Below, in pieces: positions 1-64,000 of a stretch of 64,000 nucleotides of DNA. A program made the translations under genes and the position numbers. The stretch's first letter is position 1, and the number at the start of each line of letters is the position of its first letter. The notes beneath the pieces are model-generated. The model made no database searches. It worked only from the letters and a program-made list of their open reading frames with translations, and was not told the origin of the DNA. Source of the stretch: an uncultured virus (IMG/VR IMGVR_UViG_3300042261_000720) (Duplodnaviria > Heunggongvirae > Uroviricota > Caudoviricetes); IMG/VR virus record IMGVR_UViG_3300042261_000720; one strand, given 5' to 3'.

Positions 1-9
1 CGTTTGACA

Positions 10-552
10 TTAGAATGGACCACCACTAAATCCTTCTGCAACAGCATCTACATATGTCCCCTCAAAACAAATATCACCAAAAGTAGATCCTGGAGGTGCA
101 AGATTTCCCATCAGAGCATCACAAGATGCTTCTTGCCCCTGAATTAAGAATCTACCACCTTGTTTGATATTGACATCTTTACCTGCAACAATATCAACAT
201 TTTCATCAGCATCAATTACAATATTTTTTGCACGGATTCTTACTGCGCCATTTTTTTCTGCAGTTATACAAATATCTCCGTTCTTTCCAACAATCGTAAT
301 ATCTACACCAGTTGATTTTGCCTTTTGTCCAGCAACAATCTCAACAGATCCATCATTATAGATTTTATAAATCCCACCCTCAGATAATCCAACAAGTGAA
401 ACATCTTTATTTTCAGTGACACCATAAAGAGTATAGACTTCAGTTCCATTTGTCCCCATTTGGGGATTGTTTAGATCAATACGAAACTTAGGACCAAAAG
501 AATTAATACTTCTTTGATGCCATTTTTGATTACTCTTAGGTCTTTCTGCCAT
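10..552 (-). CDS. Baseplate-hub-associated protein (gp5 C-terminal/needle-like)
   Basis: Directly downstream of gp5; short beta-strand repeats (ITIVG, ICITA, IVIDA, VDIVA) like gp5 beta-helix segments. Confidence 0.45.
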   Translation of the reverse strand: MAERPKSNQKWHQRSINSFGPKFRIDLNNPQMGTNGTEVYTLYGVTENKDVSLVGLSEGGIYKIYNDGSVEIVAGQKAKSTGVDITIVGKNGDICITAEKNGAVRIRAKNIVIDADENVDIVAGKDVNIKQGGRFLIQGQEASCDALMGNLAPPGSTFGDICFEGTYVDAVAEGFSGGPF

Positions 553-2541
553 TTATTTTAAGATACAATCGACGACGTTAATTACTTCACCTTGGAATTC
601 TTGCTCTTCTATAAGAATTGGTCTCAGAAGTGCTCCAGATCCATCAGATTTAATTCTAATTTCTGGGTCATCATCCAATCTGATAGTATTTAGAGGTAGA
701 ACACGAGTCACTCTTCCATCCAAAGTCTTAATTTGATATCTGTTTCCAAATTTATCCAGTCCTTCATCATTATCACTATAACCATTTCCACCATCGAGAA
801 TAGAAACCCCATCAAGAATGTAGTTCCTTCTCCTATCAAAGTTATAGTTTTCACCCTCAGAAACTAGATAAATTTCTGTTACCTGTCCATTATCATTAAT
901 AATTGATCTTGCTTGAGCACCATATCCTTGTCCACATTCATCATAAATCTCAACGAATGGTGGATATTCATATCCTGATCCAGGATTAAGAATTCTGACT
1001 CCAATAATACTTGCAGTTGCATCTCGACCAATTCCACTGTAAGCACCAAAAATAGGAGCAGCAGAACATCCTTGCCCACCACCACCAAATATGTTAATGG
1101 TTGGTGGTTCACAAATTACTGGTGGTCCTGTAAAACAACCACCAAGAGGTGTTCTTGTTCCTGGACTACGAGTTCCTGAATTAAAGATATCAAATCCACC
1201 CAATACACTGTCAGAAAGAGACTTAGCAACATTTGCCTGTTCTAGTATTTGCCCAAATGGTGTTGGTGGAACATTAATAGGTCCTTGTCCGATTACCCAT
1301 TGAGTAACTCCACTTCCCGCTGATGGACTTTGACCGCAAGCAAGAGAAGCGGCCCCACCAGATAGTCCGTCCACTGCTGCACGTAAAGTTCCTTCGATAC
1401 TAAATCCACCAAAGAACTGAAGAATTGGACCTACAGCGCCAATTAACCCCTGCATTGCGCCAGCAATGTTTCCAATAATATCATTTACTAATGCACCAGT
1501 AAATTGATTCGCAGCACAAGCAACAAATCTCTGAACATTATTTACTACACCCTGTAGTGCTGATTTGATAATTCCACCCAATCCATTAATAATATTGTTA
1601 CTTATACAAGGAATGGCATTCTGAATTGCTTTGATTGGAGCAGACATTGCTTTTTGTGCTGCAACTCCTGCTAAGTGAGCACAAGGAGCACATTGTGTAG
1701 CAGCAAGAACAAGATTATAAACTAATTGGTATAAAAGTTTTAGACCTTTATTAAAAATTGGTGCAAGAGTTTTAAACAACTTGTTCACCATATTAGTTAC
1801 AAGTCCACTCACAATAGACTGAACTTTTCCAACAATAATATCAATCTCTCTATTAATCGTTTGTTGGATCTGAGCAGATGTATTTGTAATATCAGCGTTT
1901 AAATTTTGTACTCGACTAACTAAATTTCCAATTTCAGTTGATATTTTACTTGTTACATTACCTTTGCTTGGTGATGCTAATTGAACTTTATCTCCGATTG
2001 CACTAAAATAAGAGATCTCACCGTTTCCAATACTTTTTGCTTGTGCTGGAGAGACTGTTCTTGGACTCTTTTGTGAAGCGGAATTTTGCTCATTAGATTC
2101 ATTCTTCTGAACGCCACCATTAGGTTCTTTGATTTGATCACTGTATCCTGTAAAAGGTTGGAAAGGACCTTCATAATCTGTCGAAGGAACTTGAGAAGTT
2201 CTTCCAAATGTTGATAGAACTACAGGAATCTGAGCATTATCGCCATCGAGAAAGAATCCAAAGACAGTATCTCCAGGTTGTAACTTTACATCTGTTGCAA
2301 CGTTTGCTGCACCACTACCAGAAGTTGTAGGAATCAGAACTTGTGCCCAAGGTAGATCCTCATTGGGTAATTCTTTTTCACTATATGGATGATATCCTAA
2401 AATTCTAACCTTAGTTCTATTACCCCATCCAGATCCACCTGCTTGCCCACCCTGAGCACCAATAGGAGGAATCTGACCGATCCACCAACGAAATCCGTCT
2501 CTGCCTAGAAAATTACTTTTAAGTAGTGATTCGTCGATCAT
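553..2541 (-). CDS. gp5: Baseplate hub subunit gp5-like, no obvious lysozyme domain
   Basis: N-terminal gp5 OB-fold motifs FRWWIGQI, KVRILGYHP, LPWAQV, VFGFFLDGDNAQIPVV. Confidence 0.8.
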   Translation of the reverse strand: MIDESLLKSNFLGRDGFRWWIGQIPPIGAQGGQAGGSGWGNRTKVRILGYHPYSEKELPNEDLPWAQVLIPTTSGSGAANVATDVKLQPGDTVFGFFLDGDNAQIPVVLSTFGRTSQVPSTDYEGPFQPFTGYSDQIKEPNGGVQKNESNEQNSASQKSPRTVSPAQAKSIGNGEISYFSAIGDKVQLASPSKGNVTSKISTEIGNLVSRVQNLNADITNTSAQIQQTINREIDIIVGKVQSIVSGLVTNMVNKLFKTLAPIFNKGLKLLYQLVYNLVLAATQCAPCAHLAGVAAQKAMSAPIKAIQNAIPCISNNIINGLGGIIKSALQGVVNNVQRFVACAANQFTGALVNDIIGNIAGAMQGLIGAVGPILQFFGGFSIEGTLRAAVDGLSGGAASLACGQSPSAGSGVTQWVIGQGPINVPPTPFGQILEQANVAKSLSDSVLGGFDIFNSGTRSPGTRTPLGGCFTGPPVICEPPTINIFGGGGQGCSAAPIFGAYSGIGRDATASIIGVRILNPGSGYEYPPFVEIYDECGQGYGAQARSIINDNGQVTEIYLVSEGENYNFDRRRNYILDGVSILDGGNGYSDNDEGLDKFGNRYQIKTLDGRVTRVLPLNTIRLDDDPEIRIKSDGSGALLRPILIEEQEFQGEVINVVDCILK

Positions 2542-3890
2542 TTCTTATTATTAGCTCCGTATCTACCAAAAGTATCTCTAATAAGTTTCATCGATGTGTA
2601 AGATGAGTCAGAGTCAAAATGATGGCATAGTTCCTTAATCATATATAGACCGCTTTGCTCCTGATCATACTCTTCCTTGTCACCTGATGAAATTTTTGGG
2701 AACTGACAATTAATAATATCTCCAGCAGAGAGATTTGTATTCAGAGGAATAAGCATATCGACAGATTGAGTGAACAAAACATTATATCTCATCAGTGCCT
2801 GAGATTGATATTTAAATGGATCTGCATTCTCATCTGTGGATACATCTTTTTCCATTGTTCCAATATCAAGGCATTGAGTAATAATCCTAGTCGGAGTATC
2901 TCCAAGATCTTTACCATCAGAACCAGATAACTTAGGAAGTTTTAGTTTATCTCCTAGATTTTTTGCCTTACTGACATAATCTTCCAGTTTAAAGATACCT
3001 TTTTGAGGATCAGTAAACTCAAATGTAAGTGGATTATAAAACATACGATAACTTGAGTATGTTCCCAATCTCAATTTCTCAATCAGATTTTGATTCTTAT
3101 CAGTGGTAAAATCTAAAATATTAAAGTCACTATTTTGCTGTTCACCTTCCTCATCGTAGGATTCTTGAGCACCTGATAATGTATACGTTGCTTTTGATTC
3201 TTGCCCCATCAAACCATCAATAGATCTAAACTGAAATCCATCTTTCGTTTGATAGAAAACAAATCCCGCTGTTCCATCACCAGATGTATCACCAGGAACT
3301 GCTTTTGCTGATAACCAAGTGCAAACAGTGAATGGTTTTCTCAGATTACCAATAAATCCATATTTGTTTTGAGTCTTATCCAATTTTCCTATTTTTTTAG
3401 TTCTTAGAACATTTTCTAGAATACTTCTAATAGAAGAATCAATTGTCGAACTAGTTGGATATTTTTTTGTAACTCTTACTGTTTCGTTTGTGATCGCTTC
3501 TCTTGATGTTAAATTCAGTAAGAATGATTCTGATTGTGGATTAGATATAACTTCTGTAATACTCGAAACATAAAAATAATCATCTACCTTAGAAAAATCT
3601 AAAGGTTTATTTTTATCAGAATTAGCAGCGACTTTTATTGATACTCTTTCTCCACCCCTTAAAGGTAAACCATTGTAGATAGATTGTTTAGCACCATCTG
3701 GAGTTCCTTGCTTATCTGGTGCCTCAATACTATTACCGTCGTTTACAACTCTAATTTTTGCAGTAATCGTTGGTGAAAAAATGTCTTCATAATAATCAAA
3801 CGAAATGATACCACCTTTGATATCAACGACCCTTTTTTGATCGTTTGATTCTATAAAAGCTTTTTCATATGTAGATTTTTTTGTTGACAT
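2538..3890 (-). CDS. Baseplate hub/tail protein (gp27-like)
   Basis: YYEDIFSPTIT, FVFYQTKDGFQFRSID, SGLYMIKELCHHF; position just upstream of gp5. Confidence 0.5.
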   Translation of the reverse strand: MSTKKSTYEKAFIESNDQKRVVDIKGGIISFDYYEDIFSPTITAKIRVVNDGNSIEAPDKQGTPDGAKQSIYNGLPLRGGERVSIKVAANSDKNKPLDFSKVDDYFYVSSITEVISNPQSESFLLNLTSREAITNETVRVTKKYPTSSTIDSSIRSILENVLRTKKIGKLDKTQNKYGFIGNLRKPFTVCTWLSAKAVPGDTSGDGTAGFVFYQTKDGFQFRSIDGLMGQESKATYTLSGAQESYDEEGEQQNSDFNILDFTTDKNQNLIEKLRLGTYSSYRMFYNPLTFEFTDPQKGIFKLEDYVSKAKNLGDKLKLPKLSGSDGKDLGDTPTRIITQCLDIGTMEKDVSTDENADPFKYQSQALMRYNVLFTQSVDMLIPLNTNLSAGDIINCQFPKISSGDKEEYDQEQSGLYMIKELCHHFDSDSSYTSMKLIRDTFGRYGANNKK

Positions 3891-5743
3891 CAGAGATATG
3901 AGAGTTCTACTAAAAGTCTATTTTTGATAAAAGTATTTAACAGTTCTGATTCACTCTTTGCAGATCCTGAAGGAATTACAGATACTCCTCCTCCCCCACC
4001 GCCACCGTAACCTGGTGGAACTGCCGCGCCAGATGCTGGAAATTCTGCAAAAACAACTTCACCTTCATTTGATGGAGTAATTGATCCAGGAATATTTTGC
4101 TGTTGCATAGCAGTAAACTGTCCTGGTGCAACTCCTGCTGCTCTTTGCGCTTCTGGTAAGAACTTTTTATAGTTACCATCAGTAAAACCAGACCAAGCAG
4201 ATATTCCTTGACTTTCATAAATCATCTTCGCTGCTTTTGCGTTTAATAAAGGATCATATAACTGTTGTGGGGATGTTATTCCAATCTTTCTCAAGTTAGC
4301 AGCATGAACTGGCCAACGAATTTGCCAAAGACCATACACTTCAGTATCAGATCTCATAGATGTGGATTTTCCACGAGATTCTTGCATAGCAACTGCACCC
4401 ATAAGAACATCCAAAGGACCACTATATCCTGTAACATTAACTTGTTTAGTCATACCAACTTGTTTTGCAAGCGAAACTAATTGTGCAGTTGATAATGTCC
4501 CCCCAGAAGGTGCTGGTTGACCCATCAATGTTTGTTGTGGAGTTGGATTTGCAATTGTTGCTGGTTGTGATGTTTGAGTAACTTTAACATTTCCACCACC
4601 TCTTACATAATTGTCAATTTGTGATGCAGGATTAACTTTACCAGTAATAGTTCCATTCCAACCGCTTCCCAACTCAAAGTGTAAGTGAGGCCCAGTTGAG
4701 ACTCCAGTGCTTCCAACCTTTCCAATTACAGTTGCTGCGCCAGATTCATTCTTAATTCTTGTTCCTTGACTAACATTAATTTGACTTAAATGCCCATACA
4801 AACTATAAGTTCCATCATCGTGTTTAATGACAACATATTTTCCCCAACCGCTTTTTCCCAAATCTTTAGTTTCGACAACTGTTCCAGGTTTAATAACTGA
4901 TATTGGAGTTCCTGCTTGCCAAGGACCTCCAGAGATATCAACACCACCATGATTAGTAGAAGCACCTGCAGTTGGTCTTGTTCTAGGACCATAACCAGAA
5001 TAAATGTAAGGAGAAGCTTTTGATCCACCAGTCGCAGTCATAGATGGTCCCATATACGATGGGGGAAGTGCTGCACCACTTTGTTCTTGTGGCGTTTGTT
5101 CTGCTGTTTCTTGAGGAGTTACATCTTCGAGTTTTAAATCATCAAAAAGACCAAATCCTTTCTCAAATTCTGCAGACATCAAACCAAATTGTTTTTCGAG
5201 TTCATTCATTCCTTTCTGAACTTCTCCTGGAAGCGCAGCAAAATTAAAATCTGCAATTTGCATCGAAACATTTTTTATTGTATCCCCAAAAGATACAACT
5301 GCTCGATAAGCTGCTCCTACAAAATTACTCAAAGAAGTCCACAAAGATTCCATTCTAGCATAAAACATTTGTCCCCACTTTATCCAGGTTGGTAAATTAG
5401 ATAAAATCCAACCAATTGCTAAACTACCAATAAAATCCATGATTCTTCCCAAGAATCCCTTTCCAGGAGCACTTAATCTAGATCTTGCTGCTCCAGGTCT
5501 TCTTATTGTCAATCTTGCTGCTTCAAGTGCTTCTCTTTGTTCTTTTCTGTTTAGAGCCTCTATTTTTCTAGTATTAACTAACTGTCTATTTCTAAAAATT
5601 TCAGATCTAATTTTAGTACGACGCTCAAAAACTTTGTTAATTTTGCTGAAAGATTTCTTTGTGGCAAAAATACTAGACTTAATTGCCGAAGTTTGTTGTA
5701 GTAAATCTTCAGTTGATTTTGTAAATCCTGATACAATTGCCAT
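3890..5743 (-). CDS. Virion protein with M23 peptidase and lysozyme-like transglycosylase domains
   Basis: M23 motifs HGGVD, YGHL, STGPHLHFE; transglycosylase motifs AMQES, YGLWQI, DPLLNAKAA, AWS. Confidence 0.75.
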   Translation of the reverse strand: MAIVSGFTKSTEDLLQQTSAIKSSIFATKKSFSKINKVFERRTKIRSEIFRNRQLVNTRKIEALNRKEQREALEAARLTIRRPGAARSRLSAPGKGFLGRIMDFIGSLAIGWILSNLPTWIKWGQMFYARMESLWTSLSNFVGAAYRAVVSFGDTIKNVSMQIADFNFAALPGEVQKGMNELEKQFGLMSAEFEKGFGLFDDLKLEDVTPQETAEQTPQEQSGAALPPSYMGPSMTATGGSKASPYIYSGYGPRTRPTAGASTNHGGVDISGGPWQAGTPISVIKPGTVVETKDLGKSGWGKYVVIKHDDGTYSLYGHLSQINVSQGTRIKNESGAATVIGKVGSTGVSTGPHLHFELGSGWNGTITGKVNPASQIDNYVRGGGNVKVTQTSQPATIANPTPQQTLMGQPAPSGGTLSTAQLVSLAKQVGMTKQVNVTGYSGPLDVLMGAVAMQESRGKSTSMRSDTEVYGLWQIRWPVHAANLRKIGITSPQQLYDPLLNAKAAKMIYESQGISAWSGFTDGNYKKFLPEAQRAAGVAPGQFTAMQQQNIPGSITPSNEGEVVFAEFPASGAAVPPGYGGGGGGGVSVIPSGSAKSESELLNTFIKNRLLVELSYL

Positions 5744-5744
5744 A

Positions 5745-7367
5745 TTACGTTACCACATTATAGTTAAATTGTGAATATAAAGCATAAAAATTATCAGGAT
5801 TAGATGATCTAATCTTAGGAACATTTGTACTTGCTCCAGCACCTCCAGATGGTCTTGCTGCTGGTGGTGGGGATGGAACTGTTGCAACAACTGTTATAGG
5901 TGGTTTTGATTCTGGACCTAGACTTTCAGCTTTCACATTTGCCGATTGAGTAGGTGCAGGTTTAACATCTGCTGGTGTTGCTGTAGATGCTGTTTGAGCA
6001 GGAACTTCTCCTGTTGGTTTTGTTCCTTGCATTCCTGCAGTTGGTGTAGGAGAACCCAATGAGAGAGATTTGGAATCAGGAGTCATTGGAGTCTGTGGAG
6101 TCACAGTAAGAGTTTGTGTAGTTTGAGAAGTTCCCTCCATTCCAGGAGGAACTGCTGCACCAGAAGGAGGAAGTTTTATTTCTTGTGTTGGTTCTGTACT
6201 TGCTTCTGTTCCTTTTTGTCCTTTATCGTCTTTCTTTTCTCCCATCAAAGGAGTTTGTGGTTGAGCAGCAGGTTGTGTCTGCGCTTGTTGCTGACCCTTA
6301 GATTGCTCTTGTGCTTTCTTTAATTCTTCTCTCTTTTGTTTTAATAACTTTGGATCTGCTCCTGTTAAGTTTCCACCAAGAAATTCTGCAATTTCATCCA
6401 ATGCTACTAATGTGCCAGCACCGACTTTAATAGCTGCGCCAAATTTTCCACCAAGAGGAGAAATAGTTAATGCATTAAGTGCAGCATCAACATTTTCTCC
6501 ATTTAAAAAGTTTAATGCACCAGATGCAACATTAAGAATACCACCAAAAACATTAAATTTACCACCACTAGGTTTTCCACCCCCAGGTGGTACTGGTGCT
6601 CGACCTGGACCACCTGGGACAGTAGGACGAGTTCCTCTTACATTACTCCAACCATTTTTTATTGCATTAATTAATGCTTGGAATGGTTTAATGAATAATC
6701 CACTAACAACAAATCCAGAAACTCTTGCTGCTAATCCAGTAAGTAAACCAACAACTCTACCAATACCAACTTTAATTATGGAAAGAACTCCATTACCAGC
6801 AACTAAAAATGCAAAAGTTCTAAGAATATCAAATCCAATTTGCTTGAGAGCGTCAACATCTTTATTAGCTACCGCATCAATTAACTTAACAAGTTGCTGG
6901 AGACCCCATCCAGTTAATAATATTGTTATAGCTCTTCCAACGTTAGCAAAGGTATTGTTAACTTTATTTGATATTGCTTGTACAGGAGCAGATAAAGCAG
7001 ATTGTATCTTGTTTTCTAATCTCTGTTCTCCTTCAGAACGTACTGCTCTTTCTGCTAAACGCTTTTGATATTCTGTGTCAGCTCTTGCTGCCGCTTCTTC
7101 TAATTTACTTTCTTGAGATATTTTTAGAGCAATCGAATCTATTCCATTTCTTAAAACTCCAATTTCTTGCGAAATTGTGCTTAAACTAGAAGAAATAGAT
7201 GTAAGAGTAGATTGATTATTTTCTAAAAGTTCTTGACTTCTATCACTACCAACATTACTTGATCCTATTGGACCAATTCCTCTACCTCCACCAAAAGCCG
7301 ATCCAGAAACACGCTGGATTAATCCACCCTGAAGTGAGTTAGCTAGAGGCGAGGAAATGACTGCCAT
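5745..7367 (-). CDS. Putative tail/baseplate structural protein (tape-measure-region protein)
   Basis: Coiled-coil N-terminus, hydrophobic helices, Pro/Gln/Thr-rich tail; lies between gp51 and the M23 protein. Confidence 0.4.
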   Translation of the reverse strand: MAVISSPLANSLQGGLIQRVSGSAFGGGRGIGPIGSSNVGSDRSQELLENNQSTLTSISSSLSTISQEIGVLRNGIDSIALKISQESKLEEAAARADTEYQKRLAERAVRSEGEQRLENKIQSALSAPVQAISNKVNNTFANVGRAITILLTGWGLQQLVKLIDAVANKDVDALKQIGFDILRTFAFLVAGNGVLSIIKVGIGRVVGLLTGLAARVSGFVVSGLFIKPFQALINAIKNGWSNVRGTRPTVPGGPGRAPVPPGGGKPSGGKFNVFGGILNVASGALNFLNGENVDAALNALTISPLGGKFGAAIKVGAGTLVALDEIAEFLGGNLTGADPKLLKQKREELKKAQEQSKGQQQAQTQPAAQPQTPLMGEKKDDKGQKGTEASTEPTQEIKLPPSGAAVPPGMEGTSQTTQTLTVTPQTPMTPDSKSLSLGSPTPTAGMQGTKPTGEVPAQTASTATPADVKPAPTQSANVKAESLGPESKPPITVVATVPSPPPAARPSGGAGASTNVPKIRSSNPDNFYALYSQFNYNVVT

Positions 7368-7371
7368 TTAA

Positions 7372-7539
7372 TTACTTTTTATTTTTTAAATTTTCTTCCT
7401 CAATATATTGTTGGAGAAGAGTTACATATATTTCTCTTTCCCAAGGAATCATATTTTCAAGCTCTGTCAAACTATATTTATGATGCTGCATTAGGGCAAA
7501 ATTAGTTTTATAGTATGACTCAAGATTTTCATGAGCCAT
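7372..7539 (-). CDS. gp51: Baseplate hub assembly catalyst gp51 (55 aa, absent from ORF track)
   Basis: Hand translation MAHENLESYYKTNFALMQHHKYSLTELENMIPWEREIYVTLLQQYIEEENLKNKK; downstream of gp26. Confidence 0.8.
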   Translation of the reverse strand: MAHENLESYYKTNFALMQHHKYSLTELENMIPWEREIYVTLLQQYIEEENLKNKK

Positions 7540-7541
7540 AC

Positions 7542-8261
7542 TCACGCGAAAAAAGCAGATAGACCCTCCAGAAGAACTTCACTCTCAACTTTAGTATTTG
7601 GATTTTTAATTTTAATTGTGTGGGACAACTTAGGCATTGTATCAAAAAACTTTTCAACATCTTTAAATTGACTTGATGTTAAAGATTCTACAAATTCTTG
7701 CAATTCTTTTTTAGTGCAATCACTTGATGCCCAAGACTCATCCTCACTATAAACTTGCTCAATACAACTACAAATTAAGTCAAATGTATCATCTACAGTG
7801 ATTGCAGTCTCAGATCCAAAATTCGCTTTAATAAACTCATTTAACGATGGGTATCTCATACGAAGAGATAAATTATCATCTAACTTAATGTCTCTGGAAT
7901 GATCATCAGTTACTTGAACTTTAATTTCATCAAGACTAATACTTTTAGGAACCTGAGTTGTTCCGTCATCAGGACAAGTAATCAAAACATCTACAGATTC
8001 TCCTACAGACTTACCTCTAATATTTAAGAAGAGATACTCAATATCAAAGGTTGCTAATTCCTCAACTTTTACACCTTTAGTTTTGATACAATTTGAAATA
8101 ACTTCTTTAACTGCATTTGCTATTTGTTTTGTATCCTCAGATTCCATTGCAAGAATCAGAATTTTTTCTTCTTTAACTAAGAATGGTCTGTACTTAATTT
8201 TTTGTTTTGTAGATGGTATTTCCAACTCATAAGTTGGCGTAGAAATTGTTGGTAAAGGCAT
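7542..8261 (-). CDS. gp26: Baseplate hub subunit gp26
   Basis: MPLP..PTYEL, YRPFLVKEEKILILA, FDIEYLFLNIRGKSVGE. Confidence 0.85.
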   Translation of the reverse strand: MPLPTISTPTYELEIPSTKQKIKYRPFLVKEEKILILAMESEDTKQIANAVKEVISNCIKTKGVKVEELATFDIEYLFLNIRGKSVGESVDVLITCPDDGTTQVPKSISLDEIKVQVTDDHSRDIKLDDNLSLRMRYPSLNEFIKANFGSETAITVDDTFDLICSCIEQVYSEDESWASSDCTKKELQEFVESLTSSQFKDVEKFFDTMPKLSHTIKIKNPNTKVESEVLLEGLSAFFA

Positions 8262-8302
8262 AATAACCTATCAAGACTTCAGTAAAAATATTTAGATCTG
8301 TT

Positions 8303-9163
8303 TTATAGGGCTCTAAAACTTGTTTGAGTTATTTTATTTGCATCAAAAGATTTTGGCCACTCAATATTTGAGGTATCAACACCAGCGTCTCTTGCAAATG
8401 TAAATTTATCAGCATCTCTATAAAGTTTTGTAATTTGATCTGTACTTAAATTACTAACATTTCCACTTTTAAATGCATCTGCATAAGTTTGATTTTCTTT
8501 GTTATTACTTCTATCAAGAGATTCTGCAAGACTACTGTTTTGACCAGCAATATATCGATCATACATAAAACTCACACCCACTGTCATTATTTGAGAGTCT
8601 TGATAGGAAACAGAAATTTCATTCATTGACATTGGAAATAACCCAACAAAATTATACTCTAGTTGTCTCTTATAATCTCTCTCAAACTTAATAATTCTAG
8701 TCGCATTTGATTTGTAATAATCTGGAAATTGGAATCTTGTAATATAGTTCTTTCGAGTAATTGGAATTTCTGGTTTCTTTTCTGCAGGAGGAGTTAATGA
8801 TTGATTATGCGCTCCACTAGCAATGAATTCCATCCAATGCTCAAAAAATTTCAGAGTTTTATATTCACTATCAACATAAACCTCCATCTGAGTTTGAGTA
8901 AACTGACGATTATGTGCTACCTTTTCAGTTATCCCCAAGTAATCATAAGACTCTGCGGTTGCAAAAGCAGTTGTTGGAATACTGGCATTTCTAACCAATA
9001 ATCCAGCAGACTCTTGAATAAATCTAGAATCCACACCGCGTTTCTTTAAATATTCTACCAACTCTCTGTTTTGAGATATACCAAACTGAACCAAATAATG
9101 AGAAGTTTGGGCTAGATTGGTAAATAATGGTTTAAAATCTGATATTCTTCGAGGTGCGACCAC
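8303..9163 (-). CDS. Tail tube-like/baseplate tail tube initiator (gp54/gp19 family)
   Basis: FFEHWMEFI, FPDYYK, LFPMSM..ISVSY, VSFMYDRY; divergent from gp4; GTG start. Confidence 0.6.
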   Translation of the reverse strand: MVAPRRISDFKPLFTNLAQTSHYLVQFGISQNRELVEYLKKRGVDSRFIQESAGLLVRNASIPTTAFATAESYDYLGITEKVAHNRQFTQTQMEVYVDSEYKTLKFFEHWMEFIASGAHNQSLTPPAEKKPEIPITRKNYITRFQFPDYYKSNATRIIKFERDYKRQLEYNFVGLFPMSMNEISVSYQDSQIMTVGVSFMYDRYIAGQNSSLAESLDRSNNKENQTYADAFKSGNVSNLSTDQITKLYRDADKFTFARDAGVDTSNIEWPKSFDANKITQTSFRAL

Positions 9164-9164
9164 T

Positions 9165-9203
9165 CTAAATACCTATTATGAGTGTTTTAGTATAATTATT
9201 TAG
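9165..9203. promoter_or_regulatory. Pair of opposed T4-late-like promoters (CTAAATA on each strand)
   Basis: CTAAATA on + at 9165-9171 and on - at 9197-9203, between divergent late genes. Confidence 0.55.
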
Positions 9204-9641
9204 ATGTCATACAAGGGAAAATATAAACCATCATTTCCAAAAAAGTACAAGGGAGATCCAACTAATATCATTTACAGATCTCTGTGGGAGAGAAAGTTTA
9301 TGGTGTACTGTGATAAAAATGAGAACATTTTAGAATGGGGATCTGAAGAACTAGCACTCCCATATCGTTCCCCTCTTGATGGAAGAATTCATAGATACTT
9401 CCCAGATTTCTATATTAAAGTTAAAGAAAGTACAGGTCATATTAAAAAATATTTGATTGAGGTAAAACCAAAACGCCAAACACTAGAACCACAAGTTCAG
9501 AAAAGAAAAACGAAACAATACATATATGAAGTCACTGAGTGGGCAAAAAATCAAGCAAAGTGGAAAGCGGCGAAAGAATTTTGTGAAGATCGTCAATGGC
9601 AATTTAAAATAATCACAGAAGATGATCTAGGTATCAACTAA
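9204..9641 (+). CDS. gp4: Head completion protein gp4
   Basis: KYKGDPTNIIYRSLWE, WGSEE, HRYFPDF, IEVKP, NQAKWKAA. Confidence 0.9.
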   Translation: MSYKGKYKPSFPKKYKGDPTNIIYRSLWERKFMVYCDKNENILEWGSEELALPYRSPLDGRIHRYFPDFYIKVKESTGHIKKYLIEVKPKRQTLEPQVQKRKTKQYIYEVTEWAKNQAKWKAAKEFCEDRQWQFKIITEDDLGIN

Positions 9642-10072
9642 TGCCAAGAAAGACTCTAAAAGAAAGACAAGACGCAAAAAAATCAACAGAACAAGATCTA
9701 TATCCAACAGATACTGATGATACAAAAAATCGTGTCAGATCAGTCATAGACAACTTAAATGGTAAAGAAGATCCAGATGATATTATGTTAGAACTTTTAG
9801 AAGTCTTGGAAGAAAGCAGTGGTCCACCAGCATCTGGAAAATATTATATTTTTGTATATAATCCCAAAACACCTAATATAAAATATGATCAAAATCCTCT
9901 TGTAGGTGTTACTGATTTATTTCAGTGGGGATTTAGAGGAATCAATTTTCATTGGGGACAACCACGCCAGTACACTTGGAGTGAAGTCGCTGGTTCTCTC
10001 TATGAGGTAACTCGTTCTGAACTAAAAGATTTACAGAGTATAAATTTTGCAAATTTCAGAATAAATAATTAA
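9641..10072 (+). CDS. DNA end protector gp2-like protein
   Basis: GKYYIFVYNPKTP..YDQNPLV..GFRGINFHW; follows gp4. Confidence 0.55.
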   Translation: MPRKTLKERQDAKKSTEQDLYPTDTDDTKNRVRSVIDNLNGKEDPDDIMLELLEVLEESSGPPASGKYYIFVYNPKTPNIKYDQNPLVGVTDLFQWGFRGINFHWGQPRQYTWSEVAGSLYEVTRSELKDLQSINFANFRINN

Positions 10073-10081
10073 AAAAAATAA

Positions 10082-11011
10082 ATGGCAAGGCTAAAAGGAT
10101 ATACAGTATTACGCTATCCTAGAGAGCGATTAGAAGAAGCTGATGACTATTTAAAAATTGATGTTGTTAATTATAAACCACCTGGTTTTGGTGCCAGAGG
10201 TAGTGAACAATTTCGTCTGAAATCATCCGATGATCCAGATTCGGATCTAACAAAAAGTCTTGAGACTCGTGTTGCATCAGTCTATTTACCAATACCCCGC
10301 ACCATCGAAGATGGAAGAAGTGTAGAGTGGGGTGAAGATAAAATGAATTCCCTTGCCGCTGCTGCTGCAGGTGGATTGGGAAGTGCAATAATGAGTAATA
10401 ACCCTGTTCAAAAAATACTTGATAGTGTAATGAAGGGTGGTCAAAGTCTAAAGAATGCAGCAAATGATAAAAATACTCAAGATGCCATTGCAAAAGGATT
10501 TGGAGCAAGTGCGGTAAATGCTTTAATTGGACAAGAAAATATAGACCCATTTGCGGCGGTTACCCGCCAAACTGGTTCTGTACTCAACCAAAACCAAGAA
10601 CTTCTCTTTCGTGGAGTCACTTTGAGAAATCATTCTTTTAGTTGGAATCTAACTCCAAGATCAAAAGCGGAAGCAGATGAAATAAAAGCAATCATTATGC
10701 TTTTTAAATCATCAATGTCTGCGAAAAAACAAGGTGCAGTCGCTGATAGTGGAAAAGGTATTTTTATTCAGTCTCCCGATGTTTATAATTTAACATATTA
10801 TAGTGGAAAAAAACCACACCCATTTTTAAATCAATTTAAAGTTTGTGCCTTAACTTCCTTAAGTGTCAATTATACTGCAACAGGAGCATATGCAACATAT
10901 GCTGATGGTTCACCAATTCAGATAGCACTAGGAATGCAATTCCAAGAACTGACACCAATTTATGCTGAAGATTATCAAACAACCAGAGGACAAATTGGAG
11001 TAGGTTACTGA
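10082..11011 (+). CDS. gp48: Baseplate tail tube cap gp48
   Basis: LNQNQELLFRGVTLRNHSFSWNLTPRS, CALTSLSVNYT, FQELTPIY. Confidence 0.8.
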   Translation: MARLKGYTVLRYPRERLEEADDYLKIDVVNYKPPGFGARGSEQFRLKSSDDPDSDLTKSLETRVASVYLPIPRTIEDGRSVEWGEDKMNSLAAAAAGGLGSAIMSNNPVQKILDSVMKGGQSLKNAANDKNTQDAIAKGFGASAVNALIGQENIDPFAAVTRQTGSVLNQNQELLFRGVTLRNHSFSWNLTPRSKAEADEIKAIIMLFKSSMSAKKQGAVADSGKGIFIQSPDVYNLTYYSGKKPHPFLNQFKVCALTSLSVNYTATGAYATYADGSPIQIALGMQFQELTPIYAEDYQTTRGQIGVGY

Positions 11012-11012
11012 T

Positions 11013-11660
11013 ATGTCTTACTTTAGAGAACTACCCGATTTAGAATATCAATCACCACTAACAGATAGGGTTTCATCAACTCAATATGTCCGTGTCAAAA
11101 ACATTTTTAGAAGACTTAAAATTCGTGACGACTTAAAAAATGTATTTGTTTTGTTTAACAAATACACCATTCCAGAAGGTGCAAGACCTGACACTGTATC
11201 CGAAGAACTATATGATAAACCAGAACTAGATTGGGTAGTTTTAACGGTTGCGAACATTACAAATGTAAGAGACCAGTGGCCACTTAGTAGTCGAGATCTT
11301 TACAGATTTGCAGAAGAAAAATACGGTGATAATTTAAATGCAGTAAGATTTTATGAGACAACTGAAGTTAAAGATTCTAAAAATCGTTTAATCTTACCAG
11401 CAGGAAAAGTTGTTGATGGATCTTTTACTATCCTCAACCCAGACAATCAAACAGAGACATTATATCCTGTCATTGGCATTTCTAACTATGAATATGAAAC
11501 TCGCTTGAATGAATCAAAAAGAAATATTGATATTCTCAAGAGAGTATACTTACAACAATTCTTAACTGACGCTAGAGACATTGCATATTATACAGAGTCC
11601 TCCCAATATATTGATCGCACACTGATCAGAACAGAAAACACAAGAAATAAAATGGCATAA
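11013..11660 (+). CDS. gp53: Baseplate wedge subunit gp53
   Basis: MSYFRELPDLEY, KNIFRR, RPDTVSEELY, DWVVL..NI...QWP. Confidence 0.85.
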   Translation: MSYFRELPDLEYQSPLTDRVSSTQYVRVKNIFRRLKIRDDLKNVFVLFNKYTIPEGARPDTVSEELYDKPELDWVVLTVANITNVRDQWPLSSRDLYRFAEEKYGDNLNAVRFYETTEVKDSKNRLILPAGKVVDGSFTILNPDNQTETLYPVIGISNYEYETRLNESKRNIDILKRVYLQQFLTDARDIAYYTESSQYIDRTLIRTENTRNKMA

Positions 11661-11681
11661 AAAAAGGGGGCGGTTGCCCCC
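11659..11681 (-). terminator. Rho-independent terminator after gp32
   Basis: GGGGGC-AACC-GCCCCC followed by a T run on the minus strand. Confidence 0.75.
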
Positions 11682-11687
11682 ACTTTA

Positions 11688-12611
11688 TCACTCTTCAGCG
11701 AGTCGCTGGAAGTAACTCAGAGTATCATCATCCTCATCTTCATCAACCGCAGCAGCGCGGCGAGTCGGTTGGAGGTTGTTGAGTTCAGTCCGAAGATCAT
11801 CATCAAGATCCTTCACAGGACCGCGAGTGTACTCTTCTTCTTCAGCAACTTCTTCATCCACACGGCGAGAACCTTTGGAACCCAGCACATACTCAAGACG
11901 CTTCTTCAGTTCATCATAGGTTTTGAACTGATCAGCAGCGACGAGTTCAGCAAGCGAATACTGCTTCTTCCATACTGCTTCCATTGCATCATCATCGTCC
12001 AGCAGAGCAGCAGGAGCAGCAAACTCACTGGAATCATAGTTGCGATAACCAGCAACGTTCTTTGCCTTCAGTTTGAAGTTAGCACCTTGCCAGAAGTCAA
12101 ACGGATCGATTGCTTCCTCATCCTCAAACTCAGGTTGCATCGCAGCAGTCAGTTTGTCAAAGATCTTCTTACCGTACTTAAACAGGAAGACTTTACCTTC
12201 GTTAGCGGGATTAGCAGGATCCTTCACCACATAGATGTTGGAAACATAAGTCAGTTTACGCTTTTGCTTACGTGCCAGTTCCTTACCAGCATCGGTGCCA
12301 TTGTTCCACAGTTCGGAGTTCAGTTCCGACACAGGGTCCTTCTGACCCAGAGTAGTCAGAGAGTTCTCAATATACCAACCACCAGGACCTTGGAATGCGT
12401 GACTGTAGAGTTTCACGAACGGAAGGTCCTCACCGTTCGGGGCAGGAAGGAAACGGATCACGGCATAACCATTGCCGCTCTTGTCTACATCCAGTTTCCA
12501 TACGCGGTCATCACTAGAACCGCTACCAGTATTCATTTTTTCTACTTCTTTGACCAGTTTGGCGGTCAGAGATCCCAGTTTTGATTGCTTCTTAAGATCA
12601 GCAAAAGACAT
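11688..12611 (-). CDS. gp32: Single-stranded DNA-binding protein gp32
   Basis: GNGYAVIRFLP, WYIENSLTTLG, GANFKLK, acidic C-terminal tail. Confidence 0.95.
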   Translation of the reverse strand: MSFADLKKQSKLGSLTAKLVKEVEKMNTGSGSSDDRVWKLDVDKSGNGYAVIRFLPAPNGEDLPFVKLYSHAFQGPGGWYIENSLTTLGQKDPVSELNSELWNNGTDAGKELARKQKRKLTYVSNIYVVKDPANPANEGKVFLFKYGKKIFDKLTAAMQPEFEDEEAIDPFDFWQGANFKLKAKNVAGYRNYDSSEFAAPAALLDDDDAMEAVWKKQYSLAELVAADQFKTYDELKKRLEYVLGSKGSRRVDEEVAEEEEYTRGPVKDLDDDLRTELNNLQPTRRAAAVDEDEDDDTLSYFQRLAEE

Positions 12612-12654
12612 TTGTATACCTCGGATAAATTGGATTCGGGGGATTTACTTGGAT

Positions 12655-12683
12655 ATTATAGCAGGGATGACCTCAGCGGTCAA
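12655..12683 (-). promoter_or_regulatory. Sigma70-type promoter for gp32
   Basis: TTGACC-17 bp-TATAAT. Confidence 0.7.
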
Positions 12684-13005
12684 CGTACTGCTTTAAGGAT
12701 TCTATGGTTTGATTCATACTGTTAAACAAGATACTCATATCAGTCTCTGGTGGGAATCCCATCAGAACAACCGATTTACGAAGGTTCTCTTTCATCTCAA
12801 CCGCTTGTGGGTCGTCAGAAAGAGACAAACGTGTATACATTACACGTTGCTTTTCAAGGAGTACTTGCAACTTTTCAATATGTTCCAGTTTATCTTCACG
12901 GTCCATTTTACCAAAAGTGAGAATACTTCCGTAAATCTCCTCTTGTAACTTATTGATTTCTTTCAGTTCTTCTTGAATAATATCGGAATCGAAAAAGTTA
13001 CTCAT
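12673..13005 (-). CDS. Conserved cyanophage protein (DUF1825-like)
   Basis: FFDSDIIQEELKEI, LLEKQRVMYTRLSLSDDP. Confidence 0.6.
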   Translation of the reverse strand: MSNFFDSDIIQEELKEINKLQEEIYGSILTFGKMDREDKLEHIEKLQVLLEKQRVMYTRLSLSDDPQAVEMKENLRKSVVLMGFPPETDMSILFNSMNQTIESLKQYVDR

Positions 13006-13588
13006 TTATAATTTCCCGTAAAATTTTTTTAAACTGGAATACGTCAATATTTAGAAACGGATTATACTTTTTAATTTTTAAACTGACGGTTTCCCACACA
13101 GGATCAAGAAGTTTCTTATCAAAATCTTTTGAGAAACCAAATATTTTGTCGTAAATTACGAATGTTTCTGGCGACAATCTCCCGCTTAGAAACCTTTTTA
13201 GGACTGGTGGATGTCCTTTGGAACAACTCAACGCATCCTCTAATTTTGTCTCCGAGAACAATTCCGTTGATTGTTCTTTGAACAAGTAAGTCAAACTCTG
13301 TTGTCTTCTCATCCAGTCTGCGTATGTTCTTTCTCCAGAATTGATAATTTCTCCAATCCATAAGTTACTAGGTGAATCTGTTGCTACGAAATTTGATAAC
13401 AAAAAATCTAAAATTTCTTTATCTGAATACTTTCGACTCGTTTTCTCAAACCAGTACTTGTCTTTTCTTTTATTAAATGATGTTAGCGTAGCTTTAGATT
13501 TACCACCATACTTAAAAAAGTCATATTTACTGTTCGTAAAATGACTTTTCATAGAAAGATAAGTTTGGTATGTCTCAAAAGGACTCAT
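12998..13588 (-). CDS. gp59: Helicase loader gp59
   Basis: YLSMKSHFT..YDFFKYGGK, FNKRKDKYWFEK; between gp33 and gp32. Confidence 0.8.
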   Translation of the reverse strand: MSPFETYQTYLSMKSHFTNSKYDFFKYGGKSKATLTSFNKRKDKYWFEKTSRKYSDKEILDFLLSNFVATDSPSNLWIGEIINSGERTYADWMRRQQSLTYLFKEQSTELFSETKLEDALSCSKGHPPVLKRFLSGRLSPETFVIYDKIFGFSKDFDKKLLDPVWETVSLKIKKYNPFLNIDVFQFKKILREIINE

Positions 13589-13845
13589 AACGGAAGTTTT
13601 GCTTTAGATGTTTTTTTCATAAAGTTAAGACGGATAGCGTCCCACTTTAATCGCTCTTTTAAAGGTTTGGAAATAAGTTTAGTAACCGATTCTACTTCAA
13701 GACTATTAATTTCACAGTAATGAACAATTGCGTCAATGTAGTTAAAATTTTCTTCTGCTACGATTTTTTCGATTTCGAGAGAAAATTTAGATGGTGTTAA
13801 AAACTTATTCTCAATTGCCTCTTCTAGTTCTCTATTCGGTTCCAT
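13585..13845 (-). CDS. gp33: Late transcription co-activator gp33
   Basis: FSLEIEKIV, YIDAIVHYCE, KLISKPLKERLK; start re-placed at MEPNRE. Confidence 0.8.
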   Translation of the reverse strand: MEPNRELEEAIENKFLTPSKFSLEIEKIVAEENFNYIDAIVHYCEINSLEVESVTKLISKPLKERLKWDAIRLNFMKKTSKAKLPL

Positions 13846-14512
13846 AGGCATTAAGTTTATCTCTAACAAATTCTCTAATATATTTGCTGAGGAGTTTGAT
13901 GTACTTTGATTTGTCATATTCTTCATAAACGACGCATTCTCCATTTTCACAAGCCATAATAATTACAAGTTTTTTGACTGAAATGCCAGTCAGTTCGTAT
14001 AGCATACAACCATATGCCATACACTGAACAAAATAATGTTCAATCCACTCACGTGGTTTAGGTTTTTTAGAAGTCTTAAAGTCGATTATTGCTAACTCGC
14101 CGTTATATTCAGCGATACAGTCAACTGTCCCAGCAATGCCCAGTTGCTTACTATATAGGGATCCTTCGAGGGCATAGATATTATTTATACAATTGAGTTC
14201 CGTTTTCGCAATCTTAAAAAGAAAATCCGCAATCGGCGCAACAGTCGGCAAGTCTTTATTGTAAAGATAATTCTCCACAAGAGAATGCATGTCTGTGCCG
14301 CGAGAAGTAGCCGCCTTAGTAATCTTTTGCGCCTCATCCTCACCAATCTTTTTGCGCCAGTTATTGAAGATTTCACGATTAATATGACTCGTAACAGAAG
14401 TAATCGAAACTAGCTTTAAAAGTTCTTCTTCAGTAGGAACTTTATAATATCGAACACCATCTATAGTCTCCCTCTCAAGTTGAGGGAGATCCAACTCAAT
14501 ATGCTTAAACAT
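13832..14512 (-). CDS. PD-(D/E)XK exonuclease
   Basis: RGTDMH, AGTVDCIAEY, IIDFKTS, YFVQCMAY. Confidence 0.8.
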   Translation of the reverse strand: MFKHIELDLPQLERETIDGVRYYKVPTEEELLKLVSITSVTSHINREIFNNWRKKIGEDEAQKITKAATSRGTDMHSLVENYLYNKDLPTVAPIADFLFKIAKTELNCINNIYALEGSLYSKQLGIAGTVDCIAEYNGELAIIDFKTSKKPKPREWIEHYFVQCMAYGCMLYELTGISVKKLVIIMACENGECVVYEEYDKSKYIKLLSKYIREFVRDKLNAYGTE

Positions 14513-15267
14513 TAAAAACCTGATTCCATTTTTGCAATAATGTATTCTTTGACAAATCCTGAGCGAACAATGTCATCGACTCCAAATTCAATAATATCGA
14601 TAGATGGCATTGCTCTTAAAATTTTCATAAAATCGACAATACCATTCCTTTCATTTGTTTTTATTAGATCTGACTGAGTAGCATCACCACAAAAACAAAT
14701 TTTAGTATTTTCACCAACACGTGTAATTATACTATCTAATTCGTGAAAATTCAAGTTTTGGAATTCATCTACAATCACGATTGAGTTATCAAGTGTTGTT
14801 CCACGAAGGAATGAGGTGCTCCAGAACTTAATAGTTTCTTGTGCTTTGAGATTGCCATAAAGCATCTCAAAGTCAGCATCAGAAGGCATCTGGAACATAT
14901 ACTTCACCATATTCTTATAAGGAATCTGGTAAATGTCTGCCTTGTCGTCGTGACTACCAGGAAGAAATCCGATTTCTCTGGTTGCGACTAAAGAACGAAC
15001 GATATAAACTTTTTCATATGGAGTTCTTTCATCAAGAACATCACATAACGCATTATAAAGAGTAATGAATGTTTTGCCAGTTCCCGCACATCCATATGCA
15101 ACAAGATGTTTTCCTTGTTCATATGAGTCAAACAACCGTTTTTGATTATCGGTCAAAGGTTCGATATCAACGAGAAAGTCAGTATTAATTGGTTTTTTTC
15201 TTCTTAACTGCTTAGCAGTCATACCAATTCCAATTGGTGATTCGTTCTTTCTTTTTCTAGTTGCCAT
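14512..15267 (-). CDS. phoH: PhoH-family ATPase
   Basis: GCAGTGKT, IGFLPG, FLRGTT, DEFQN, GDATQSD, DIVRS. Confidence 0.92.
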   Translation of the reverse strand: MATRKRKNESPIGIGMTAKQLRRKKPINTDFLVDIEPLTDNQKRLFDSYEQGKHLVAYGCAGTGKTFITLYNALCDVLDERTPYEKVYIVRSLVATREIGFLPGSHDDKADIYQIPYKNMVKYMFQMPSDADFEMLYGNLKAQETIKFWSTSFLRGTTLDNSIVIVDEFQNLNFHELDSIITRVGENTKICFCGDATQSDLIKTNERNGIVDFMKILRAMPSIDIIEFGVDDIVRSGFVKEYIIAKMESGF

Positions 15268-15509
15268 TAGATTTTCTTTACAGTAGAACCAGGTGCTTTA
15301 GAAGCTTTATGTAATACGTCGTTCCATCCAGGATTTCGACTGATGAGTTTATCTCTCCACTCACCAACTTCTCCTGGAGTTGCACAACCCTCAGACCAAT
15401 CCCTTTTCCACTCAGGATTGTCTTTATACCATTGAGTAATCTCGTGAACGCTCATTTCGACTACTCGTTTCTCTCCTGTTTCTACATGAATAATGGGATA
15501 GATAGCCAT
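15267..15509 (-). CDS. Conserved cyanophage hypothetical protein
   Basis: MAIYP..ETGE, WYKDNPEW, GWNDVL..KAPGS; coupled to phoH. Confidence 0.6.
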   Translation of the reverse strand: MAIYPIIHVETGEKRVVEMSVHEITQWYKDNPEWKRDWSEGCATPGEVGEWRDKLISRNPGWNDVLHKASKAPGSTVKKI

Positions 15510-15535
15510 AAAGTTATCAAATCAAGATATTTTAT

Positions 15536-16171
15536 TTAGACCCACTCAAGGGATTCTGATACTGAAGGAAACTGTTCGGTAAATACCTTTTTACAGTCTA
15601 GAGCAATGTCCATATGCTCCTTTTGAGTTCCATTTGCCGAACGAAGATTAATATAATGAATCCAGGAGCGGCAAGAACCAGTCATGTAGATCCTTGTGGG
15701 CGTTGCTAAAGGCAGTACAAAGCGAGCGCACTCCTTTGCAATACCCTCATCAAGCATAGTTTGATACAGTGCCATAGCGTCCCTAAAGTGATCTTGGATG
15801 AGCATCTCATACTTCTTAATCACAAAAGGATCAATATCATCAATTGAGTTCTGACGATTTTTAGTATCTTGGCGACGCAGTTCTGGAACTGGAATCTTTT
15901 CTGCAAGCAAAGAAGAATCTGCATAACGTTGAGAAAACTCTTGGAACGTAAAACTACGATGACGAAGAATTTGTGCCGCGATACCACGAGTCGTCTCAAT
16001 CTCTAGAGTCATAGAAGACTGCTCAAAAACAGACCAATGATTATGCTTAATGCAATAAGCAAGCAACTTGGCATAGTTTTCGTTGTCTTGATTCGCAGGA
16101 TTGCTAACTCGTGCAATAAATGCCATTGTTTTTTCTGCATCTGGAGTCACACTGATAAGTTTTACTGTCAT
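15536..16171 (-). CDS. thyX: Flavin-dependent thymidylate synthase
   Basis: HWSVFE, QILRHRSFTFQEFSQRY, ECARFVLP. Confidence 0.93.
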   Translation of the reverse strand: MTVKLISVTPDAEKTMAFIARVSNPANQDNENYAKLLAYCIKHNHWSVFEQSSMTLEIETTRGIAAQILRHRSFTFQEFSQRYADSSLLAEKIPVPELRRQDTKNRQNSIDDIDPFVIKKYEMLIQDHFRDAMALYQTMLDEGIAKECARFVLPLATPTRIYMTGSCRSWIHYINLRSANGTQKEHMDIALDCKKVFTEQFPSVSESLEWV

Positions 16172-16332
16172 TTCTTTCCAAATCCCTTTGATGTGTATGA
16201 TTCAATTTCTCTCAACTGTTCTTTTAACTCACGAAGTTGAGATTTTAGTTCTTTAATTTCTTCACCAGAATATAGGTGTTCTTGCTTGACGAGTCTCTCA
16301 AGCAGTTTAATCAATTGTTTTGCTCTAGACAT
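16168..16332 (-). CDS. Small coiled-coil hypothetical protein (54 aa, not in ORF track)
   Basis: Hand translation MSRAKQLIKLLERLVKQEHLYS...KGFGKK; ATGA overlap with thyX. Confidence 0.6.
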   Translation of the reverse strand: MSRAKQLIKLLERLVKQEHLYSGEEIKELKSQLRELKEQLREIESYTSKGFGKK

Positions 16333-16334
16333 TA

Positions 16335-16505
16335 TTAATCGGGGTATCCATCATCATCTTCAAAGATTTCATCATAGTCTGTGATGGGTGAAGTATTTCT
16401 TTTAGGTGGTGTATAAGCAGAAACATCTGAGTATACTTCTGCTTTAAGAGAATCTACGAGTAATTCTAAGTTTCTTACAATCAGTTTCAGTTTATCCTTG
16501 TCCAT
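16335..16505 (-). CDS. Small hypothetical protein (56 aa, not in ORF track)
   Basis: Hand translation MDKDKLKLIVRNLELLVDSLKAEVYSD...YDEIFEDDDGYPD. Confidence 0.65.
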   Translation of the reverse strand: MDKDKLKLIVRNLELLVDSLKAEVYSDVSAYTPPKRNTSPITDYDEIFEDDDGYPD

Positions 16506-16674
16506 TAGATTCATTATAAAAATCAGTTAACCATTCTTTCATTATTTCTTTCATACCCTCAACTTCACTTGATGGAAAATACATTTCTCTCCCCTCAATT
16601 AAATGTATAGAGAGTTTTAATTTGATTCCCTCAAAAAATATGTCCGCATACTTGTCTAAAAGTTCTGGAGTCAT
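16492..16674 (-). CDS. Hypothetical protein (60 aa)
   Basis: ATG after AGAGGA RBS and downstream of a sigma70-type promoter. Confidence 0.5.
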   Translation of the reverse strand: MTPELLDKYADIFFEGIKLKLSIHLIEGREMYFPSSEVEGMKEIMKEWLTDFYNESNGQG

Positions 16675-16696
16675 TTTTCCTCTACTAATTGGTTTA

Positions 16697-16735
16697 ATTC
16701 TACACAAAAAAAGAAGGAGAGTCAACCCCCCCTTC
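16697..16735 (-). terminator. Terminator hairpin overlapping a sigma70-type promoter
   Basis: AGAAGGGGGG-TTGA-CTCTCCTTCT then T run; TTGACT-17 bp-TAGAAT overlaps it. Confidence 0.65.
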
Positions 16736-16755
16736 TATTATGTATTGATTCTATT

Positions 16756-16839
16756 TTATTTAAATAGAAATTGTATATAAAGCGACAATAAAGTAATTAC
16801 AACCGCACAACCTGCGGTAATTTGTAATACTGCGAACAT
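16756..16839 (-). CDS. 27-aa hydrophobic peptide
   Basis: MFAVLQITAGCAVVITLLSLYIQFLFK; start overlaps upstream stop (TGATG). Confidence 0.45.
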   Translation of the reverse strand: MFAVLQITAGCAVVITLLSLYIQFLFK

Positions 16840-16937
16840 CACTTTGCTCCAACAAGTTGTGCTAGTTGTGCTTGATGACGACGCTCTTCTTTTTGTTTTT
16901 GTTCTTTAATGATTTGTAGGAAGTTAAGTTTCTTCAT
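16839..16937 (-). CDS. 32-aa basic Gln-rich peptide
   Basis: MKKLNFLQIIKEQKQKEERRHQAQLAQLVGAK; ATGA coupling and GGAGG upstream. Confidence 0.6.
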   Translation of the reverse strand: MKKLNFLQIIKEQKQKEERRHQAQLAQLVGAK

Positions 16938-17098
16938 TTGCCCCCCTCCCAATTCCAGTTGTTGCATGGACGATATGCGGTTCCACGATATACATTCTGT
17001 GGATGGGATGGAGCATGAGTTTCAGAATACCAATGTTGATATTCTTGCTTAGGGGTGTCAGTGTTATACTTGCACCCTCTATAGGTTGCTTGTGACAT
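16934..17098 (-). CDS. DUF4278-like small protein (54 aa, two YRG motifs)
   Basis: MSQATYRGCKYNTD...NVYRGTAYRP...; strong AAGGAG RBS; directly 3' of a glutamine-riboswitch-like motif. Confidence 0.75.
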   Translation of the reverse strand: MSQATYRGCKYNTDTPKQEYQHWYSETHAPSHPQNVYRGTAYRPCNNWNWEGGK

Positions 17099-17131
17099 TA
17101 GGTTTTCTCCTTAGTTTTTGAGGTTAAAGAG

Positions 17132-17300
17132 CGTTCCTTCAGTCGGCTTTTGCGTCTATTTTGCACTCTTTGGGAGCAATTTGTTTTAACTCCCAAATCA
17201 ATTCATTCTTTGCTTGTTTGGGAATGTCCTGTTTTTGGACTCTCCCAGCAATCAACTGTGCTTGTAGGCAAGTTAGAATGAGTGCTTCCATAGATGAACG
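17132..17300 (-). ncRNA. Glutamine-riboswitch-like aptamer 2 (glnA/Downstream-peptide family) with a very long P2 loop
   Basis: CGTTC-A-TCTAT...ATAGA-CGCAAAAGCCGACTGAAG-GAACG; P1 CGTTC/GAACG, P2 TCTAT/ATAGA plus GCACTC/GAGTGC. Confidence 0.7.
17139..17291 (-). CDS. 50-aa two-Cys peptide nested in aptamer 2 (not in ORF track)
   Basis: MEALILTCLQAQLIAGRVQKQDIPKQAKNELIWELKQIAPKECKIDAKAD; similar to the 68-aa ORF upstream. Confidence 0.55.
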   Translation of the reverse strand: MEALILTCLQAQLIAGRVQKQDIPKQAKNELIWELKQIAPKECKIDAKAD

Positions 17301-17303
17301 ATC

Positions 17304-17554
17304 CGTTCCGAGTCGGCTTACTTCCGTCCTATTCAGTTTAGCACTTAAGTCTCACAACATCCTTTCGGAGTTCTGACAGCAATCGGTCTTCTCTTCTTTG
17401 ATCTACTACATCGTCGTTTTTAACGATGTCCATTAGTTCCCACGCTGCGTCGCAACTTATTGTCACTTGATTAGTTTGGGCAAGTTGGGGCGTAGAAATA
17501 GAAAGAAGTGGAACCCATGCTAAAAGCAAAAGTGCTTTAGTCATAGGATGAACG
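17304..17554 (-). ncRNA. Glutamine-riboswitch-like aptamer 1 with a very long P2 loop
   Basis: CGTTC-A-TCCTAT...ATAGGA-CGGAAGTAAGCCGACTCG-GAACG; the CGGAAGTAAG junction matches the glnA motif; extra pairing AGCACTT/AAGTGCT. Confidence 0.7.
17338..17544 (-). CDS. 68-aa two-Cys peptide with hydrophobic N-terminus, nested in aptamer 1
   Basis: MTKALLLLAWVPLLS...TISC...LLSELRK...KC; the ATG lies inside the P2 stem. Confidence 0.55.
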   Translation of the reverse strand: MTKALLLLAWVPLLSISTPQLAQTNQVTISCDAAWELMDIVKNDDVVDQRREDRLLSELRKDVVRLKC

Positions 17555-17610
17555 TTAGGGGAATATTATACCCCTATCCATTGTATATATGCAAGTAATA
17601 TCTTAAAACC

Positions 17611-17624
17611 GTAACAATAGATAC
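17611..17624. promoter_or_regulatory. NtcA-type box
   Basis: GTA-ACAATAGA-TAC (GTA-N8-TAC), about 55 bp upstream of aptamer 1; TACAAT (17580-17585) and TATAAT (17565-17570) lie downstream on the minus strand. Confidence 0.5.
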
Positions 17625-17666
17625 AAAAATGTATCAATATTATACTATTTTATATTAAAATGTGTA

Positions 17667-18695
17667 TCACCCACCAGGTTTCATTTTAACGCCAAGTTTT
17701 TGCTGACGCTTAACATCAGATTGTCTTGCTTTCGCAAGTGCCTGTTGTCTTTGCGCTTCATCTTGCTTTTTATAAGCACCCGCAAATAGTGATCTACCAA
17801 TTCTCTCAAATGGATTGGAAGAAGTTCTAGCAAGAGTGCTTGGATCTGCTGCTCTCTTATAAACTGCCTTACCACCCTTAAATGCAAGATGTCCTACTGC
17901 TTCTTTTCCTTTGGCATCTCTTACAACAGAAGTCTTATCTAGTTGTACCGTTTTTCTTTGCTTACCAACGCCAGTGGATATAAATCCAGTTCCACCTTTA
18001 CCCTTACTAAAGGTAGTCTTACCACCAATACCCGACAAACCGCCACCTGCTTGCGATTGACGCTGCTTCTGTGCCATCGCTGCCTTCTCTTTGCCTGTAG
18101 CACCTGCAACCACCTCAGATGCCTTTCCAGCGAGTCCTGAACCTGCCATATAACCACCGATACCACCAACAACACCACCAACTGCAGTGCCCACTGGACC
18201 GCCCAATGCGGTGCCAATAGCAGCACCACCAGCAGCTCCTGCCTTCATACCTGCTAATCCACCTGCTGCCTTAGTTGCACCCATTGCAAGAGCAGATCTT
18301 GTTCTACGTCCTCTTTGTTTTTGTGCAGCTGCTTCTAATCCAGTATCAAGAGCAAGTTGTACTGGAGTTGCTGCTTTACCAATAAATCCTTTTAGTTTTC
18401 CAAATCTTCCAGCATCCTTTAGTGCTGAAGATCCAAGTTCAGCAGCAGTTTTAACATTCTGTGCTCCTTTAAGAGCTTTTGTCACATTAGCAGCTGTTGA
18501 TGGTTTAGGAGTTGTACCTCTAACTGTCGATCCAGGAACTTTAGTTCTTCTTGCTTTTAATTTTGCTTTTTGAGCAGGACTTAAATCAGTTCTAGCATCA
18601 ATTTCATCAACGCTCATCCCACCCCCAGAAGCGGGAGTACCTGATGCGTCAGTCCATTTATCTGCTTCCGTAATAAATTCCCTAAAAGACTTCAT
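17667..18695 (-). CDS. Putative internal head/virion protein with glycine-zipper segment
   Basis: MKSFREFITEA leader; Gly/Ala/Lys rich; TATAAATA late promoter at 18717-18724. Confidence 0.5.
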   Translation of the reverse strand: MKSFREFITEADKWTDASGTPASGGGMSVDEIDARTDLSPAQKAKLKARRTKVPGSTVRGTTPKPSTAANVTKALKGAQNVKTAAELGSSALKDAGRFGKLKGFIGKAATPVQLALDTGLEAAAQKQRGRRTRSALAMGATKAAGGLAGMKAGAAGGAAIGTALGGPVGTAVGGVVGGIGGYMAGSGLAGKASEVVAGATGKEKAAMAQKQRQSQAGGGLSGIGGKTTFSKGKGGTGFISTGVGKQRKTVQLDKTSVVRDAKGKEAVGHLAFKGGKAVYKRAADPSTLARTSSNPFERIGRSLFAGAYKKQDEAQRQQALAKARQSDVKRQQKLGVKMKPGG

Positions 18696-18740
18696 TATCC
18701 TTAAACACTTTTTAGATATTTATAAAAAACCTCACAGACA

Positions 18741-18774
18741 AAAAAATACCTGGAAAAATTTTTCCAGGTATTTT
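18741..18774. terminator. Palindromic hairpin, probable bidirectional terminator
   Basis: AAAATACCTGGAAAAATTTTTCCAGGTATTTT inverted repeat. Confidence 0.6.
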
Positions 18775-18778
18775 GAAA

Positions 18779-19117
18779 TCACTTTCGCTTTTTGGTTTTG
18801 GGTGCCTGATAACCCCAAGTCTTTGGATTGTATCGCCCATATCCAAAGTCAATACTCTTCAGATTTTCACGAAACTTATCCCAATACATATCAAACAATT
18901 TAGACCTAGTTCCTCGTGTAAGATCAAAACAAGTTTGATCTTCTACAAGATACTTAATAATATAAGCATCATTCGGTGCTTCTTTAGTACAGACATCAGC
19001 ATACGAACCATTCTCAACCATAATCTCACAACCGTAGCGTGATTTACAAGTTTCTTTTTCTGCTGATGTCCAATGATCCATATGCTTTTCCTGTACTTTA
19101 TCAATAACTGAACTCAC
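18779..19117 (-). CDS. Conserved cyanophage hypothetical protein
   Basis: PNDAYIIKY, LFDMYWDKF, GYGRYNPKTWGY. Confidence 0.6.
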   Translation of the reverse strand: MSSVIDKVQEKHMDHWTSAEKETCKSRYGCEIMVENGSYADVCTKEAPNDAYIIKYLVEDQTCFDLTRGTRSKLFDMYWDKFRENLKSIDFGYGRYNPKTWGYQAPKTKKRK

Positions 19118-19725
19118 GAACGATTACCCCATTTAATATCAGGATAAGCCTCAGCAACAATCTCCCTGGTAATTTTATACTTAGATTGCAAGTTCTTATC
19201 TTTTACTAAAATAAGAATCTGTGCTTCGAGTGGATGCAGACCATTGAGGATATTGATAAACATAGTTTCTCTACGAAGAGAACTCAGACTATCGTTACCA
19301 CCCTTTACAAAGTTATAAAACTTTTGGTACTCTTTTCTAATTGTAGATTTTCCTTGATCAGATGCACCAAGAGAACTGGTTCCAAGTTCTCCCATTTTAT
19401 AAACAGCGTCTTCGATTTTGCTGCTCAAGGTCCCACTACTGGTGTTCTGCTCATCCAGACCACCATAAGGAACTTCGCCTGGAGGAAGCACAGAAATAAT
19501 ACTTTCATCAAAGTTCCAAATCAAGAGAGATACCAGTGAAGGATCTCTATATTTTTGCAGTACTTCTACTTTACGAGCATTCGTCCTTTGCTTATCAACA
19601 GCCTGCAAAACTTCAAAAGAAAAAGGATTTGCTGGAAGTTGAGGAATTGGCGCAGGAGTTGCTGCTTTTTTAGTTGTCTTTGGAGTAGTTGTTTTACTCG
19701 TCGTCTTCGGTTTCGTCGTAGTCAT
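19114..19725 (-). CDS. Conserved T4-like phage protein (DUF6433-like)
   Basis: LIWNFDESI, LPPGEVPY, RRETMFINILNGLHP.EA; start re-placed at MTTTKP. Confidence 0.6.
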   Translation of the reverse strand: MTTTKPKTTSKTTTPKTTKKAATPAPIPQLPANPFSFEVLQAVDKQRTNARKVEVLQKYRDPSLVSLLIWNFDESIISVLPPGEVPYGGLDEQNTSSGTLSSKIEDAVYKMGELGTSSLGASDQGKSTIRKEYQKFYNFVKGGNDSLSSLRRETMFINILNGLHPLEAQILILVKDKNLQSKYKITREIVAEAYPDIKWGNRS

Positions 19726-19921
19726 AATCGGTATTTTCAAATCTAAATGCAATCACTTCGTCTGGAATCAAGTTTCCTTGAGAGTCGAACATTTCGGGAT
19801 GAGGTCTAGGAACTTCTCGGTAATTCATCATATATTCTCTCGCTGTCCATCCAGTTATGAGCCCCACTAGAAGAAACAAAATAGTCAGAAAGGATCCAAA
19901 AACTAAACTTACTGCTAACAT
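19694..19921 (-). CDS. Small membrane-anchored hypothetical protein
   Basis: N-terminal TM helix, then HPEMFDSQGNLIPDEVIAFRFEN. Confidence 0.6.
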   Translation of the reverse strand: MLAVSLVFGSFLTILFLLVGLITGWTAREYMMNYREVPRPHPEMFDSQGNLIPDEVIAFRFENTDYDYDETEDDE

Positions 19922-19943
19922 TTTTCTGCCCTCCTTAGGGTTC

Positions 19944-20150
19944 TTATTTTTTAATTCCCAAAGACACTTCAAAATAAAAGTGAATTTCTCTTCGGAAAAA
20001 ATTAAATATTCTTCCAAATTTTATTGCGCGAGTTGTGAACTTCCTTGCTTTGCCTCCAGATAAAATGTAGTCTACACCTCTGTTCGAGATATTGTTATTT
20101 ATGGATGCATCAGACAACTTTTTGTTCTTTAAGGAATTTGATCGTCTCAA
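19944..20150 (-). CDS. Small hypothetical protein (true start uncertain)
   Basis: Fills the gap after glutaredoxin on the coding strand. Confidence 0.4.
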   Translation of the reverse strand: MRRSNSLKNKKLSDASINNNISNRGVDYILSGGKARKFTTRAIKFGRIFNFFRREIHFYFEVSLGIKK

Positions 20151-20346
20151 CAGACCCTCCTAGTTTTTTATCGTCACAAATTACTTGTGGGAAAGTAGAT
20201 CCTTTACCAAACTCAGCATAAAACTCGTCTTTAGTAAAGTGCTCTCCCAAAGTATACACCACAAAGTTACTTCCTGTCAACTCCAATACTTGTTTAACCT
20301 TGTAGCAATATGGGCAATCCTCTTTTGAATATACAGTAAAGTTCAT
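20110..20346 (-). CDS. nrdC: Glutaredoxin
   Basis: CPYC, TFPQV, LGG. Confidence 0.9.
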   Translation of the reverse strand: MNFTVYSKEDCPYCYKVKQVLELTGSNFVVYTLGEHFTKDEFYAEFGKGSTFPQVICDDKKLGGSVETIKFLKEQKVV

Positions 20347-20406
20347 CTTAAAATAAAATTTGTAATATTAATAAATTATAGCATTAAAAAATGCTTCGAA
20401 TATTTA

Positions 20407-21906
20407 TTATACAGTAAATACCTTCCACCCGTAAGTTGATCCAGAATAGACTAATTCAAATGCAGCTCCCTGAATATCGACTGTCATATTATCAGAATCT
20501 CCCTGAATTTTTTGACCATTACGATCAATGGTCAAGTTATTAGTATTAAAGGTATTAGCAAGATCAAAAAATTTAATTGTGTCTCCTTTATAAGGTGCTG
20601 CAGGTAAAGTTAATGTAATAGCAGTCAGTGTAGTATCTATCCACAATCTTTGCCAAGATAATACATTAGCATTTCCTGTGATATCAATATCACTAAAGTT
20701 TCCAGATGAAACCCAAGATATTCCATTATAATATTCTACAATATTATCAGTACTATTATACACCATTGTTCCAGATGCAGTTCCAACACCAGCATTAAGT
20801 CCTGCTGTGGTTGTGGTTCCTAAACCAATTGCACCTTTTTTTATAAATGTATCTCCAACTGTAATACTGGATGCTGAACCAATTGTTACATTTCCAGTAA
20901 GAGTAGAAACACCAGAAACATTTAAATTTGTAGAATTTATTTGAGTAACATTTACCGTAAAAATAGTGTTTAAACCAACTGAATTAATATTACCAGTAAC
21001 ATTACCAGTAAGATTACCAGTAACATTACCAAGTATTCCCCCACTAAAAGTAGAAACTCCAGAAGAGTTTACATTGCCTGTAAGATTTCCAGTGTGAGCT
21101 AACCCAATGACGTTACCAGAAACATTTCCTACAAGATTTCCATAGAAACCATAAGTATCTGTTTGTTGCCCGTATGCAGTTATCGTTGTAGCAACACTGA
21201 CAGATATTTCACTTGGGAAGGCATCTTCGGTTGGATCTGCTGGTAAAGAATATGCGTTAAAAACTAAGTCTTTAATTGATCCTCTAATAATTAAACTTTG
21301 ATTAATACCTAATCCTATTTTTTCAATGAAATAAGTTTCATTTTTTCCTATTGATTTTCCAAAGATTATATAATCTGAGGAAGAGAATTCGGTCACTCCA
21401 CCAGATGAAATACCAACCGAAAAAATTCCAGTATCTGATAAATGATTATTTGTTACAACTAACGTAACTAAAGACTTTCTAGATGATGTAAAAATTGATA
21501 ATGGAGTATTAATTTGAGGTTCACTCAAAGATAATCTTAAAGAATTTTCTTTTCCATAACGTGTCGCAACACCCTGCCTGTACTCCTGAACCCCATATGC
21601 AATAAATCCAATATCAGATTTTGATGATGAACAAAATATAGATTGACTGCTAGAGACACCTACGTTTGTAATTGTAGAGTGTTGTTTTGGTTTTATACGT
21701 TTTCCAACAACAATATAATCTGAATTCCTAATTCCAGACAATCCACCAGTGCAAATGCCAACACTGAACAGAGCATCATCAAGACCTTGATTGGTTACGT
21801 TAATACTTACATTTGTTAGATCACCGTGAGACGTATATAATATTGCAAAAGTATTAATACCAACACTACTCGATGTCTTTAGTGATCCAAGTCTTCCTAT
21901 TGCCAC
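20407..21906 (-). CDS. Virion structural/fibre protein
   Basis: GNVTGNLT repeats; C-terminal DTT..LTLP..P..GD module shared with 36166..39951. Confidence 0.65.
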   Translation of the reverse strand: MAIGRLGSLKTSSSVGINTFAILYTSHGDLTNVSINVTNQGLDDALFSVGICTGGLSGIRNSDYIVVGKRIKPKQHSTITNVGVSSSQSIFCSSSKSDIGFIAYGVQEYRQGVATRYGKENSLRLSLSEPQINTPLSIFTSSRKSLVTLVVTNNHLSDTGIFSVGISSGGVTEFSSSDYIIFGKSIGKNETYFIEKIGLGINQSLIIRGSIKDLVFNAYSLPADPTEDAFPSEISVSVATTITAYGQQTDTYGFYGNLVGNVSGNVIGLAHTGNLTGNVNSSGVSTFSGGILGNVTGNLTGNVTGNINSVGLNTIFTVNVTQINSTNLNVSGVSTLTGNVTIGSASSITVGDTFIKKGAIGLGTTTTAGLNAGVGTASGTMVYNSTDNIVEYYNGISWVSSGNFSDIDITGNANVLSWQRLWIDTTLTAITLTLPAAPYKGDTIKFFDLANTFNTNNLTIDRNGQKIQGDSDNMTVDIQGAAFELVYSGSTYGWKVFTV

Positions 21907-21970
21907 TTATCTATGAATGTCTTTTTTAATATTTATGTGATAGAATACATAGTATAGCATTGGGGTGGTT

Positions 21971-22765
21971 ATGATCCTTCTGACTGGATATAAAGGATTT
22001 ATCGGGCAGCATTTTGTTAGAGATGCATTGTGGAGTCAGCAAGTATATAAAGTTGATATGAGTCATTGCTTTAAATTCCTCGAAGAATTTACGGATTGGG
22101 AAAGAGTTCACCTAATAGTTCATCAAGGAGCAATCTCTAGTACGGTAGAAAAAGACATAAACAAAATTCACACATACAATGTTGACTTCTCAATCAAGTT
22201 ATTTGAGAAAGCAATCGAGTATAATATTCCAGTCAAATATGCATCATCAGCATCTGTTTATGGAAACAAAACTGATGGTAGTGTAAATCCACTTAATTAC
22301 TATGCAATCTCAAAGTTGCAGGTGGATTACTGGGTACAAGATAACATAGACAAGTTTAAAAGTATTCAGGGATTCAGGTACTTTAATGTTTATGGTAATG
22401 GAGAAGAACATAAAAAAGATCAGGCAAGTCCTGTCAGTAAGTTTACCTGGCAAATCAGAGAGAAAGGATATCTAAACCTCTTTGAGGGTTCTGATCAGTT
22501 ATATCGTGATTTTGTTTGTGTAAAAGATTTGACCAGGTTAGTTTTATACAACAATAAACCAAGTGGTATCTACGACATCGGAACAGGTAAGCCAGTATCT
22601 TTCCAACACGTCGCAGAGTGTGTTGCAAAAAAAGAGGGAGGAGACATTCGTTACATCCCCTTCCCTGAGCATCTAGTTGGTAAATATCAAAACTATACTT
22701 GTGCAGATGTGTCCTGGATTCAGGATTATCCTTTCATCAGCATTGAGGAATATCTACAAAGTTGA
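21971..22765 (+). CDS. hldD: ADP-L-glycero-D-manno-heptose-6-epimerase-like SDR
   Basis: TGYKGFIG, HQGAISST, YASSASVYG, PLNYYAISK, RYFNVYG..EEHK..QAS, RDFV. Confidence 0.8.
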   Translation: MILLTGYKGFIGQHFVRDALWSQQVYKVDMSHCFKFLEEFTDWERVHLIVHQGAISSTVEKDINKIHTYNVDFSIKLFEKAIEYNIPVKYASSASVYGNKTDGSVNPLNYYAISKLQVDYWVQDNIDKFKSIQGFRYFNVYGNGEEHKKDQASPVSKFTWQIREKGYLNLFEGSDQLYRDFVCVKDLTRLVLYNNKPSGIYDIGTGKPVSFQHVAECVAKKEGGDIRYIPFPEHLVGKYQNYTCADVSWIQDYPFISIEEYLQS

Positions 22766-23309
22766 CAAAAGCAGTAGCAATATATTTTGGACCAGATATT
22801 GGCACATTTCCTTGATGTGGAAACAAATAATTACAAGGAAATATTAAAACCTTTCCAGTCTTTGGTTTAATTTTTATATTGTGAGATGGAAATTCTGTCT
22901 CACCACCTTCATCAACATCATTCAAATATAAAATCATTGCAAATAATCTAGTAACAGTTCTGCCAGCACATTGATCTACATGCTGACAAAAATGTCCCTC
23001 ATTTTGAGGATAGATTCTAATGGAATAATCTTTAAAGCAAACGTTTTCTGTCGGTCCAGGAACTATTTTTAGATATTCATCATAAGATCTTTTAAACGCT
23101 TCACTAATCAAATCAAACATTGGGTCATCTGGAGAAGGATTTGACTGGATTGCTTTTTTATATTCGAGTAAAACCTTACCAGTATTATTCTGATCAACTG
23201 CACCATCTTTCTGAAGATCTTCATTTAAATGAAACCATTTGATCATTACATCACACCATTCTTTTGGTATGATCTCAAATTCACATACTAAATCAGTTAA
23301 GTTTGTCAC
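22737..23309 (-). CDS. 2OG-Fe(II) prolyl-hydroxylase-like oxygenase
   Basis: HVD, YLNDVDEGGETEF, FP...HQG, KY; probable GTG start; paralogue of 41481..42095. Confidence 0.8.
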   Translation of the reverse strand: MTNLTDLVCEFEIIPKEWCDVMIKWFHLNEDLQKDGAVDQNNTGKVLLEYKKAIQSNPSPDDPMFDLISEAFKRSYDEYLKIVPGPTENVCFKDYSIRIYPQNEGHFCQHVDQCAGRTVTRLFAMILYLNDVDEGGETEFPSHNIKIKPKTGKVLIFPCNYLFPHQGNVPISGPKYIATAFVNFVDIPQC

Positions 23310-23655
23310 CGTCAATAATTCTATAACTATCTTCATCAAAGTGCTGAGTTGAAAACTCAAATACCTCAGCATCTTCTAATCCAACCATTTGATGTCGAAC
23401 TCCACGAGGAACGTGAAATTTATCACCTTTAACAAGGACTATGTGATTAGCATTATCATAATCATCATTCACACCATAGTAAAGACGAATAGCACCAGAC
23501 TGAACATAGAAGGTTTCATCTTTTAGTTTATGATAATGATAAGAGCAGCTTCTATCTTTTAAAATAAAGAGTAATTTACCACAATACTCTTCACTGTTAG
23601 CAATCCATTTTTCATATCCCCAACCTTTGGGAACGTATTTAATTGAAGAATTCAT
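23293..23655 (-). CDS. Cupin, sugar(-phosphate) isomerase-like
   Basis: VPKGWGYEKWI, YCGKLL, SYHYHKLKDETFYV, EFST. Confidence 0.7.
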   Translation of the reverse strand: MNSSIKYVPKGWGYEKWIANSEEYCGKLLFILKDRSCSYHYHKLKDETFYVQSGAIRLYYGVNDDYDNANHIVLVKGDKFHVPRGVRHQMVGLEDAEVFEFSTQHFDEDSYRIIDGDKLN

Positions 23656-23971
23656 TGTCGCTCATTCCTTTATCATCTATGTAGTAGTCGGCGGAAGGTT
23701 TCCCCATATGCAGTTCATGAAACTTACATCCCCAAGAGATCAATTGGTTAAATGTTAACTCATAGAAATCTCTATAAGCGAGCATACGAGAGTTTTTATG
23801 TCTACCCATCCCTCTTGCAGTTAGGTATATGATGTAATTACCCTCGTCATATAACTGATTTATTTTTGCAATTCTTTCTGGTTTTGCAACGCTTGTCTCA
23901 TAGTTACAATCCCCTCTACAAACTGGTTTATCGCAGATTGTACCATCAATGTCTATACAATAGGTTTTCAT
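23639..23971 (-). CDS. Small HAD phosphatase
   Basis: DIDGTI, TARG, GKP, YIDDK. Confidence 0.75.
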   Translation of the reverse strand: MKTYCIDIDGTICDKPVCRGDCNYETSVAKPERIAKINQLYDEGNYIIYLTARGMGRHKNSRMLAYRDFYELTFNQLISWGCKFHELHMGKPSADYYIDDKGMSDNEFFN

Positions 23972-25086
23972 CGTTCTGGACCCAAATACAATGTTTTTAA
24001 TGGATGTTTGGTTGTAGATTTAGTAGCAGCATAATAATCTAACTTTGCAAGACCAATAGCAGTTCCAGCATCTGTTGAGATTGGTTCCACATATAATTTT
24101 ACACCCTTTGGCAAATGCTCAAGGTATTTGTAATTAGCAACACAATTCAAAGCACATCCTCCAGTCAAAACAATATTATTTTCTTCTGTAATCTCCAAAG
24201 TTTTTTTAATAAGATTGATCATATAAGTCTCAAAATCTTCTTGGAGTCTATATGCAAGATTGCAAAAAATTTGTGCTTCTTTTGAGTCTTGTTCTAATGA
24301 ATTAAAATTTTTGATGGATTCAGGATACTTAATATAATTGTATGGAATTAATCGTATTCCATATCTGGTTCTATAAAACAAAGATGTATCTAAAGTCCCA
24401 TCAGGATTTAAAAAAGGTTTAATTTTTTTATCTGGTTTTCCATAGGCAGATAAACCCATTAATTTTCCAGATCCAAAATCACCAAATCCAAAGTAATTAG
24501 ATAATGCATTATAAACCATCCCTATCCCAAAAGTCAAATCATACTTTTGCATTCCACTAAGATAAGTTGGTGTATAATTTTGAGTATGTAAATAAAACAA
24601 ATTTGGATATGAACAACTATAAATGGACTCAACCTCATGAAGATCTTTATAATCATCCAAATCATTTACTGGATTACCCATACCATCAACAACTAAAACA
24701 GCAGATCTAGTAAATCCAGAATTGTAAAATCCACAAGCTGCATGAAAAACATGATGTTGAGTAAATGATTCATACTCAAGTTCGTTTACAAATTCTTTAC
24801 TTTGATACTTATTGTTGAGATTTTTCTTTACTAGTATTGTAGCAGTTTTATAAAATAATTCTGTTTCTTTAGTGTTGTGAGGTTCATATAACGAAGACAT
24901 CTGAATTTTTCTAATATTTTCAGAAATATCAGATTGTGTAAGACTCATATAAGGAAATTCATCATGCTTAGTTCTGGTTAATCTTTCTTCCTCAATAAAC
25001 CAATCAATTTTACCATCAGTCAATTGACAAACTGAGGCATCGTGAGAAACGTGAACTCCTAATGAAGATTTATTTTTCCTCATCAT
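23968..25086 (-). CDS. Carbamoyltransferase, N-terminal (Kae1-like) domain only
   Basis: HDAS, EEERLTRTKH, HHVFHA, VVDGMG, GKLMGLSAYG, GGCALNCVAN, DAGTAIG; ends at LYLGP. Confidence 0.8.
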   Translation of the reverse strand: MMRKNKSSLGVHVSHDASVCQLTDGKIDWFIEEERLTRTKHDEFPYMSLTQSDISENIRKIQMSSLYEPHNTKETELFYKTATILVKKNLNNKYQSKEFVNELEYESFTQHHVFHAACGFYNSGFTRSAVLVVDGMGNPVNDLDDYKDLHEVESIYSCSYPNLFYLHTQNYTPTYLSGMQKYDLTFGIGMVYNALSNYFGFGDFGSGKLMGLSAYGKPDKKIKPFLNPDGTLDTSLFYRTRYGIRLIPYNYIKYPESIKNFNSLEQDSKEAQIFCNLAYRLQEDFETYMINLIKKTLEITEENNIVLTGGCALNCVANYKYLEHLPKGVKLYVEPISTDAGTAIGLAKLDYYAATKSTTKHPLKTLYLGPER

Positions 25087-25859
25087 AGTAAACTCCCAAT
25101 ATCATCAGAAGTTAATGAATAAGTTCCTGGTTGCTGCACAACAATAGAAGCAACTTTATTTGCTAATGATATTGCAGATCCCATATCATTAAATATTAAA
25201 TATCCATAAACTAATCCAGAAAGAAAAGCATCTCCAGCACCAACAACATCATATACATTTACTGATTGTGATGGATAAACATTATTATCGTACATTGCAC
25301 CTTGCGATCCAAGTGTTACAATAAGTTGGGAATCATCTGGTTTAGTTTTTAAACTATCGAATTCTTTCTGGTTGATTTTAAAATAAGTATTTGATTCAGT
25401 ATATAAATCTTTCTTTTTAGTATCAATAAAAACGGGACCATTAAAATTTTGTGATATCAATTTAAGATCATCAATTGATAAAAACCCTTTATTATAATCA
25501 GAAATAACTATAGCATCATATGTGTAGTGTAAAAATGCCGCACGAACTTCAGCATTTTTAATTGGGTTAACTTTAGTGTCGTGGTCAATTCTGAGTAGTT
25601 GATGATTTGATTCTTGATCGACTACTCTTACCTTTTTTATCTCTTCTTTATTTGTAATTAAATTAACGAAACATCCGAATGCTTGTAAATTTTTTTTAAC
25701 ATTGGATGCCATCCCAGAAAAATATTCTTCGTGTCGATACTCAACTACAGGAACAGGTGCTTCTGGACTAATTCGATTTACTTGCCCATATAAGTAAATG
25801 TCTTCACAGGTTTCCCCCATCAATAATATTTTGAATGGTTCTTGTCGTTGCATAGTCAC
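25083..25859 (-). CDS. PfkB-family heptose-7-phosphate kinase (HldE kinase domain)
   Basis: RISPEAPVPV, ISDYNKG, DVVGAGDAF. Confidence 0.8.
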   Translation of the reverse strand: MTMQRQEPFKILLMGETCEDIYLYGQVNRISPEAPVPVVEYRHEEYFSGMASNVKKNLQAFGCFVNLITNKEEIKKVRVVDQESNHQLLRIDHDTKVNPIKNAEVRAAFLHYTYDAIVISDYNKGFLSIDDLKLISQNFNGPVFIDTKKKDLYTESNTYFKINQKEFDSLKTKPDDSQLIVTLGSQGAMYDNNVYPSQSVNVYDVVGAGDAFLSGLVYGYLIFNDMGSAISLANKVASIVVQQPGTYSLTSDDIGSLL

Positions 25860-26214
25860 TTATTCGATCAAAAAATATTAATTTAGAAGCATACATTGAT
25901 CCTATAACAGATTTATCTTTCCAATCGGATCCAACTACCATTATATCAGGTTTGATATTATTAATCAACTGCTCCAATTCTTTATCAGAATCAAAAAGAT
26001 AAACTTCATCAACCGACTTTAAATTCTCAAGAAAAAATTTTCTCTCTTCTTGATTATATATTGGTCTTGTAATTCCTTTCTTTTCTTTTACTCTTATATC
26101 AGTATCAATACCAACATATAAAATATCACCAAGAGATTTTGCATAATTTAATAACTCTAAGTGTCCACGATGTAAAAGATCAAAAGTTCCGTTTACAAAA
26201 ATTTTTTTAGTCAT
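25804..26214 (-). CDS. Heptose-1-phosphate adenylyltransferase-like (HldE NTase domain)
   Basis: NGTFDLLHRGH, KG..RPI, GSDW, terminal ATTRTI. Confidence 0.8.
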   Translation of the reverse strand: MTKKIFVNGTFDLLHRGHLELLNYAKSLGDILYVGIDTDIRVKEKKGITRPIYNQEERKFFLENLKSVDEVYLFDSDKELEQLINNIKPDIMVVGSDWKDKSVIGSMYASKLIFFDRISDYATTRTIQNIIDGGNL

Positions 26215-26809
26215 AAAAATTGTTTTTAATATCCTCAATATTAAGCATAAAACTAAAGACCCATAGAACCCTTTCTTTTTTTCCTACAATCTTATTAACA
26301 CTATGCTCTGCTTTTGATACAATATACATTAATAAATCATTTTCATTAATGTCCCAAGGTGATCCTTGAATATAGGTAACACCTCCACTATCTGGTTTTT
26401 GAGTTATTAAATTGCAATGTACAGTGTAAGTATTTGGAAACCATTCTGGATCTATATGAGGATGAACTGTGCCATTCTCAAAACTAACTTCTGTTATTAT
26501 ACCATCTTTTCCAACTGGAGATATCCCATAATTTTTAAATCCAAAAGTATTAACAATTCTTTGCTGAATAAAATAAGATATTTTTGGATATGTAAAATTA
26601 GAATTAGAGGATATTAAAATATTTCCACTGATGAGGGGAGTTGCAAATCTTGTGGTTAATTTGGTTCTTTCTAATCCATTTGAATCCATTTTTGGATCTA
26701 TAAAATAATCATTACAATAATTAGAAAGAGACCAATCATTCAATATTTTTTTTTCATCATCTGTAATAAAATCTTTAAATGCCCTAACTAAATTCATTTT
26801 ATATTCCAA
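26207..26809 (-). CDS. 2OG-Fe(II) oxygenase-like protein
   Basis: HID, KPDSGG, EHSV, ER.LWVF. Confidence 0.65.
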   Translation of the reverse strand: MEYKMNLVRAFKDFITDDEKKILNDWSLSNYCNDYFIDPKMDSNGLERTKLTTRFATPLISGNILISSNSNFTYPKISYFIQQRIVNTFGFKNYGISPVGKDGIITEVSFENGTVHPHIDPEWFPNTYTVHCNLITQKPDSGGVTYIQGSPWDINENDLLMYIVSKAEHSVNKIVGKKERVLWVFSFMLNIEDIKNNFYD

Positions 26810-28278
26810 GTTTTTAATTTATTAGAAAACTGCTCAAGAAACTTGGAATGATGGATTAAAGTTTTTCTTTTTTCTGCTTCATTTTTATTAAAATCAATAA
26901 GCATTTGTTCAGATTGTTCATCACCAAGTCCATCGTTTTTTCTACAAATCTCAAATCCTAATTGACACAACCAGGTTGACCAATTTTCTCCAGAGAATAT
27001 TTTCCCCTGTCCTTGTTTTGGTAAACTATATGAATCTGTTTTTAAATGCTCAATGTATGATTCTAACCTTTCGGTTATCTTATAAGTTTCTTTAACCCAA
27101 TTCCAAAATCTACCAGATCTTTGAGTATTCCAATAGTGCATATTAACAAAATCAATACTATCCTCAAAGAATGCTTTCATTTGTGAATTAAATATTGAGC
27201 AATCGACATCATTAAAAAATCCTGTTTTTACTGGGTCACCAAGTTTCCAGATACCAGCACAAATCAATGCAACTCCTGTGCTTTCCAGTGGTTCGATAAA
27301 CCCTGCAGATAATCCAATGGGTACAACATTACCTTTCCACATATGCTCATGATAATATGGAGTCCAGTCAATCAGTTTAAGAGATTCTCTTTCTAAACGA
27401 TTATTCCAATGACTAATAAAGTAATCTTTAGCTTCTTCAGGATCTGTAATTGATCTATTAAAAACTAATCCAGATCCAATACGATTACGAACAGGTATAT
27501 TCCAAATCCAACCGTGTTCTACAGCCTCACAAGTTACATATGGTTTTCTTTCATCATCAATATTGTTATAGGGGATATGACCAGCAACTGCAGTGTCACA
27601 AAAAAGTCTATCTCTTAGATTATGAGGTTCTGATTTAGGACTAATAATTCTTTTAAATCCTGTACAATCAATAAAAAGACTTGAGGATACTATCGTTCCA
27701 TCAGCAAGAACAACATTTTTTAAATGATCACCATCAAAATTTACGTCAACAACTTCACTTTTTATTAAACTGACTTTAGATCCAGAAATCAATCTTTCCT
27801 GTAAGAATTTAACTAATTTACCACAATCAATATGAAAAGCATAGACTCCTAAATTATTTGGATCCACTGTATTATCAAATACACCAGGATATAGTGCTGT
27901 TACATAATTTTTAAAATCAAGGTGCTGATGCTTTGTCCACTGATTCATCAACGTTGTCTCAAACATATCAAAGTATGGAAAGCAAAATGGATGCCAAATA
28001 TCCTCACCTTCTTTGTGCCAATTAGTGAATAAAATTCCAGATTTAAAAGTTGCATCTACTACATCAAACCATTCATTAATTCCGATTCCACAATCATCCA
28101 TAAAGTTTTTAAAACTAAGAATGGTTGCTTCACCAACTCCAATTGGAGATCCATCTTCCTTATCAATAACAACTATCTCTGTTCCAGGAGGAGCATTATG
28201 ATTAAAATATGCTGCTGTTAACCAAGCAGAAGTTCCACCACCAACGATGGTTATCTTATTAATTTTAGTAATAGTCAT
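26794..28278 (-). CDS. Flavin-dependent halogenase (tryptophan halogenase family)
   Basis: IVGGGTS, IGVGEAT, ATFKSGI (catalytic Lys position), FIDCTGF, GWIWNIP, FIEPLESTG. Confidence 0.85.
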   Translation of the reverse strand: MTITKINKITIVGGGTSAWLTAAYFNHNAPPGTEIVVIDKEDGSPIGVGEATILSFKNFMDDCGIGINEWFDVVDATFKSGILFTNWHKEGEDIWHPFCFPYFDMFETTLMNQWTKHQHLDFKNYVTALYPGVFDNTVDPNNLGVYAFHIDCGKLVKFLQERLISGSKVSLIKSEVVDVNFDGDHLKNVVLADGTIVSSSLFIDCTGFKRIISPKSEPHNLRDRLFCDTAVAGHIPYNNIDDERKPYVTCEAVEHGWIWNIPVRNRIGSGLVFNRSITDPEEAKDYFISHWNNRLERESLKLIDWTPYYHEHMWKGNVVPIGLSAGFIEPLESTGVALICAGIWKLGDPVKTGFFNDVDCSIFNSQMKAFFEDSIDFVNMHYWNTQRSGRFWNWVKETYKITERLESYIEHLKTDSYSLPKQGQGKIFSGENWSTWLCQLGFEICRKNDGLGDEQSEQMLIDFNKNEAEKRKTLIHHSKFLEQFSNKLKTWNIK

Positions 28279-28808
28279 TTACGCAAAATGGGGTAATCTA
28301 ATTTAATGTTTCCAGCGATTGTAGACCCTTCATTGCCATGAAGAGCCATATGTAAAAGAAAGGAAGGAAAAATAATTATATCTCCTTTTGTTAAATTGGG
28401 TTTATAGTCACAGGGAAATCCTGGTACAGACATTCCCATATGATTTTGTATCTCTTTCATTGCTGGATGAAAAAATACAGTTTTTGAAACAGGGACTGTC
28501 TCATAAATTATAAAACTCCACTGACAATGTGGATGAATATGAGGTTCTTGATAATCAGTTTTTTTATATACGTTTCTCCAAATATCAAATATTTTAGCAT
28601 TAGTATAATTAGACTCAATTGTATTAATATTTCTTGTAATAACTTCTATCAAGTGCTCCCAAGTTTCATCGGTTATTTTATGTTGAGCAGCATATGTTGT
28701 TGGAGTTTCACTATCCCAAGTTAATTGAGTTGGTTCATCACTAATATTAATTTTAGAGAGATCGACTTTATCCTCAAATATTGGAATAGCAAATATATCT
28801 TTTCTCAT
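28275..28808 (-). CDS. 2OG-Fe(II) oxygenase-like protein (HxH type)
   Basis: W.NVY...YQEPHIH, GDIIIFPSFLLH. Confidence 0.7.
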   Translation of the reverse strand: MRKDIFAIPIFEDKVDLSKINISDEPTQLTWDSETPTTYAAQHKITDETWEHLIEVITRNINTIESNYTNAKIFDIWRNVYKKTDYQEPHIHPHCQWSFIIYETVPVSKTVFFHPAMKEIQNHMGMSVPGFPCDYKPNLTKGDIIIFPSFLLHMALHGNEGSTIAGNIKLDYPILRK

Positions 28809-30598
28809 TCATTAGTAACCTCAACAAGCAACCCATATTCTGGAAGGTAAAGATACTCGATTAAACTATTTGCAAGAGTACGAAGAGCATCGTCTAGAGT
28901 CTCAACTAATGGTTCTCCACCAAGATTAAAAGAAGTATTAAAAATAATTGGACAACCAGTTTGATTATAGAACTCAGAAATGAGATTGTAATAATGTTTA
29001 TTTTGCTCTTCTGTTACTGTTTGAATTCTACAAGTACCATCAACATGAATGATTGCTGGAATTTTTTCCTCAATACCTTCCTTGCAATTTACAGCATACA
29101 TCATAAAGGGAGAATCTTCCATTCCACGAAGATCAAACCATTCATGGACATATTCCTGAAGAATAGATCCAGCAAAAGGTCTAAAATATTCACGGCGCTT
29201 AATAGTGTTTACATGATCTTTACCATTTGGATCACGAGGATCATAAAGAATCGAACGATTGCCAAGAGCACGAGGACCAGCCTCTGATCTTCCCTGGAAT
29301 AATGCAACAATATTTTTCTCAGTAATTAGTTTAATAACATCACTGTAAGTTGCTTCAACTACTTTAGATGCATTATATTTTTTACAAGTTTCTAAAATTT
29401 GATCAGTCGTGTACATATATTCAGGACCAGTATAAAGATTAGTAATTTGAGTTCTCACTTTAGAATCATTTGCAACCTTATGATAATACATTAGTGCTGC
29501 ACCAATAGCAGTTCCAGCATCATTACTTACGGGTTCTACAAACAAATTAATACCCTCATCTTTAAGTTGATCAAGATACCAATAATTTGCAACACAATTT
29601 AGTCCGTATCCACCAGATAATACAACATTATTATTGCCACTCATTTTGACTGCTTTACGAATAAGATCCACAACCATTTGTTGAGATTCTGTTTGAATGG
29701 CATATGCCATATCTCTTCGGTTCTGAAGAAGAGTTAGATCCTCAAAAGATTTAGGAGTCTGAAGAAATTCATATCTACCTTCATTTACCAAAGCACCGTT
29801 TGGATAGGTGGGAATAATTACATTTCTATCACTGGTTTTCCAAATACCACCATTACCATCAGTAAAAATAGGTGGTATTTTAGAGTTCTTCTTTCCATAT
29901 GGGAACAATCCCATAGTTTTACCAGCCTCAATAGAAGGCCAACCACAATACTGCGTTACTGCCTCGTATGCTTTCGTAATACCAGCACTATCATCCAAAA
30001 CTAATTCATGAGTTCCTTCCTCACCTTCTCTTTCACTATCCATCTCAGGAACCCAAGCCCCCCTCCAGGGACCTCTTCCGCCTTGATGCTTGTAAAGAGT
30101 TTTAAAATCTGATGGATACTCACAACTAAAAATCGATTCCAATTCCCAAGTCATTTCTTGGTTTTGACCTAGTTGCATTGGAATAAAACTTCCTGCACCG
30201 TCAACAACTAAAGAAACTGCACTCTCAAAACCAGAACGATAAAATGCACAAGCAGCGTGTAACTTGTGATGTATACTACTTAAATCGATAACTTGAGGGT
30301 GATCATAACTTTTAACATTTCTTTCAATCAACCCAAGTTTTCTTGCCAATCCAGTATACATATCGTCGCCAGAAAAATCAATTTTTCCAGCATCACTTAA
30401 TGGTTGAGTATGTGCAATAATTAAGTAGTCTAACTTATCAGTATAATCAAGTATTTTAACCATTGATGCCAATGGTCCACCATCATACTTTGCTCTGGAT
30501 AAACGTTCTTCCTCAATAGCAAGAACTATTTCACCATTCTTAAGCAAACAAACGCCAGCATTATGCCCTCGTGTAATCGCAGCTATCCATTGAGTCAT
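28805..30598 (-). CDS. Carbamoyltransferase (NodU/CmcH/TobZ family), full length
   Basis: EEERLSR, HHKLHA, GGYGLNCVAN, EAGPRALGNRS, KRREYFRPFA, HVDGTCRIQTV, NTSFNLGGEPLV. Confidence 0.9.
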   Translation of the reverse strand: MTQWIAAITRGHNAGVCLLKNGEIVLAIEEERLSRAKYDGGPLASMVKILDYTDKLDYLIIAHTQPLSDAGKIDFSGDDMYTGLARKLGLIERNVKSYDHPQVIDLSSIHHKLHAACAFYRSGFESAVSLVVDGAGSFIPMQLGQNQEMTWELESIFSCEYPSDFKTLYKHQGGRGPWRGAWVPEMDSEREGEEGTHELVLDDSAGITKAYEAVTQYCGWPSIEAGKTMGLFPYGKKNSKIPPIFTDGNGGIWKTSDRNVIIPTYPNGALVNEGRYEFLQTPKSFEDLTLLQNRRDMAYAIQTESQQMVVDLIRKAVKMSGNNNVVLSGGYGLNCVANYWYLDQLKDEGINLFVEPVSNDAGTAIGAALMYYHKVANDSKVRTQITNLYTGPEYMYTTDQILETCKKYNASKVVEATYSDVIKLITEKNIVALFQGRSEAGPRALGNRSILYDPRDPNGKDHVNTIKRREYFRPFAGSILQEYVHEWFDLRGMEDSPFMMYAVNCKEGIEEKIPAIIHVDGTCRIQTVTEEQNKHYYNLISEFYNQTGCPIIFNTSFNLGGEPLVETLDDALRTLANSLIEYLYLPEYGLLVEVTNE

Positions 30599-30603
30599 AA
30601 TTA

Positions 30604-31767
30604 TTACTTAGTTTTTTCTAAAAGATTTTTAATTTCTTGATCCAAATTTAAACCAGATCCAAATCCTTTACCATTACCAGACTTTTTAGTTGACGTTGCA
30701 CTCTTTGGTAGCATAATCGGAGACGAAGATTGATCACTTTGCTTTAATACTGGTTGATTATTTGATGTACCACAAGGAGCACAAGATGATTTTTGTTCTT
30801 GTGGTACAAAATTTCCAGTATAGGCAACAGATTTACCCATTCTCTTACGGACAGAAGAAATCACCTGAGCGATTTGTTCTTTATTCATCTCCATCGCCTC
30901 ATCATTATATCTGTCAATTTCATCATCTATTGAGATGCGAATAGGACTATATCTCCTCTTATCTTTAGCTACATCAATAATATCAAAGTCTTTACATTCA
31001 GGATATGAAATATTTTCTGGATATGTAGATCCCAAAACAACTGTTGCGGTTTTATCAAATGCCCGAGCAATATGTTGCCCCATACTATCACATCCTAAGA
31101 AATGATCTGAAGCATTAATGATGGATGTCCAAAGGCGCATATCAGCAATCTGAGGACGAGCAACTTTATACTTTCCTTTATCTTCATCCTTTTCCAAAGG
31201 AAAATGAATCTCACTCATAATAATAACACCATAGTCTCTCTTTAATTCATTGATAATATCAACAATACTGGATAGTGAAAAACTACGAGAAGATGGATCT
31301 GCAATGAAATCATTTCCAATTTGCTCTACACTTCTTCCAAAAGGTTGAACAACTAATATTTTATCCTTTCCAGTTACTGCTTTTACCTCTTCTACAGCAT
31401 TAAAACCAGAAAGTAATTCTGTTTTATTCAGAACAATAGTTGGCTTAGGAAGATCTCTTGGTTCTTCTACACCATTGATCAGAATATCAAATGCTTGAGA
31501 AAGACTACATTTTTGATTATAATATTCCCACAAACGATATGGTTCTAAAGAAACACAATCTCTGTGTTTAATTTCTGTTTCAAATAATCCCTTGTGCCAA
31601 CTATCAAAAACTTTGTTATGAAGAACAGGATGTCCTTTGTAAAAATCTGTTCCCCCTTCACAAACAATAATAAAGTCGTCGTGTGTTTCTGCGTATTTTT
31701 CGAATGCTGGAATGGAGCAAATAACACGCCCAGCTCCACCATTCATAAAGAATGCTTTTGATCTCAT
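30604..31767 (-). CDS. GT-B glycosyltransferase, GT9 (heptosyltransferase)-like
   Basis: GGAGRVICSIP near the N-terminus; FLGCDSMGQHIARAF..TATVVLG matches the GT9 DSGxxHxAxA motif. Confidence 0.6.
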   Translation of the reverse strand: MRSKAFFMNGGAGRVICSIPAFEKYAETHDDFIIVCEGGTDFYKGHPVLHNKVFDSWHKGLFETEIKHRDCVSLEPYRLWEYYNQKCSLSQAFDILINGVEEPRDLPKPTIVLNKTELLSGFNAVEEVKAVTGKDKILVVQPFGRSVEQIGNDFIADPSSRSFSLSSIVDIINELKRDYGVIIMSEIHFPLEKDEDKGKYKVARPQIADMRLWTSIINASDHFLGCDSMGQHIARAFDKTATVVLGSTYPENISYPECKDFDIIDVAKDKRRYSPIRISIDDEIDRYNDEAMEMNKEQIAQVISSVRKRMGKSVAYTGNFVPQEQKSSCAPCGTSNNQPVLKQSDQSSSPIMLPKSATSTKKSGNGKGFGSGLNLDQEIKNLLEKTK

Positions 31768-31821
31768 TGAATCAACCTCAGATACTTAAATTATAGCATA
31801 ATCTATCAATATTTAGACCTA

Positions 31822-32472
31822 TTACATAAACATAACCTGAACTAATCTATCGCAATTTTGAAACATTCCTGGTTCTAAAACTGCCCCATGAACTTGATTT
31901 GCATCATATAATAAACAACGATTATAAACCATTTTACAACGATGTTCTTTTTTAGGTCTATTCTCTGTGCCATCATCGTTTGGTGAAACAACAGAATAAA
32001 AATCTGTTCCCCCTTCACATTCTTCAGGAGTATTCAGATATACTAAGGCACCCCATTTATTATAAGGACCATCAACATGACAAGCAGTGTCTGTAGTTCT
32101 TCCAGATTTAATAATCTCATCATTGTTAGTTACATTAACAACAAATCTCATATAACTCCATTTATTATAATGATGTTGCTTATCAAACTTAATATGCCAA
32201 TCTGGATGAGTGCATAATTGCTCAAACACATATGCCATTTTATTTCCCATTTCTTCGATTATTTCTTGCTCTTCTTCCCAAACTCTTCTACCAATTGCCC
32301 CAGCAAGTCTTTCTTTATCAGTATATAATTGAGATGTTTTAGCAAGTTCTCTTACTTCATCTGGGTTTTGGTAGAAATTATCAATTACAAAAACCATTTT
32401 ATCAATTCCAGACCAGGCACGATCAGGAACCTTTTCTATTTTAACTTTTAAATCAGGATTGATTTCAAACAT
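31822..32472 (-). CDS. DUF6445-like 2OG-Fe(II) oxygenase
   Basis: VIDNFYQNPDEVR, HVD, VYLN..GGTDFY, YNR...H, RLVQV. Confidence 0.7.
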   Translation of the reverse strand: MFEINPDLKVKIEKVPDRAWSGIDKMVFVIDNFYQNPDEVRELAKTSQLYTDKERLAGAIGRRVWEEEQEIIEEMGNKMAYVFEQLCTHPDWHIKFDKQHHYNKWSYMRFVVNVTNNDEIIKSGRTTDTACHVDGPYNKWGALVYLNTPEECEGGTDFYSVVSPNDDGTENRPKKEHRCKMVYNRCLLYDANQVHGAVLEPGMFQNCDRLVQVMFM

Positions 32473-33005
32473 TACAACAGAGGGATTGCACCAAAATTTT
32501 CAGTAGGTAAAACCATACCAGTATAATCACTATCTAAAATTATATCATATCCTATAGTAATTCGTTTACCAGTATAATTAGATTTATTAACTACTCTATG
32601 TAAATGTTTTCCTGGACCAAAATAGATATTGCCACATTCATTCTCAATTTCCCAATCTTCAAATTCAGTTACAGTATCTTGTGGTTCGATAGAAATATAA
32701 CCATGCCAACTAGAACTGTGATTATGCCAGTCTAAAACCTCATCATAGTCTTGATAATTTAACCAAGACTGAATCCAAATCATTTCATTTGGAATTTTTT
32801 CTCTAACAATATCTCTGATCTTTTTAAAGATCACATACATGTGCTTCGAAGGAGAAGATACCCCGAAAATATTATAATAAATGTATGCCTTTGTCGGATC
32901 AAAAACTCCAAAAGAGTTTAAATTATTTTGAGATATTTTTAACTCTTGTATAATCTCTTTTTGATTTTCTTTTATATAATCAAAATTTAATAATGTATAA
33001 TTCAT
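32472..33005 (-). CDS. 2OG-Fe(II) oxygenase-like protein
   Basis: QSWLN, LDWHNH, HGYISI, HRV, RITIGYD. Confidence 0.6.
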   Translation of the reverse strand: MNYTLLNFDYIKENQKEIIQELKISQNNLNSFGVFDPTKAYIYYNIFGVSSPSKHMYVIFKKIRDIVREKIPNEMIWIQSWLNYQDYDEVLDWHNHSSSWHGYISIEPQDTVTEFEDWEIENECGNIYFGPGKHLHRVVNKSNYTGKRITIGYDIILDSDYTGMVLPTENFGAIPLL

Positions 33006-33015
33006 TTATTAAAAT

Positions 33016-33711
33016 TTAGTCGGGATCTTTGTAATCAGGAACGTTAGGAAACATAAAATAAGCAATAGTAGGAGGAACTCCAGCAGCTTCCAAAGTAGTT
33101 GGGAGATCTCTTAAAATTTGTCTATATGCCATCCACTTTTGTTTTAGTTCTTCTGGCATATCTTCAGCAATTTCAGTATCACTCGTTTTTAGAATTCTAT
33201 CTCTATGCTTTCTAACATCATCCCAAGTAAGTGGTTCTTCTCTATCAAGAAGTTTTTTATATACACTGTATGCTGGAACAGTAGGAACACCATCAACTAC
33301 CGTTAGATCCCACTTATCAAAGATATCCATCGGCATCAAAGGAGTTGAATAACTATATCTATCATATCCTTCCACTTCTGGAGAATCTGGATGATATTCA
33401 GAACCTGTAGGTTGTTCTTGTAATTCATTGATTATACCAGCTCTTAACTGACAAATCAATGGATATTCTCTACAATCAACCTCAAACCATTCTGCAACAT
33501 CAGCAGGCATTGGTCTACCATCAGCAATATCAGATGCTTCTAATGGACCATATTTTTCTCTACCATTCTCATCAATTTGGAGCCAAATCTTATCTGGTCC
33601 ATGATATGTGTACTTTCTACTTTTTCCTTCAGAGAAAGAATGATCTACCAAAAATTTATTTGGTAATGGTAGATCAAATTCTACAGAGATAATATTTCTA
33701 TCGATAGTCAT
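33016..33711 (-). CDS. Tail fibre assembly chaperone-like protein
   Basis: C-terminal WDDVRKHRDRILKTSD...WMAYRQILRDLP motif; TATAAATA at 33750-33757. Confidence 0.7.
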   Translation of the reverse strand: MTIDRNIISVEFDLPLPNKFLVDHSFSEGKSRKYTYHGPDKIWLQIDENGREKYGPLEASDIADGRPMPADVAEWFEVDCREYPLICQLRAGIINELQEQPTGSEYHPDSPEVEGYDRYSYSTPLMPMDIFDKWDLTVVDGVPTVPAYSVYKKLLDREEPLTWDDVRKHRDRILKTSDTEIAEDMPEELKQKWMAYRQILRDLPTTLEAAGVPPTIAYFMFPNVPDYKDPD

Positions 33712-33752
33712 AACTTTCAGAGACAACTGAACTTTAATGTTTCTATGTATAT

Positions 33753-34538
33753 TTATAGGAAACTAATCTTAACCAATCCAGGTCCACCCATACCACCTTG
33801 TCCACAACAAGCACCTGATCCACAATATGTAGTCATAGCACCCATACCACCATGACCATATGGAACTGTCCAACAACCACAGCGCATCCAACATTCGTGA
33901 ATATTTTGGCCTACTTGAGTGCCAATAAATGGAGCAGGAGTTGGAGATGCACCTTGACAATGACAGTGGCATTGAGACTTGTGAACAAAGAATGTTCCTC
34001 TATGATTTCCCATACCAAAGTCACCACCATTAGATGTAGGACCTAAGCAACAAGAAAAGAATGAAGCACAAGCTTCGTTCCAAGCAGTATTTGCACAACC
34101 ACCTTCACCACCAATGGCACAAAAATTACTTAACCCACATCCAGTTACATAAGAAGAACAACCATTACAAGCAGTACACTCAAGTCTACAACAATTACCA
34201 TTACCAGCAGCACAAACTGTATATTGCCATCCAGGACATACCGTTAACATTTTGGAATTATAGTATCCACCACCAGCACCAGAATAATGATGACAACGAG
34301 CACAAGTGCAAGCTCCGTGGCCGCCGCCACCTGCACCCCACAACTCAATGAATACTTTTCTTACTCCAGTTGGAACTGTCCAAAGGCAGCAGCATCCCTG
34401 AGAACATGCATCTTGAGGTCCATAAAACCATTTAACACACCAAGTAGAAAGAGCATTTTGAGAAACTGCAACTTCAGGGATAGTACCATCTATAATAGAT
34501 GTTCCATCAACTTTTTTGTAACTTGTATATGACGCCAT
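33753..34538 (-). CDS. Cys/Gly-rich fibre-associated protein, paralogue 3
   Basis: CCCLWTVPTGV..ELWGAGG, GQGGMGGPGLVKI. Confidence 0.7.
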   Translation of the reverse strand: MASYTSYKKVDGTSIIDGTIPEVAVSQNALSTWCVKWFYGPQDACSQGCCCLWTVPTGVRKVFIELWGAGGGGHGACTCARCHHYSGAGGGYYNSKMLTVCPGWQYTVCAAGNGNCCRLECTACNGCSSYVTGCGLSNFCAIGGEGGCANTAWNEACASFFSCCLGPTSNGGDFGMGNHRGTFFVHKSQCHCHCQGASPTPAPFIGTQVGQNIHECWMRCGCWTVPYGHGGMGAMTTYCGSGACCGQGGMGGPGLVKISFL

Positions 34539-34551
34539 TTGATTCTACTCC

Positions 34552-35349
34552 TTAGAAATATGTAATTTTAACAAGACCAGGGCCACCCATACCACCTTGT
34601 CCACAACAACCAGACCCACAATAAGATGACATAGCACCTTGTCCACCATGTCCATAAGGTACAGTCCAACAACCGCACCTCATCCAACAGAAGTTAATAG
34701 ATTGCTGCACTGTAGTTCCAAGAAGAGGAGCTGATGTTGGTTGAGTGAATTGATGATGGCAATGGCAGAATCCAACAGCAAACCACCACTCAACTGCACC
34801 GAAAGTTCCAGGATGGTTTTGATATCCAAGATCACCACCATTGTTTGCACCTTGTAAGCAACATTCCCAAGCAGAAGCACAAGCAGTTGTCCAATCTGCA
34901 GTTGCACATCCCGCAGCGCCGCCAGTAGCACAGAAATTACTTAAATTATATCCATTTATAAAAGAAGAGCACCCAATACAACCAGTACATTCAAATCTAC
35001 AACAGTTACCATTACCCGCAGCACAAACAGTATATGTGCATCCAGGAGTAGTAGAAATCATTTTAGAGTTGTATGATCCACCACCTGCTCCTCTATAGTG
35101 TTGACATCTACCACAAGAACAAGCTCCGTGACCAGCCCCACCTGCACCCCATAATTCGAGGAAAAGTTTTGTTACTCCAGTTGGAACTGTCCAAAGGCAG
35201 CAGCAACCACTAGAACAAGCATTAGGATCACCATAGAACCATTTAACACCAAAGTTTTTACGAGCATCTATTTCTAACTGAGTATCAGTTAGAGTTCTGC
35301 TAATAAAAGAAGTTCCATCAACTTTTTTGTAACTTGAGTATGATGCCAT
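34552..35349 (-). CDS. Cys/Gly-rich fibre-associated protein, paralogue 2
   Basis: Same motif layout; GGA-type RBS. Confidence 0.7.
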   Translation of the reverse strand: MASYSSYKKVDGTSFISRTLTDTQLEIDARKNFGVKWFYGDPNACSSGCCCLWTVPTGVTKLFLELWGAGGAGHGACSCGRCQHYRGAGGGSYNSKMISTTPGCTYTVCAAGNGNCCRFECTGCIGCSSFINGYNLSNFCATGGAAGCATADWTTACASAWECCLQGANNGGDLGYQNHPGTFGAVEWWFAVGFCHCHHQFTQPTSAPLLGTTVQQSINFCWMRCGCWTVPYGHGGQGAMSSYCGSGCCGQGGMGGPGLVKITYF

Positions 35350-35360
35350 TTGTTTTTTCC

Positions 35361-36149
35361 TCAGAAATATGTAACTCTAACAATACCAGGACCACCAGTT
35401 CCACCTTGTCCACAACAACCAGATCCACAATATGTAGTCATAGCGTTTTGTGCCCCAGAACCATAAGGAACTGTCCAACAAGCACATCTCATCCAACATT
35501 CAGTTAGTTCCTGAACTACACCACCACTACCTAAGAAGGGAGCTCCTGTACTGCAAGAAACGTATCTATAGCAGTGGCAAGCAAAGGATCCAGCATATGC
35601 CCCCCTGTGATTGCCCATACCAAAATCACCATTAGCTCCTCCTGGAGAAAAACAACATTTTGCCCAATCAGAGAAACACATTGTGTTCCAAGCACCATCA
35701 GCACATCCACAAGATCCACCTAAAGCACAGAATCCACTTAAGTTACATCCAGTGACGTAAGATGCACATCCATCACAAGAATTACATTCAATAGATAAGC
35801 AAGGATATACTCCACCAGCACAAATTGTATATTGCCAACCAGGACAAACACTGATTGTTTTACTATTATAATATCCACCTTGAGCACCAGCATAATGCTG
35901 ACATCTGCCACAAGAGCAAGCTCCAGAACCATTACCACCAGCTCCCCAGAGTTCGAAAGTAACTCTTCTCACTCCAGTTGGAACTGTCCAAAGGCAACAA
36001 CAACCAGGACTGCATTGCTGAATATTACCATACACCCACAAAACACAATAATTTCTTAAAGCACCAGAGTTAAATTTTGCATCTGTAACTGTCCCAGATA
36101 AAATCTGGGATCCAGCATCAACTTTTTTGTAGCTTGTGTAACTTGCCAT
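35361..36149 (-). CDS. Cys/Gly-rich fibre-associated protein, paralogue 1
   Basis: 30 Cys in 262 aa by hand count; same motif layout. Confidence 0.7.
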   Translation of the reverse strand: MASYTSYKKVDAGSQILSGTVTDAKFNSGALRNYCVLWVYGNIQQCSPGCCCLWTVPTGVRRVTFELWGAGGNGSGACSCGRCQHYAGAQGGYYNSKTISVCPGWQYTICAGGVYPCLSIECNSCDGCASYVTGCNLSGFCALGGSCGCADGAWNTMCFSDWAKCCFSPGGANGDFGMGNHRGAYAGSFACHCYRYVSCSTGAPFLGSGGVVQELTECWMRCACWTVPYGSGAQNAMTTYCGSGCCGQGGTGGPGIVRVTYF

Positions 36150-36165
36150 AGTTGTATATTACCTA

Positions 36166-39100
36166 TTATACGGTGAAGATTCTCCAACCATAAGATGTGT
36201 TTCCAGAATAAACTAATGCAAATGCAGCACCTTCAATGCTAACTGTTAAATTATCAAGATCACCTTGAATTCTCTGTCCATTACGAGCAACAGTGAGGGC
36301 ATTACTATCAAAAGTATTTGCTGCATCAAAGAATCTAATTTCATCACCAATATTTGGTGAAGCAGGAAGTGTAAGAGTAACTGCTCCTCCAGAAGTATTA
36401 ACCCAACATTGTTGGAAAGCTTCTACATTACTATTGCTAGAAAGACTGACATCATAAAATCTTCCAACAGGAACCCAAGAAGTTCCATTGTAATTTTCAA
36501 GATACTTTCTAGTGGTATTGTATCTTACAGCACCAGTGTTAGGAGTAAGAGGTCTCTGACCATCAGTTCCTTGAGGAGGAACCATGGCATCATTACCCAT
36601 TTTATTTCTCTTCATGTATCCAACAACTGCAAATTCTGTTGGAACAGCAGTGTTAGAGTTACCACTCATCGTCTCATCAGCTGAGAATTCGTTAATTGCC
36701 TCACCAATTTGTCCACCAAGAGAACCCAGTCTTAGTTCTGTCAGACCAGAAAGGTTAAACGCCGAAGCATCAAGAGTTGCAGAACCAGTTAACTGGTTAA
36801 CTGCGAATAGATCTCCAACTCGGAAGTTGCCACCTTGGTCAGTGGATACATAGAACACTTTACCAGGGCCAAAGGTATTTGTTTCATTACCCTGAGCAAC
36901 GTTTGCTTCGTTAACATCTGGATAATTAGTCTCAACTTTATTACCAGTTCCTACTGATAGGAAGTCGTGACCTGTTAAACGAGCGTTAGAGAAGTTTGCT
37001 CTGATCTCAATATAAGATCCGTAAGTGCTCCCAGTCGCAACATTGCCAGTATTTGTTCCTGCAACAAGTCCTCTTGTATCAACTGTTGCAATTGCCTTTT
37101 CAGGAGCAATACGAATGGTTGCCTTATTAGGATATGTAACAATACCAGCAGAAGTTTTAACTTGGAAAGAAGTAGTAAATCCACTAACTGAAGTAATAAT
37201 ATAAGTGTTAAAATCTGTTCCAATTCCAGCGACCCCCGTTCCTGCCAACGCTGTAGTAAATCCAACAGCAGTTCCAACGAGTGGTTCTTCAGTTAAATTA
37301 TCAACCTCAAGAATAACACCCTTTTGACCACTTATGGATCCAACAGTTGATGAAATTCTAAATGCACCTGTGTATCCAGCTCCAATTACATCAACCCATT
37401 CACCAGTAATGAATGTTGTGGTTCCGATACCAACCCCAACATATGGACTTCCATAACCATCTTCATACAAGAAGTAATATCTATCAGAAGATGATTGGTC
37501 ATTTAGAATATTACCACGAGCACCAGATGCAGTTCCTCTGATACTATCACCAACAGCAACAGTACCTTTAATAGATCCCGTTACGATTTCTAAACGATCT
37601 CCAAGAAGTCTTCCAAAAATTGGAGTTTCTGCAGTTGAGAATCCAGAAGAAATAACTCCATAATCACCATAAGAATTATTACCACCAACAGAACGAATTC
37701 TTGAACCACCGCCAGAGTAATAACCCCATTTTGCATAGTAGGTAAAGCAAGAAACTATTTCAGCTCTTGCATCTCGATCAAGAATAAAACCAGCACCATC
37801 ACTTAGAACATTGGTGTAAGCATCAAACACCATTGACTTAGCACCATATGGGTGTACACCACCATCGATGAATACACCAACACCAGCACCGCCACCATAA
37901 CCATCAGTAGCTGGATCACCGAATGAAGTGCAGTCCTTAACATAAGGTGATTTATTTGAGATTGGAGAATCTGGGTTAAATGCAAAGTAAATTCCACAAG
38001 CAGTGTTTCCAGATCCTGTTCTAACAGTTGTTGCTGATAATTCATATGGACGAGTTGGTTCATAATTAAATCCAACAAGACCAGATACATTCAGACCCTG
38101 AATAGTAGTTGCATCAGACAACTTAAACATTGTCTGTCTATTATTTGGAGTTACATTATCAGAAGATAGTCCATCAGCAGGACGGATCTTAGAAGCTCTA
38201 AGTGTATTACCAACAATGCTTGTAAATGGAGGTACTGTAATTGGAAGTTGTTCGGCAAACTCTGAGGCAGATAAACGAATAACCGCAGGAGAAAGGTTTG
38301 TAACAGTACCACCTGCAACATAAGTATGAGTAATTGTTGAAGTTCCTACATTAACGGTAAATGTATCGTTATCAATAACATTAACAACATTAAAGTAAGA
38401 TCCAACTTCAGTATCTGGGAAAATAGTAGTTGTAACACCAACAAATACTAGACCACCAGCAACATAAACGTGTGAAATAGTAGAAGTTCCTACATTGACC
38501 TCAAACTGAGTTGGTGAATTAACTGAAGTTACAGTAAAGTTATATCCTTGTGTGCCATCTGGGAAGATAGTTGTTGTAATTCCAGAACCACCAGGACAAG
38601 TAAACTCAATATTTCTTAAGCGAACTATATCACCATTCTGGACAAAGTTTGTTGCAGTGGTTGTGACAGTTGTAATACCAGTAGAATTAGAATAAGTTAC
38701 ATTTTGAATATTATAACTATTACCACCACTCAAACACTCAAACTCAATATCATCTAGTTTAACTGTAATGTTTGGATAAAGAATACCGTGTGCGGGTGCA
38801 GTAATAGTCGAAATACCAGATTCTTTGGAATAAACAAAATTTGTAATATTAGTAACTGCATTTGCACTTTGACAAGCATACTTTAAAGTTCTAAACGCTA
38901 AGTCTGGAGTGCTTCCATTAAATGTATCGTGACCCTGTTCTGGATCCGCATAATAGACTCTAGTTGCATTACCAATTGTTGTCCAAATTGGTACTCCAGT
39001 TGTAGAGACACCTAATGCCTGATAAGTTGATCCAATTGCTAATCGAGTAGGTGCTGATGCATCTCTAATCAGAATATCACCCTTAGTTGTAAGAACAGCA

Positions 39101-39951
39101 TTCGAATCTCCAAGTGCTAATGCTGCCCAAACATTTGGATTAGTTCCAGGAGTAATGTTTAGAATTGCAGAAGTACCAATTCCTACATAAGCAGAAGAGG
39201 AATACTCAACAACATTATTTGGATAATAAGTTGTTATTCCAGAGTAAGTTCCAGCAAACTTAAGACCAGTATTAAATAAAGCCCAAGCAGTTCCAATTTG
39301 ACCGCCACCTGCAGTATCAGTAATTGGATTAATACCTGTCGCTACACCAACATTAAGTCTAAAGGTATTACCACCTAACTGAACTAAATCTCCTTGAGCA
39401 TATGTCTCAGTATTCGAATAGGTCGATATTCCACTGACATCAACACCAGCAACTAATAAATTCCAATTAGTTCCTAATGTTTGGTTTGGAATATTGTTTG
39501 TAGTTGTGGTAATCGCAACATATGCATTACCATTAAATACTACAGTATCACCTGGTTGATAGTCTGTAAATGCATTATATGTTCCCTCATTAGTAAACCC
39601 ACTAATATACTCTGTAAAATTAGTGCTTGCTGCTCCAGTTAATGTAAAAAAGGAAGTAGAAAATCCTGTTGTGACTCTATATTGCTTATTACCATATTTA
39701 AAAACATCATTAACTGTATAATAAGTATTCGCTACAAAGTCTCCTACGTTTCTTAATCCATCAGTATTAAGAGACCATTTTGATATATCAGTGGCATACC
39801 AACCCGATGTAGAACCAACCGAAGTGTGATTGGTGGTACAAACATAAGTGTTGGCACCAAATTTTACAATGTCATCAATGACATAAGCAGTACTGGGAAC
39901 CCAATCGCCTTTCCAGTTAAATTTCAGTCTACCAAGTCTAAATTCTGCCAT
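36166..39951 (-). CDS. Large tail fibre/virion structural protein (1261 aa)
   Basis: MAEFRLGRLKFNWKG start, W...Y...D.V..G..Y repeats, beta-helix-like middle, GHDFL..GTG and STDQ.GNFRVG motifs, shared C-terminal module. Confidence 0.75.
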   Translation of the reverse strand: MAEFRLGRLKFNWKGDWVPSTAYVIDDIVKFGANTYVCTTNHTSVGSTSGWYATDISKWSLNTDGLRNVGDFVANTYYTVNDVFKYGNKQYRVTTGFSTSFFTLTGAASTNFTEYISGFTNEGTYNAFTDYQPGDTVVFNGNAYVAITTTTNNIPNQTLGTNWNLLVAGVDVSGISTYSNTETYAQGDLVQLGGNTFRLNVGVATGINPITDTAGGGQIGTAWALFNTGLKFAGTYSGITTYYPNNVVEYSSSAYVGIGTSAILNITPGTNPNVWAALALGDSNAVLTTKGDILIRDASAPTRLAIGSTYQALGVSTTGVPIWTTIGNATRVYYADPEQGHDTFNGSTPDLAFRTLKYACQSANAVTNITNFVYSKESGISTITAPAHGILYPNITVKLDDIEFECLSGGNSYNIQNVTYSNSTGITTVTTTATNFVQNGDIVRLRNIEFTCPGGSGITTTIFPDGTQGYNFTVTSVNSPTQFEVNVGTSTISHVYVAGGLVFVGVTTTIFPDTEVGSYFNVVNVIDNDTFTVNVGTSTITHTYVAGGTVTNLSPAVIRLSASEFAEQLPITVPPFTSIVGNTLRASKIRPADGLSSDNVTPNNRQTMFKLSDATTIQGLNVSGLVGFNYEPTRPYELSATTVRTGSGNTACGIYFAFNPDSPISNKSPYVKDCTSFGDPATDGYGGGAGVGVFIDGGVHPYGAKSMVFDAYTNVLSDGAGFILDRDARAEIVSCFTYYAKWGYYSGGGSRIRSVGGNNSYGDYGVISSGFSTAETPIFGRLLGDRLEIVTGSIKGTVAVGDSIRGTASGARGNILNDQSSSDRYYFLYEDGYGSPYVGVGIGTTTFITGEWVDVIGAGYTGAFRISSTVGSISGQKGVILEVDNLTEEPLVGTAVGFTTALAGTGVAGIGTDFNTYIITSVSGFTTSFQVKTSAGIVTYPNKATIRIAPEKAIATVDTRGLVAGTNTGNVATGSTYGSYIEIRANFSNARLTGHDFLSVGTGNKVETNYPDVNEANVAQGNETNTFGPGKVFYVSTDQGGNFRVGDLFAVNQLTGSATLDASAFNLSGLTELRLGSLGGQIGEAINEFSADETMSGNSNTAVPTEFAVVGYMKRNKMGNDAMVPPQGTDGQRPLTPNTGAVRYNTTRKYLENYNGTSWVPVGRFYDVSLSSNSNVEAFQQCWVNTSGGAVTLTLPASPNIGDEIRFFDAANTFDSNALTVARNGQRIQGDLDNLTVSIEGAAFALVYSGNTSYGWRIFTV

Positions 39952-39963
39952 TTTTTGTTTCCT

Positions 39964-40329
39964 TTATTTTGGTCCTATGGTGGTGTAATCGTAGGTGCCA
40001 TTCACCTGAATAACAAAGTAACCATCATTATCAATAAAATAATTCAAATTTCTTCGGTCAAATCTTATCTGTTGGTATTTATCTTGTGGATGATTTGTTA
40101 AAGATTTTTCTTCAGTAGTCTCTTCAATATAATCCTGATAATCAGAAACTTCTATAACTTGAGACCCATCCTTTCTATAATTAATATCTATAGAAGTTTC
40201 AGTTGTAGACGCTGCACTTACTTTTGTAAGCCATAGCATATCGTCTTCATCTCTTCTCAAAGCATAAACATAATATCCATTGGAATCTGAAAAAGAATTG
40301 GAGTTGGCTCCACTGAGTGTTAATGCCAT
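39964..40329 (-). CDS. Conserved fibre-associated hypothetical protein
   Basis: YVYALRRD, KYQQIRFD, YFIDNDGYFV; coupled to the upstream gene. Confidence 0.55.
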   Translation of the reverse strand: MALTLSGANSNSFSDSNGYYVYALRRDEDDMLWLTKVSAASTTETSIDINYRKDGSQVIEVSDYQDYIEETTEEKSLTNHPQDKYQQIRFDRRNLNYFIDNDGYFVIQVNGTYDYTTIGPK

Positions 40330-40835
40330 TATTGTATTACGCTCCAAACAGTACCAGTCCATAAAAATAAAATATGACCCCCAGCAACATCTAAGAGCAT
40401 AGGTTCATTTTCCAAATTACCAATTTGATCCTGAATTTGAGCAATCCCTAAAGTATTAATTTGTACAGGATTGGTTGACCAGCATAATAGAGGATCAGCT
40501 ACTTCAACGCTATCACCAACAGCTAAAGAACTTGTTGGTAAATTTAATTGTATAGAACCACCTCTCGTATCTATCAGATACCTTTTTTGTACTGCTAGTC
40601 CGATACTTATTCCATCAGCAGAAAGTTCCGCTGAAGCTAGAGATGATTGATCGAGATAAGTCCACTGAGCTGTCAGTCCTGTAGGTGCTTGTGCAATAAC
40701 TTTAATATTGGCACCATCACGAATATATATTCGTTGATCGGGAATATTTACGGCTATTTCACCATCGGCAAGTTGAGAAATTGTGGGAACAATACCCAAA
40801 TTTCGACTTCTTTTTGGCTTAATAATCGTCGCCAT
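40329..40835 (-). CDS. Short fibre-like adaptor protein
   Basis: N-terminal KPKRS..VPT..LADGEIAVN fibre-anchor motif fused to the DT.GG..LP..GD module; TATAAATA at 40861-40868. Confidence 0.55.
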   Translation of the reverse strand: MATIIKPKRSRNLGIVPTISQLADGEIAVNIPDQRIYIRDGANIKVIAQAPTGLTAQWTYLDQSSLASAELSADGISIGLAVQKRYLIDTRGGSIQLNLPTSSLAVGDSVEVADPLLCWSTNPVQINTLGIAQIQDQIGNLENEPMLLDVAGGHILFLWTGTVWSVIQ

Positions 40836-40882
40836 TAATTCAGAATAAAAAGATTTTAATTATTTATATCCTTATAAAATCA

Positions 40883-41497
40883 CTAATGCAAAAATAGATT
40901 AAAGCTCAACGTTCTCCTCTCTTTATTATTAATATGTTTGGCAACCCAATGCATTAAATTACTGGGAAACAAAAATGTTTTACCAATTTCTTGATAAGGT
41001 CTATAGTGTTCGTTGTCCCAAAAAAACTCAAGATTAGTTTTTTCTATTTCTGTGGCATCATCAGGAAGATCTAAAATAATAATTCCAGATACATTTCCTC
41101 TGTGATCATGTGGTGGAGTATAATCTAATTTTTTATAGCGATTAATCCACACATCCAAAAGTTCTTCAGAAAAAGTTGATTTGGGTAAGATAATTTGCTT
41201 ATCATATACACCACTTTGACGATTATAAGCCTGACAAATTTGTAAAAGAAAAAATGATAATCCAGTCTCAAAAGAAGATTTCGGAGTTAAATAAATTACC
41301 TCAAAATCTCTAGAAAGTAAATTAGGAAAATATTTATTATCAGTAAATTTTGATGAGCACATTTTCTTTTGCTCTTCACTCATTTCATCAACATAAAGAT
41401 TTAATTTTGATACTACATCTTCTGGACATTGACATTCCAAAATCATAGGTCCAAAAGGTTTACAAAACCCTATATTATATTCATTCTCCATGTTCAT
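40883..41497 (-). CDS. 2OG-Fe(II) oxygenase-like protein (HxH type)
   Basis: WINRY...PHDH, LFPSNLMHWV, ERRTLSFN. Confidence 0.7.
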   Translation of the reverse strand: MNMENEYNIGFCKPFGPMILECQCPEDVVSKLNLYVDEMSEEQKKMCSSKFTDNKYFPNLLSRDFEVIYLTPKSSFETGLSFFLLQICQAYNRQSGVYDKQIILPKSTFSEELLDVWINRYKKLDYTPPHDHRGNVSGIIILDLPDDATEIEKTNLEFFWDNEHYRPYQEIGKTFLFPSNLMHWVAKHINNKERRTLSFNLFLH

Positions 41498-42095
41498 TTA
41501 AAATATCAGTATAGTTTATAAAACAAGTCATAATATACTTATCTCCAGAAACAGGGACTGTTCCTTCATGCTCAAAGAGATAATTGCAAGGGAACATAAC
41601 AACTTTTCCCTTTTCTGGTTTTATATAAACTTCAAGTTGTCCAAAATTTGTTCCACCACCCTCATCAACATCATTTAAGTATCCTATAAATCCAAAGACC
41701 CTGTGAACATTTGCTCCTGCAGTTTGATCACAATGTTTTTTAAAATAACCATCTCCTTTATGATATATTCTTAGAGAATAATCTCTGGCAGACATTGGTT
41801 GTGCAATTGGAGTTGGATGAAGTTTAGAATATTCATCATAAACATTAAATATAATTTTCGTCATCAAATCAGATATTGGATCATCTTTATCTGGATATGC
41901 CTGCATTGTTTTCTTTTTATCTAAAACAACGTTGTTAGCAAAATCTTCACCACTCATATGTCCACCATACACTTGTCCTTGTTGATGTAGATCTTCATTG
42001 CAGTGAAACCATTTGATTAACATATCACAATACTCATCAGGAATAATTTTTGGAAATTCCTGAATGAGTTCACTAAGTTTAGTATTATTGTTCAT
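41481..42095 (-). CDS. 2OG-Fe(II) prolyl-hydroxylase-like oxygenase
   Basis: HCD, YLNDVDEGGGT.F, FP...HEG, KYI. Confidence 0.8.
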   Translation of the reverse strand: MNNNTKLSELIQEFPKIIPDEYCDMLIKWFHCNEDLHQQGQVYGGHMSGEDFANNVVLDKKKTMQAYPDKDDPISDLMTKIIFNVYDEYSKLHPTPIAQPMSARDYSLRIYHKGDGYFKKHCDQTAGANVHRVFGFIGYLNDVDEGGGTNFGQLEVYIKPEKGKVVMFPCNYLFEHEGTVPVSGDKYIMTCFINYTDILNEHGE

Positions 42096-42276
42096 TTTTC
42101 TTTTTACAAGCACCTCTACCCCATCCACGACTTACACTATTAATATATGAACAGATTTTTCCACTCTCTCCACAATAAGGGCACTTAGAATCTGGTGGAT
42201 CATTCGCATAGGGATTATAGACTTCTTTCTTGGGTTTCCTTGCGTTCTCTGCCTGCTTGTGTTTGCGGTGGTTCAT
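42085..42276 (-). CDS. Small Cys-containing hypothetical protein (possible Zn ribbon)
   Basis: CPYC...C...C; overlaps both neighbours. Confidence 0.5.
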   Translation of the reverse strand: MNHRKHKQAENARKPKKEVYNPYANDPPDSKCPYCGESGKICSYINSVSRGWGRGACKKKNEQ

Positions 42277-42578
42277 ACGACTACTGGTTCTCCTAGACCT
42301 TCTGGCAGTCCAATCTGAGGGAGTTTATCGGGTTCACGAACCTCCCAAGAGCCACCAACTCCACCATCCATGTTTACAACGATTTCATTGGTTGGTAGTG
42401 ACTTTGGAACCTCAACATCAATGACTTCACCCATAAGAAACTTATTTTTTATAATTTGACGATCTTGTGGATCTAAATGCAGCAGCATTATTGCATCTGA
42501 CCACTCACCACAATCTGCAATTTTTTTTCCAGTTCTTTTTTCAACAACTGAAAAATATTCTTCATTATACTTTTTCAT
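42273..42578 (-). CDS. Hypothetical protein
   Basis: Coupled ORF on the coding strand. Confidence 0.55.
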   Translation of the reverse strand: MKKYNEEYFSVVEKRTGKKIADCGEWSDAIMLLHLDPQDRQIIKNKFLMGEVIDVEVPKSLPTNEIVVNMDGGVGGSWEVREPDKLPQIGLPEGLGEPVVV

Positions 42579-42837
42579 GATGCTGTTTTAAATTTGGGTT
42601 TGGTTGAGATGGAACTACAGGATTACGACTTACATTTTTAATGACAATAAAAGCATCATTTTGATAAGTTACGCTTCCAAATGGTTTTGCCCACTTTGGA
42701 TTTGCATCTGGATGCGTTGCAGTTCCAGTCACAGCAACGCCACCTATACTTACTTCCAATTCATCGTTTCTATCCCAGTTAAGTTCTTGAAGGGCAATCG
42801 CAAGTTGCCCCAACATTCCACCTGTTGCTTCGATCAT
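42565..42837 (-). CDS. Conserved cyanophage hypothetical protein
   Basis: MLGQLAIAL, KWAKPFG, DAFIVIKN; TTGACT-17-TATAAT at 42859-42887. Confidence 0.6.
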   Translation of the reverse strand: MIEATGGMLGQLAIALQELNWDRNDELEVSIGGVAVTGTATHPDANPKWAKPFGSVTYQNDAFIVIKNVSRNPVVPSQPNPNLKQHHEKV

Positions 42838-42922
42838 TTTATTTTAAGTCTTTTGATTATTATAAATTATTTTTTAAATCAAGTCAAATATGATATAATT
42901 AAATTAAATATTAAAAATTAGA

Positions 42923-43537
42923 ATGGCACTCTTTACAAAGAACGATAAAAAAATATTTCATATTCATATTCCAAGATCTGGTGGAAGATATATTAAAGAA
43001 GTGTTATTACAAAACAATTATCAGATTGATCATGATGATTATGATCAATCAATCTATGGAATTAGTGTAATGCATTTACACTATCCATTATATGAAATGC
43101 TAGAAGATGTAGCAGCATCAAATCACTTTGCTGTGGTTAGAAATCCATTTACACGATTTGCTTCTGCAGCACATTGTATGATAAAAGAATGGTACTCTGA
43201 AATGGAGAATGATATTTACTCCGCTTTGGAAACTAAAGAAGGGTTGGCACAATTTATAGAATACCACGCCATTACAAAGAGATATAATGCCAATTGGATG
43301 AGACACCAACACGAATTCATTTCACCAAAAACAGTTATCTATAAATATGAAGATAAATTAGGTAAAGATTTTATTGATTGGTTTAATAAAACTTTTGATG
43401 CTGATTTGGAGCACAAAGAATATTCATACTATGGGGATCCAAAAGAATTATTAGAAAATCAGATCAAATCAAATAAAAAAGTAGAATCTTTAGTAAAAGA
43501 CTATTACAAAAAAGATTTTGAGTTTTTTGGATATTGA
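42923..43537 (+). CDS. Sulfotransferase family protein
   Basis: HIHIPRSGG (5'-PSB loop), VRNPFTRFAS (3'-PB), YKKDFEFFGY. Confidence 0.8.
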   Translation: MALFTKNDKKIFHIHIPRSGGRYIKEVLLQNNYQIDHDDYDQSIYGISVMHLHYPLYEMLEDVAASNHFAVVRNPFTRFASAAHCMIKEWYSEMENDIYSALETKEGLAQFIEYHAITKRYNANWMRHQHEFISPKTVIYKYEDKLGKDFIDWFNKTFDADLEHKEYSYYGDPKELLENQIKSNKKVESLVKDYYKKDFEFFGY

Positions 43538-43703
43538 TCTTTTATTTTATTTTCTTTTAATGGGCGATAAAGTTGTGGCCAAGTATCACGAATGATCTCT
43601 GCAAGTTTGTATGGTGTTTCAGAAGTAATCATAAATCTTGTGTGATGGACATAACAAACATAAAAATTCCAAAGAGTATGAAACTTATGAGAATGAAGAA
43701 CAT

Positions 43704-43727
43704 AAAAAAAGGAGTTCAGAGAACTCC
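43704..43727 (-). terminator. Terminator after psbD
   Basis: GGAGTTC-TCT-GAACTCC then T run. Confidence 0.65.
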
Positions 43728-43737
43728 CTTATTTAGT

Positions 43738-44799
43738 TTATAGTGCGTTGCCCCGAGGTAAAACTTCCTCTGGAAATACAAACTGCTCATGAGGTTGGTC
43801 TACTGGTGCCATCCACGCTCTAAGACCCTCATTAAGGAGGATATTCTTCGTGTAGAACGTCTCAAACTCAGGATCCTCTGCCGCTCTAATCTCCTGAGAT
43901 ACAAAGTCGTATGCACGTAGATTGAGAGCAAGACCGATGATGCCAATAGAAGAAGTCCAGAGACCCATAACTGGCACAAAAAGCATAAAGAAGTGCAACC
44001 AACGCTTATTACTAAAAGCAATACCGAAGATCTGAGACCAGAATCTGTTAGCAGTAACCATAGAGTATGTCTCTTCTTCTTGAGTCGGTTCAAATGCTTT
44101 AAAAGTGTTTGACTGTTCACTATCTTCATAAAGTGTGTTTTCTACAGTTGCTCCGTGAATCGCGCAGAGCAGTGCTCCACCCAGTATACCAGCAACTCCC
44201 ATCATATGGAAGGGGTTGAGTGTCCAATTATGGAAACCCTGAAGAAACAGGAGGAATCTGAAGATTGCTGCTACTCCAAATGAGGGTGCGAAGAACCAAC
44301 TGGATTGACCCAGTGGATACATCAGGAACACAGAAACGAATACCGCAATAGGACCAGAGAATGCGATCGCATTATAAGGACGGATTCCTACCAATCTAGC
44401 AATCTCAAACTGACGAAGCATAAATCCGATTAAGCTGAAAGCCCCGTGGAGCGCCACAAAAGTCCAGAGTCCCCCAAGTTGGCACCAGCGGACGAAATCC
44501 CCTTGAGCCTCAGGACCCCAGAGAAGAAGAAGAGAATGACCCATAGAATCTGCTGGGGTACTCAACGCAGCGGTCAAAAAATTACAACCTTCCAAATAAC
44601 TTGATGCTAAACCGTGTGTATAAAAACTCGTGACAAATGTAGTGCCAGTCAACCAACCACCAAGAGCAAGATAAGCAGTTGGAAAAAGCAGCAACCCACT
44701 CCATCCAACGAACACAAACCTATCTCTTTTCAACCAATCATCTAATAAATCAAACCAACCTTTTTGTTGGTTCGGTAGTGAAAGTGTAGAAGAAGTCAT
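43738..44799 (-). CDS. psbD: Photosystem II D2 protein
   Basis: [13 protein letters not shown]...[12 protein letters not shown], full length. Confidence 0.98.
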
Positions 44800-44825
44800 A
44801 ACCTCCTATCGTATTTCTCATATTT

Positions 44826-44854
44826 AGTTTACAATACTTTACAAAATAGGTCAA
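44826..44854 (-). promoter_or_regulatory. psbD promoter overlapped by an HLR1 direct repeat
   Basis: TTGACC-17-TAAACT on minus; TTTACAAT-AC-TTTACAAA on plus at 44828-44845. Confidence 0.65.
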
Positions 44855-44860
44855 TGAGTA

Positions 44861-45292
44861 TTAGTGCTTATGCCTGTCAAGATAGAGTATCATCTCACTA
44901 AAAAGTGAAGAGTCATCATATGCCTGCCCCAATATCATATTACATCTTCTACAAAGAAGTTGACGAACTTTACCAGTTTCGTGGTCGTGGTCTACACAAA
45001 GTTTTTTCCACTTACCATCTCCCTCTTTTTGGCAAATAGCACAACGACCATTCTGGTTCTCATACATTTCCTGATGTTCTTGAAGTGTTATACCATAGTT
45101 TCTCTTCAAATCATTGTTTCTTGTTCGTTCTGGATTTGCTTGATGTCTTGCTTTTACTCTTGCTTTATCACATTCTTTACAAGCAGAGTGCCTCCTACCA
45201 GTTTTTTTATCACGCATATAAAACTCTGTAATCTGCTTCTCAACGCCACAGGTCATACAGGTTCTATACAGGTCGGAGTATAGTTTAGTCAT
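44861..45292 (-). mobile_element. Free-standing homing endonuclease, endonuclease VII family (F-CphI-like)
   Basis: CxxC...CxxC N-terminus; QNGRCAIC...LCVDHDHETGKVRQLLCRRCN; between intron-bearing psbA and psbD. Confidence 0.85.
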
Positions 45293-45316
45293 TTCGTGCT
45301 TTCTTTCGTGCTTAAA

Positions 45317-45348
45317 TATTTATAAAAAAGGAACTCCGAAGAGTTCCT
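45317..45348 (-). terminator. psbA terminator with overlapping T4 late promoter for the endonuclease
   Basis: AGGAACTC-TTCG-GAGTTCCT-TTTTT, running into TATAAATA (45317-45324). Confidence 0.75.
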
Positions 45349-45358
45349 CTTTATTATA

Positions 45359-45436
45359 TCACCCGATAGTTGGTGCTGTCAAGGCAACAGGAGTTGCTTC
45401 GGCAGCGGCAAGATCAAGTGGGAAGTTGTGAGCATT
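45359..45436 (-). CDS. psbA: psbA exon 2
   Basis: NAHNFPLDLAAAEATPVALTAPTIG-stop, the canonical D1 C-terminus. Confidence 0.95.
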   Translation of the reverse strand, partial: NAHNFPLDLAAAEATPVALTAPTIG

Positions 45437-45643
45437 CCTTGTGTTTTAACCTTTGTCGCCAAAGGGAGCGGACTATATCATCACTCATAAGAGTGTCGGA
45501 CGCTAGTGGCGTATTACGGATGAAGCGTCATCCACCGCCTAGTCTCTGAACCTTCCTTACACGCCTGCAAGGCTTGGCTGCTGATTGTCTACAAGAGAGT
45601 TCCAGCAATTCATCCGATTTAACGAGCGCCATGCGTTCACAAA
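45437..45643 (-). mobile_element. Group I self-splicing intron in psbA (207 nt, no internal ORF)
   Basis: Exon 1 ends in U, intron ends in G; P AATTGCTGGAA, Q AATCAGCAG, R GTTCAGAGACTA, S TGATATAGTCC; guide GCGCTC pairs with exon GAGCGT. Confidence 0.93.
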
Positions 45644-46648
45644 ACGCTCGTGCATTACCTCCATGCCCAGTCCAGCACGGTTAAGAACATCAGCCCAGGT
45701 GTTGAGTACACGACCCTGACTATCCAGAATACTCTGATTGAAATTCAGACCGTTGAGATTAAAAGCCATCGTGGAAACACCAAGAGCAGTGAACCAGATG
45801 CCTACAACGGGCCAGGCAGCAAGGAAGAAGTGCAAACTACGGCTATTGTTGAACGAAGCATACTGAAAAATAAGGCGTCCAAAGTATCCGTGTGCGGCAA
45901 CGATGTTATAAGTCTCTTCTTCTTGTCCGAACTTGTAACCATAGTTCTGTGACTCGTTCTCAGTGGTTTCACGAACCAGCGAGGAAGTAACCAGAGAACC
46001 GTGCATAGCACTGAACAGAGAACCACCGAACACACCAGCAACTCCAAGCATATGGAAGGGGTGCATCAGGATGTTGTGCTCTGCCTGGAACACAAGCATA
46101 TAGTTAAAGGTGCCAGAGATACCCAGAGGCATCGCATCAGAGAAAGAACCTTGACCGAAAGGATAGACAAGGAACACTGCAGAAGCAGCGGCAACAGGAG
46201 CAGAATAAGCAACACAGATCCAAGGACGCATACCCAGACGATAAGAGAGTTCCCACTCACGACCCATATAGGCGTAAATACCAATCAGGAAGTGGAACAC
46301 AACCAGTTGGAAAGGACCACCGTTGTAGAGCCACTCATCTAGGGAAGCAGCTTCCCAGATGGGATAAAAGTGCAGTCCAATAGCATTGGACGAAGGAATC
46401 ACAGCACCAGAGATGATGTTGTTTCCGTACATAAGTGAACCAGCAACGGGTTCGCGGATACCATCAATGTCCACAGGAGGTGCGGCAATGAAGGCAACAA
46501 TGAAGCAGATAGTAGCAGCAAGCAGGCAAGGAATCATGAGGACTCCGAACCAACCGACATAAAGACGATTATCGGTTGAGGTTACCCACTGGCAGAACTG
46601 TTCCCAAGTATTCGATTGTGATTTTTGACGTGAAAGTGTAGCAGTCAT
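45644..46648 (-). CDS. psbA: Photosystem II D1 protein, exon 1 (335 codons; spliced product 360 aa)
   Basis: Canonical D1 up to [13 protein letters not shown] (Glu130-type). Confidence 0.97.
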
Positions 46649-46659
46649 TTGTATTAAAC

Positions 46660-46778
46660 AGGTAGTAAGACCATCAGGGAAATGGTGGAGTTACTATGCT
46701 CCCGCCACCCTCAGGCGGGATATGAGAGACGTAATTTATACACCCATAGGTCTCGGTTAACGGGTGTTAGCAATGTTA
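46660..46778 (-). ncRNA. Structured psbA 5' leader (PhotoRC-II-like motif)
   Basis: Stems ACACCC/GGGTGT, GAGAC/GTCTC (pseudoknot-like), TCCCGCC/GGCGGGA, ACCAT/ATGGT. Confidence 0.6.
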
Positions 46779-46816
46779 AGAAATATGAGTATTTCGTAAC
46801 ATTTGTTTACCTATTT

Positions 46817-46845
46817 ATCATACTACGATCTGGTTCTGGTGTCAA
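46817..46845 (-). promoter_or_regulatory. Sigma70-type promoter of psbA
   Basis: TTGACA-17 bp-TATGAT; late-like ATAAATA overlaps the -10. Confidence 0.75.
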
Positions 46846-47708
46846 GGGGTATAGGCAAGCAAATATACGTCCCCAGTATGAGTACACTGTGTCGCAACGC
46901 CAGGAGCAGACTGTAACTGGTTTCCGATTCTACGGGCACGACTGTCTGTATGAAAGTCATCGCCCCAGTAACTCCAAAAAGTTTGCTCTGGGTTTTGTCC
47001 CCTCCAAGTATCACCTTTTCCAGACTGTAAGTTTCCACTGAAAGCACACAATGCCTGAATGTCATTATCAGAGTCTCTGTTGATTCCCATTACACAAAAA
47101 CGACCTGGAAGTCCTTGGTCAACTCCTGCTCGTGAAAATGCTTTAAATGCTGTTCCACCACTTGATGATAATAAACCAGAATATCCGTTTGTACCAGCAG
47201 TGTGATTTAAAACACTTGGGTTTGGCCAGACTGTATCATTATTCTGAAACTGTGCCGCATCTCTTTGGTAAATATCCAGTCTTTTTAAAATCGCATCAAT
47301 AGATTCACTTCCTGTACTTTCTACCAAATCATAAATGAGATAGTTTGTATGAGAAGTTGGGTCTAGACTACTTCCACTTCCATCAACGAAAGCAACTTTG
47401 GTAATACCAGTTTGAGTAAAGAAAGCATTATACAAACCTTGACCTTGACCCAGAGCAGTTCTCCCATTTGCACCTGTTGAGGCAGCAGTCATCGTCATAA
47501 ACGTTGAGGTGCCAGGAGAACCCATACTGGTTCTTAATGTGTTTAGACCTGCTCCAATCCAGGTTGAGGATGCTACTTTTTTTCCAGTGTACATCATCAA
47601 GATGTTCCAACCAGTTTCTGAAAAAACTGGTGGAGTTACAGCAACTCTTCGTTTTGATTGTTGTGAACGTCCTTGGCGACCAGTGCTAACTCTGGAAATA
47701 AAAGACAT
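46842..47708 (-). CDS. Hypothetical protein, probably virion-associated
   Basis: Coupled to the upstream fibre gene; Gly/Ser/Thr rich. Confidence 0.5.
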   Translation of the reverse strand: MSFISRVSTGRQGRSQQSKRRVAVTPPVFSETGWNILMMYTGKKVASSTWIGAGLNTLRTSMGSPGTSTFMTMTAASTGANGRTALGQGQGLYNAFFTQTGITKVAFVDGSGSSLDPTSHTNYLIYDLVESTGSESIDAILKRLDIYQRDAAQFQNNDTVWPNPSVLNHTAGTNGYSGLLSSSGGTAFKAFSRAGVDQGLPGRFCVMGINRDSDNDIQALCAFSGNLQSGKGDTWRGQNPEQTFWSYWGDDFHTDSRARRIGNQLQSAPGVATQCTHTGDVYLLAYTP

Positions 47709-49945
47709 TAATTAAATCCCCCATTCACACTCCCTAGAACAACGTAGTTTGTTGTGGTGCTTGCCGAACCTACCGTATTAATTCCAGTGAATGTGAAGAT
47801 ATCATATCCATTGATTGTTGAGATTCCTGAAACCGCGTTAGCAAGCGAACCACCTGCCCAACGAATGGTTCTAGAAACTCCATTTAGGTTTACGGCAGTA
47901 CAACTTCTGGCAGTTCCTGTTTGAGTTACAATTACAGAGAATGAAATACTATGATTATCAAAAGAACTATCCGTTGGAATATCCGTTACATTAAGAGTAA
48001 TATCTGCTGATGGGTTAGTACAAATGGCAACGTTTCCACCACCTGAACTAAATGCGATTCCAACAGTGTTTCCATTGATCAGTGTAGTCTTTTCTGCGAC
48101 AGATCTTGTTCTTAACTGTGTAGGAATGGAGATTGATGATGTTGTAACACCAGAAGTGATTACGTTTCTTGCAAACTGAAGATCTAAATCAGAAACAGTA
48201 ATCGTTGGATTTATATTAGTATTACTTCTAATATAATTTGTAACTATTTTTCCTTGGAAAGAAACATCACCAGTGCCATCAAAAACATAAAATGCATTTG
48301 TTCCATTTGCAGACTGATAATATCCACTACTTGGGCGGAAAGAAGATCCAGTTACAATACCAGAAGCATTAACATTTCGGACAGTAGATAAATCAAACTC
48401 TGTAAACTTAACATTTCCAGCAGCAAGTCTAATTCCTGTTGGAACTCTTGTGGATCCAATACCAACGGCATAGTTAAATAACCAGGCATCTGTAAGTCCA
48501 GCACCAATAGTATCACCCTTAAACCACATAATCTTCTTATATGTGGTTGGATTGGTTTCACCTGGAACAATATTCAGATCTACAAGTGGAGATCCTTCGG
48601 TAGATGCAATCGCAATACCACCGTGATTTGCAGTATTATCAGTTGGACTAAAAGTAGTTCCAATACCCAATACAATATCAGCATCAACAATTTGAAGTTG
48701 TTCGGTATTTAATTGAGTTGTTGTTCCACCGAAAGAAATATTATTACTTACATACAAGTCACCAAGAACGGTCAGAGCATTTGTTGTGGCAATTCTGTCC
48801 TTATTAATTGTTCCAGTAAGAATATTAGCAGCATCAGAAAGATTTGTTGCAGTCGTTGCTGTTCCTGCCGACGTTGCTATTCCTGCTGTTTGTGCGTATG
48901 TTGCGATACCAGAAGTTGATGCATAAGTGCTTACTCCCGATGTCGAGGCATAAGTTGCAATACCAGCAACTGAAACATAATCTCCACTTCCCCCTCCACT
49001 AGAAATTGCTTCAAAAATAAACTTACCAATAGTATGGTCATATTTTAAAAACTTATTATCATAAGCACTTGGATCTGTGGATATACCAACAATATCATCA
49101 AGATACTTAAGTTTAGTTTCACCACCTCCACCAAATGTTGATAGTTGTTGCTGAATACGATTAATGAATAACCGATAATGTTCCTGAAGTTGGTCTAAAG
49201 TAACAAAATTTTGATCTAATGGTGTTAATGGATCTTCATTTTTTGTTTCGGAAGGTTCATTTAAAAGACCTTCCCGAATGATTTCTTTTGCAACAACTTC
49301 TGGTTCAATACTAGAATAAGTCTCTTTAATAAAATCAATCTTCTTTTCGAGTCTCTCCAGATTTTCTTGAATATTTCCAACTGGTATTTTTTCAATCTCT
49401 GCAAATACTTCTTCCTTTAATTCTACAAGATCTGAATGATGCTTCTGAATATAGTTTTCAATATTAGAAACTTTATCAATAACCTGAACTACATCATTAA
49501 ATTCTCTTAGAACATCATAAAATTTTTCTACTCTTTCTTCTACTTCAGATTTAAACTCATCAATCTGTTTACTTAAACGAATTTCACTTGCACTGATTTG
49601 TCTTTTATGTTTTGGTATTTCATTCTCAACTAGATTACTAACAATACTAGTAATCTCAGATACTACTTCCTTAAATTTAGTAATATCTTTTTTATTTGAT
49701 TGTTTAAAAGTTTCTTGCAGGTACTCAAAATTTTCCTGCATCGAATTGATCTGAGAAAGCACCAAACTTTCCAGATCATTTTTAACAACCTTTTCAGATA
49801 ACTCCTGTTGTAACTGAACTACTTGCTCTGAAAGACTCTGTACTTTACTTAATTCTTCGCGCAAAGAATTATCAGTTTCTACAACTGGAAGATTATTTTC
49901 CTCTACCTTTTTACCAAAAAACTCTGACGGTTTTTTAAATGCCAC
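47708..49945 (-). CDS. Fibre-like protein with N-terminal coiled coil
   Basis: Coiled coil, GGGE..L..LDD, 9-aa AGIATYAST repeats, fibre-type C-terminus. Confidence 0.6.
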   Translation of the reverse strand: MAFKKPSEFFGKKVEENNLPVVETDNSLREELSKVQSLSEQVVQLQQELSEKVVKNDLESLVLSQINSMQENFEYLQETFKQSNKKDITKFKEVVSEITSIVSNLVENEIPKHKRQISASEIRLSKQIDEFKSEVEERVEKFYDVLREFNDVVQVIDKVSNIENYIQKHHSDLVELKEEVFAEIEKIPVGNIQENLERLEKKIDFIKETYSSIEPEVVAKEIIREGLLNEPSETKNEDPLTPLDQNFVTLDQLQEHYRLFINRIQQQLSTFGGGGETKLKYLDDIVGISTDPSAYDNKFLKYDHTIGKFIFEAISSGGGSGDYVSVAGIATYASTSGVSTYASTSGIATYAQTAGIATSAGTATTATNLSDAANILTGTINKDRIATTNALTVLGDLYVSNNISFGGTTTQLNTEQLQIVDADIVLGIGTTFSPTDNTANHGGIAIASTEGSPLVDLNIVPGETNPTTYKKIMWFKGDTIGAGLTDAWLFNYAVGIGSTRVPTGIRLAAGNVKFTEFDLSTVRNVNASGIVTGSSFRPSSGYYQSANGTNAFYVFDGTGDVSFQGKIVTNYIRSNTNINPTITVSDLDLQFARNVITSGVTTSSISIPTQLRTRSVAEKTTLINGNTVGIAFSSGGGNVAICTNPSADITLNVTDIPTDSSFDNHSISFSVIVTQTGTARSCTAVNLNGVSRTIRWAGGSLANAVSGISTINGYDIFTFTGINTVGSASTTTNYVVLGSVNGGFN
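48850..48972 (-). repeat. Coding tandem repeat, 27-bp period (GIATYASTS-type)
   Basis: AGIATYAST SGVSTYAST SGIATYAQT AGIATSAGT. Confidence 0.7.
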
Positions 49946-50035
49946 TATTGAACTTTTTACATATAGATTATTTATTATACCCTATAAAACACATACAAGT
50001 CAATCAATAAATATTTTTATGATGATTGCTTCTAG

Positions 50036-50551
50036 ATGGATTTAAATATTATAGTCATTGATAATTTTTTGGATCATCCTGACAAAGTAAGAGACTCTGT
50101 TTTAAAAATTGATTTTCCAACAACTGGAAGTTTTCCAGGTAAAAGAAGTTTTAGAGCGGATTCAGATTACCAGAGAATGGTAAAAAATAAATTAGAATCC
50201 ATCTTTAACAAAGAATTATTTTTCCCAGTAAAGTTTGATTCTTTCTGCTTTCAGATATGTTTAGAAGATGCTGAGAGTTGGGTACACACCGATGAAGCAG
50301 AATGGGCGGGAGTTCTTTACTTAACACCTGATGCACCTACTGGATCTGGTACGGGAATCTATACAAAAGATGGGAAAGAAGCATATCTAAATACAATGCT
50401 TGGCAATGTTTATAACCGTTTAGTTTTATACAAAGGTAATAAACTACCGCATAGAAGCATGATTAGTGGATTCGGTGATAGTTTAGAAAACGGTAGGTTG
50501 ACACAAGTTTTCTTTTTTAATACCTTTGATAACGGTGAAGAGCATTTATAA
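50036..50551 (+). CDS. DUF6445-like 2OG-Fe(II) oxygenase
   Basis: VIDNFLDHPD, FPGKR, WVHTD, YLTPDAP..SGT, YNRLVLY, RLTQVFF. Confidence 0.7.
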   Translation: MDLNIIVIDNFLDHPDKVRDSVLKIDFPTTGSFPGKRSFRADSDYQRMVKNKLESIFNKELFFPVKFDSFCFQICLEDAESWVHTDEAEWAGVLYLTPDAPTGSGTGIYTKDGKEAYLNTMLGNVYNRLVLYKGNKLPHRSMISGFGDSLENGRLTQVFFFNTFDNGEEHL

Positions 50552-50585
50552 AGCAACTAAATAAAAATAAAAGTAAGTTGGAACA

Positions 50586-50777
50586 ATGCTAAACGAGGGT
50601 ACACAAAAAAGACTTATTAAAATTTGCACAAAACTTTCCAAAGGTGAGTCTGTTCCCGAGTATGATTTACTTTGGGCACAAAAAAACGCCATTTACTCAG
50701 AAGAAGCAGAAACACTTCTTAGAAAAGTAAATCTTTTTATTGAAGCAACAGATCAAGAAGACACTACAGAAGTTTAA
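50586..50777 (+). CDS. Small hypothetical protein
   Basis: 63-aa ORF after a CTAAATA motif. Confidence 0.5.
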   Translation: MLNEGTQKRLIKICTKLSKGESVPEYDLLWAQKNAIYSEEAETLLRKVNLFIEATDQEDTTEV

Positions 50778-50929
50778 CGAGCATACTCTTCTATCTTATC
50801 TAAAAGTCTATTAAGATACTTATGCGCCAATCCCTTTGGATCTGAAGTCCAACCTTCAGAATCCAATTCGGATTTTATTTTCAAAATCTCATATTTAATA
50901 ATATCCTTAGTCAAGTGTCCGCGTGGCAT
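50774..50929 (-). CDS. Small hypothetical protein
   Basis: MPRGHLTKD...AHKYLNRLLDKIEEY. Confidence 0.55.
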   Translation of the reverse strand: MPRGHLTKDIIKYEILKIKSELDSEGWTSDPKGLAHKYLNRLLDKIEEYAR

Positions 50930-50989
50930 AATACAAAAAAAACTCTGCTGCTTATTTAGCAACAGAGTTTTATATTATGTCATATTGTT

Positions 50990-51517
50990 TCAGACAGTAG
51001 CACCTACCTTTACATTTGCCGACACATACTCTAGAACAACTTCAGGAGTAGTCGTTTCGTAAGGGTCGGAGTCGGCATTGTCCCGTTGCCCCGCTTCCAC
51101 GAATAGTTTCTCGATGATTCCATTATCCACGACCGCAGCATAACGCCAAGAGCGATCACCGAAACCAAGGTTAGACTTGCTGACAAGCATTCCCATAGAA
51201 CGTGTGAAATAAGCATTGCCGTCTGGAATAAGTTTGACTTTCTCAATGTTCTGGTCCTGAGCCCAGGCATTCATAACAAAGCCATCATTAACAGAGATAC
51301 AATAAATGTCGTCAATGCCAAGTCCAATAAAATCTTCGTACTTCTCTTCAAATCCAGGCAGTTGATAAGCAGAGCAAGTAGGAGTGAATGCACCAGGCAG
51401 ACTGAAAATAACCACACGCTTACCATCAAAAAGTTCCGCAGATGTACGAGTTACAAATTCACCAGACTCACGAAAGGTAAATTGAACTTGAGGAACCTGA
51501 TAACCTTCGCTACGCAT
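50990..51517 (-). CDS. Type II (Prx5-like) peroxiredoxin
   Basis: SLPGAFTPTCS, SVNDGFVMNAW, PDGN, RSWRY; GGAGG RBS. Confidence 0.9.
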   Translation of the reverse strand: MRSEGYQVPQVQFTFRESGEFVTRTSAELFDGKRVVIFSLPGAFTPTCSAYQLPGFEEKYEDFIGLGIDDIYCISVNDGFVMNAWAQDQNIEKVKLIPDGNAYFTRSMGMLVSKSNLGFGDRSWRYAAVVDNGIIEKLFVEAGQRDNADSDPYETTTPEVVLEYVSANVKVGATV

Positions 51518-51528
51518 ATTAACCTCCA

Positions 51529-51651
51529 TCACCAAATACCAGGAATAATTTGACCAGTGGTAAGGTAAGTACCAACAGCAATAACAAAACCAAGCATTGC
51601 CAGACGAGCATTGAGGATCTCTGCCTCAGGGGTCCATCCAAATTTGTTCAT
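51529..51651 (-). CDS. hli: High-light-inducible protein (40 aa, not in ORF track)
   Basis: MNKFGWTPEAEILNARLAMLGFVIAVGTYLTTGQIIPGIW. Confidence 0.9.
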   Translation of the reverse strand: MNKFGWTPEAEILNARLAMLGFVIAVGTYLTTGQIIPGIW

Positions 51652-51666
51652 TTTAGTTCTCCTAAA

Positions 51667-51957
51667 TTAAAGGTTTTCTTCTTGTTCTGTAAGAATTACA
51701 CAATCAGACTTGGGATAAGCAACACAAAGAAGTGCAAATCCTTCTGCCATTTGGTCATCATCAAGGAAAGATTGTTCTTCATTATCAATCTCACCCGAGA
51801 TTACTTTACCAGCACAAGAGGAACAGGCACCTGCCTTACAAGAATATGGAAGGTCAATACCTGCCTCTTCTGCTGCTTCGAGAATATATTGATCTTCTGG
51901 ACATTGAATGACATTTTCAGTTCCATCGGCGGAACGAAGAGTAACACTATAAGTCAT
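51667..51957 (-). CDS. petF: Plant-type [2Fe-2S] ferredoxin
   Basis: [16 protein letters not shown]...LLCVAYP. Confidence 0.95.
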
Positions 51958-52043
51958 TAGTAAGTTTTAGAAAGTTGATTTACAGATGCTGCCAATAGAA
52001 CGAAAAAGGCAACAGATGTAATTGTAAACGTAATTTCTGCCAT
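51957..52043 (-). CDS. 28-aa single-TM peptide (not in ORF track)
   Basis: [33 protein letters not shown] coupling to petF. Confidence 0.5.
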
Positions 52044-52056
52044 TGTCAATCAATTA

Positions 52057-52260
52057 TCAGAAGATTCCGAAGAAAAGTTTGCCAGTGATAACATAAGAAA
52101 GAGCCCCAGCAATAATGCCGACCATTGCCCAGCGTCCATTGTACATCTCCGTAGTTTGCATAGGAGTCAGAAGACCCTTGCGATTATATTCTTGGTAAAC
52201 CATAGTGGGTTCTTTTGCCCACATATTTTGTTGACCACGATCATTAGTTGTTACAGTCAT
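52057..52260 (-). CDS. hli: High-light-inducible protein (67 aa)
   Basis: QQNMWAKEP...EMYNGRWAMVG...TGKLFFGIF. Confidence 0.9.
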   Translation of the reverse strand: MTVTTNDRGQQNMWAKEPTMVYQEYNRKGLLTPMQTTEMYNGRWAMVGIIAGALSYVITGKLFFGIF

Positions 52261-52269
52261 TGTAAATTC

Positions 52270-52325
52270 GTTAAGAATTGTTACACAATTATATAGCAAA
52301 AATAAAGAGGGGTCAAGCCCCTCTT
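52270..52325 (-). promoter_or_regulatory. hli operon promoter with HLR1-like repeat, fused to the upstream terminator
   Basis: TTGACC-17-TATAAT (52288-52316); GTTAAGAA-TT-GTTACACA (52270-52287); hairpin AAGAGGGG-CTTGA-CCCCTCTT. Confidence 0.65.
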
Positions 52326-52358
52326 GTTACGGTTTCCCCATATACTAAGTATAAATTA

Positions 52359-53177
52359 CTACTGTTGCTCTGGTGGTGGTTGATTCTCTTGGTACTGAAG
52401 AGATGGTGGTAAAGTTCCAAAATAAGGATCATAATTAAAAATCTCATTCCAATCTGGAATTTGCAAAGCACTATTCTTCCAAAAACTCCAAAGTCCTTCA
52501 TAAGAACTTTTATGAAAGGTCTCAATATGTTCATGATGAATTGATGACCCCAATTCTAACTTATAAAGAAATAGAGGAATTGCAAAAGTGTTTCCAGAAT
52601 TATAAATCAAATCATCCGCTACAGCACGAGGTTTAGATCCATTATCTAACTTATACTTATCATCTCTAAGGTGAAGTCTTAAAAGTTTTTCTGCATGATG
52701 ACGAGTAATCATATAACAAGCAGTGGAAAAATCATTCACAAAACGTTTGTGAATTCTTAAATGAACTTGTGCGGGATTAATTATTGCTAACTGAATAACA
52801 TCATAATGATATGGCACTTGAGAAGAGAAATCTTTCCAAGTAAAAGGCCAATATCTTACGGTTTCTAAATCACAATCATCCTCCATAATTAAAACACATG
52901 GATGATCGGTTTCTTCAACGAAATAACGTAGTGCTTTAAGATGGGAAGTTACACATCCAACTTCTCCAGAAGACATCATATCTGGATATCTACCCTTAAT
53001 AATATCACTCAGATCATCCTCACGACCATCATAACCAGAAATGCGAGTATAATCTTCAATTTCCCAATAGTTTAATTGATCAACCATAAACTTATCACGT
53101 TCTGGTTGACCATCAAGATTGAGATAAATGATGGGTGGTAATCCTTTTAGTTTATATGCTGATTTGTTTTTGTCCAT
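52359..53177 (-). CDS. Glycosyltransferase, GT25-like
   Basis: YLNLD...R, GEVGCVTSH, LIMEDD, STACYMI. Confidence 0.75.
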   Translation of the reverse strand: MDKNKSAYKLKGLPPIIYLNLDGQPERDKFMVDQLNYWEIEDYTRISGYDGREDDLSDIIKGRYPDMMSSGEVGCVTSHLKALRYFVEETDHPCVLIMEDDCDLETVRYWPFTWKDFSSQVPYHYDVIQLAIINPAQVHLRIHKRFVNDFSTACYMITRHHAEKLLRLHLRDDKYKLDNGSKPRAVADDLIYNSGNTFAIPLFLYKLELGSSIHHEHIETFHKSSYEGLWSFWKNSALQIPDWNEIFNYDPYFGTLPPSLQYQENQPPPEQQ

Positions 53178-53791
53178 TATGCTTTTCTAGTGTAAAGTGC
53201 GTCTCCCCAAATTTGCCCTTCCCAAGAAGTCTCTACCCTTTCCATATTATATTGGGAAAGAAATTCATCGAGTTCCTCAACGTAAGCGTTACCTTCATAA
53301 ACTTCATCACGATTGACTTCGCAATAAACGTAGTCAACATTTTCTAAAGTTTTTTTGGCACCTTTAAGGACCTCCAGTTCATATCCCTGAACATCCATAT
53401 TAATGAAATTATACTGGGTATAATCAAAATCGTCAAGAACCTTAACCTCTACTTCCTCAGTTTCAGGAAACTTTACGTGAGGATGATGAGTAATATGAAC
53501 TTTGGGTTTTAACAAAGAACTACTTTGCTTTTCATTATCACTCACATACATAGTTGCTACAGTTTCTTCTGGTCCCAAAGCAACTTGATGAGCAATAATA
53601 TTGGCGTTTAAATCTTTAATGTTTTCACAAAGAATATCAAAAGAATCGCTCAATGGTTCGAAGATAACAATTTCTTGGATACCATTTCGAACGTATTCAT
53701 CAATCTCTTCTCCATAATGCCCCCCAATATGGATGATACCTTTTACATCCATATTGTATTTCTTTCTAAGTCCAGTAAAACTCAATAACAT
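53177..53791 (-). CDS. FkbM-family methyltransferase
   Basis: HIGGHYGEE, FEP, MDVQGYELEVLKG, WGDALY. Confidence 0.85.
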   Translation of the reverse strand: MLLSFTGLRKKYNMDVKGIIHIGGHYGEEIDEYVRNGIQEIVIFEPLSDSFDILCENIKDLNANIIAHQVALGPEETVATMYVSDNEKQSSSLLKPKVHITHHPHVKFPETEEVEVKVLDDFDYTQYNFINMDVQGYELEVLKGAKKTLENVDYVYCEVNRDEVYEGNAYVEELDEFLSQYNMERVETSWEGQIWGDALYTRKA

Positions 53792-53792
53792 T

Positions 53793-54539
53793 TTAAACCT
53801 CTATAAAATCTCCAAGAATAGTATGTAGAACTGAAGTCTTATGACTATCTACAACTTTTAATCCGTTGTGCCAGTTGCAGGCATTTCTGAAATGAAGAAA
53901 CTTTCCATCAAGATGGAGTTCCATTTCATATCCACCATTAGAAACTGATGGGTCCTTAAGATTTATATCCCGATAATTGTCAGGATATTCAACATCAGTT
54001 GGAGTAAACCTGATGTTAGAACTACGAATAAGTTTGTAAGTTCCTCCACAAGAATCTAGAAGTTGCCCCTCAACATGCTGTGGATAGAAATCAAAGTCTT
54101 CTTTCTCAAGAGCACTCTTTCTAAAGAAGATCAACCCTTGCCAAACATACTCAACAGTGCCGCGAGTTTGTACACATCCAGCAAGATCACAATTTTGCAT
54201 AAACTCATTCACACTAAATGATTCGATAAGAAAATTATCATGGTCTAAAATTACCACAAAACAATCTTCAGAATCCTGCAGAATGACATTATCATAAGTC
54301 CACTGAATTGCATCAGAGTTATAAAAACTCGGAGTATTCCCTGGTTGAGAAAGGTGATGATGCAAAGAAATATTATTTCGATCACAAATTTCTCTAAATT
54401 GATCTAGAAACTCATTATCACGAGTATCATATACTACGTGAAACTCAAAGTCATCTTTAAGATAATTTTTAAAACAATCAATTTGATACTGAAGAATATC
54501 AGGTCGATTAAAAACAAAAGTAAAAACTTTAACTTTCAT
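53793..54539 (-). CDS. GT-A-like glycosyltransferase
   Basis: NRPDILQYQ, LDHD (DxD), HFRNACNW. Confidence 0.55.
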   Translation of the reverse strand: MKVKVFTFVFNRPDILQYQIDCFKNYLKDDFEFHVVYDTRDNEFLDQFREICDRNNISLHHHLSQPGNTPSFYNSDAIQWTYDNVILQDSEDCFVVILDHDNFLIESFSVNEFMQNCDLAGCVQTRGTVEYVWQGLIFFRKSALEKEDFDFYPQHVEGQLLDSCGGTYKLIRSSNIRFTPTDVEYPDNYRDINLKDPSVSNGGYEMELHLDGKFLHFRNACNWHNGLKVVDSHKTSVLHTILGDFIEV

Positions 54540-55371
54540 AGTGATCTAGCAAAATTTGCACTGTTTTTTGTGGAGACAACTCTCGGGCGACATAATCTTG
54601 GGGAGAATAATTAGAAAGATTTGAATAAAAATAATCAAACCCAGATTCTAATTCATTGATGGAATTAATTTTATGACCACATTCATCTGACCAATAAGGA
54701 ACTGAAGTGGCAGGAACAGAATATTCAGACCCCATATGATCCCATACAATCTGATCCCATACAAAAATTGGTTTATTAACTGCCATCATTTCTTGAGTGG
54801 CAATTCCCTGACTCTCAGTATTATCAATTATAACACAGAATTTGACTTCCCCAATAGATTCTAAAAACTCTTCTTGAGAATAATTACCATATTCCAAACC
54901 TGTATAAGTGAGTCCTCTTTTTTCTAGAAGACTTAAAACAGATTGCAGATGCTCAACTGGTCTATTTTTATAATAGACCAAACAATCAACAGTTGGATTA
55001 TTGTTTATCTGCGGTGGATAAATTGCAACTGGCCAATTAAGAGTTCCTCTTACATTAAAGAACTTAGTATATAAATCAGCAACCCATTGAGATGGAGTAA
55101 TAATTTTTCCATACTCAGTAAGTTGAGAAAACTCGGGTGCAAAAGGCCACACCTGAGGTCCTACTAATAAAGTTTCTTTGTTCTTTATTTGTACATAGTT
55201 ATTAACTTGGTATGGATCCCAATGCAAGAACAAATTATTTTCATATTTTTCTTCATTCTCAGCATATGGAATTCCCACATCATTTAGAGAATGAAATAAG
55301 TTTTGTATGACCTTTTTTGGTCCAGACATTCTACCTTGTAGATGACTGTCTCTATAAAAAACATTAATCAT
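54529..55371 (-). CDS. GT-B-like glycosyltransferase
   Basis: GPKKV, PSQWV, ESQGIATQEMM. Confidence 0.6.
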   Translation of the reverse strand: MINVFYRDSHLQGRMSGPKKVIQNLFHSLNDVGIPYAENEEKYENNLFLHWDPYQVNNYVQIKNKETLLVGPQVWPFAPEFSQLTEYGKIITPSQWVADLYTKFFNVRGTLNWPVAIYPPQINNNPTVDCLVYYKNRPVEHLQSVLSLLEKRGLTYTGLEYGNYSQEEFLESIGEVKFCVIIDNTESQGIATQEMMAVNKPIFVWDQIVWDHMGSEYSVPATSVPYWSDECGHKINSINELESGFDYFYSNLSNYSPQDYVARELSPQKTVQILLDHYES

Positions 55372-56263
55372 TTGCAGAAATCCAATCTTCCAATTTCATA
55401 GTTGGTTGCCAACCAAAAGTTTTTTTAATTTTTTGATTATTAGCGAGACTAAATCTAACTTCACCTGCACGAGGAGGAAGATTGATTGCTTCTCCACCAA
55501 TCATTCTTGCAATTTGATTTACAGAAACATTAGTCCCTGTTCCAACATTATATACTTGCCCATACGCTTCATAATCAACATCAGAAAATGCAGCGGTAAT
55601 ATTTGCATTACATATATCACCAACATAAACAAAATCTCTACGCTGGTTGCCATCACCAACAATAGTCAAAGTTTTTCCTTCAGATTTTTGCCTCATAAAA
55701 ATAGCAACTACAGGAGCATATTGACCCCTATAGGGTTGTCTCTCTCCATACACATTAAAATACCTGAAAATGATCGTTGGCAATCCATATAACTCTGTGT
55801 ACATTTTGCAGAGTTTTTCTCCGTTTACCTTAGAAACAGAATATGGATTTAAACAATCATCAGGTTGAGTCTCAACATTAGGGGATTCATTTTTACCATA
55901 AGCAGATGCAGTTGATGAATACATAACTCTCTTAACACCTGCTTCACGAGCACACTGAAGAACTGTACAAGTCCCAACAGAATTAACTGTTACAGCGTGA
56001 ATTGGATTCTCAATCGCTGGTTGGATATGAGATTCTGCTGCAAGATGAAACACATAATCTACACCATCAAAAAGTGGTCGAATACCTTCATAGTTACAAA
56101 TATCAAGAACACAATTTAAAGCATTAGGATTCCAGTAAAATTGTTCATTAGTTGTTGACGATTCATTATCAATGACAACAACTTCGTGTCCCAGATTTAT
56201 GAGACGATCAACAAGATTTGATCCGATAAATCCTGCACCACCCGTCACTAAACATTTCATCAA
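55364..56263 (-). CDS. NAD-dependent nucleotide-sugar epimerase/dehydratase
   Basis: TGGAGFIGS, YSVSK, RYFNVYG, RDFVYV. Confidence 0.9.
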   Translation of the reverse strand: MMKCLVTGGAGFIGSNLVDRLINLGHEVVVIDNESSTTNEQFYWNPNALNCVLDICNYEGIRPLFDGVDYVFHLAAESHIQPAIENPIHAVTVNSVGTCTVLQCAREAGVKRVMYSSTASAYGKNESPNVETQPDDCLNPYSVSKVNGEKLCKMYTELYGLPTIIFRYFNVYGERQPYRGQYAPVVAIFMRQKSEGKTLTIVGDGNQRRDFVYVGDICNANITAAFSDVDYEAYGQVYNVGTGTNVSVNQIARMIGGEAINLPPRAGEVRFSLANNQKIKKTFGWQPTMKLEDWISAND

Positions 56264-56898
56264 TATACCCTCAATGGTTTCCAGAAATTTTTATGTGGTT
56301 GAAACAATTCGTGTGTAGGATATGAAGTTAGAGGTTGATCAGTTCCATTCGAACTAGTCTGATAGAACATAGGATCATTAAAAGCATATACATTATAATA
56401 CTTTTGCACCTCTGCAAATCCAATATCTTGATGATCAGCAATCTCATATCCGTGATATGCAATCTTTTTACAAAGAGAAGCATATTCTGGACTAATGTAT
56501 AGAATTGCGTGAGCGCCTAACATATTATAAACTCTAAGCAATTCAGAATCAACCTTTTGATACTGAACGAAAGGTCCCGAGTGAGCGTTCATTCTCCCCC
56601 AAGAAGAAATACCAAGATACAATGCATCAGCATCATCAGGAATCTCAATCTCAGATCTAAAGTTCTTAACTACACAATCATCCTCAAAAACAATAAAGGG
56701 AGGATCAATTTCATTTAGTGCAGTAAAATGAGACAGTGAACATCCTGATAAATGTGCATCGGGAAAAACAAAACCCTCTACACGAATGATTGTCTCAAAT
56801 CCAAGATCGGATAACATTTTTTGCATCCGATCATTTTTTTCAGTGTCCCTAGCAAGATTAATGTAGACTGCGGGGATCTTTTTGACCTCTAAGCGCAT
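56260..56898 (-). CDS. GT25-like glycosyltransferase
   Basis: YINL, GCSLSH, FEDD, LYLG, AHAILY. Confidence 0.6.
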   Translation of the reverse strand: MRLEVKKIPAVYINLARDTEKNDRMQKMLSDLGFETIIRVEGFVFPDAHLSGCSLSHFTALNEIDPPFIVFEDDCVVKNFRSEIEIPDDADALYLGISSWGRMNAHSGPFVQYQKVDSELLRVYNMLGAHAILYISPEYASLCKKIAYHGYEIADHQDIGFAEVQKYYNVYAFNDPMFYQTSSNGTDQPLTSYPTHELFQPHKNFWKPLRVY

Positions 56899-57577
56899 TG
56901 TGATTCTTCTTCAGTGCAACAATTTTAGGATTATAAGGATACTCAACATTTTGCATAAACTCCTCTGCATAACAGTATGAAGGAGTTAAACTCAATGTAG
57001 GAGGGTTATCAATTAAATAACGATTCATTTGTGACTCATCGTGCCACAAAGCAATGACATCATTCTCAAGATCTTTGGTAACTCGATCAGCGAGAACTTC
57101 TGCCATTTCTATAAATCGCTTAGTAGATCCACCATTAAATCCACCTGCATAATAATTTTCTCCCTCTTCACCAGGAGGAACATATGCAAGAGATTTTGGA
57201 TTTCTATCATAAGATCTCTGTTCTTTAGGATAGAACGACTGATATGGATGCATTGTTGCGACAAGATCACTAAGAATCTCATCACCAACCTTTGCAACAA
57301 TTGCCATATCTACATCAAGATAGAAGCAATAGTCGTGCTCCAGAATCCAATCTTTTTCTTTTACAAAATAATTAAACCTCTTTAGAGTTGGCATCGGCCA
57401 GGGTTCGTGATCAATCTGACAAACCCTAACATTGTCAGAGGTTTCTACATCATGATTAGTAAAAAGAAGACAATTAATTTCGTGCCCGTTAAGAAAGTTT
57501 TCCTCAACATTTTCTAGAAGTCTCTCAACAAAATCAATGTACTTGTTTGTTGCGATAGTTAAAATACAAATTTTCAT
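56858..57577 (-). CDS. Glycosyltransferase family 6
   Basis: IATNKY, WP..TLKRF, DVD, YYAGGFNGG, WHDESQMNRY. Confidence 0.85.
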   Translation of the reverse strand: MKICILTIATNKYIDFVERLLENVEENFLNGHEINCLLFTNHDVETSDNVRVCQIDHEPWPMPTLKRFNYFVKEKDWILEHDYCFYLDVDMAIVAKVGDEILSDLVATMHPYQSFYPKEQRSYDRNPKSLAYVPPGEEGENYYAGGFNGGSTKRFIEMAEVLADRVTKDLENDVIALWHDESQMNRYLIDNPPTLSLTPSYCYAEEFMQNVEYPYNPKIVALKKNHNALRGQKDPRSLH

Positions 57578-58377
57578 AGGAACTCAAAGTTGTCAAAAAC
57601 AACATCATCGATACTCTTATTTACACAGTCACCACCAAACCAATTTTTAGGTCCAATAGTTTTTTTACTCTTTCCTAACCAAGCACCCCACCAACTAAAA
57701 GAACTATTAGCAATTATATGATAGTTTGCTAAAGTCATCAAGCATAAATCAACTTCTGTTCCATTATTTTCAGAAATGAAAAAACGATCTGGTGCAAAAA
57801 ATTCATGTTCTTTACACCATTCAGTATCATCAGAAAATACCATAACTGGTAAATCCTTTGGTAGTTTTTCCAGTGCTTTCTGATAATACTCAATAGTCTG
57901 AACTGGATGATTAGGATTGGTAACATAATCACCCCTTCGAATATGAAGAGATATGATCTCAGTATTAGAAAAATTATCGATAAAGCACTTACGGCAATCT
58001 CTCATTACAGATGCACTAAAGGTGAAATCTTTTCTAATCTCATCTTCGATATGCTTAAAGTATTTTTCAGTTTGATAGTATCCAAATAAATCAACATTAT
58101 CTGGACAATTAATAAAAAGTTCCTTGTCAAAGGTGTGCATTCTTTCTTGGAGAATGAGATTTTGAACTAACTGAACATTGTTAGTTTTATCCACAGCGAA
58201 AACATCATAAAGAATCACATCAGAATTCTTTACGTTGCCATCGTTTTGACCAAATACTTCACGAGGAGGAATCGAAAAATCATATCCCCGATGCCTGGCA
58301 ATACCTTTTAATGAGGCATACTGAAACATTTGATTGGCAAGTCTACCAAGATTTCCAATATTATTAAACGATAACAT
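57574..58377 (-). CDS. Alpha-1,2-fucosyltransferase-like (GT11)
   Basis: GRLANQMFQYA, HIRRGDY, FSDD, IIANSSFSWWGAWL. Confidence 0.88.
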   Translation of the reverse strand: MLSFNNIGNLGRLANQMFQYASLKGIARHRGYDFSIPPREVFGQNDGNVKNSDVILYDVFAVDKTNNVQLVQNLILQERMHTFDKELFINCPDNVDLFGYYQTEKYFKHIEDEIRKDFTFSASVMRDCRKCFIDNFSNTEIISLHIRRGDYVTNPNHPVQTIEYYQKALEKLPKDLPVMVFSDDTEWCKEHEFFAPDRFFISENNGTEVDLCLMTLANYHIIANSSFSWWGAWLGKSKKTIGPKNWFGGDCVNKSIDDVVFDNFEFL

Positions 58378-58380
58378 TTT

Positions 58381-59265
58381 TCATTTAGAAATAATTTTTC
58401 CAATAGTGTTTACTGCACCATCCCAAGAAAGATAGTTATTGTAGCAGTACTGCCCATATTCTAGCATATCTTTGTATTCACCGCTCTGAATAAGTTGATC
58501 AACCTTAGCAGGAATATGGTGAATTTGATCAGGAGAAATCATCAAGCAAAGTTTGTTCCAATTAATGTATTCTCTAAAAGGCAACCAAAATTGATCACTA
58601 ATATAAATTGGAATACAACCCATCTGAATCGTTTCATAAAATCTGAAAGATGCAGGACCATAACCACGAGGGCACAATCCAAAAATAGAATCACTCAAAA
58701 GAGTTCTAAAAGTATCAACATCTTCTTGAGAAATTGCTGCTGAAGAAGTATCATAAAGATTATAACCCTCAACATTACTCAGAGTATCAAACATTTTTTC
58801 TCTCAGTTCATGAGTGCGTCTTCCACAAAAAACAACTTTATATTGCTTGTTCTCATTCTCAATCAAAGGATGAGGATCACAAAGAAGAGGAATGGGTTCA
58901 TAGACAGAATTCTCACCAATAGGAGAACTAAAACTACCAGATGCAGCAAAAATTTTACAATTTGGAAGTTCTATAAGAGTTCCACCATCATACTGAACAA
59001 CGGTAAAAAATTTCTCATTAGGTAATTGTTCAACAACATGAGAATAAAAAGTAATCAGTGGTTGTACATTTTTGCCATATCCGTTCAGAAGGTGATATGC
59101 AGTCCACTGAATAGGAAGATAAATGTAATCACTATCAATATTCTGTAAATTTTGACTAAAAAAATTATAACAATGTTTTTCAATCAAAGGATTATTCCCC
59201 TGATGTGGGGGATAAATCATATTCATCTCAGGTAAAAAACCCTGAGGAATCTCAAGCATTCGCAT
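58381..59265 (-). CDS. Exostosin-like glycosyltransferase (GT47)
   Basis: SIFGLCPRGYG..SFRFYE...GCIPIYISD...LPF. Confidence 0.8.
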   Translation of the reverse strand: MRMLEIPQGFLPEMNMIYPPHQGNNPLIEKHCYNFFSQNLQNIDSDYIYLPIQWTAYHLLNGYGKNVQPLITFYSHVVEQLPNEKFFTVVQYDGGTLIELPNCKIFAASGSFSSPIGENSVYEPIPLLCDPHPLIENENKQYKVVFCGRRTHELREKMFDTLSNVEGYNLYDTSSAAISQEDVDTFRTLLSDSIFGLCPRGYGPASFRFYETIQMGCIPIYISDQFWLPFREYINWNKLCLMISPDQIHHIPAKVDQLIQSGEYKDMLEYGQYCYNNYLSWDGAVNTIGKIISK

Positions 59266-60211
59266 TTTTAATCATCTCCTCATACATATGTGATGCTGCA
59301 CCAGCAGCGTGTCCTGTCATGCTCCAAAAACTATCCACTCTAAGACGATGATAATAATAAAGATCTGGAAGAATTTGGAATTTACCTTGATTAGTTAACC
59401 AGTAATATGAAAAAGCAATAACATCAGCAGCATGAGGTTCTACAGTGGGATCCTCAACTGCTTTAAGTAAAGAATCAACATAATGGTCTCTATTAACAAA
59501 AAAGTTTCCAGTATTTAAAAATCCATTTACACCTAAACCAACTCCGACTTTAGATGACAGTTCCGTTTCCAAATCAAAAAAGTTTTGTATTCCTTTGAGA
59601 TCAAAAGGTTCATACCCAAAGCGACGATGATTCCAATCATCCCAAGCACGATATCCTTCTTTTCTTTCCATAATTGGAACACTTGGGCAATAACAAGTTT
59701 TATTGTCCCACTCACCAATATTATAAAGAGCGGATATACTACCGTCAACTAAAAAGTTATCACTGTCCAACAAATATACCCATTCATTTTTTGATTCTTT
59801 AACTACTTTAAACTTGTTTCGGAATCCACCAAGATTTTTTTTATTTCTAATTACTTTAATTTTTTTAGATTGCTTACTGACATCTTTAGCAGTGAGAAGA
59901 TAAATTGATGCTGCTGCACCATGAATATCCTCAGGAGCTTCTACAGTATGCTTTATAGAAGTATCAAAATAATCCGCTAAGTTATAGTCACTGATTAATC
60001 TAAAATTAGGATCATAACTAATCTTATATCCATTTAGAAGAAAAGAAATAGACTCAAGTAAAGCATAATATTCTTCGTCAGAAGATCGATCATCACAAAT
60101 CAATATTTCATCAACACGATCATCAAATAATGGCATTCTAATAGCATCTTCGAGATAATTAATGCTATTGTAAAAAGGAATTGCAACAGTAATATTTTTC
60201 ATGAAAGGCAA
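59252..60211 (-). CDS. GT2-like glycosyltransferase
   Basis: VAIPFYN, ICDDRS, NLGGFRNK, LLDSD. Confidence 0.75.
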   Translation of the reverse strand: MPFMKNITVAIPFYNSINYLEDAIRMPLFDDRVDEILICDDRSSDEEYYALLESISFLLNGYKISYDPNFRLISDYNLADYFDTSIKHTVEAPEDIHGAAASIYLLTAKDVSKQSKKIKVIRNKKNLGGFRNKFKVVKESKNEWVYLLDSDNFLVDGSISALYNIGEWDNKTCYCPSVPIMERKEGYRAWDDWNHRRFGYEPFDLKGIQNFFDLETELSSKVGVGLGVNGFLNTGNFFVNRDHYVDSLLKAVEDPTVEPHAADVIAFSYYWLTNQGKFQILPDLYYYHRLRVDSFWSMTGHAAGAASHMYEEMIKNANA

Positions 60212-61026
60212 GTGTCGAGCAGCATTTTATAATATTCGACTTCTGTATCTGGACAGGATTCCAATGAATAATGTGGATTGATTTTACATTCGGAATAAGT
60301 TTTAGTTGCTCCGATCCACTGACCCATTATTAGATTCCTTTCATTGAGATATTTTTGTTTAATACAATACTCAATATCACCAACCCTATTACCAAAAACA
60401 GAAATTTTTCCAGGATGACGAGATGAGATGGAAGATGGTTCAGGATATCTTAAAGGCATCTTAAGAGATCCAATAATTCTTGCACCAGTTGACTTAATAT
60501 AATCAGATCCCATCAACTCAAATTGCCAAGGATTTCCAACTCTAGATAAAACATCAATTAAAAATTGGCGACGCCAGATACATAATTGAGTTGTAGCGGA
60601 ATAGTTCGCTTCTTTTTTAAGAACATATACATGGTCATCAAGCATTTCATAATCAGATACTCGATAAGAAGGACTGATTCCCAGTTTTGCTGCACCAATA
60701 GAATAGTCATCTTCCATATAATCTAAAAGATCATGATATGCATCAAGATCTATAAAATTACTTAAGAGATAATCATCAAGACCAAAAATAATAAAGTCAT
60801 CACTAACTCTTGACAGGTAATCTACAAGATATTTTGACCAGGAATCTGGACCGCCTTTCTGATCATCATCGAGAGCAATATAAGATCCAGCAACTAATTC
60901 ACCAATATAATCACCATAGTTGAGAAAGAAAAAATCAAACTCACCTGGCATATACTTATTAAACAAATAAGAACTGGCAGCAAGAATTTTCTTACTGCCT
61001 TCATATCCCACTAGAATGGTTTTCAT
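60199..61026 (-). CDS. Putative GT-A-like protein
   Basis: LDDYLL, IWRR..L, PWQFE; context in the glycan island. Confidence 0.45.
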   Translation of the reverse strand: MKTILVGYEGSKKILAASSYLFNKYMPGEFDFFFLNYGDYIGELVAGSYIALDDDQKGGPDSWSKYLVDYLSRVSDDFIIFGLDDYLLSNFIDLDAYHDLLDYMEDDYSIGAAKLGISPSYRVSDYEMLDDHVYVLKKEANYSATTQLCIWRRQFLIDVLSRVGNPWQFELMGSDYIKSTGARIIGSLKMPLRYPEPSSISSRHPGKISVFGNRVGDIEYCIKQKYLNERNLIMGQWIGATKTYSECKINPHYSLESCPDTEVEYYKMLLDTCLS

Positions 61027-61895
61027 ACCAACTCCATGATCTCCTCAATAGTAAATCTCTCTACTTCAGAAGAATCTGGACCATCTTCTAAAATCATTTC
61101 GTGTAAGTTTTCACCAGGTTGCAGTCCAATTGTCTTAACTTTATGAGTCTCACCTTTTGGATGATACTTGCGAATCATTGCTTCCAAAAGATTGCCAACT
61201 GACATTGACTTCATCTCAGGAACATAAGGTTTGGAATCTTCGGCATCATTTAAGCAATCAAAAATAAGATCAATTGCCTGATCAACAGTCCAATAGAAAC
61301 GAGTTGCTTCAGGATCAGTGATAATTACTTCCTCATCGTTCTGAAGACGATCTTTCCACTTACAAAGAACAGATCCAGTAGAGTACAGAACATTACCGTA
61401 ACGAACAGTTCTATACTTAGTACCAGGATTCATTCTCTCATAATCAGTGAACAAACGTTCGTGAAGAAGTTTACTAGCGCCATAAACACCACTTACTTGT
61501 GCTGCCTTATCAGTACTAATACCAAGAATAAACTCAATCGGATACTTACGAGTCAATTCCAAAATGTTTAGAGTACCATTGACGTTACCAAGAACACACT
61601 CCCGAACATTTTGTTCTGCCAAACCAACGTGCTTAAAAGCAGCAAGATGGAAAATAGCATCTACACCTTGCACTGCTTTTTCTGCACAATAGGGATCAGC
61701 AATGTCCCCAGGAATAATCTTAACGAATGGGAACTTCTCTTTGAGAGCTACAAGTTTTCCTTCGTTACGAGAAATGGTTACAATGTTGGTACATCCTGCT
61801 GCCCAAAGACGAGCAATCAGTTCTTGCCCAAGAAATCCAGCACCACCAGTAACAAGATAGGTTTTGTTTTTATCTAGAATCATTTTACTCTCCAA
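61023..61895 (-). CDS. UDP-GlcNAc 4,6-dehydratase-like SDR (PseB/CapD family)
   Basis: HLAAFKHV, STDKA, YGASK, VRYGNV..S.GSV, TRFYW, PGENLHE. Confidence 0.8.
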   Translation of the reverse strand: MESKMILDKNKTYLVTGGAGFLGQELIARLWAAGCTNIVTISRNEGKLVALKEKFPFVKIIPGDIADPYCAEKAVQGVDAIFHLAAFKHVGLAEQNVRECVLGNVNGTLNILELTRKYPIEFILGISTDKAAQVSGVYGASKLLHERLFTDYERMNPGTKYRTVRYGNVLYSTGSVLCKWKDRLQNDEEVIITDPEATRFYWTVDQAIDLIFDCLNDAEDSKPYVPEMKSMSVGNLLEAMIRKYHPKGETHKVKTIGLQPGENLHEMILEDGPDSSEVERFTIEEIMELV

Positions 61896-62617
61896 ATCGT
61901 CAAACTTTCACGCCACCAAAAATAAAACTTTTTATAGGAATAAGACTGTCTTAAAAATGCATCAGTCTTTTCTTTATCTAATTCGAATCCCCAAGCATTC
62001 ATTAGTTTTTCTACATCATATGTAGGCAATGGACTGATGTGCTGTGGAGGAGCATCAAGTGGGGGATAAGTGCTGCTCCAAGTAAGAATGAGATATTTTC
62101 CAGTCAACTTCTTTAAGTTATCAAGGAATACATCCAAGTATTTTGGATCTACGTGCTCAGCAACTTCAGTACAGTTAACCAAATCAAACTTTAACTCTTC
62201 CTCAAATGGATCACGAATATCAAAGATGTTAATACATTCTTTGACTTCATCATCAGCATTATCTTTCTGGTACTCGAAATATTCGATACCACAAGCATTT
62301 GCACAGTCTAGCATATTATAGACCAAATGACCAGTCGAGCATCCAATATCACAAAAACTCTCAATCTCATCCATATTAAAAGTTGAGAGAATGCACTTAT
62401 AAAACTCATCATAAGGAGAAGAATCCTCCCTAAGTTCCAACTCAGGAGGATACATTATATCAATATCAATTTTGCCATCATCTTTAAAAGAAAGACGTGG
62501 ATTACGCTCAAGAATATGAGGATCAAGTACAGAATGGTTTTTTCCAATCACACTGGAAATGCGATCATTCCAAGATAAAAAGTGTTCGTAAAATTGTTCG
62601 ATCGTTCTCTCAGTCAT
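61880..62617 (-). CDS. SAM-dependent methyltransferase
   Basis: DIGCSTG, FDLVNCTEVAEH. Confidence 0.75.
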   Translation of the reverse strand: MTERTIEQFYEHFLSWNDRISSVIGKNHSVLDPHILERNPRLSFKDDGKIDIDIMYPPELELREDSSPYDEFYKCILSTFNMDEIESFCDIGCSTGHLVYNMLDCANACGIEYFEYQKDNADDEVKECINIFDIRDPFEEELKFDLVNCTEVAEHVDPKYLDVFLDNLKKLTGKYLILTWSSTYPPLDAPPQHISPLPTYDVEKLMNAWGFELDKEKTDAFLRQSYSYKKFYFWWRESLTIWRVK

Positions 62618-63477
62618 TCTCTTTCCAACAAAATGTGATTTCCTTTACCTTCATATGCCAGATAATCAACACCTTCATAAAGAGGTGGTTCATCAATTTG
62701 ATAATTTGTCCAATCACCAAAGTATGGACGATTGATATCAATGATTCCAGCGATAGCATCAATTGCAGATCCAACATCCAAGAATACAGCATCAGTATAA
62801 TTCTTAAGACGATGGATCAGACCAGACTTGGAATGTCCAACTCCCATCAAGAAAATCTTAGATGAAGAATTAATTAGTTGCTCACCAACCATCTTTTCGG
62901 TGGCATCAATATCATCACAAGCAAATCGTTGAGGAAGAGAAATATAATCCTCAAACTTTTCGAGTCCAAGATATTCCTGATACTGAGGTGCTTCCATCAG
63001 ATTCTCAATGATTTTCATTTTACGATCAGCACCAATCAAACCAATCTTTCCAGCAAAAGTTTTCAGTAGCCACTTATTAGCAACCAACCCGTAACCATAC
63101 TCAGCAGGAAAGTCAATATTAATGCCTGGAAGAACCTCCTTAAAACGTTCACGATTTTCAGGGTAAATCTCACAAGTGTAGTAATCGCACTTTGTAGCAC
63201 CTTCTACGAATGCCTGGTGATCAATCTGAGCATATGACTTACTCAGTGCTCTACGACCAGGAGCAGCACTACCAATACCTTCTTTCTTTAGGAAAAAGTA
63301 ATCCCCATCACCAAACTTATAGAAAGTAGAAGATGCTCCACCATCTACAAGTTCTACAAGAAGAGATTTAAATTTCTCAAGATCTTCCTGGAAAGTTGGA
63401 AAAGTTTCCGAATTACCAAAGCAAGGATGAGTATCTAGATTAGTAGACTCTTCGATTTTATAAAGATCCAAATACAT
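62614..63477 (-). CDS. Hypothetical protein, GT-D-like
   Basis: KFGDGD and LDVGSAID motifs. Confidence 0.45.
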   Translation of the reverse strand: MYLDLYKIEESTNLDTHPCFGNSETFPTFQEDLEKFKSLLVELVDGGASSTFYKFGDGDYFFLKKEGIGSAAPGRRALSKSYAQIDHQAFVEGATKCDYYTCEIYPENRERFKEVLPGINIDFPAEYGYGLVANKWLLKTFAGKIGLIGADRKMKIIENLMEAPQYQEYLGLEKFEDYISLPQRFACDDIDATEKMVGEQLINSSSKIFLMGVGHSKSGLIHRLKNYTDAVFLDVGSAIDAIAGIIDINRPYFGDWTNYQIDEPPLYEGVDYLAYEGKGNHILLERE

Positions 63478-63478
63478 A

Positions 63479-64000
63479 TCAGTCCTCCGTTACAATAGTG
63501 CCGTGATAAACTGCTCTCTTACCATCGTAAGAAGAGATACGCTTTTCACCATAGTATTCCTTTACCCAATAGATCACATAATCAATATCTTCTTGTGTCA
63601 TACCAGGATGGCAAGGAAGACTCAGCAATTTCTGCCATTCACGATCTGCAACAGGATAATCACGATTCTGTTTTACAACACTGTACTTATGCAGTGGTTT
63701 AAAGTGAACGCTTGTATGAATCTTCTTATCTGCAAGATAATCAATCATATCACTACGTTCAGCAGCAGGAACACGAGCACAATAATACTGAACAGTTTCT
63801 GACCAAGCAGGAGTACGAATCAGACCCTCAAGACCTTCGTTATAGCACTTCTGAATATGACGACGCCACTCAAGATTCTTAGGTAGTTTCTTCATCTGCT
63901 CCAAGCAAATGGCAGCAGAAAGATCAATCATATAGCACTTGTAACCAAGAACATCAACCTCATAATCCCAAGAATAACCAGGTTTGCCAGTCAGTCCATC
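63479..64000 (-). CDS. DegT/DnrJ/EryC1/StrS aminotransferase, C-terminal part (truncated by window)
   Basis: GYKCYMIDLSAAI, SVHFKPLH, LSLPCHP. Confidence 0.8.
   Translation of the reverse strand, partial: DGLTGKPGYSWDYEVDVLGYKCYMIDLSAAICLEQMKKLPKNLEWRRHIQKCYNEGLEGLIRTPAWSETVQYYCARVPAAERSDMIDYLADKKIHTSVHFKPLHKYSVVKQNRDYPVADREWQKLLSLPCHPGMTQEDIDYVIYWVKEYYGEKRISSYDGKRAVYHGTIVTED

Follow-up and report, generated by a model that had tools for sequence, protein, structure and literature searches.

We consider it probable that the 423 nt at 17554..17132 on the minus strand of the window (the whole stretch of 64,000 nt that was analysed) serve a T4-like cyanophage as leader of a small operon, and that this leader, judged by its sequence, is a glnA-type (type 1) glutamine sensor with two interlocked core units, on which translating ribosomes and the folded sensor exclude each other. 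New here is that a known riboswitch, the glnA RNA, occurs with two cores that are probably interlocked and with one or two genes inside its helices.

Two glnA-type core units with long inserts

An earlier note on this DNA had described two units resembling glutamine riboswitches, each with a complete ORF within its P2 loop. All repeat strings quoted there were found on the minus strand of 17554..17132, and the assignment to glnA-type units with nested ORFs is upheld by a profile match of the collapsed sequence and by the scores of compact homologues. The sensor core comprises the following parts:

17554..17304, minus strand: unit 1, with CGTTCA, TCCTAT ... ATAGGA, then CGGAAGTAAGCCGACTCGGAACG
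17549..17554, minus strand: P1 5′ strand of unit 1 (of the outer P1 if the units are interlocked), CGTTC followed by A
17319..17326, minus strand: joiner CGGAAGTA, the canonical glnA J2/3, which aligns to the RF01739 consensus in compact homologues
17311..17318, minus strand: 5′ strand of the inter-unit helix P3, AGCCGACT
17296..17308, minus strand: GAACG-GAT-CGTTC, in which the linker is flanked by the 3′ strand of P1 from unit 1 and the 5′ strand of P1 from unit 2; inner P1 hairpin if interlocked
17303..17301, minus strand: linker GAT between unit 1 and unit 2
17300..17132, minus strand: unit 2, with CGTTCA, TCTAT ... ATAGA, then CGCAAAAGCCGACTGAAGGAACG
17141..17148, minus strand: 3′ strand of the inter-unit helix P3, AGCCGACT
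17131..17140, minus strand: GAAG joiner, GAACG (P1 3′ strand of unit 2, or of the outer P1) and C

When both inserts were deleted in silico, the remaining sequence aligned to positions 1-97 of a 98-position profile built from 34 compact double sensors (69.2 bits, E = 1.1e-23). This profile scores sequence only, not structure; its training set gives 55.8-93.7 bits, and none of the shuffled controls (0/200) matched it. With RF01739, whose gathering score is 35 bits, compact homologues of either unit obtained 35.6, 35.1, 34.2 and 33.5 bits (4/4 loci tested), and the compact pair in the S-CREM1 record is annotated as a glnA riboswitch. The CGTTC and the following A at the start of unit 1 are invariant in 102 compact units and 34 double sensors, and many cyanophages have the GAACG-GAT-CGTTC junction at 93-96% identity.

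Rfam scans of the window returned no glutamine family. RF01739 gave no match at the gathering score and none at E up to 10 on 16900-17700, a miss that is explained by the inserts of 130 nt and 210 nt. RF01704 (Downstream-peptide) had no match in the window either, and the P-SSM2 homologue reached 26.4 bits with this model, under its gathering score of 33 bits. The minimum-energy fold of 17562..17090 contains both long-range P2 helices (z = -5.03; 0/100 shuffles as stable) and also the GAACG-GAT-CGTTC hairpin, which alone has -3.9 kcal/mol and is no better than shuffles.

Genes inside the P2 hairpins

The helices that close around the inserts and the ORFs within them are:

17327..17548, minus strand: P2 of unit 1, around ORF1; TCCTAT 17548..17543 with ATAGGA 17332..17327
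17535..17530 with 17346..17341, minus strand: P2 extension of unit 1, GCACTT with AAGTGC
17338..17544, minus strand: nested ORF1, 68 aa, with a hydrophobic, signal-peptide-like N-terminus and then a two-Cys helical hairpin (Cys31, Cys68)
17514..17547, minus strand: local 5′ hairpin with the ATG of ORF1 and the P2 5′ strand, a rival to the long-range P2 (-14 kcal/mol, z = -3.56)
17155..17294, minus strand: P2 of unit 2, around ORF2; TCTAT 17294..17290 with ATAGA 17159..17155
17285..17280 with 17168..17163, minus strand: P2 extension of unit 2, GCACTC with GAGTGC
17139..17291, minus strand: nested ORF2, 50 aa, whose two Cys are Cys8 and Cys43

The claim that the P2 halves pair and co-vary across the inserts is supported by the homologues, where P2 pairing within the own unit exceeds that of shuffled partners in both units. 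The mean contiguous P2 is 5.47 bp vs 4.81 bp for shuffled partners in 30 distinct insert-bearing units 1 (2/1000 shuffles reach the observed value) and 6.43 bp vs 3.82 bp in 54 distinct units 2 (0/1000). Pairing of P2 strands across units was dismissed, since its mean is only 2.2-2.3 bp (2.27 bp for unit 1). The extension helix of unit 2 is paired in 85.5% of cells across 23 family members, and both-sided changes at 4/4 P2 pairs of unit 1 and 4/5 of unit 2 in the compact pairs support P2 covariation. In the family of unit 1 this support is thin because the P2 helix barely varies there. RNAalifold inside one family gave little beyond invariant pairs, or preferred the local hairpin; 18 family members have the hairpin at 17514..17547 as their consensus fold, which includes one compensated pair.

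The open frames of 68 and 50 aa, with their ATG at the P2 5′ strand, are both present and proved to be real coding sequence in a dN/dS check (0.28 for ORF1 from 60 pairs, 0.18 for ORF2 from 123 pairs, with third-position changes in excess). The remaining two frames are closed in 90/90 distinct nested ORFs among the matches listed. ORF1 has 245 homologue clusters, 0 of them with a Pfam domain, and its AlphaFold2 model (pLDDT 71.4) contains helices at 31-43 and 49-66. For ORF2, 167 homologue clusters were found, together with a match to PHROG 504 (function unknown; E = 4e-5). A profile search with the nested proteins yielded 287 clusters, nearly all of 49-110 aa. Pfam gave nothing at or near the cut-off for the nested proteins, and no lead to their function came from Pfam, PHROGs, the protein atlas or the profile search. 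As to the proposed likeness of the two peptides, only the shared pattern of two Cys 34-36 residues apart stands, while homology is not supported (profile-profile probability 1.2%, E = 0.045).

The sensor is present in at least 120 cyanophage contigs, and the 125 cyanophage loci of our set are the matches listed in the search. Among these, an ORF insert occurs in unit 1 of 35/120 loci, in unit 2 of 60/121 and in both units, as in the window, in 14/117; the unit lengths are bimodal with 37-72 nt or 167-254 nt. Related isolates such as DSL-LC02, DSL-LC03 and P-SSM2 also carry inserts.

Such a distribution might be expected if the P2 loops were tolerant sites that house accessory genes as cargo, with the sensor halves as homology arms and any coupling between translation and sensing as an unselected side effect. 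Close relatives indeed have inserts present or absent in all four combinations, and RNA libraries contain contigs of relatives in which the flanks of each insert are joined with other letters between them. Furthermore, two peptide clusters switch units (cluster 0 with 3 members in unit 1 and 1 in unit 2, cluster 4 with 1 and 2, respectively), and ORF1 copies 94-97% identical to that of the window are accompanied by a different ORF2 cluster (e.g. in L112 and L124). However, the inserts are placed with a regularity that speaks against mere cargo. An ATG at unit offset 9-13, at the P2 strand, opens an ORF of at least 49 codons in 95/95 inserts among the matches listed, and in 70/81 units listed there is overlap between this ATG and the contiguous P2 stem. 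The suspicion that the nested ATGs are without a Shine-Dalgarno sequence was correct, as an SD-like 4-mer precedes 0/81 nested ATGs but 111/111 downstream genes among the matches listed.

The stop of ORF2 was also correctly recognised as letters of the aptamer itself: the TGA at 17141..17139 lies within the core ...GACTGAAGG, 40 nt ahead of the IF17-like gene, and the six final codons plus stop are formed by the 3′ strands of P2 and P3 with the CGCAAA joiner between them. In 54/60 inserts of unit 2 among the matches listed, the ORF traverses the sensor core and ends at the same T(G/A)A of the core. The ATG placement, the absence of Shine-Dalgarno sequences and the stop in the core thus look selected, and we regard cargo as the sole origin of the arrangement as rather unlikely; cargo and coupling are compatible with each other.

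P3 connects the two units

The units had been read as two independent tandem aptamers, which would lie side by side, bind one glutamine each for a steeper response and carry an ORF per P2 loop. This was not borne out, as the P3 segments pair between the units and not inside one. The respective columns (39-84) of the 34 compact pairs contain GC 12, UA 8, AU 3 and unpaired 0. The same P3 position is paired in 94/94 long-class loci among the matches listed, with compensatory changes (TA 67, GC 23, AT 3, TG 1), and among the listed loci with inserts inter-unit pairing is kept in 68/68. In the short class, AGTCG/CGACT was found in 9 loci, GGTCG/CGACT in 3 and AGTCA/TGACT in 2 among the matches listed. 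Mini-hairpins of P3 within a unit, by comparison, fail in 17/26 and 15/23 sequences. In addition, unit 1 is without the GAAG joiner and unit 2 without the GGAAGTA joiner, so that neither alone has both.

What favours independent units is that P2 pairs within the unit and that, in the Rfam model, a compact unit by itself aligns with a P3 mini-hairpin of 2 bp. Tandem glnA RNAs in cyanophage and marine sequences were noted by Weinberg et al. 2010 (PMC2864571), and the part of their alignment considered here has such units singly, with unit 1 of phage P-SSM2 as one of its rows. These are separate compact aptamers, in contrast to the window; the passages of supplement 5 that were covered hold no row spanning an ORF, and wide gap columns in the P2 and P3 loops of the alignment suggest that some rows carry long inserts. 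Given the pairing and joiner data, we judge two independent aptamers to be improbable.

Since P3 of unit 1 pairs with P3 of unit 2, the most economical fold is interlocked and forms one sensor. In this fold, an outer P1 of the first CGTTC and the last GAACG closes a full canonical glnA core (CGTTCA, P2, CGGAAGTA, P3, GAAG, GAACG, C), and the middle GAACG-GAT-CGTTC forms the inner hairpin of a second junction, which is reduced. The outer junction holds every three-stem element, and the outer P1 would need to close over 423 nt. The P1 partners are indistinguishable: all four P1 strands are invariant, hence covariation cannot separate an outer and inner P1 from a side-by-side arrangement. Two scans for variants of the P1 3′ strand (33 and 76 loci) gave 0/109 in riboswitch context; the two loci retained by a loose filter proved to be unrelated DNA. 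The linker is short in every case, which also argues against independent units. It has 3 nt in 120 loci chosen by the search pattern among the matches listed, and 4-6 nt, never 0-2 nt, in 48 more loci with riboswitch context. The latter were taken from 239 loci matching two 14-base gapped patterns, and their linker lengths fit a hairpin loop or a short spacer alike.

It is very improbable that the inserts have split and inactivated the aptamers, whose halves would linger as coding sequence, leader or recombination scars: the window is without a covariance-model match, as a dead sensor would be, but compensated changes keep P2 paired across inserts in diverged families, cores and inter-unit helix are as conserved in the 68 insert-carrying loci as in compact ones, and the score of the collapsed sequence falls inside the compact range.

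Downstream gene and proposed mechanism

The interlocked sensor is framed by these elements:

17565..17594, minus strand: candidate sigma-70-type promoter, TTGCAT 17594..17589, 18-nt spacer, TATAAT 17570..17565
17107..17131, minus strand: expression platform, in which CTCTTTA 17131..17125 pairs with TAAGGAG 17113..17107, which contains the Shine-Dalgarno sequence
16934..17098, minus strand: regulated gene for a 54-aa peptide with two YRG motifs, DUF4278/IF17-like
16712..16736, minus strand: terminator-like hairpin and then a T run, end of the small operon

The putative promoter was not listed by a consensus scan because its first hexamer matches only 3/6; related loci have TTGACT-17-TATAAT at the equivalent place. 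The predicted anti-SD helix has 7 bp and -6.3 kcal/mol (z = -1.71; 17/200 shuffles fold as well) and is weak taken alone. The sequences after the sensor differ in related loci. Downstream-peptide RNAs had been described as preceding ORFs with YRG motifs, and the gene 17098..16934 encodes a peptide that resembles this YRG/DUF4278 type. It matches Pfam DUF4278 with E = 0.0024 and 18.7 bits, below the cut-off of 25.3 bits, and PHROG 5049 with E = 2.5e-10.

From this anatomy we infer a mechanism of competition between ribosome and sensor. A ribosome on ORF1 or ORF2 would melt the sensor, and the folded sensor would bury both start codons, so that nested translation and glutamine sensing would be mutually exclusive on each RNA molecule. 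In the order that we prefer, the nested proteins would be made from nascent or unfolded RNA, RNA free of ribosomes would then close into the sensor, and glutamine would release the Shine-Dalgarno sequence of the IF17-like gene from the CTCTTTA anti-SD, comparable to the gifB switch of Synechocystis. For the latter, the sections of PMC6212724 consulted describe that glutamine binding turns gifB translation on and that the riboswitch is linked to DUF4278 genes. P1 and the anti-SD would likewise be opened by a ribosome that terminates on ORF2 at the TGA of the core, which makes translational coupling to the downstream gene possible. Judging from the known structures of glnA RNA, P2 is likely to form whether or not ligand is present, and the anatomy therefore does not imply that translation of the nested genes depends on glutamine.

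A further step is possible, yet we put it forward tentatively and with doubt: all 423 nt may be one translation-gated sensor which combines a timed or reciprocal programme with halves that are portable homology arms for small-gene swapping. As the closing helix and the hairpins span two translated genes, glutamine would be read only on RNA that ribosomes have left. The two-Cys proteins would be made first or at low glutamine and the IF17-like peptide later or at high glutamine, and by means of the conserved sensor halves cyanophages may swap small genes in and out of both hairpins.

Riboswitch aptamers are usually treated as compact non-coding domains, and their use by phages is called rare. 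If the coupling is true, the leader would represent a naturally evolved design with one RNA fold under the influence of both ribosome traffic and a metabolite, phage gene expression would be tied to the nitrogen status of the host, and it would be evident that riboswitches with long inserts are a large class overlooked by model-based RNA scans. The double sensor would also provide a small, compact test object for co-transcriptional folding across translated regions.

Comparison with known systems

The window shares with type 1 glutamine riboswitches (RF01739), such as the gifB/IF17 leader of Synechocystis in the consulted sections of PMC6212724, the P1 of CGTTC/GAACG, the A, P2, CGGAAGTA, P3 and the GAAG core. 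The position ahead of a gene resembling DUF4278/IF17 and a predicted anti-SD after P1 are likewise common to both, and a translational ON switch is expected. The differences are that the window has two cores with one common P3, that its P2s hold genes of 50-68 codons, that core letters of unit 2 are also six codons and the stop of ORF2, and that standard scans miss it. The Glutamine-II riboswitch (RF01704) has the core sequence and a downstream YRG peptide gene of the same kind in common with the window; this family has a pseudoknot instead of P1.

A translated ORF within an aptamer is known from uMetE2 in the metE B12 riboswitch of Mycobacterium tuberculosis, where it alters expression of the regulated gene (PMC11260477, in the parts considered). 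As given there, uMetE2 is a short ORF of about 16 codons (+123 to +170 nt) with a Shine-Dalgarno sequence of its own and no shown protein function, whereas the nested ORFs of the window have 50-68 codons, occupy a hairpin loop and show purifying selection. PMC5473149, as far as its covered text goes, lists only two glutamine aptamers, in two cyanophage genomes. The view that a gene inside a riboswitch is without prior description agrees with our literature search, in which none was found; Ames and Breaker 2011 may hold one.

Group I introns contain ORFs in peripheral loops, and such an RNA is functional only when the helix closing the loop has formed again. Both are structured RNAs that tolerate a whole gene in a loop; however, group I introns are self-splicing mobile elements with homing endonuclease genes, and the window has a ligand sensor in an mRNA leader.

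Occurrence in genome contigs and RNA libraries

The junction 16-mer was found in genome contigs in riboswitch context at 1 of at least 120 loci (L491, on a 3.8-kb contig from a lake MAG). Its other loci in genome contigs resemble chance matches and have no bearing either way on cyanobacterial genomes.

RNA-library contigs from four libraries of four studies cover parts of both nested ORFs with 85-99% identity, and one X3 contig spans 17139-17309. These libraries may contain DNA, and the contigs reveal neither transcripts nor ends. Introns or processed spacers were considered as an origin of the inserts and dismissed: the two sides are separated by other letters in the joined forms of the RNA libraries, and phage DNA also includes compact forms. 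In none of the runs did cover extend past 17583 or before 16734. One X2 contig changes to adapter sequence at 17558, seven bases downstream of TATAAT, which we mention as a hint only.

Organization of the nested locus

The window belongs to the genome of a T4-like cyanophage; at the riboswitch locus, its closest public relatives are phages of the family Kyanoviridae that infect Synechococcus and Prochlorococcus. The strings quoted in the earlier note were all found on the minus strand of the window, and its central observation, glutamine-riboswitch-like units enclosing whole ORFs, was confirmed: open frames of 68 and 50 aa are present, each with its ATG in the 5′ strand of P2.

Features of the locus and its neighbourhood
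17554..17304, minus strand, unit 1 (from sequence)
17544..17338, minus strand, ORF1, 68 aa, ATG at the P2 5′ strand
17303..17301, minus strand, linker GAT (from sequence)
17300..17132, minus strand, unit 2 (from sequence)
17291..17139, minus strand, ORF2, 50 aa, ATG at the P2 5′ strand
17667..18695, minus strand, upstream gene, 342 aa, Gly-, Ala- and Lys-rich with long low-complexity runs; the riboswitch locus lies between it and the 54-aa gene
17098..16934, minus strand, downstream gene, 54 aa, two YRG motifs, DUF4278 match below threshold
16839..16967, minus strand, further small ORF downstream of the YRG gene, with an internal ATG overlapping the stop of that gene (ATGA)
16736..16712, minus strand, terminator-like site beyond the further small ORF
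45449..45693, minus strand, group I intron, 78.5 bits
46686..46778, minus strand, PhotoRC-II RNA, 82.1 bits

ORF1 stops (17340..17338) upstream of its P2 3′ strand. ORF2 takes in the 3′ strand of P2, the joiner CGCAAA and the P3 segment as well and terminates, as the earlier note had read it, at the sensor's own TGA (17141..17139) in ...GACTGAAGG. In the minimum-energy fold of 17562..17090 (z = -5.03; 0/100 shuffles equally stable) both long-range P2 helices are present, together with the extensions GCACTT/AAGTGC and GCACTC/GAGTGC. The operon may comprise four small genes, since the further small ORF, with its ATGA overlap, precedes the terminator-like site. The group I intron and the PhotoRC-II RNA are typical for the cyanophage psbA region.

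Relation to glutamine riboswitches

An Rfam scan of the window at gathering scores gave no glutamine riboswitch match at this locus, nor did a scan of 16900-17700 with the E limit relaxed to 10 give one. Four annotated relatives have homologous units in compact form, with no inserted ORF; these score 35.6, 35.1, 34.2 and 33.5 bits with RF01739 (glnA RNA, gathering score 35), one of them also 26.4 bits with RF01704 (Downstream-peptide, gathering score 33), and in the S-CREM1 record the compact pair is annotated as glnA riboswitch. The check after insert removal that the earlier note had asked for was made with a sequence profile, not a covariance model; its training alignment A2 comprised 34 distinct compact pairs. 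The window stretch, freed of both inserts by script, matched positions 1-97 of 98 with 69.2 bits, within the training range of 55.8-93.7, and 0/200 shuffles of it matched. Judged by sequence, the locus appears to be a variant of a known riboswitch class, whose function we infer for it.

The earlier note had described tandem aptamers. Two glutamine-riboswitch-like units are indeed present, but they are not independent, as a shared P3 makes them one interlocked double sensor. CGGAAGTA is present in unit 1, where a lone C precedes GAACG; in unit 2 its place is taken by CGCAAA, and GAACG is preceded by GAAG. An eight-pair helix between the P3 segments of units 1 and 2 holds on the 34 compact pairs (terminal pair GC 12, UA 8, AU 3, unpaired 0), and the within-unit mini-hairpins of the Rfam alignment fail in 17/26 and 15/23 sequences. 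Our comparison set comprises 125 loci (at least 120 viral-contig loci with the 16-base junction, four phage records and the window) and is biased to the exact junction string. Among the loci listed, the inter-unit P3 position is paired in 94/94 of the long class (TA 67, GC 23, AT 3, TG 1), including 68/68 with inserts, and in the short class both segments are replaced (AGTCG/CGACT in nine loci, GGTCG/CGACT in three, AGTCA/TGACT in two). In the knot-free fold with P3 common to both units, GAACG-GAT-CGTTC would form an inner hairpin and the first CGTTC would join the last GAACG as outer P1; a complete canonical glnA core would then sit at the outer junction. All four P1 strands are invariant, hence give no covariation to assign partners, and no P1-strand variant in riboswitch context occurred among the loci returned by variant scans. 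We consider this interlocked arrangement of P1 quite probable.

The proposed covariation of the P2 halves across the inserts is borne out by compensated stems such as TCTAT/ATAGA, TCTCAT/ATGGGA, TTCTTA/TGAGAA and GATTATGGTT/GACCATAATC. Contiguous pairing outward from the junction averages 6.43 bp in 54 distinct insert-bearing copies of unit 2, against 3.82 bp with re-dealt partners (0/1000 shuffles reach this), and 5.47 against 4.81 bp (2/1000) in 30 copies of unit 1, a set dominated by one family. Cross-unit P2 (5′ strand of one unit, 3′ of the other) reaches only 2.2-2.3 bp. In the unit-2 extension helix 85.5% of cells are paired in 23 family members, with modest covariation. Formation of the long-range P2 faces competition in the ORF1 family from a conserved local hairpin (17547..17514, -14 kcal/mol), which may contribute an additional folding state.

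Coding nature of the inserts

Among the loci listed, an ATG at unit offset 9-13 opens an ORF of at least 49 codons in 95/95 inserts. In unit 2 a shared core T(G/A)A serves as the ORF stop in 54/60; the stop lies earlier in 3/60 (L063, L105, L119) and beyond the unit in 3/60 (L031, L051, L073). The predicted coding signal was found: dN/dS is 0.18 for unit-2 ORFs (pS 0.614, pN 0.202; 123 pairs) and 0.28 for unit-1 ORFs (pS 0.327, pN 0.111; 60 pairs), counted on pairs of the same length with identity of 50% or more, codons overlapping helices and core being excluded. Third codon positions take most changes, and the remaining two frames are closed in 90/90 distinct ORF sequences.

Homologue clusters number 245 for ORF1 and 167 for ORF2, none with a Pfam domain; the few source names they carry look like mislabels. 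Pfam, PHROGs, the protein atlas and profile search gave no function for the nested peptides. Two Cys are invariant in an alignment of 41/41 representatives from 13 peptide clusters. An AlphaFold2 model of ORF1 (pLDDT 71.4) predicts a hydrophobic N-terminus followed by a helical hairpin (helices 31-43 and 49-66) with Cys at each end. The supposed resemblance of the two peptides does not extend to supported homology (hhalign of the window's two families: probability 1.2%, E = 0.045).

Within ORF1, about 37 nt at 17398..17434 on the minus strand (GGGAACTAATGGACATCGTTAAAAACGACGATGTAGT), containing an 8-bp hairpin ACATCGTT/GACGATGT, are almost invariant in 18 family members, synonymous sites included, and the first ~45 nt are equally frozen, suggesting that the RNA itself is constrained in addition to the encoded peptide.

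Expression signals and possible mechanism

As the earlier note had cautioned, the nested ATGs lack a Shine-Dalgarno (SD) sequence: an SD-like 4-mer lies 4-18 nt upstream in 0/81 distinct units, and upstream of the downstream gene in 111/111. The contiguous P2 stem overlaps the nested ATG in 70/81 units. From the position of a candidate promoter element, TATAAT (17570..17565, minus strand), we infer an RNA start a few bases upstream of the first CGTTCA, which would place ATG1 ~15 nt into the RNA. Following the final GAACG, CTCTTTA is predicted to pair with TAAGGAG, which contains the SD of the 54-aa gene (7 bp, -6.3 kcal/mol, z only -1.71). DUF4278/IF17-type genes are the usual glutamine riboswitch targets, with glutamine binding turning translation on (PMC6212724).

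Translation of either nested ORF would open the P2 around it. A ribosome on ORF2 would additionally melt the inner joiner and P3 and, on reaching the stop, sit over P1 and the anti-SD. As both SD-less start codons would be paired within the folded sensor, translation and sensing should be mutually exclusive on one molecule. As to control, expression may be reciprocal, translation may give way to sensing in a timed manner, or the downstream gene may be coupled to ribosomes terminating on ORF2.

Distribution among cyanophage loci

Unit lengths among the loci listed are bimodal (37-72 or 167-254 nt). The states of unit 1 and unit 2 in the 125 loci are compact+insert (43), compact+compact (40), insert+compact (20), insert+insert (14) and partly cut (8); inserts occur in unit 1 of 35/120, in unit 2 of 60/121 and in both of 14/117, so the window represents the double-nested form. 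Exchange by recombination in the conserved cores is supported by these mixed states and by ORF1 and ORF2 families assorting independently of each other; one peptide cluster, moreover, is found in either unit. This also fits the main rival to regulatory coupling, which takes the P2 loops as tolerant sites for small genes.

A double sensor with nested genes, as we read the locus, would by its sequence be a new variant of the already known glnA-type class. Within the sources reached by our literature search, partly as excerpts, neither genes nested in a glutamine aptamer nor a P3 helix common to two glutamine aptamer cores are described. The nearest precedent in these excerpts is the M. tuberculosis metE B12 aptamer with a ~16-codon uORF inside (PMC11260477); in the portion of the Weinberg 2010 alignment available, these units are entered as single compact aptamers.

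One 3.8-kb contig under an Acetobacteraceae MAG (L491) has a double-nested sensor with ORF1 nearly identical to the window's; it probably stems from a cyanophage and was assigned to the bacterial MAG during binning. Unit 2 of loci L051 and L073 has an outlier P2, the quite different 10-bp stem GATTATGGTT/GACCATAATC, and its nested ORF extends at least 90 codons beyond the sensor. In DSL-LC02 (L003, 797..815), P2 of the compact unit 1 has an ATG opening a four-codon frame whose stop is the TAA within the ...AAGTAAG core. In one unit-1 family, ORFs of 63-69 aa have this same stop and likewise finish with the residues GRK, so the compact form and the ORF-bearing one may be linked via ORF growth or deletion.
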